Shown: positions 1 through 20,362 of the stretch, piece by piece
Layout: each line of letters starts with the position of its first letter
How positions within the stretch are numbered: position 1 is the stretch's first letter
From: Candidatus Hodarchaeota archaeon
GTDB taxonomy: Archaea; Asgardarchaeota; Heimdallarchaeia; Hodarchaeales; Hodarchaeaceae
Reading direction: 5' to 3'
Assembly (NCBI GenBank): GCA_016839815.1
Contig: JAEOTM010000107.1
Coordinates: 1-20,362, forward strand
Length of the DNA: 20,362 nucleotides
Notes under the pieces: generated by a model
What the model was told of the DNA's origin: nothing
Seen by the model: only the letters and a program-made list of their open reading frames with translations
Databases searched by the model: none
Program-made: the position numbers and the translations under genes

Positions 1-376
1 ACCCATATCACTACCCGCAGATTTCCTGGAAACATTGCGACCGAAAGATGTGGAGGAAAGCTCAGCTGTAATGATCCTAGCCCCTTCAACAAAAATTATC
101 CGGATTATCCCAACAAAAAGCCCTGAAGTGGTAAAAGTAGCCATCGAAATCGGTGAATTATCACCCGACTTTTTGCAAGAACTGGGCGTAGTGTTCATGC
201 GTAGTAAGATCAAGACGTTATACAGTACAGGTTTGTGTTTCACACAAGATTCATGTACTTATGAGGGTTATCTCGACTCTAGCGACTTGACTATCTCACG
301 AGACCAACTCCAGGACGAACTAAAGGAAATCAAGGGTGTAAGCAAGGTCGATATTACGACTCTGACCGCAGCTTAG
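1..376 (+). CDS. 5'-truncated putative AbrB/SpoVT-like + ACT-domain regulator
   Basis: The frame is open from base 2 (PISLPADFLETLRPKD...), so the true start lies outside the window. ISLPADFLETL...AVMIL...IIRIIP resembles an AbrB swapped hairpin. The remainder, VVKVAIEIGELSPDFLQELGVVF...LKEIKGVSKVDI, has an ACT-like beta-alpha-beta-beta-alpha-beta pattern. Confidence 0.5.
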   Translation, partial: PISLPADFLETLRPKDVEESSAVMILAPSTKIIRIIPTKSPEVVKVAIEIGELSPDFLQELGVVFMRSKIKTLYSTGLCFTQDSCTYEGYLDSSDLTISRDQLQDELKEIKGVSKVDITTLTAA

Positions 377-578
377 ATCCCTGTTCATCCTTCCTCTTTT
401 TACTATATCTTCAAGTAAAAACATTTTTCGGGTTCTTAGTGTAACCCATTTCTCTGTATTTCCCATTTATTCCAAACGATTTTAATCTTCCTTTTTTTTT
501 CCCTGTTACTGCTAAATTTTGAACTCAAACCTCAGTATTTGGATTTGAATTCATCCGATCTAGAACTGGTGAGAAAAA

Positions 579-1439
579 TTGGAGGATTTGATTTACGTAC
601 TCCAAAACTTTGTTGATTCAATTACACCCATCCTTATCATATTGGGTCTGTTAATCCTATTTTGGTTTGGGGGGATTTTTCTTAAATCTTTGCTTGACAA
701 AGTTCCTAAGATTCCTCCTGAGGGGAAAAATGCATTAAATCTAGTGGTTACCATAAGTGAAATATTGCTTTTTGGATTTACCGTATTTGTCCTTCTGGGG
801 GCAAGTCAGGAATTTATTTTAGGCTTTTCTGCGATTTTAGCAACTGTTATAGGGTTTGCGTCTACTTCTATAGCAACAAATTTATATGGCGGACTGTATT
901 TAATTACTATAAGACCATTCCGTGTTGGAGATTTGATTCAGGCACAAGAGGCTCTGGGAATTGTCGAAGAGATTGGTCTAACTTTTACTCGAATAATCCA
1001 GTTAGATAAAACTACGGTTATAATACCTAACAGTAATTTATTGAATGTTTCTCTATTAAATTATAGCATAAGACCCCCATCGGATCAGAAAGGCCAACAA
1101 AAAGATTTAAATGCTTTAGATGCAATCAAAGTATTGTCTACAGAATTATATTTTGAATCACGTTATATTAAGTTAAGGAGACTAGTTCAATTTCAGTTAA
1201 ATGCTGTTACCCCTCCAATCTCTATTACAGAGCTAAATAAACGGTTGAAAAAAGTATGTGAAAGGTTCACCCCAATCTTCGGCCAAGAACCACAATATTA
1301 CTTCGGAAAGAGTGATTATCGCCAAAATACTTTCTTTTTAATAACAGCTCCTGATGCATATACAATCTTTAATACTTGGCCATTTCTAATGGAAGCAATA
1401 ATGGAGTCCGTTTTTGCTGAACTCCAGGAGGGATCATAA
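579..1439 (+). CDS. mscS: MscS-family small-conductance mechanosensitive channel (paralogue 1)
   Basis: Three hydrophobic N-terminal segments, then IGFAS..IATNLYGGLYL, RPFRVGDLI, GIVEEIGLTFTRI and IIPNS, which form the MscS signature. TTG start preceded by SD-like GGTGA. Confidence 0.88.
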   Translation: MEDLIYVLQNFVDSITPILIILGLLILFWFGGIFLKSLLDKVPKIPPEGKNALNLVVTISEILLFGFTVFVLLGASQEFILGFSAILATVIGFASTSIATNLYGGLYLITIRPFRVGDLIQAQEALGIVEEIGLTFTRIIQLDKTTVIIPNSNLLNVSLLNYSIRPPSDQKGQQKDLNALDAIKVLSTELYFESRYIKLRRLVQFQLNAVTPPISITELNKRLKKVCERFTPIFGQEPQYYFGKSDYRQNTFFLITAPDAYTIFNTWPFLMEAIMESVFAELQEGS

Positions 1440-1441
1440 GG

Positions 1442-2284
1442 GTGCTTAATGAAACATTTGTTGATAATCTTTCCCCAGAATTCAAATTATTATTACTAGT
1501 CACAATTATTATTGTTCTTCTAGTTATAAACTGGATTATGCAGTTTTTCTTCTCCTCTCAATTCCTTAGAATTCGTAAGATACCTCTAGACATTATAAAC
1601 TTATTTAAAATTATTACTAAGCTCATCACAGCATTGTTAATTTTGTATTCCATAATAATTCTTTATGGTCCTTCAGTACAAGGAATTATTGGTGTTTCAG
1701 CCTTTTTAGGAGCCATTATTTCCTTTGGATCAACTCAAATGCTTAGTAATCTTTTCGCAGGTATATTTATCATTTTTATAAGACCTTTCCGTGTCAACGA
1801 TTTTATTGCTATCGGAAATGGAGTACGAGGTCAAGTTGTAGAGATTTCCTTAAACTACACGAAAATTCGAACAATAAATGATATCTTTCATTATATCCCC
1901 AATAAGAACTTCATGACTTCAAATATTACAATTTACAAACAAAAAATCAAACGTCGTATTGGTGATACAGAAGCACAGGCTATTCACGCAAAGAAGTCTA
2001 GAATTCGAAGTATAAGAACGTTTGCTCTTCAGCTTATTGAAGAAGAGGTTGTCCGGTACACATTTATTTGGGGCGCTCCTTTAGGAGACCTAAAAACGAC
2101 AAAAGAAAGGATTCAGGAAGTTTGCGATATCTATTCTGGTGTATTTGGTTATAAACCTGAATTCTTCCTTTATTCATTAGATTACAGGATGCAGTTTAAA
2201 ATGATTGTTACAACCCATAGCACGGAGCTTTTGCTCAAAAACATAATGAATTTTCGAAACGATATTGTAGTACGTTTCCACTAG
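1442..2284 (+). CDS. mscS: MscS-family small-conductance mechanosensitive channel (paralogue 2)
   Basis: Three TM segments, ISFGSTQMLSNLFAGIFI, RPFRVNDFI, GQVVEISLNYTKI and YIPN. GTG start 2 nt after the paralogue 1 stop. Confidence 0.88.
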   Translation: MLNETFVDNLSPEFKLLLLVTIIIVLLVINWIMQFFFSSQFLRIRKIPLDIINLFKIITKLITALLILYSIIILYGPSVQGIIGVSAFLGAIISFGSTQMLSNLFAGIFIIFIRPFRVNDFIAIGNGVRGQVVEISLNYTKIRTINDIFHYIPNKNFMTSNITIYKQKIKRRIGDTEAQAIHAKKSRIRSIRTFALQLIEEEVVRYTFIWGAPLGDLKTTKERIQEVCDIYSGVFGYKPEFFLYSLDYRMQFKMIVTTHSTELLLKNIMNFRNDIVVRFH

Positions 2285-2287
2285 AAT

Positions 2288-3184
2288 TTATATTCTTGAA
2301 AGAATATAAGGTTCTAAAAGATCACGAACCAGTTGCCCAGATTTCTTTGAATTCCACTTAAGAAGATCCATATGCGTAGCACTTGGAACTGTGAGATTAG
2401 TAGCGTGTTTAAGAGGAACACTTGCAGCATCCACAACCCCGTCATTGGGAATCACTCCAATATGCAAAAACGGAAATTCCCGATTTAACCAGAACTTTCG
2501 AAATAGAAATGGTTGCCAAACTGATTCTAATAGTCCAGAGGAATTCAAACCTCGGACTGTGAACCATTTTATAGATTTTTCCTTTTTTGATACCTGTTTG
2601 TTGAGAAGCTCTAGAAATTTAGATGTAGGTACCATTTGTATAAATTGGGATTTTAAAATCTGCCAATCATCAGGACTAACTCCTCCTCTTGGAAGTTCTA
2701 GAGCAATATTTAATCCTGTCAAAAGGATATCTGTAGGAATATTCAAAGTTCTCTGAGCAAGTCTTGTCCCATGATTTGGTGTTCCTAATAAGAATATCCG
2801 GGAAAACTTCAGATTTTTATCCCTATTTCGAGTTAGAAATTTGATCATTGCTCGTGTGACTAATCCTCCCATTGAATGAGCGTAAATATCTAAACAGACT
2901 TTTTTTCGACGATTTTGAATTGAAGAATAGATCAAATCGAGGAGATGAACGGATAATGATTGTTCTATTTTTGAATCGTATATTGGAGTCTTTAAATCAT
3001 AAGGTTGACTGAAATCCAGTCCATATTTCGAGTCATAATAAGATAAATTGATAACATCGTTATATACATTGATAAAGGAGGTACTTGTCAAACATTGTTC
3101 AATTTCATTCATGAAATCCTTTTTTCCAGCAAAACCGTGCACTAGAATGGCTATACGATCACAATTCCCAAGGGCCCTACTCAT
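2288..3184 (-). CDS. Alpha/beta hydrolase (lipase/esterase, PGAP1/LCAT-like group)
   Basis: ILVHGFAG oxyanion motif, AHSMGG nucleophile elbow, LLGTPNHG, NDGVV (Asp) and ATHM (His). ATG at 3184 (MSRALG) is preferred over the longest-ORF start at 3250. No obvious signal peptide. Confidence 0.85.
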   Translation of the reverse strand: MSRALGNCDRIAILVHGFAGKKDFMNEIEQCLTSTSFINVYNDVINLSYYDSKYGLDFSQPYDLKTPIYDSKIEQSLSVHLLDLIYSSIQNRRKKVCLDIYAHSMGGLVTRAMIKFLTRNRDKNLKFSRIFLLGTPNHGTRLAQRTLNIPTDILLTGLNIALELPRGGVSPDDWQILKSQFIQMVPTSKFLELLNKQVSKKEKSIKWFTVRGLNSSGLLESVWQPFLFRKFWLNREFPFLHIGVIPNDGVVDAASVPLKHATNLTVPSATHMDLLKWNSKKSGQLVRDLLEPYILSRI

Positions 3185-3383
3185 AACGTCACGATTACAC
3201 ACTAAAATTTTAAGTGTGTCGGAACAAAAGTTAAACAGGAGAAAATTCACTAATCAAGGATTTAAGACAGGAGTAACTTATTACATTCAATGAAGTAGAG
3301 AATCCGCTGAAAAACATTAATTAAATATCCATCTTCTCTGCATATTAGTCATTATTTTAATCTACTTAGGGTATGATTCCCAC

Positions 3384-4061
3384 ATGGCTTTTAGTACGGA
3401 TGATAGTGAAAACCTTAGTCTACTTTTACATCCAGTACGCCGGAAAATATATTCAATTTTAGCAGAGAATCCTGGATCATATTTTTTCGATTTAGCAAAA
3501 TTTCTTGAATTACCTCAAGGAACTCTCAATTGGCATTTAAAACGTCTTGAGGAGGATTCCTTAATTAAATCAATAAAATATGCAGGTAAACGGGTTTATT
3601 ATCCTGCAGGACTTCGATCAGCAGAAGCTGAACGAATTTACACAGTCCTCCGTCCTCCTACAGCCAGTAAGATATTCACTTATATACTGAATCATCCAGG
3701 ATCATTTCAGAGTCAAATAGCCCAAGGTATCAACCCCTCCGTCCATCATGATACTGTTCGTTATCACCTAACGCGTCTAGAAGATGTAGGTTTAATCGAA
3801 ACAAAACGTAGCGGACGCACAGTGCAAATTTTCCCAGGACAGGTTGCAGAAAATTTACAAAATGGATCATTAACAGCGATATCTGACTCTTATGTCCGAT
3901 TTTTACTAGAAAAACTAAGAGAAGGGTGTCTCCATCCCGAAGTGGTCTTAAAGAGTAAAAAACAATTAGTTCTACGTGTAGAATGCCCAGATGGAGAAGA
4001 TATGATTCTAAATTTTAAGATGAGTGATTGGCAGTTGTTTACTCCCGTGGAAGAAGAATAA
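3384..4061 (+). CDS. Tandem winged-helix (ArsR-like, COG3398-type) transcriptional regulator
   Basis: Two internal wHTH repeats: RRKIYSILAENPG...GTLNWHLKRLEEDSLI and ASKIFTYILNHPG...DTVRYHLTRLEDVGLI, plus an extra C-terminal domain. Divergent from the hydrolase. Confidence 0.85.
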   Translation: MAFSTDDSENLSLLLHPVRRKIYSILAENPGSYFFDLAKFLELPQGTLNWHLKRLEEDSLIKSIKYAGKRVYYPAGLRSAEAERIYTVLRPPTASKIFTYILNHPGSFQSQIAQGINPSVHHDTVRYHLTRLEDVGLIETKRSGRTVQIFPGQVAENLQNGSLTAISDSYVRFLLEKLREGCLHPEVVLKSKKQLVLRVECPDGEDMILNFKMSDWQLFTPVEEE

Positions 4062-4188
4062 CTTCTTTAATCAGTTCATAGCATGCTTTTAAATATCTGA
4101 TATTAAGAAATTCCTCATTGTTTCAGTGAATTAGTTCCCAATCTGGGTGTTTTTCACTTTCGAACCATGGATTAAGGATATGTAGCAA

Positions 4189-5451
4189 ATGGCATCTCGA
4201 TTTGATTCGAAAGGTTATGTTCTTGACCAATTCAATGCCCTTGCTAGTAAATATTTTCCTCAAGAATATATGCGGGTTAATAGCGGAAAGAAAGGTTTTC
4301 GTTTGAGTGATGGGACAAATTATTTAATAGAAAAAGCAAAAGATATTGTAAGTTATGCGGAAAAGAATCGTGTGATTATTCCACAATCAACAGCTATTAT
4401 TTATAGGTATGGGATTGTCTTCCAAAAGATTTTTGATGAATTAAGTCAGTATCAAGCGTTTACTTCAATAAAATCTCGTTCACGAAGAGGATACCGAAAA
4501 GAACTGGAGTTTATGGGTTTTGATCTAAAGAAAATTGAATTAGAATTAAAGAAAAGTTCTAATCCATCTGTTAAAACTCAAAAAGACGAAAAATTTGTAC
4601 GAGATATGAAAAAAGAGTACAAACAAATGGTTATGGACGAGGATTTCGATAATCTCGAATCTCATATCGCTGATAAAAAAGAATTATTTATCTTGGAAGA
4701 TTCGGTGGGATACAAATTCTACGACAATCAATCTCGTTTCATTACTTCAATTACTCAAAAGATCAGCCAATTAAGAAGAAAAGAATCCGAAAAAAATGAT
4801 CTACTAAATTCTCAGAAGATTTGGAAAGCTGAGATTGAGGAATTAAAACCTAAGATCCCAAAATATGAGGAAATTATTCAAACTCAGAAAGAAGAAATGG
4901 GAGTCTATGGAATAACTAACAAAAAAGAGACTCTCATCACCGATTCTGAAGTTTCCCTTTTTCTTAAAATTCTAACAACCTCTCTTGAACGGTATATTAA
5001 GATGATTGAAAGGAGAGAAAAGCAGCGATTAGAACAAAGAGAGCAATTTTTAAAATTAATTCTTGAACCTACGAAATACCAGGGTTTAAATGAGGAATTA
5101 TGGAAGCAAATCGTTTTCATTATCGAATCGCATGGAATTGAATTATTACAAGGAAAAAACTGGTTCCCATTCCAATTTCCCGATGAATTAAGGGCATATA
5201 TCACAAATAATGATGTATTGAGTAAATTTGCTGAGTTAAGAACCCTTGAAAAGCAGTTGGAAGAGATTGATAAGAAGCTCCAAGGAAATTCTTCCTTCAA
5301 GAAGGCCCTTAATCTAATAAATAACCTTGAAATGGTGAAAAAATCTTTGAATGATTCCGAAGAAAGAATTGAAGAATTAGAGATGGAGATTCAGCAGCTT
5401 TCAGATTCTCTTTCAGATGAGAAACAAACTTACCTCAAAACACTAAATTAA
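4189..5451 (+). CDS. Hypothetical coiled-coil protein (420 aa)
   Basis: Long K/E-rich ORF with heptad-like segments at about aa 185-235 and 347-420 flanking a globular helical region. No Walker motifs. SD-like AAGGA upstream. Confidence 0.7.
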   Translation: MASRFDSKGYVLDQFNALASKYFPQEYMRVNSGKKGFRLSDGTNYLIEKAKDIVSYAEKNRVIIPQSTAIIYRYGIVFQKIFDELSQYQAFTSIKSRSRRGYRKELEFMGFDLKKIELELKKSSNPSVKTQKDEKFVRDMKKEYKQMVMDEDFDNLESHIADKKELFILEDSVGYKFYDNQSRFITSITQKISQLRRKESEKNDLLNSQKIWKAEIEELKPKIPKYEEIIQTQKEEMGVYGITNKKETLITDSEVSLFLKILTTSLERYIKMIERREKQRLEQREQFLKLILEPTKYQGLNEELWKQIVFIIESHGIELLQGKNWFPFQFPDELRAYITNNDVLSKFAELRTLEKQLEEIDKKLQGNSSFKKALNLINNLEMVKKSLNDSEERIEELEMEIQQLSDSLSDEKQTYLKTLN

Positions 5452-6224
5452 ATTAATTCAATTATTTCAAGTAATACCTCTGCAGCAGTGGCTTTTCTTA
5501 CTCGTTCATCACTTAATTTCATTATCTTTTGATTCGCTTCTTCCTGATTTTGTCCTTCAATGTCTGAGCGTACTTTTAAGCTCTCAACCTTTGTTTCTAA
5601 GACTCTTACTTCTTTTTGAAGATCAACTAGCCATCGTCTTACTTTTCTTTCCTCGGTAGCTTTCTTACGCTGAGTGGTTGCTAATTCAGATGAATATTCA
5701 TCTTTTAATGAGTCATAAACAGCTCTAGACACTTCACCAGCCCTGTTTTTTTCCTCAATTTTTTCTAGGCGCTCCAACCATTTTTTCTCTGATTCCCCTA
5801 ACTTTTCGATTTCTAAAGGTTCGGGTTTCAGTGCATCTTTCTCCTTCTGTAGCGAGGTAATTTTTTCTTGAAATTTCATTGTTTGGTTGCTTGATTGTGT
5901 ATCATCTATCAATCCGATTTCAAGCTTTTTCCCTAGCTCATCAATATCTTTTAGAAGAGATTTCATCTCATTATTTATCTGTGTCTTTCTTTTTCTAGCG
6001 TACAACGAATCCACAATAGAAGCGGGAATTTTCTCAATAATATCTTCTTGAATGGAACGAGTAGGTTCAGGAGAGGGAGTGTAAGTATTTTGAGCTTGTC
6101 TAGCAACAGGAGGAGCAGGTGTGTCGTTTTGTCCTCGACGAATTGGACTTCCACAGAAACGGCAAAAACGTGCTGTAATACTGATTTCTTTACCACAATT
6201 TGCACAATAAGTTGTTTGTGACAT
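5448..6224 (-). CDS. Zinc-ribbon + CdvA-like coiled-coil protein
   Basis: N-terminal CANC-x10-CRFCG zinc ribbon, Pro-rich linker, then a coiled coil containing LEKIEEKNRAGEVSRAVYDSLKDEY, similar to the CdvA/SHOCT-type L..L.....GE(I/V)S...Y..LK motif. Confidence 0.65.
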   Translation of the reverse strand: MSQTTYCANCGKEISITARFCRFCGSPIRRGQNDTPAPPVARQAQNTYTPSPEPTRSIQEDIIEKIPASIVDSLYARKRKTQINNEMKSLLKDIDELGKKLEIGLIDDTQSSNQTMKFQEKITSLQKEKDALKPEPLEIEKLGESEKKWLERLEKIEEKNRAGEVSRAVYDSLKDEYSSELATTQRKKATEERKVRRWLVDLQKEVRVLETKVESLKVRSDIEGQNQEEANQKIMKLSDERVRKATAAEVLLEIIELI

Positions 6225-6422
6225 TTAATGATCCTTCCATACGGTTACTTGATACTTCACTATTGAGGTTTTTAACACCTCTATATCGGTGTCCGAAACG
6301 ATTAGTGAACCTTTACATTTGTAGAATAAGTCATATTCGTGTTTTGCCCATAATATTGAGCAATCTTATAATTTCTATGACAAGACATTACGGAAATCGC
6401 AAATAAAATAGAGTTTGAAGAA

Positions 6423-6497
6423 TGGACCGGATGGGATTTGAACCCATGACCTCCTGCATGCCAAGCAGGCGCAACTACCAGGCTGTGCCACCGGCCC
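6423..6497 (-). tRNA. tRNA-Ala (anticodon GGC), intronless, CCA not encoded
   Basis: The reverse complement folds as GGGCCGG/CCGGTCC acceptor stem with the G3.U70 alanine identity pair, CCTGC-TTGGCAT-GCAGG anticodon arm, ATGGG-TTCAAAT-CCCAT T arm and discriminator A. 75 nt. Confidence 0.97.
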
Positions 6498-6759
6498 TTG
6501 CTGATTTTACGGCAAGTAACGTTGACACTCATTCGAATTTTATCTTTTTTGTGATTGGTTTCGATAAGTGCCTTACATGGAATTTGAATTGTATAAAGAC
6601 GCCTTTCCTGTGGGATCTCTTGTATCAAGAAATTCTTTCCACCACTTCAAAAATGAAGAACGCCTTTTTATGCTGAGTTCATTAGGGAAAATAATTTAAA
6701 AAAGTAAGAATACAATTGAACTGAAGATATCTGGTATCTCTCGTTATCTTTTGAAAATC

Positions 6760-6776
6760 AAAAAGATTATTTATTT
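6760..6776 (+). promoter_or_regulatory. Candidate BRE/TATA promoter of the oxidoreductase operon
   Basis: Purine run AAAAAG followed by ATTATTTAT, about 40 bp upstream of ATG 6815. The region is AT-rich, so specificity is weak. Confidence 0.3.
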
Positions 6777-6814
6777 TGAAAGTAAAATATAACTTCCTAA
6801 TGAGGAATTCTAAT

Positions 6815-7381
6815 ATGATGATAGAAATTCGGATTGTATCACGAGGGGGTCAGGGTGGTGTTACCGGTGCCAAGATGTTAGCATACGCAGGACATCTTGA
6901 TGGGAAATTTGTTCAAGCGATACCGAAATATGGAGCTGAAAGAAAGGGAGCTCCAATCTACGCAGATGTAAGAATTTCTAATACACATGTTAAAACCCAT
7001 GCCCCTGTCATTACAGCAAATACTCATAGTTGGATTGTCTTGGAACCTTCATTAATTCAGACAATTCCCTTATCCAACCTTACATCTGGTACATTAATTG
7101 TAATTAACTCACAGCAGTATCCTGAATCTTTTAAAAGCAAAGAAAATTTGAAGATAGGAAAAGTTGATGCAGTAAAGATAGCTCGTGAATGTGGGCTAAT
7201 AAAATCTGGAACTGAAATGGTAAGTACAATAATGTTAGGAGCTTGGGTTAAAGCTACGAATATAGTCAGTTTAGATTCTCTTAAAGAAGCAGTAAAACAC
7301 CAATTTGGAAAGGGAAAGTTGACTGATGCGAACATTCAATCGGTTGAGCTTGCCTACTCGCAATTTGAGTTTATGAAATGA
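6815..7381 (+). CDS. porG: Pyruvate/2-ketoisovalerate:ferredoxin oxidoreductase gamma subunit
   Basis: IEIRIVSRGGQGGVT, YGAERKGAP, VDAVKIA and TIMLGA motifs. Start probably ATG 6815 or 6818 rather than TTG 6776. Confidence 0.92.
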   Translation: MMIEIRIVSRGGQGGVTGAKMLAYAGHLDGKFVQAIPKYGAERKGAPIYADVRISNTHVKTHAPVITANTHSWIVLEPSLIQTIPLSNLTSGTLIVINSQQYPESFKSKENLKIGKVDAVKIARECGLIKSGTEMVSTIMLGAWVKATNIVSLDSLKEAVKHQFGKGKLTDANIQSVELAYSQFEFMK

Positions 7382-7391
7382 GAGTGATTAT

Positions 7392-7682
7392 TTGAACGAA
7401 GAAATTGAATTGAAAGACCCAGTTTTACCCCTTGGAAGACCTACTCTGGGTTCTGCGGGAGAAACAGGGGATTGGAGAACCTTTAGACCAAGATTTATAG
7501 AAGAGAATTGCACTAAATGTTATAAGTGCTGGTTATCGTGTCCAGAGGGAACTATTCGTGTTGACGCGCATGGAGAGTATCCCTATATAGATTATGTCTA
7601 TTGTAAGGGTTGTGGTGTTTGTGTTCATGTTTGTCCAGGAAGGAAAAAACAAAAAGCGTTGGAAATGATTCCAGAACAATGA
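7392..7682 (+). CDS. porD: 2-oxoacid:ferredoxin oxidoreductase delta subunit (2[4Fe-4S])
   Basis: TGDWRTFRP, CTKCYKCWLSCP and IDYVYCKGCGVCVHVCP. Confidence 0.94.
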   Translation: MNEEIELKDPVLPLGRPTLGSAGETGDWRTFRPRFIEENCTKCYKCWLSCPEGTIRVDAHGEYPYIDYVYCKGCGVCVHVCPGRKKQKALEMIPEQ

Positions 7683-7683
7683 G

Positions 7684-8841
7684 ATGAAAGAAATGGTACA
7701 ATCATTGGAAAAACCACAAATCAAACTTATGACGGGTGCTGAAGCTGTAGCGACAGCAGCTAAACTTTCAAGACCTCAAGTTATCGCAGCATATCCCATC
7801 ACTCCCCAGACTAAGATAGTAGAAACTATATCTGGTATGGTGACACGTGGTGAACTTGATACAGAATATATCAATGTGGAGAGTGAGCATAGTGCGATGG
7901 GCGCTGTAATTGGTGCTTCGCTTGCAGGTACAAGAACATTCACAGCTACTAGTTCACACGGACTTCTGTATATGGGTGAATTAGTTTGGTGGGCTGGAAT
8001 GACGAGAATACCAGTCGTAATGCCAGTAGTTAATCGATCACTTAATCCTTGGAACATTTGGCCAGATCATCAAGATGCAATGGCATTTCGTGATGCAGGG
8101 TGGATTCAATTCTATGCAAAAAACAATCAAGAAGTTTTAGATTTGACTATCTGTGCATTCAGGATTGCAGAGCATCATAAAATTTGGATGCCAGTCATGG
8201 TTTGTTTAGATGGGTTTATTCTAAGTCATACGTCAGCACAGGTAGAGATTCCATCCCAATCAAAAGTTGATGAATTTCTTCCTCCTTTCAATCCATTAGC
8301 AATGTTAGATCCTGATAAACCATTTGCTCACGGTTCTTTAACTGATTCGGAAGGAATCTGGGAACAACGCATGTCTTTAATCGATGGTTTTAACAATTCA
8401 CGTGTTCTGATACCACAAATTCTCGCAGAATATACAGAAAAGATCGGTAGACTTGGAGATTATATGGTCGAGGTAACAGGTGATATTGATCAAGCTGAAT
8501 GTGCGATTATGGCGTTAGGTACATTGGGGGAAGAAGCAGAGCAAGCAATAGAATTATTATCTGAAAAGGGTATACAAGCAGTAGTCTTTCGTCCAAGAGT
8601 ATTTCGACCTTTCCCAAAACAAGAGCTGATTTCGTTGATAAAGAAAGTTCCAAGACTCTTAGTTATTGATCGTGCGGTTTCTTTTGGAAACGCAGGTCAA
8701 TTGGCAATTGAAATTCAAGCGGAATTATATGCGAATAAAGTAGACGTCCAATTCCACCAGATAATCAAAGGATTAGGGGGAATGGATGTAACATATGCGG
8801 ATATAGCTGCTGAGGTCGAAAAAGTACTCAAAGAGGTATAA
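7684..8841 (+). CDS. porA: 2-oxoacid:ferredoxin oxidoreductase alpha subunit
   Basis: AAYPITPQT, VESEHSAM, FTATSSHGL, VNRS, DGFILSH and FRPFP motifs. Confidence 0.95.
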   Translation: MKEMVQSLEKPQIKLMTGAEAVATAAKLSRPQVIAAYPITPQTKIVETISGMVTRGELDTEYINVESEHSAMGAVIGASLAGTRTFTATSSHGLLYMGELVWWAGMTRIPVVMPVVNRSLNPWNIWPDHQDAMAFRDAGWIQFYAKNNQEVLDLTICAFRIAEHHKIWMPVMVCLDGFILSHTSAQVEIPSQSKVDEFLPPFNPLAMLDPDKPFAHGSLTDSEGIWEQRMSLIDGFNNSRVLIPQILAEYTEKIGRLGDYMVEVTGDIDQAECAIMALGTLGEEAEQAIELLSEKGIQAVVFRPRVFRPFPKQELISLIKKVPRLLVIDRAVSFGNAGQLAIEIQAELYANKVDVQFHQIIKGLGGMDVTYADIAAEVEKVLKEV

Positions 8842-8844
8842 GAA

Positions 8845-9732
8845 ATGAACGTTAAAATCCCAGAAATGATGGATCGTCCAGAAGTGTTATTACGTGGAAA
8901 TTTTGCCTGTGCAGGGTGTGGATTATCAATTGCTTACAAAACAGCAATTTCTGCGCTAAATAGACCTATTGTAGTTATACCTGCGTGCTGTTCATCCGTA
9001 ATACAGAGTCTTCATCCCAATGTAACCTATAATGTACCCACATTAAACATTGCATTTGCAGCTCATGCTAGTGCAGCTTCGGGTATTGCCCGAGCGAAAA
9101 AAATGCGAGGAGAAGATACTACAACAGTAGTATGGTCAGGAGATGGGGGAACATTTGATATAGGGATAGCTACTTGGTCAGGTGCGGCGGAGAGAAATGA
9201 AAATATCATCCATTTTTGCTATGATAATAATTTTTATTCAAATACAGGAGCTCAACGTAGTGGAGCAACGCCTCGTGGGGCAGTAACTACTACTACTCCT
9301 GGAGGAAAAAAAGAAAAAAGAAAAAGCATCACACGCATTATGGCTGCGCACGATATTCCATACATCGCTACTGCCTCAATTGGTTATCCACGAGATCTCT
9401 ATACGAAAGTAAAGAAAGCTTCCTTAATCGAAGGGTATCGGTTTATCTTAATTGATGCTCCCTGCCCCACTGGTTGGAATTCTGATCCTGCAATTACTCC
9501 AGAATTAGGTGAGTTGGCTGTAAAGACAGGGTATTTCCCACTTTTTGAGATCGAGGATGGTAAACTTACATTTACCAAAAGAGGAGGAAGATACCGCGAT
9601 CCAGAGAATCGTGTACCTATTGAGGAATATTTGAATAAACAAAAACGATTCAAAGCAATGACTCCTGAACTATTATCAGTAGTAAAAGAAGATATTCAAC
9701 ATGAATGGGATCAGTTAGCCAAGTTAGAGTGA
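8845..9732 (+). CDS. porB: 2-oxoacid:ferredoxin oxidoreductase beta subunit (TPP-binding)
   Basis: ACAGCG, TPP motif GDGGTFDIG...YDNNFYSNTGAQRS, and PCPTGW. Confidence 0.95.
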   Translation: MNVKIPEMMDRPEVLLRGNFACAGCGLSIAYKTAISALNRPIVVIPACCSSVIQSLHPNVTYNVPTLNIAFAAHASAASGIARAKKMRGEDTTTVVWSGDGGTFDIGIATWSGAAERNENIIHFCYDNNFYSNTGAQRSGATPRGAVTTTTPGGKKEKRKSITRIMAAHDIPYIATASIGYPRDLYTKVKKASLIEGYRFILIDAPCPTGWNSDPAITPELGELAVKTGYFPLFEIEDGKLTFTKRGGRYRDPENRVPIEEYLNKQKRFKAMTPELLSVVKEDIQHEWDQLAKLE

Positions 9733-9958
9733 GAATTTCGCTGTTAGTGATTCAACCCCTAATCACCCTTAACAACAAGTAAGAAATTCCTAAAGAATTC
9801 CTAAATTCAGTTATCCTCTTGAACCCATTGCTTGACAAGAAAATCAAGTACGAGATAATATATTTCAGGGGTCGTAAATACTCATAAAAAATTGAATTTG
9901 AAATCCTAGTAAATGATCTAAAGAGATGGCCTTTAACACTTTAATATCCAAAGCTTAA

Positions 9959-9976
9959 TTTTTTTCTGCTTTTTTT
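9959..9976 (+). terminator. Oligo-T tracts, candidate archaeal terminator for the por operon
   Basis: Two long T runs separated by CTGC on the + strand, just before the convergent elp3 stop. Confidence 0.35.
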
Positions 9977-11585
9977 ACAAGGATTTTCCCATATAAGGGC
10001 CAACCTGTCTGAATCCTTGTTTTCGATAATAATCACGTACTCCCAAAGCAGAAGTTACAAGTATTCTTCTATAATCTCTTGCACGGGCAATCTCCTCTGC
10101 TTTTTTTACCAATTCTCCTCCTAATCCTCGATGTTGCCATTCTTGATTTCTTGGGCTCTCCCCAATACCCACTAATTGGCCATAAACATGGAGTTCCCTG
10201 ATGACCACCGCATTCTGAAAGTTTATTTCAGGTCTAAAAGAGTCATTAGAAGGCTCTCTAAGTCTTAAAAATCCAAATAAGGTCTTTTTATCATCTGTAT
10301 CAAATGAAATAAAGTGTTCAATCCCATTCGAAGCTTTGTACTCATTTGAATGTAAAATTACTTCCTTTTCTGCCCATGATTGATTTTTTCGCAGTATCTG
10401 GTGGCCTACTTCGCGACAACGAATACAAGAACACTCTTTACCTTTTTTATGAAGAACTCTCTCTGCCAGTTCCCGAAGATTTCCATAACGAACCCCATCT
10501 GTGATTAGATATGCAGGTATATCTCGTTGGACTCGCTGGATACGTACGAATTCAGGAGTGACTTCCTTAATTTTAGCAATTACTTCAACCACACTATCAG
10601 AGTCATATGGGATATATTCCTTTTTCTGCCATAAGTCAAATAACCTAGTATTTTGAAGTACTAAGGTGGGATAGATCTTTACCGCATCAGGAATATAACG
10701 AGGATCTGTGTACATTTTCTTAAACATCTGTACATCTTCTTCAGGAGTTTGGAATAAATTGGGCATTAAGTGCAAAGTAACTTTGAGTCCGCCATCCCGA
10801 GCATATCGAATTGCTTTTTCTACGTCATGGATTGTGTGATGACGTTGTACAAAATCCAATACTTTATTTGACAATGATTGAACTCCAATTTCGACCCAAG
10901 TTCCTCCTAAATCTAGAATTCGATTCACATGTGATTTTCTGGAATAATCAGGGCGTGTTTCAAATGTAATTCCTACATTTCGTCTTTGACTATTATCTGA
11001 ATAATCTTTTGCCACCTGTAAAGAGGTAGAGACTTTTTCTGTAATTCCATCAAGACATTCCTTAATAAAATGTTCCTGATATTCTTCTGGGTTTGATAGA
11101 AACGTCCCACCCATGATTACTAGATGCACTTTGTCAAGCGGGTGTCCAATGGCTCTTAACTGGTCTAATCTTGCGATTACCTGCTTTTTTGGGTCAAATT
11201 CGTTTTCGATACCACGCATAGCTGCTGGTTCTCTTCCAGTATAGGATTTAGGTGCTCCTGGGACATCAGGGCAATAAATGCATTTACCTGGACATGGTGA
11301 AGGTTTTGTCATCAGGGCAACAATGGCTATTCCACTGATGGTTCGTACTTTTCTAACCCGTAAAAACAGCCGTAATGTATCCTTGTCGGCATCATTCAAG
11401 AAATCCGATGATTCAACAAATTTTATTATTTCCGAATTACGAACAAATCTATCCAGATTATACTTCTTAGCATTTTTTCGTTTCAAGCTTTCTAGTTTCG
11501 TATTGCTTAAGCCAGAATCTTTTATTAAGGCATCAACAATTGCTTCAATGGCATTACTCAATGAGTTATCTAGATTTTGGGTCAT
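9975..11585 (-). CDS. elp3: tRNA uridine(34) acetyltransferase / carboxymethylase Elp3 (radical SAM + KAT)
   Basis: RTISG..VALMTKP.PCPGKCIYCP, MGGTF, ETRPD, EIGVQ, KIYPTLV, RIQRVQRDIP, CSCIRCRE, RELHVYG and acetyl-CoA motif QHRGLG. Start ATG 11585 or TTG 11600. Confidence 0.96.
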   Translation of the reverse strand: MTQNLDNSLSNAIEAIVDALIKDSGLSNTKLESLKRKNAKKYNLDRFVRNSEIIKFVESSDFLNDADKDTLRLFLRVRKVRTISGIAIVALMTKPSPCPGKCIYCPDVPGAPKSYTGREPAAMRGIENEFDPKKQVIARLDQLRAIGHPLDKVHLVIMGGTFLSNPEEYQEHFIKECLDGITEKVSTSLQVAKDYSDNSQRRNVGITFETRPDYSRKSHVNRILDLGGTWVEIGVQSLSNKVLDFVQRHHTIHDVEKAIRYARDGGLKVTLHLMPNLFQTPEEDVQMFKKMYTDPRYIPDAVKIYPTLVLQNTRLFDLWQKKEYIPYDSDSVVEVIAKIKEVTPEFVRIQRVQRDIPAYLITDGVRYGNLRELAERVLHKKGKECSCIRCREVGHQILRKNQSWAEKEVILHSNEYKASNGIEHFISFDTDDKKTLFGFLRLREPSNDSFRPEINFQNAVVIRELHVYGQLVGIGESPRNQEWQHRGLGGELVKKAEEIARARDYRRILVTSALGVRDYYRKQGFRQVGPYMGKSL

Positions 11586-11606
11586 TTGATAGATATCCAA
11601 TTGATA

Positions 11607-12656
11607 TTAGCGAGAAAAGACAGCTAATGATAATAATATGGCTAACAGCATAATTATTGCATGTATCACCAGTATAAATTGTACATTCCTTTTTTCATCT
11701 ACTTTAAAGTAATAAGGAATGATCCAATATACTGTGTACGGACAAGGTGCCACTATGTTGTTTTCTTCATCAATTGTGGCAATTTTTTCAGTCTGTTGTG
11801 TTTTTAAATACACGAAAAATAACACAAAATTAACAAAGTGGAGGCCAAATGCCCCTAATGCAATTCGATCCATATTCCCAATAATTAAAGCTACAATAAT
11901 TCCTGTTCCTAATGTTAATGTACCTGTATCCCCTATCAGTATTTTAGCTGGGTACCAATTGAACCGTAGTAAAATAATAAATCCTCCTAATAATGCCGAG
12001 GTAAACATGGCAACTACTGGATCATCAACAAGAAAGGAAATTAAGAGAATTGCACTAAGGGAAATAATTCCGTTTCCCACTTCCAGACCATTAAATCCTG
12101 CAAGCATATTAAAGGAATTAAAGGCAAAATTTATCGCTAAAGGAATAATGAGTAAACTATATAAGTTTAAACCTCCAAACGTGAGGTCAATATCCCCAAA
12201 AATGCCTAAATTGATACTACTATTCCCTACCTTTAATGCCATTAAAGGTAATGCTGGTAAAAAACCCAATAAGATTTTATCTCTCCATTTTATTTTGAAT
12301 ACATCGTCAAGAAAGCCAATTAAACCTGCAATTACTACACTCATTAATCCTGCTAGTAAAGGAACAAAAGACTGTTCTTCTGTCGCTTCGGTGAATGGAT
12401 AAATCTTTAGTTCGGTCATATACGCCCATCCAAAGATCAAAATAAGAATAGTAAAAATAAAAGCAATTAGTGGTGCTAATCCTCCAGCTTCTGCAATTAT
12501 TGGAGTATTTTTTTTATGAGCATCAACAGTTGTAATACCTCGTTTGAGAGAAACCTCCTTTACCCAAGGTACAAGAAATTGTGTTATCATTGCTGAAATC
12601 AAAAATGCGAAAATTGTAGTAGGAATAATTACTGCTGACAACATAGTCAAACACAT
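11607..12656 (-). CDS. aglH: UDP-GlcNAc:dolichyl-phosphate GlcNAc-1-phosphotransferase (AglH/DPAGT1, MraY superfamily)
   Basis: Polytopic membrane protein with DAHK, EAGG, IGFLDD, NSFNMLAGFNGLE and NWYPAKILIGDTG. The AGxNGLE form is typical of archaeal AglH and eukaryotic GPT. Confidence 0.85.
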   Translation of the reverse strand: MCLTMLSAVIIPTTIFAFLISAMITQFLVPWVKEVSLKRGITTVDAHKKNTPIIAEAGGLAPLIAFIFTILILIFGWAYMTELKIYPFTEATEEQSFVPLLAGLMSVVIAGLIGFLDDVFKIKWRDKILLGFLPALPLMALKVGNSSINLGIFGDIDLTFGGLNLYSLLIIPLAINFAFNSFNMLAGFNGLEVGNGIISLSAILLISFLVDDPVVAMFTSALLGGFIILLRFNWYPAKILIGDTGTLTLGTGIIVALIIGNMDRIALGAFGLHFVNFVLFFVYLKTQQTEKIATIDEENNIVAPCPYTVYWIIPYYFKVDEKRNVQFILVIHAIIMLLAILLSLAVFSR

Positions 12657-12778
12657 TTTAATGGTGATTAGTCTTCATTCTCTCAAAGAGAAGTATTGAT
12701 TAAAAAGATTTTAACCAAAAGTATTGTAGAAGATTTTAACAAATTTAAGGCTTTTAATAAGGAATTGAGGCTTATAAA

Positions 12779-13819
12779 GTGAAATGCATCATACCAGCAG
12801 CAGGTAAGGGGACTCGACTCCAACCACACACTTTGAATAAACCTAAGGCATTATTGAGATTGGGTAACAGACCCATTATTGCTCATATTGTAGATAGAGT
12901 TCTGGAAGCCAATATTTCTGATATAATAATTATTGTTGGTTATGAGAAGGAAAAATTAAAAGATTACCTTCTTAAACAATATTCTGAGAAATGCAATTTC
13001 ACATTTATAGAACAAAAAGAACGAAGGGGACTTGGGCATGCGGTTTACTTGGCAACAGAGCATTTGGATGGAGAACCTGCATTAATTACTTTGGGCGACT
13101 CGCTATATGAGAATTCCTATCTTTCAATGTTACAGGAGTATCAGAAAAGAAGTGATTGGGATGGAGTCTTGACAGTTAGAGATGTTGTCAATCCACAATC
13201 ATATGGGATTGTCATACCTAAACCAAATTCATCAGTTATTAAAGAGATGGTCGAAAAACCTCAGACTCCTCTCTCAAATAAAGCAATCACGGGAGTTTAC
13301 ATGATTCGTAATTCAAAAATTCTTCAGAAAATTTTGCAGGAAATCGTAGAAACAAATTCTATTGGCGCGGGTGGAGAAATACAGTTAACTGATGCCTTGC
13401 AGAGAATGATAAAGAGGGGTTTTACCTTAGGAATTATTGATTCTGGAGTATGGTTCGATTGCGGGAATAAAGATTCATTGTTAAAAGGAAATCAATTTGT
13501 TCTCTCCTCTCTTCAGGATTCAGTAATAAGAAGTGAAATTAACAACAGTGTGATAATTCCTCCTGTCGCTATTGAAAAAGGTTGTTTCATAAGCGATTCA
13601 ATAATCGGTCCTAATGTAAGTATTGCACAAGATACAACTATTACCCGAGGAATTATCTCTTCTTCAATTATTGGCTCCAGTTCTGTTATTGCAAATGTTA
13701 ATATTGAAAATTCCATCATCGGGAATGGGGTTTCGGTTAAAGGTGAGATAAGGGAGCTTAATATTGGAGATAACAGAAAAATTCAGGTTTCAAATGGGAT
13801 TGACACTGATGATGAATAA
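12779..13819 (+). CDS. Sugar-1-phosphate nucleotidyltransferase (long-form glucose-1-phosphate thymidylyltransferase-like) with C-terminal beta-helix
   Basis: IIPAAGKGTRLQP...PK, Q.ERRGLGHAV, LGD, VEKP, GEIQLTDA and WFDCG, followed by hexapeptide repeats. Confidence 0.9.
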   Translation: MKCIIPAAGKGTRLQPHTLNKPKALLRLGNRPIIAHIVDRVLEANISDIIIIVGYEKEKLKDYLLKQYSEKCNFTFIEQKERRGLGHAVYLATEHLDGEPALITLGDSLYENSYLSMLQEYQKRSDWDGVLTVRDVVNPQSYGIVIPKPNSSVIKEMVEKPQTPLSNKAITGVYMIRNSKILQKILQEIVETNSIGAGGEIQLTDALQRMIKRGFTLGIIDSGVWFDCGNKDSLLKGNQFVLSSLQDSVIRSEINNSVIIPPVAIEKGCFISDSIIGPNVSIAQDTTITRGIISSSIIGSSSVIANVNIENSIIGNGVSVKGEIRELNIGDNRKIQVSNGIDTDDE

Positions 13820-14108
13820 GACAATTAAAAATTTTCAAGATTTAATGAGGGAGCTTTACATTGAACGTGATCGACAACGGGGAATAGAAAAAACGTTATT
13901 ATGGTTACAAACTGAGCAAGGAGAACTCATCGATGCATATCTCAAAGAAGATACCTCTACAATGATTGAGGAAGTAGCAGATATATTTGCATGGCTGTGT
14001 TCTGTATGTAATCTCTTTGAAATAGATCTTGAATCTGCTGTATGGGAAAAATATCCTAATAAGTGTCCAAAGTGCTTGATGTCTCCGTGCAAATGTCCTG
14101 TACGATAG
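13809..14108 (+). CDS. MazG-like nucleotide pyrophosphohydrolase
   Basis: LLWLQTEQGEL, EEVADIFAWL and C-terminal KYPNKCPKCLMSPCKC. The start at 13809/13812 overlaps the end of the upstream gene. Confidence 0.88.
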   Translation: MMNKTIKNFQDLMRELYIERDRQRGIEKTLLWLQTEQGELIDAYLKEDTSTMIEEVADIFAWLCSVCNLFEIDLESAVWEKYPNKCPKCLMSPCKCPVR

Positions 14109-14134
14109 TGATTTGCTTTAGAGTAAGTAATTCT

Positions 14135-14860
14135 CTACTCATAATTTGTTTTCTTCCTATCATATTCATCTCTAAACATTACCTGTCTCGCGGGTGCTCC
14201 CATCATGACAGCGTTCTTTGGAACGCTTTTTGTTACAAGGGAACCAGCAGCTATGACAGATTTTTCACCAATGACAATTCCAGGAAGAATCACTGCTGCT
14301 ATTCCTATTATGACACCATTTTTTACATCTGTTCCTGTTAAACGGCTACTAACGGGATAAGTGTCGTTTGCAAAACGAACACCAGGACCAAGAAATACAT
14401 TATCACCTATCTTTATTTTAGGTGGAATAAAATTATTTGATTGAATTCGTGCGTTTTTCCCAATTGTAACTCCTCCATCAACAATTGTACCGCTACCTAT
14501 TATACTGCCAGATCCAATTTCAGAATGTTCCCTGATAACTACATTAGTACCTGTCTCAACAGAATCGAATAATTCTACTTTTTCATAAATAATGGTAAAT
14601 GGTCTGATATGGTTACTTTTTCCTAATATTGAACCTTCCGAAATCTCGTCATATTGTATATCTAGATTTGATCCTCGTTCTTCTTTTGACATAATGTCCT
14701 TTGTTTTTGATCGGATGGGGTAACCTATAATAACCGAAGAATCAATAATTGATTTTTCACCAATTCTCGTGGGACCATAAATTAAGCTAGTCTTGGATAT
14801 ATGAGAAGAGTAGATTTTTGCATTTTTTGAATGAAAGGTTGCTGTATTCATTAGAATCAA
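14135..14860 (-). CDS. Hexapeptide-repeat (left-handed beta-helix) acyltransferase
   Basis: Many [LIV]G-x4 repeats, VFLGPGVRFANDTYP and VIAAGSLVTKSVP...GAPAR. Alternative ATG start at 14851. Confidence 0.9.
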   Translation of the reverse strand: MILMNTATFHSKNAKIYSSHISKTSLIYGPTRIGEKSIIDSSVIIGYPIRSKTKDIMSKEERGSNLDIQYDEISEGSILGKSNHIRPFTIIYEKVELFDSVETGTNVVIREHSEIGSGSIIGSGTIVDGGVTIGKNARIQSNNFIPPKIKIGDNVFLGPGVRFANDTYPVSSRLTGTDVKNGVIIGIAAVILPGIVIGEKSVIAAGSLVTKSVPKNAVMMGAPARQVMFRDEYDRKKTNYE

Positions 14861-14883
14861 CTCAAAAATTGAATTTTTAGATA

Positions 14884-15162
14884 TTACTCCAGATTTATCA
14901 TTTTATTTGTGGTAGTGATCTCCTCATCTTCCTCCAATTCAGAAGGTAAAAGAAAATACGTAATGAATGTCAATACGAATATAATAAACAAGATAATTAA
15001 CGGAAAAATGCCATCGAATGGAATAAATGGAACTAGTGGTCCGAGTATTATGACCATAAATCCAATAATTATAGATGAGATAAATGACACTAGAATTCCT
15101 CGAAGAATCTCAGATAAAGAAAAATTAACCATTTTGTTCACCATTGTTTGCAGAATACTCAT
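14884..15162 (-). CDS. Small membrane protein (2 TM, acidic C-terminal tail)
   Basis: The start overlaps the nadC stop (ATGA) and the ORF fills the gap in a co-oriented run. Two hydrophobic helices, then ELEEDEE. Confidence 0.6.
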   Translation of the reverse strand: MSILQTMVNKMVNFSLSEILRGILVSFISSIIIGFMVIILGPLVPFIPFDGIFPLIILFIIFVLTFITYFLLPSELEEDEEITTTNKMINLE

Positions 15163-16028
15163 GTTTGGATATTTAACGAGAAATCTAAAGATTTTACTGA
15201 ATGAGTTAGAGCTCCTATTGAGATGATATCTATTCCGTTGATTAAAAATTTGTTAATATTTTCCGATGTAATCCCTCCGCTTATCTCTATCAAGGGTTTA
15301 CTTCCTGAAACATTATCATTCATTAATGAAATTGCTTGCTGAATCATTTCAGGAGTAAAATTATCCAGCATAATTACATCAGGATGCAGATCAAGTATGT
15401 TGTCAAATTCATCCAGAGTTTCCACCTCGATGTCAATCTTTTTACTGAAAGATGATAATTTTTGATATTTTGTTAGTATATTTTTAATCGATTCATCCTT
15501 AAAGATTGCAATGTGGTTTTCCTTAATCAAAATTTCATCTGAAAGACTCCAACGATGAGTATCTCCACCTCCTGTTTTTACTGCATATTTCTCAAAATAA
15601 CGGAATCCAGGAGTTGTTTTACGAGTTGATGCAATTCTTATTGGTAAATTTGAGTTTGAAACTATGTCTACAAGGTTCCGAGTTTGTGTAGTAATACCTG
15701 ATAACCGCATAATAATATTCAGAACAGTTCGTTCAACCATGAGTATTACTTTACTACTACCGTTAATAGTCATTACAATATCCTTGTTATTTATCGGGTC
15801 TCCATCTTTTTTAGTTAACTTTACCTCTAATCCAACTGCCTTCAATAATATTTGAGCAAATTCAAGACCACTGACGAATCCTTGATCTTTCGAAATGAGA
15901 TTAGCTTGAACGACTTTGTCGGGCGTAATTTCAGTAGTTATGTCTCCAAATTCAAGATCTTCTTGGAGAAATCGCAGTAATTTTTGTTCTAGCAATTTAG
16001 GAGGGACATTTGCCATAAATTTCACCAC
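15159..16028 (-). CDS. nadC: Nicotinate-nucleotide pyrophosphorylase (carboxylating), quinolinate phosphoribosyltransferase
   Basis: EDLEFGDITT, ERTVLN, STRKTTPG, GGGDTHR, LIKENH, IEVE, IMLDN, EISGGI and SIGALTHS. Confidence 0.96.
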   Translation of the reverse strand: MVKFMANVPPKLLEQKLLRFLQEDLEFGDITTEITPDKVVQANLISKDQGFVSGLEFAQILLKAVGLEVKLTKKDGDPINNKDIVMTINGSSKVILMVERTVLNIIMRLSGITTQTRNLVDIVSNSNLPIRIASTRKTTPGFRYFEKYAVKTGGGDTHRWSLSDEILIKENHIAIFKDESIKNILTKYQKLSSFSKKIDIEVETLDEFDNILDLHPDVIMLDNFTPEMIQQAISLMNDNVSGSKPLIEISGGITSENINKFLINGIDIISIGALTHSVKSLDFSLNIQT

Positions 16029-16083
16029 AATATATCGAAGAGGATTAGTATACCCCGTATAGATTAGTTAATTGTTGTTGTGT

Positions 16084-16107
16084 TTAGTTTTAGAATTCTA
16101 AAACTAA
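16084..16107. repeat. Perfect 24-bp palindrome, candidate operator
   Basis: TTAGTTTTAGAATTCTAAAACTAA is its own reverse complement. It lies 56 bp upstream of the nadC start in the divergent nadC/dph6 spacer. Confidence 0.7.
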
Positions 16108-16373
16108 GTATTACCTCATCAGAAGAGGAATAAATGCTGTTTAGAGTACTTTTCTCTTTTCCAATGAAGTTTTTGTAGCGATTTAATCGTTTTATATCTT
16201 TTTTAAAACACTAAAACTGGGATACTTGTATAACAAATAGAGGATTCTAGAAGAAATCCGTTTTGATTAGCTCTATTATGAACTTTGAAGTAGATAGGAT
16301 GATAAACTATTTATTAAGTGTTTTTTTACCAAGGATTAACTGAAATAATTTTTTTCTAGATTGAGGATTCGTA

Positions 16374-17066
16374 ATGAAAGTTTCATGCTTAGTTTCAGGT
16401 GGGAAAGACTCAATTTTCGCTTTATGGTGTGCCCTTCACCAATTTGATGTTGTTTCTCTAATCAATATCCAAACAATCTCTTCTGATAGCTTTCTTTTTC
16501 ATATCCCGAACACTAAATATGTCTCATTAATGGCTAAAATGTTAAACTTGGACTTAATTGAAGTAAAAATTAACTCCTCTGATGTAAATCAAGAAATATC
16601 AACACTAACGCAAATTTTCACTGAATCTGAAACAGAAGCGATAATTACCGGAGGAATACATTCAGAATTTCAAAGGTATAAATTCAATTTAGCCGCTCAA
16701 AAAGCTGGTGTTAGATGTTTCAATCCACTTTGGAGACTGAAACCAAAAATTCTTATGGAAGAGTTACTAAAAAACAATTTCCACGTCATTCTCGTATCAG
16801 TTTCTGCAATGGGATTTGGAAAAGATCTTCTAGGTAAGAAGCTTACACTTGAAAATTTAAATACTCTTAGAAAGTTACATCAAGTTTCAGAATTAGCATT
16901 GACTGGAGAAGGAGGAGAGTATGAATCATTTGTTTTGGATGCTCCTTTTTTCCCCTCCAAGATTTTGGTAAATGAAGCAAGAATACATTGGAACGAATTT
17001 CGGGAGGAGGGTTTTTACGAGATACTTGATGCAGAACTAGTACCGAAAATCCAAAATAAACACTAA
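16374..17066 (+). CDS. dph6: Diphthine--ammonia ligase (MJ0570-type PP-loop ATPase)
   Basis: SGGKDS, SFLFH.PN, GGIHSEFQ, PLW and GEGGEYESFVLDAPFF. Confidence 0.9.
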   Translation: MKVSCLVSGGKDSIFALWCALHQFDVVSLINIQTISSDSFLFHIPNTKYVSLMAKMLNLDLIEVKINSSDVNQEISTLTQIFTESETEAIITGGIHSEFQRYKFNLAAQKAGVRCFNPLWRLKPKILMEELLKNNFHVILVSVSAMGFGKDLLGKKLTLENLNTLRKLHQVSELALTGEGGEYESFVLDAPFFPSKILVNEARIHWNEFREEGFYEILDAELVPKIQNKH

Positions 17067-17917
17067 ATAGGTTCGTAAGTTACTGAAAGCATTTCTAGCG
17101 CTAGAAGACCATCATTGTCATGATCAAGTAGTGAAACAAATACAAAATTGGGTTCTCCAGGTGTCGTCAACTCTGAGGAATTTAATTGAAACACTTCGCT
17201 TGGAAAAGATGTAACTTCAAACTTTTCAAGTGTAAAAACATACTGACTTCTATTAATATCATTGATTATGAAGAATAATCCACTGGAAGAGGCTACTGAG
17301 AACTCTAATCGCAGTTCTAAATCCAAGCTTCCATTATTAATCACGGAGAAGTTCATTGTTAATCCCGCTTGGGTGAAAATTAAGGAGGAAGTTAATGAAA
17401 TCAGAGAAAGTGGTCCATAGGTATCTCCAATCGTAAGGATATCAGAACGAAATGTCTCTGCAGATCTTGCACTTGTTTTTCCTTGTGGATACACTGTTAC
17501 ATCTATGTATATAGTATCATTTCCAGGTATTAACTCACTTTGATCGATAGTGTTGTCACATGCGAGAGAAATTGTTTCAATTCCTAAACCAGATAAAAGT
17601 ATTTTTGTTTGATCCATATACCAACCGAGAATAGGAGTACGATTGAAATAAAGAAGAGAAAAAGCATCGGGGGAGATCTCAATATTTGTACGTTCCATAT
17701 TTTGTAAAGTAATATCAAATCTATCTACATAGATGTCATTATCAGTAGTTTCGAAAGAAGATAAGCCAATGACTTCAACCCCTAATGGATCGGGAGTATT
17801 AAGGGTACCAAACATCACTAATGCTACTCCTAACCCAGCAACCACGACAAGTCCAATTAAAAGTACAGTAGCAATTACAGGACTAATACCTCTCTTCTTC
17901 TTCAACATATTCATCAT
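17063..17917 (-). CDS. Archaeal type IV pilin-like protein with class III signal peptide
   Basis: KKKRG|ISPVIATVLLIGLVVVAG PibD/FlaK-type cleavage motif and hydrophobic helix, followed by a beta-rich acidic body. Likely start at ATG 17917/17914/17908 rather than TTG 18031. Confidence 0.85.
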   Translation of the reverse strand: MMNMLKKKRGISPVIATVLLIGLVVVAGLGVALVMFGTLNTPDPLGVEVIGLSSFETTDNDIYVDRFDITLQNMERTNIEISPDAFSLLYFNRTPILGWYMDQTKILLSGLGIETISLACDNTIDQSELIPGNDTIYIDVTVYPQGKTSARSAETFRSDILTIGDTYGPLSLISLTSSLIFTQAGLTMNFSVINNGSLDLELRLEFSVASSSGLFFIINDINRSQYVFTLEKFEVTSFPSEVFQLNSSELTTPGEPNFVFVSLLDHDNDGLLALEMLSVTYEPI

Positions 17918-18166
17918 ATTTTCGTCTCTCACTGCTTTTTTCATATTTAGGTCAAAATTAAATTTGATAGTGGTGTTAGGATTGCAAATTCTAGGTAAAG
18001 AAATATCGTTTTTAATATGGTTATTGTCCAAGTCTTCTCTTTTTTATCTTTCCTAACACACGAAAAATCGCTGTCTTTAGAATAACTTTCGATTTCGTTG
18101 GTTTGATATGATTCTTAATCATTTTCAGAATAATCTTAGTTTTCGTCTATTTTTCTTATTGAAGGT

Positions 18167-18190
18167 AAAAAAATTGAACCGGAACTTCAA
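18167..18190 (-). terminator. Short hairpin plus T7 tract, candidate terminator
   Basis: The minus strand reads TTGAA-GTTCCGG-TTCAA-TTTTTTT, downstream of the 612-aa gene and the structured RNA candidate. Confidence 0.5.
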
Positions 18191-18206
18191 CAAAGGTATC
18201 AGCGTA

Positions 18207-18297
18207 ATGCTTTTCTGCTAAGCCGGACGGTAATCAGCTTCATCGCAACGGGAAGGCCTCTGCTGACCGATACATTAGCAGTCTTTATTGAAAGCAT
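18207..18297 (-). ncRNA. Structured ncRNA, candidate archaeal box H/ACA guide RNA
   Basis: Minus strand: lower stem CUGCUAA/UUAGCAG, internal loop UGUAU/UCCGGC, upper stem CGGUCAGC/GCUG(AUU)ACCG, K-turn-like AGA...GCGAUGAA, and an ANA-type box (AAA) after the lower stem. Locally GC-rich. Confidence 0.5.
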
Positions 18298-18311
18298 CCT
18301 CTAGTCTTGTT

Positions 18312-20150
18312 TTACCATCGTGAAAAACCGATTCCACAAGTTTCTGATATGAGTAACAAGAATAAAGCAATTTCCTCCATTTCTTGATTTGATTCTGATG
18401 CGACAAATACAACTCCCTCTCCTTGATATAATGGCTGCATAATCAGTGAGAGAATAGCATCAAGTGCTTTTCCTAGGGTCCAGAAAGCTTCTGTTTCAAC
18501 CTGTTCTCGGACTTCTTTTTCAAAAATAAAGGTTTTAAATTTTGATGGGATTTTCTCTCTAACGAAATCACGATTGGGAGGAATAATTAAGATTGATCCT
18601 TCTTTTGGTATATTAAACCTTGAAGAAAGAGTCTTAATATTCAGTTCTACTTGAGTAAGGTATTCAACAATGCTTAACCATAAAACTCCACGCAAAGCGC
18701 TTTTATCCTGTTCATAAGGTGCGTGAAGGGCCACGGTATTTTGATGAATTTCAACGTTTCCATCAACTTTTGCGGCAATATCCTTGAGTGATCCAGCTAT
18801 ACTTTCAAGTCGCGGTGCGTAGGTAGAAATATGGCATTCAAAACGATCTAGCTTACGATATAAGCTAACCGTGATATTTGATTCACTTGATGGCACAACA
18901 TCAGCTGGTTGGAGATCAAGAGACATGGGAGACGCATCTAAAACTACAGGAATATCAGCAAAATTATACTGTAACCCACTTTCCCTTGCTTTTTGTAGTT
19001 GAGACGCAATTTCTGGACTTAATGCTTCTGAAGGAATGGGACGTTCGACAATAGGCTTCATTGGAACTGTTTTTATGGGGATTGCATCAGGTTCAGCAGC
19101 TAGCTGAATACTGGGTTTAAGAGCAGTTTTCTCAACAGGTGGAGCAGATATTGATGAGGTTGGTGTTTGGATTTCATCTTTTCCAACCACTAACTCTTGC
19201 AGCTCGGGTAGATCTGTTGTTTCTACTTCTATTGCTGGTGGGGTCAATTCCCTCATTTTATGCATTACTGGAGCAGACATGGTTACTACGATATCTTTTC
19301 CTGGTTGTATCACCGTCGATAATAATACATTATTTCTAATATAGTTATCCTCACTCGGAGGAAACATTGCCATGGACTGAGCTATCTCTTGAGCATCTGC
19401 ATTATCAATAAACTTTCGCATCTTGGCAGTGTTCGAATTCTCACCAAAAATTCTACTAAGAACATCATATACATGCTCTCCTGCATTTGCAGAAAAATAT
19501 TGTTTAAGGGGTGTCTCTAAACCAAAAATCAGTATATTATCATTCTCTTCGACTCCTGGTATAGGTGTAAATGACAAAACTCGTGAAGTTTTGGATGCTT
19601 CAATGATAGATAATAAATCGCTTGTATCATTCGGGTTTATAAAAACTAATCTGGATACTACGCTTTCTACTCCATATCGTAAATCATGTGCAAATGCTGT
19701 AAGTAAAACGAGAGCTGATAGCATTCCCTCTGCAGTTCTAGGAATGACATATATAGAATCCGCGGGTGAAGTCAATAGTTGGTAAAAAGCGTCTAAATGC
19801 CTGTTTTGAGCATCTAATACATTTCCATCGAGGAATTGTTCTATTAGGTTTAATACTATGCCCATGGTTGGAACAACTTGACGAGCATTTTTTGCAATTG
19901 GGATCAGGACGAGTGCAACAAGATCATCAGATCTCTTAACTTGGGGAAAAAGGAATATCATACGATGATGGGCAAATCTGATGAAGTGAATTCGTTCCCC
20001 TCCCATAATCTTCTGTGAAAAAAGAGTGAGAACTTGGGTAACAGTTGCGCTAATTTTGGAGTGTTGAGATAAAAGACCTTTACCTGAGCTAAAAATTACT
20101 CTATTCTGGTGAACGACAAGGAGATCGCTAGAATCCATTTGTGTATCCAT
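18312..20150 (-). CDS. Hypothetical 612-aa protein with N-terminal longin-like domain, possibly DENN-related
   Basis: aa 8-107 show a beta-beta-alpha-beta-beta-beta-alpha pattern (LLVVHQNRVIFS...VLTLFSQKIMGGERIHFIRF..HRMIF...LVALVLI...IVLNLIEQFL). This is followed by an alpha/beta region, a P/E/T-rich linker (about aa 303-380) and a C-terminal alpha/beta region. The CDS is secure; the domain call is tentative. Confidence 0.5.
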   Translation of the reverse strand: MDTQMDSSDLLVVHQNRVIFSSGKGLLSQHSKISATVTQVLTLFSQKIMGGERIHFIRFAHHRMIFLFPQVKRSDDLVALVLIPIAKNARQVVPTMGIVLNLIEQFLDGNVLDAQNRHLDAFYQLLTSPADSIYVIPRTAEGMLSALVLLTAFAHDLRYGVESVVSRLVFINPNDTSDLLSIIEASKTSRVLSFTPIPGVEENDNILIFGLETPLKQYFSANAGEHVYDVLSRIFGENSNTAKMRKFIDNADAQEIAQSMAMFPPSEDNYIRNNVLLSTVIQPGKDIVVTMSAPVMHKMRELTPPAIEVETTDLPELQELVVGKDEIQTPTSSISAPPVEKTALKPSIQLAAEPDAIPIKTVPMKPIVERPIPSEALSPEIASQLQKARESGLQYNFADIPVVLDASPMSLDLQPADVVPSSESNITVSLYRKLDRFECHISTYAPRLESIAGSLKDIAAKVDGNVEIHQNTVALHAPYEQDKSALRGVLWLSIVEYLTQVELNIKTLSSRFNIPKEGSILIIPPNRDFVREKIPSKFKTFIFEKEVREQVETEAFWTLGKALDAILSLIMQPLYQGEGVVFVASESNQEMEEIALFLLLISETCGIGFSRW

Positions 20151-20192
20151 GGTAATTCATTGGATTAATCTATGAGTTTGCTTATTAAGGTT

Positions 20193-20362
20193 TCATGATT
20201 TAAAATTAGAAAATTTAAAATCTCCTTCTCTTATTAATTTAGGCTCATCGGGGGAGGTCATATCAATAATAGTGGAAGGAGATCTCTTTGGTAAAGTACC
20301 TTGGTTAATCCAAAGATCAATGCTAGTTTTCGGCAAATTCCTAAATACTTCATCAAAAATGG
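20193..20362 (-). CDS. tsaC: 3' end of L-threonylcarbamoyladenylate synthase (YrdC/TsaC/Sua5 family), 5'-truncated by the window edge
   Basis: Not in the ORF track. Manual translation gives IFDEVFRNLPKTSIDLWINQGTLPKRSPSTIIDMTSPDEPKLIREGDFKFSNFKS*, containing the YrdC C-terminal PSTIID...LIREG motif. Confidence 0.85.
   Translation of the reverse strand, partial: IFDEVFRNLPKTSIDLWINQGTLPKRSPSTIIDMTSPDEPKLIREGDFKFSNFKS

What the first reader, a model, noticed from the sequence alone, without database searches (positions are those of the whole stretch)
18167..18297. Unannotated GC-rich hairpin with the layout of an archaeal H/ACA pseudouridylation guide RNA
Seen in sequence: 18201-18280 is about 51% GC (41/80 by hand count) versus about 28% (33/120) in 18061-18180. 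On the minus strand it folds into a 7-bp lower stem (18281-18275 with 18221-18215), a 5x6-nt internal loop (UGUAU / UCCGGC), an 8-bp upper stem with a 3-nt bulge, then tandem G.A/A.G pairs with a GAU bulge (AGA ... C-GAU-GA-A). AAAA begins 13 nt after the base of the upper stem, and a hairpin + T7 terminator follows. Established knowledge: archaeal H/ACA guides are single hairpins with a pocket, an apical L7Ae-binding K-turn/K-loop, and an ANA box about 14-16 nt from the target site. Inference: this is an H/ACA guide co-transcribed from the 3' end of the 612-aa gene. The pocket predicts a target like G-Y-Y-G-G-R-(U-N)-R-U-R-Y-R. The 3' guide UCCGGC can pair (two G.U) with GCUGGG of the conserved 23S peptidyl-transferase-centre sequence GAGCUGGGUU, but the 5' guide fits that site poorly. 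Caveats: the box is AAA rather than ACA, and an outer helix AUGCUUU/AAAGCAU could sequester it, so another structured RNA class is possible.
Basis: partly seen in the sequence, partly recalled or inferred. Interest (0 to 1): 0.72.

Follow-up and report, generated by a model that had tools for sequence, protein, structure and literature searches.

The report
Splice-flanked H/ACA-like guide RNA, Asgard
Just behind a gene of an Asgard archaeon lies a strongly conserved folded RNA of about 126 bases that looks like a pseudouridine guide aimed at the small ribosomal RNA, and it sits inside a tRNA-intron-type cut signal, so it is probably cut out of the messenger and closed into a ring.

Summary
It is kept on the minus strand in 20 of 21 species genomes of one Hodarchaeales genus and on 7 metagenome contigs. 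It always lies just 3' of the 612-aa gene, and the stems show many compensatory changes. It is not a free single hairpin followed by a terminator.

The H/ACA-like arm has a 7-bp lower stem, a 5x6 pocket, an 8-bp upper stem with a 3-nt bulge, GA/GAUGA and an A-N-A box. It is one arm of a three-way junction.

The closing stem of that junction runs into a canonical bulge-helix-bulge (BHB) motif: a 4-bp helix between two 3-nt bulges, kept in 21/21. The "terminator hairpin" is the 3' half of this motif. Cutting there would release a circle of about 126 nt.

If the closing C-G pair of the upper stem opens, it pairs over 12 bp with the 16S helix-24 "790 loop". That site is at or next to the uridine that is pseudouridine 999 in yeast.

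The K-motif sits 7-8 bp above the pocket rather than 5-6, and Rfam gives no hit. I therefore call it H/ACA-like, a new variant. No RNA data could be obtained.

The parts
18307..18316 (-). Outer (exon-side) helix of the BHB motif, 5' strand GGUAAAACAA. It includes the stop codon UAA of the 612-aa gene (18314-18312).
   Evidence: It pairs with 18173-18164 with one C.U mismatch. The first pair next to the central helix is kept in 21/21. The next five columns are 67.5% paired in an ungapped alignment, all with compensatory changes. In G016 and G001 this helix lies about 20 nt past the stop codon, so the stop codon itself is not needed.
18303..18306 (-). Central 4-bp helix of the BHB motif, 5' strand GACU.
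   Evidence: It pairs with GGUU 18180-18177. It is paired in 21/21 genomes: GACU/GGUU, GGCU/GGCC, GACU/AGUC, GGCU/AGUC.
18300..18302 (-). 5' three-nucleotide bulge (AGA); predicted 5' cut site.
   Evidence: It is always 3 nt (A-N-N) in 21/21. The position relative to the helices matches the tRNA-intron BHB (established knowledge; definition in PMC4731332).
18283..18299 (-). Inner helix of the BHB motif and closing stem of the junction, 5' strand: GGA 18299-18297, GCUU 18295-18292, P1 CAAUAAAG 18290-18283.
   Evidence: GGA/UCC is paired in 21/21, and all three pairs show compensatory changes (AGA/UCU, GAA/UUC, GGU/ACC). In P1, 6 of 8 pairs show compensatory changes.
18275..18281 (-). Lower stem (H1) of the H/ACA-like arm, 5' strand CUGCUAA.
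   Evidence: It pairs with 18221-18215 and is 100% paired. The top pair flips from A-U to U-A in 16 genomes, and U-A becomes U-G in 5.
18270..18274 (-). 5' strand of the internal loop (pocket), UGUAU.
   Evidence: It is nearly invariant: G to A in 4 genomes and U to A in 1. Together with C18269 it is complementary to GAUAC of the 16S helix-24 loop.
18262..18269 (-). Upper stem (H2), 5' strand CGGU+CAGC.
   Evidence: It pairs with ACCG 18231-18228 and GCUG 18238-18235. Compensatory changes are CGGA/UCCG, CGAU/AUCG and CAAC/GUUG.
18239..18261 (-). Apical K-turn/K-loop-like motif: N-GA-GG (18261-18257), a variable tetranucleotide, the invariant CCCG (18252-18249), and GC-RAU-GA-N (18246-18239).
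   Evidence: GA, GG, CCCG, GC and AUGA are invariant in 21 genomes and 7 metagenome copies. The layout is NC stem, tandem G.A, a 3-nt RAU, then C. The second pair of the C stem would be G.G, so the motif is not canonical.
18228..18238 (-). Upper stem, 3' strand GCUG-(AUU bulge 18234-18232)-ACCG.
   Evidence: The bulge is 2-3 nt in all copies.
18222..18227 (-). 3' strand of the pocket, UCCGGC.
   Evidence: UCCGG is invariant in all 28 copies. With G18228 it is complementary to GCCGGAU of 16S.
18215..18221 (-). Lower stem, 3' strand UUAGCAG.
18212..18214 (-). A-N-A box (AAA) directly after the lower stem.
   Evidence: It reads AAA in most genomes, AUA in G012 and G010, and AGA in G009. It lies 13 nt from the upper stem as drawn, or 14 nt if the closing C-G pair opens.
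18201..18211 (-). Small hairpin P4 (AGC, loop, GCU); third arm of the junction.
   Evidence: It is 100% paired. C-G becomes U-A in G021 and in metagenome copies, e.g. AGUG/CACU.
18181..18195 (-). Closing stem, 3' strand: P1 CUUUGUUG 18195-18188, AAGU 18187-18184, UCC 18183-18181.
18174..18180 (-). Central helix 3' strand GGUU (18180-18177) and the 3' three-nucleotide bulge CAA (18176-18174); predicted 3' cut site.
   Evidence: The bulge is always 3 nt. The predicted excised piece is 18300-18175, 126 nt and 46.8% GC. It is 118-129 nt in the relatives.
18164..18173 (-). Outer helix, 3' strand UUUUUUUACC.
   Evidence: It pairs with 18316-18307. The T run is not conserved in relatives, which read UUAUUUUACU, UUUACUUACC, UUGUCUUGCC and so on.

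Best explanation
The element is a small non-coding RNA made from the 3' untranslated part of the 612-aa gene's transcript.

Step 1 (shown by covariation): the transcript folds into a long stem. The base of that stem is a bulge-helix-bulge motif and the top is a three-way junction.

Step 2 (inferred by analogy with tRNA introns, rRNA spacers and the permuted SRP RNA): the tRNA-splicing endonuclease cuts in the two 3-nt bulges. RtcB then closes the piece of about 126 nt into a circle and re-joins the messenger.

Step 3 (inferred from the motif layout): the long arm of the junction acts as an H/ACA-type guide. L7Ae binds the GA/GAUGA K-motif. Cbf5-Nop10 binds the 7-bp lower stem and the A-N-A box.

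Step 4 (computed complementarity only): the invariant pocket strands pair with the helix-24 '790 loop' of 16S rRNA. GUCCGG(C) pairs with (G)CCGGAU, and GUAUC pairs with GAUAC. This leaves U789-A790 (E. coli numbering) unpaired, or U788-U789-A790 in a UNN arrangement. One of these uridines would be made into pseudouridine.
For: Conservation and synteny:
- One copy per genome in 20 of 21 genomes of the genus; the 21st has the gene at a contig end.
- Always directly 3' of the 612-aa gene.
- Nucleotide identity exceeds what the neighbouring protein's divergence would predict.

Structure:
- 41 pairs, 93.4% paired, 21 pairs with compensatory changes, 0 of 500 shuffles as good; slid controls give 26-52% paired.

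BHB motif:
- Central 4 bp and inner 3 bp are paired in 21/21, and both bulges are exactly 3 nt in 21/21.
- The geometry fits the definition in PMC4731332.
- The genome has two EndA paralogs and RtcB.

H/ACA-like arm:
- It has a 7-bp H1, a 5x6 pocket, invariant GA...RAUGA and an A-N-A box whose middle letter varies.
- Cbf5 and Nop10 are present.
- An HgcG-like H/ACA RNA of the same genus also carries AAA, 14 nt from its H2.

Target:
- The best rRNA match is 12 contiguous pairs (7+5, one G-U) at 16S position 726; the next best has 10 pairs with 3 G-U.
- The expected number of such matches per rRNA set is 0.04-0.09.
- The 3' guide, which matters more (PMC2377435), is invariant in all 28 copies.
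- Yeast pseudouridine 999 (human 1056, Arabidopsis 1000) lies in helix 24, 8 nt before Cm1007 and 3 nt from the IF3 site (PMC2794176). By my mapping that is E. coli U788, which is the UNN-model target and is adjacent to the UN-model target.
Against: - No RNA data: no transcript, no circular junction and no pseudouridine map.
- The K-motif is 8 bp plus a 3-nt bulge above the pocket, or 7 bp if the closing pair opens. Functional archaeal H/ACA motifs have 5-6 bp and at most one bulged nucleotide (PMC2377435, PMC7991803).
- With the upper stem closed as drawn, no rRNA site pairs without a mismatch.
- The target match needed a choice among about four registers, so its chance probability is roughly 0.1-0.2.
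- The 5' guide varies in 5 genomes in ways that weaken the pairing (G to A, U to A).
- The C stem of the K-motif is not canonical.
- There is no Rfam hit, no paralogs with other guide sequences, and no copy outside one genus.
- Gar1 was not found (the genome is 89.5% complete and the model also missed Sulfolobus).
- The outer BHB helix is ragged in about a third of genomes.
- The mapping of yeast U999 to U788 rests partly on my memory of the yeast sequence.
Confidence: 0.5

Rival explanations
1. The RNA is excised at the BHB motif and carries a K-turn, but it is not a pseudouridine guide. The invariant internal loop and the apical CCCG loop would be binding sites for a protein or tertiary contacts of a structural or regulatory ribonucleoprotein of this genus.
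For: - The three-way junction, BHB motif and invariant loops are shown.
- The K-motif is too far from the pocket for known H/ACA geometry (PMC2377435, PMC7991803).
- There is a single copy per genome, no family of paralogs with different pockets, and restriction to one genus.
- The apical CCCG is invariant, which H/ACA function does not explain.
Against: - The order and spacing of lower stem, pocket, upper stem, GA motif and A-N-A box would be a coincidence.
- So would the 12-bp two-part match to a conserved rRNA loop with two unpaired nucleotides in the right place.
Confidence: 0.28
2. The element acts in cis on the messenger of the 612-aa gene. Cutting and re-joining at the BHB motif, or protein binding to the K-motif, would control the stability, 3' end or translation termination of that messenger. 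The excised piece would be a by-product.
For: - It is strictly linked to the 612-aa gene in all genomes.
- In 19 of 21 genomes the outer helix covers the last codons and the stop codon.
Against: - In G016 and G001 the outer helix lies well past the stop codon.
- Homologs of the gene in the sister family, and paralogs within the genus, lack the element.
- The inside of the excised piece is far more conserved than a by-product should be: the loops are invariant in 28 copies.
Confidence: 0.12
3. It is an ordinary linear single-hairpin H/ACA sRNA ended by an intrinsic terminator, and the BHB-like geometry is incidental.
For: The H/ACA-like hairpin is real. A T7 run follows in G000.
Against: - The T run and the UUGAA/UUCAA hairpin are not conserved.
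- The flanks instead keep a 4-bp helix between two 3-nt bulges, plus inner and outer helices with compensatory changes, in 21/21.
Confidence: 0.06
4. It is a chance hairpin, a plus-strand element or a small coding sequence.
For: The single-sequence fold energy is unremarkable on both strands.
Against: - Covariation beats every one of 500 shuffles.
- There are 75 G-U pairs against 1 A-C.
- All six frames carry stops.
Confidence: 0.01

Closest known systems
Archaeal box H/ACA sRNAs (for example Pab/Pf sRNAs, and HgcG = Rfam RF00064)
   Same: A hairpin with a 7-bp lower stem, a two-strand pocket, an upper stem, an apical GA/UGA K-motif, and an A-N-A box directly 3' of the lower stem at 13-14 nt. 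There is two-part complementarity to rRNA around an unpaired U-N. Cbf5 and Nop10 are encoded in the genome.
   Different: - The K-motif is 7-8 bp plus a 2-3-nt bulge above the pocket, instead of 5-6 bp with at most one bulged nucleotide.
- The apical loop is 12-14 nt with an invariant CCCG, instead of a 7-nt K-loop or a regular K-turn.
- The hairpin is one arm of a three-way junction.
- It is flanked by a BHB motif.
- It gives no Rfam match.
Box C/D sRNA inside the BHB intron of euryarchaeal pre-tRNA-Trp, and circular C/D sRNAs
   Same: A K-turn guide RNA carried inside a piece that the tRNA-splicing endonuclease cuts out and that is circularised.
   Different: The host here is the 3' untranslated part of a protein-gene transcript, not a tRNA. 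The guide is of the H/ACA type, not C/D: there is no C box or D box at the termini.
Permuted, BHB-processed circular SRP RNA of Thermoproteus (PMC4731332)
   Same: A non-tRNA RNA whose ends are defined by a BHB motif, cut by the splicing endonuclease and joined by RtcB.
   Different: The RNA here is not permuted. Circularisation is not needed to restore a fold; it merely closes the stem.
Yeast snR31 and its human and plant counterparts, which guide pseudouridine 999/1056/1000 in helix 24 of 18S rRNA (PMC2794176)
   Same: The predicted target is the same loop of the small-subunit rRNA, at or next to the same uridine.
   Different: Eukaryotic guides have two hairpins with H and ACA boxes and no K-turn. 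No sequence relationship was tested or is claimed.
Intron-encoded snoRNAs of eukaryotes
   Same: A modification guide carried within, and released from, the transcript of a protein-coding gene.
   Different: Release here would be by the BHB endonuclease from the 3' untranslated region, not by spliceosomal splicing and exonuclease trimming.

Membership tests
Archaeal box H/ACA sRNA | Lower stem H1 of at least 7 bp. | tested here: met
   7 bp, 18281-18275 with 18221-18215; 100% paired in 21 genomes.
Archaeal box H/ACA sRNA | Internal loop (pocket) with 5-11 nt on each strand. | tested here: met
   5 x 6 nt; both strands are nearly invariant.
Archaeal box H/ACA sRNA | K-turn or K-loop with tandem sheared G.A pairs in the apical part. 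| tested here: inconclusive
   N-GA on the 5' strand and RAU-GA-N on the 3' strand are invariant and stack on a Watson-Crick stem. However, the C stem has only one clear pair (G-C, then G.G), and the loop is 12-14 nt.
Archaeal box H/ACA sRNA | K-motif 5-6 bp above the pocket, with H2 carrying at most one bulged nucleotide (PMC2377435, PMC7991803). | tested here: not met
   8 bp plus a 2-3-nt bulge, or 7 bp if C18269-G18228 opens. The HgcG-like motif of the same genus has 6 bp plus 1 bulged nucleotide.
Archaeal box H/ACA sRNA | ANA box 14-15 nt from the target uridine, directly 3' of H1. | tested here: inconclusive
   A-N-A (AAA, AUA, AGA) lies directly after H1. It is 13 nt from H2 as drawn and 14 nt if the closing pair opens.
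Archaeal box H/ACA sRNA | Two-part complementarity to rRNA or tRNA that leaves U-N (or U-N-N) unpaired. | tested here: inconclusive
   There is no match with H2 closed. With the closing pair open there are 12 bp (7+5) at the 16S helix-24 loop. The chance expectation is 0.04-0.09 per register and about four registers were tried. No hit was found in the 15 tRNAs detected.
Archaeal box H/ACA sRNA | Match to a curated H/ACA covariance model. | tested here: not met
   Rfam gives nothing at the gathering score or at E up to 10 in 18000-18450.
Archaeal box H/ACA sRNA | Binding of L7Ae, Cbf5, Nop10 and Gar1, and guided pseudouridine formation. | not testable with these tools
   Cbf5 and Nop10 genes are present. 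Gar1 was not found. No biochemical or modification data are available.
Bulge-helix-bulge (hBHBh') splicing motif | Central helix of 4 bp. | tested here: met
   GACU/GGUU; paired in 21/21 with covariation.
Bulge-helix-bulge (hBHBh') splicing motif | Two 3-nt bulges on opposite strands, each 3' of its central-helix strand. | tested here: met
   AGA (18302-18300) and CAA (18176-18174); exactly 3 nt in 21/21.
Bulge-helix-bulge (hBHBh') splicing motif | Flanking helices on both sides. | tested here: met
   The inner helix is 100% paired with three compensatory pairs and continues into P1. In the outer helix the first pair is kept in 21/21 and the further pairs are 67.5% paired without gaps; it is longer in the per-sequence folds. 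The outer helix is weak in about a third of genomes.
Bulge-helix-bulge (hBHBh') splicing motif | Cleavage by the splicing endonuclease and a ligated (circular) junction. | not testable with these tools
   Two EndA paralogs and RtcB are encoded.
Box C/D sRNA | C box (RUGAUGA) near the 5' end and D box (CUGA) near the 3' end, forming a terminal K-turn, plus internal C'/D' boxes. | tested here: not met
   The GAUGA lies 3' of its GA partner and is closed by a loop. The second CUGA is not conserved, reading CUGU, CUGC or CUGG.

The most novel reading that the evidence does not exclude
In the archaeal lineage closest to eukaryotes, a pseudouridylation guide RNA is carried as an excisable, intron-like insert in the transcript of a protein-coding gene. 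It is released as a circle by the tRNA-splicing enzymes. It is aimed at the same small-subunit rRNA uridine (helix 24; yeast pseudouridine 999, human 1056) that eukaryotic snoRNAs modify. This would be an archaeal counterpart of both an intron-encoded snoRNA and a specific eukaryotic modification site.
Probability: 0.2. Interest if true: 0.85.

Novelty: new variant of a known kind. Interest (0 to 1): 0.66.

Why it matters
- H/ACA guides of Asgard archaea are essentially undescribed; my two literature searches found no paper on them.
- Guide RNAs cut out at a BHB motif are known for C/D RNAs in tRNA introns. I found none described for an H/ACA-type RNA or for the untranslated part of a messenger.
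- If the processing and the target hold, this gives a concrete archaeal case of a modification guide hosted in a protein-gene transcript, and of a ribosomal pseudouridine site shared with eukaryotes. Both bear on how the eukaryotic snoRNA system arose.
- It also widens the set of substrates of the archaeal splicing endonuclease.
- It shows that archaeal H/ACA geometry rules derived from Thermococcales may not hold everywhere.
- Even under the rival reading, it is a well-supported new structured RNA class specific to one Hodarchaeales genus.

Tried and rejected
- **Rfam.** The whole window at gathering score, and 18000-18450 at E up to 10, gave only chance-level hits (STnc410 and two fly/plant C/D families).
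- **Plus-strand RNA.** Rejected: 75 G-U pairs against 1 A-C.
- **Coding sequence.** Rejected: stops in all frames.
No comparative support.
No exact match. The nearest 23S candidates had a mismatch and 3-6 G-U pairs.
- **Pairing of the conserved tail UUCCGG with the pocket CCGG (pseudoknot).** Dropped once the tail proved to be the inner and central BHB strands, which covary with the 5' flank.
- **SECIS element (3'-UTR K-turn RNA).** Considered and dropped. The AUGA/GA orientation is reversed relative to eukaryotic SECIS, and the reading frames of the gene's homologs have no internal stops. The selenocysteine machinery was not checked.
- **Copies elsewhere.** None outside the genus in 62 other genomes of the class, none behind the homologs in the sister family, and none in five genomes with laxer filters.
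- **Paralogs in G000 by apical-loop pattern.** One hit, inside a coding frame, so chance.
- **Strict genome-wide BHB scan.** 706 hits, about the number expected by chance, and it missed the element itself because of its one mismatch and bulged U. It was uninformative.
- **The 612-aa protein.** Pfam, NCBIfam and the Atlas gave nothing.
- **Literature.** One search timed out.
- **Structure prediction.** The first job failed and was re-run.

Full report
**Observation.**
- Lower stem: 18281-18275 with 18221-18215.
- Internal loop: UGUAU opposite UCCGGC.
- Upper stem: 8 bp with an AUU bulge.
- K-motif letters: GA opposite GAUGA.
- AAAA begins 13 nt after the upper stem.

The hand GC counts are exact: 41/80 and 33/120, against a window mean of 35.8%. 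On its own the sequence does not fold better than shuffles (z = -0.09 on the minus strand, +0.68 on the plus strand). Rfam finds nothing here.

**Organism and context.** The window comes from a 4.2-Mb, 89.5%-complete Asgard genome of the Hodarchaeales/Heimdallarchaeia group, judging by the record titles of near relatives.
- The 612-aa protein has no Pfam, NCBIfam or Atlas match.
- Its model (pLDDT 75) shows an N-terminal roadblock/longin-like domain and a weak likeness to DHH/RecJ-type folds.
- The next gene downstream has a pilin-type N-terminus.

**Conservation.** The element is found once per genome in 20 of 21 species genomes of the same genus. It always lies immediately 3' of the 612-aa gene's ortholog. 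In the 21st genome the gene runs to a contig end.
- Nucleotide identity is 74-94%, while the protein is only about 52-58% identical in most of these genomes.
- Seven more copies lie on metagenome contigs.
- A covariance model finds no copy in 62 other genomes of the class. It finds none behind the 30-32%-identical homologs of the sister family, nor behind paralogs.

**Structure.** RNAalifold and pair counting show that the hairpin is one arm of a three-way junction.
- P1 is a closing stem, 18290-18283 with 18195-18188. Six of its eight pairs carry compensatory changes.
- The long arm holds the lower stem, the pocket and the two-part upper stem.
- P4 is a small hairpin, 18211-18201.
- For the 28 pairs, 97.4% of cells are paired and 11 pairs have compensatory changes. 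None of 500 shuffles reaches these values, and slid controls give 25-60% paired.
- There are 75 G-U pairs against one A-C, which fixes the minus strand.

**The flanks form a bulge-helix-bulge motif.** Folding 170 nt from each genome showed that the closing stem continues outward to the end of the coding sequence. Anchored comparison and pair counts on a 156-column alignment give the same layout everywhere.
- 5' strand: outer helix, then a 4-nt central strand (GRCU), then a 3-nt bulge (ANN), then the inner helix (GGA...).
- 3' strand: inner helix (...UCC), then the central strand (RGYY), then a 3-nt bulge, then the outer helix.
- The central helix and the first three inner pairs are paired in 21/21. 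All three inner pairs show compensatory changes (AGA/UCU, GAA/UUC, GGU/ACC).
- Both bulges are exactly 3 nt in 21/21.
- The outer helix always has its first pair. Beyond that it is more ragged, 67.5% paired without gaps.

This is the definition of the BHB motif recognised by the archaeal tRNA-splicing endonuclease, whose products RtcB joins, circularising the excised piece (PMC4731332). The orientation is that of a tRNA intron (established knowledge). The excised piece would therefore be the structured RNA, 18300-18175. It is 126 nt long in this genome and 118-129 nt in the relatives.

The genome encodes two EndA paralogs and RtcB. In G016 and G001 the outer helix lies about 20 nt beyond the stop codon, so overlap with the stop codon is not essential.

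**How far the arm is an H/ACA motif.** Features that fit:
- a 7-bp lower stem and a 5x6 pocket whose strands are almost invariant;
- invariant N-GA and RAU-GA-N stacked on the upper stem;
- an A-N-A box (AAA, AUA or AGA) directly after the lower stem;
- Cbf5 and Nop10 in the genome.

Its first motif has a 7-bp lower stem, a 6-bp upper stem with one bulged nucleotide, and a GA...AAUGA K-loop. It has AAA where the family has ACA, 14 nt from the upper stem. An AAA box is therefore not a problem in this genus.

Features that do not fit:
- Functional archaeal motifs have the K-motif 5-6 bp above the pocket and at most one bulged nucleotide (PMC2377435, PMC7991803). Here it is 8 bp plus a 2-3-nt bulge.
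- The C stem of the K-motif is not canonical.
- The apical loop is long and holds an invariant CCCG.
- Gar1 was not found.

Because a defining feature is not met, I call the element H/ACA-like, not a member of the family.

**Target.** The rRNA genes are not assembled in this genome. I used a complete 23S and a complete 16S from two genomes of the genus.
- With one mismatch allowed, the best site is the 16S helix-24 loop, GAGCCGGAUUAGAUACCCGG.
- If the closing C-G pair of the upper stem opens, GUCCGGC pairs with GCCGGAU and GUAUC pairs with GAUAC. That gives 12 contiguous pairs (7+5, one G-U) around the unpaired U789-A790 in E. coli numbering. It is the best site in both rRNAs; the next best has 10 pairs with three G-U.
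- The box is then 14 nt away.
- A UNN arrangement, shown to work in Pyrococcus (PMC2377435), would instead place U788 in the active site.
- Such a pattern is expected 0.04-0.09 times per rRNA set. About four registers were tried, so the match alone is only suggestive.
- Yeast pseudouridine 999 (snR31; human 1056, Arabidopsis 1000) lies in helix 24, 8 nt before Cm1007 and '3 nt next' to the IF3 site (PMC2794176). With the yeast sequence as I remember it, that is the U788 equivalent.
- The 3' guide is invariant in all 28 copies. The 5' guide varies in five genomes in ways that weaken the pairing.

**Verdict.** A conserved, structured minus-strand RNA is certain. A BHB-defined excised piece, probably circular, is likely (about 0.7). 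An L7Ae-type K-motif is likely. H/ACA-type guide function is plausible (about 0.5). The specific 16S target is a testable prediction (about 0.35).

Caveats:
- All comparative evidence comes from one genus, whose members are not independent.
- I found no paper on Asgard H/ACA RNAs or on BHB-processed H/ACA RNAs. The H/ACA phrase may not have matched the slash in 'H/ACA', so those two blanks are weak. The library also covers open-access papers only.

Noticed in passing
G000 contig C149:16165-16426 (minus); G007 C9:77252-77467 = L101:1501-1716: A weak relative of the three-motif H/ACA RNA HgcG/Pab40 (RF00064; 26 bits, below the gathering score), conserved between two genomes of the genus. Motif 1 has AAA in place of ACA. 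Its best rRNA match is 23S position 2543 (UUGC UA CUUCGA, 10 bp).
   Followed up: partly
window 18315-20150 (minus): The 612-aa orphan protein is predicted (pLDDT 75) to have an N-terminal roadblock/longin-like domain, a disordered linker (residues 306-373), and a weak Foldseek likeness to DHH/RecJ/NrnA-type phosphoesterases (E 1.8e-5, but TM about 0.17). N-terminal-half paralogs exist in several genomes of the genus.
   Followed up: partly
G000 contig C6:19716-19970 and C6:51075-51335: Two separate tRNA-intron endonuclease domain genes (frames of 185 and 223 aa). This suggests a two-subunit enzyme of the kind known for relaxed BHB recognition.
   Followed up: no
G000 contigs C21:6236-6312 (+) and C38:14689-14932 (-): These are the two cleanest hits of a strict genome-wide BHB-geometry scan, each with 15 of 16 Watson-Crick pairs. 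They may be further BHB-flanked RNAs or chance.
   Followed up: no
window 6423-6497 (minus): A tRNA gene (Rfam tRNA, 58 bits).
   Followed up: no
window 17063-18031 (minus): The 322-aa protein downstream of the element has an archaellin/type IV pilin N-terminal domain (TIGR02537, E 6e-7).
   Followed up: no
G000 whole genome: ARAGORN without intron mode found only 15 tRNA genes in 4.2 Mb, and no 16S or 23S gene is assembled. Many tRNAs may be intron-bearing or missing from the assembly.
   Followed up: no
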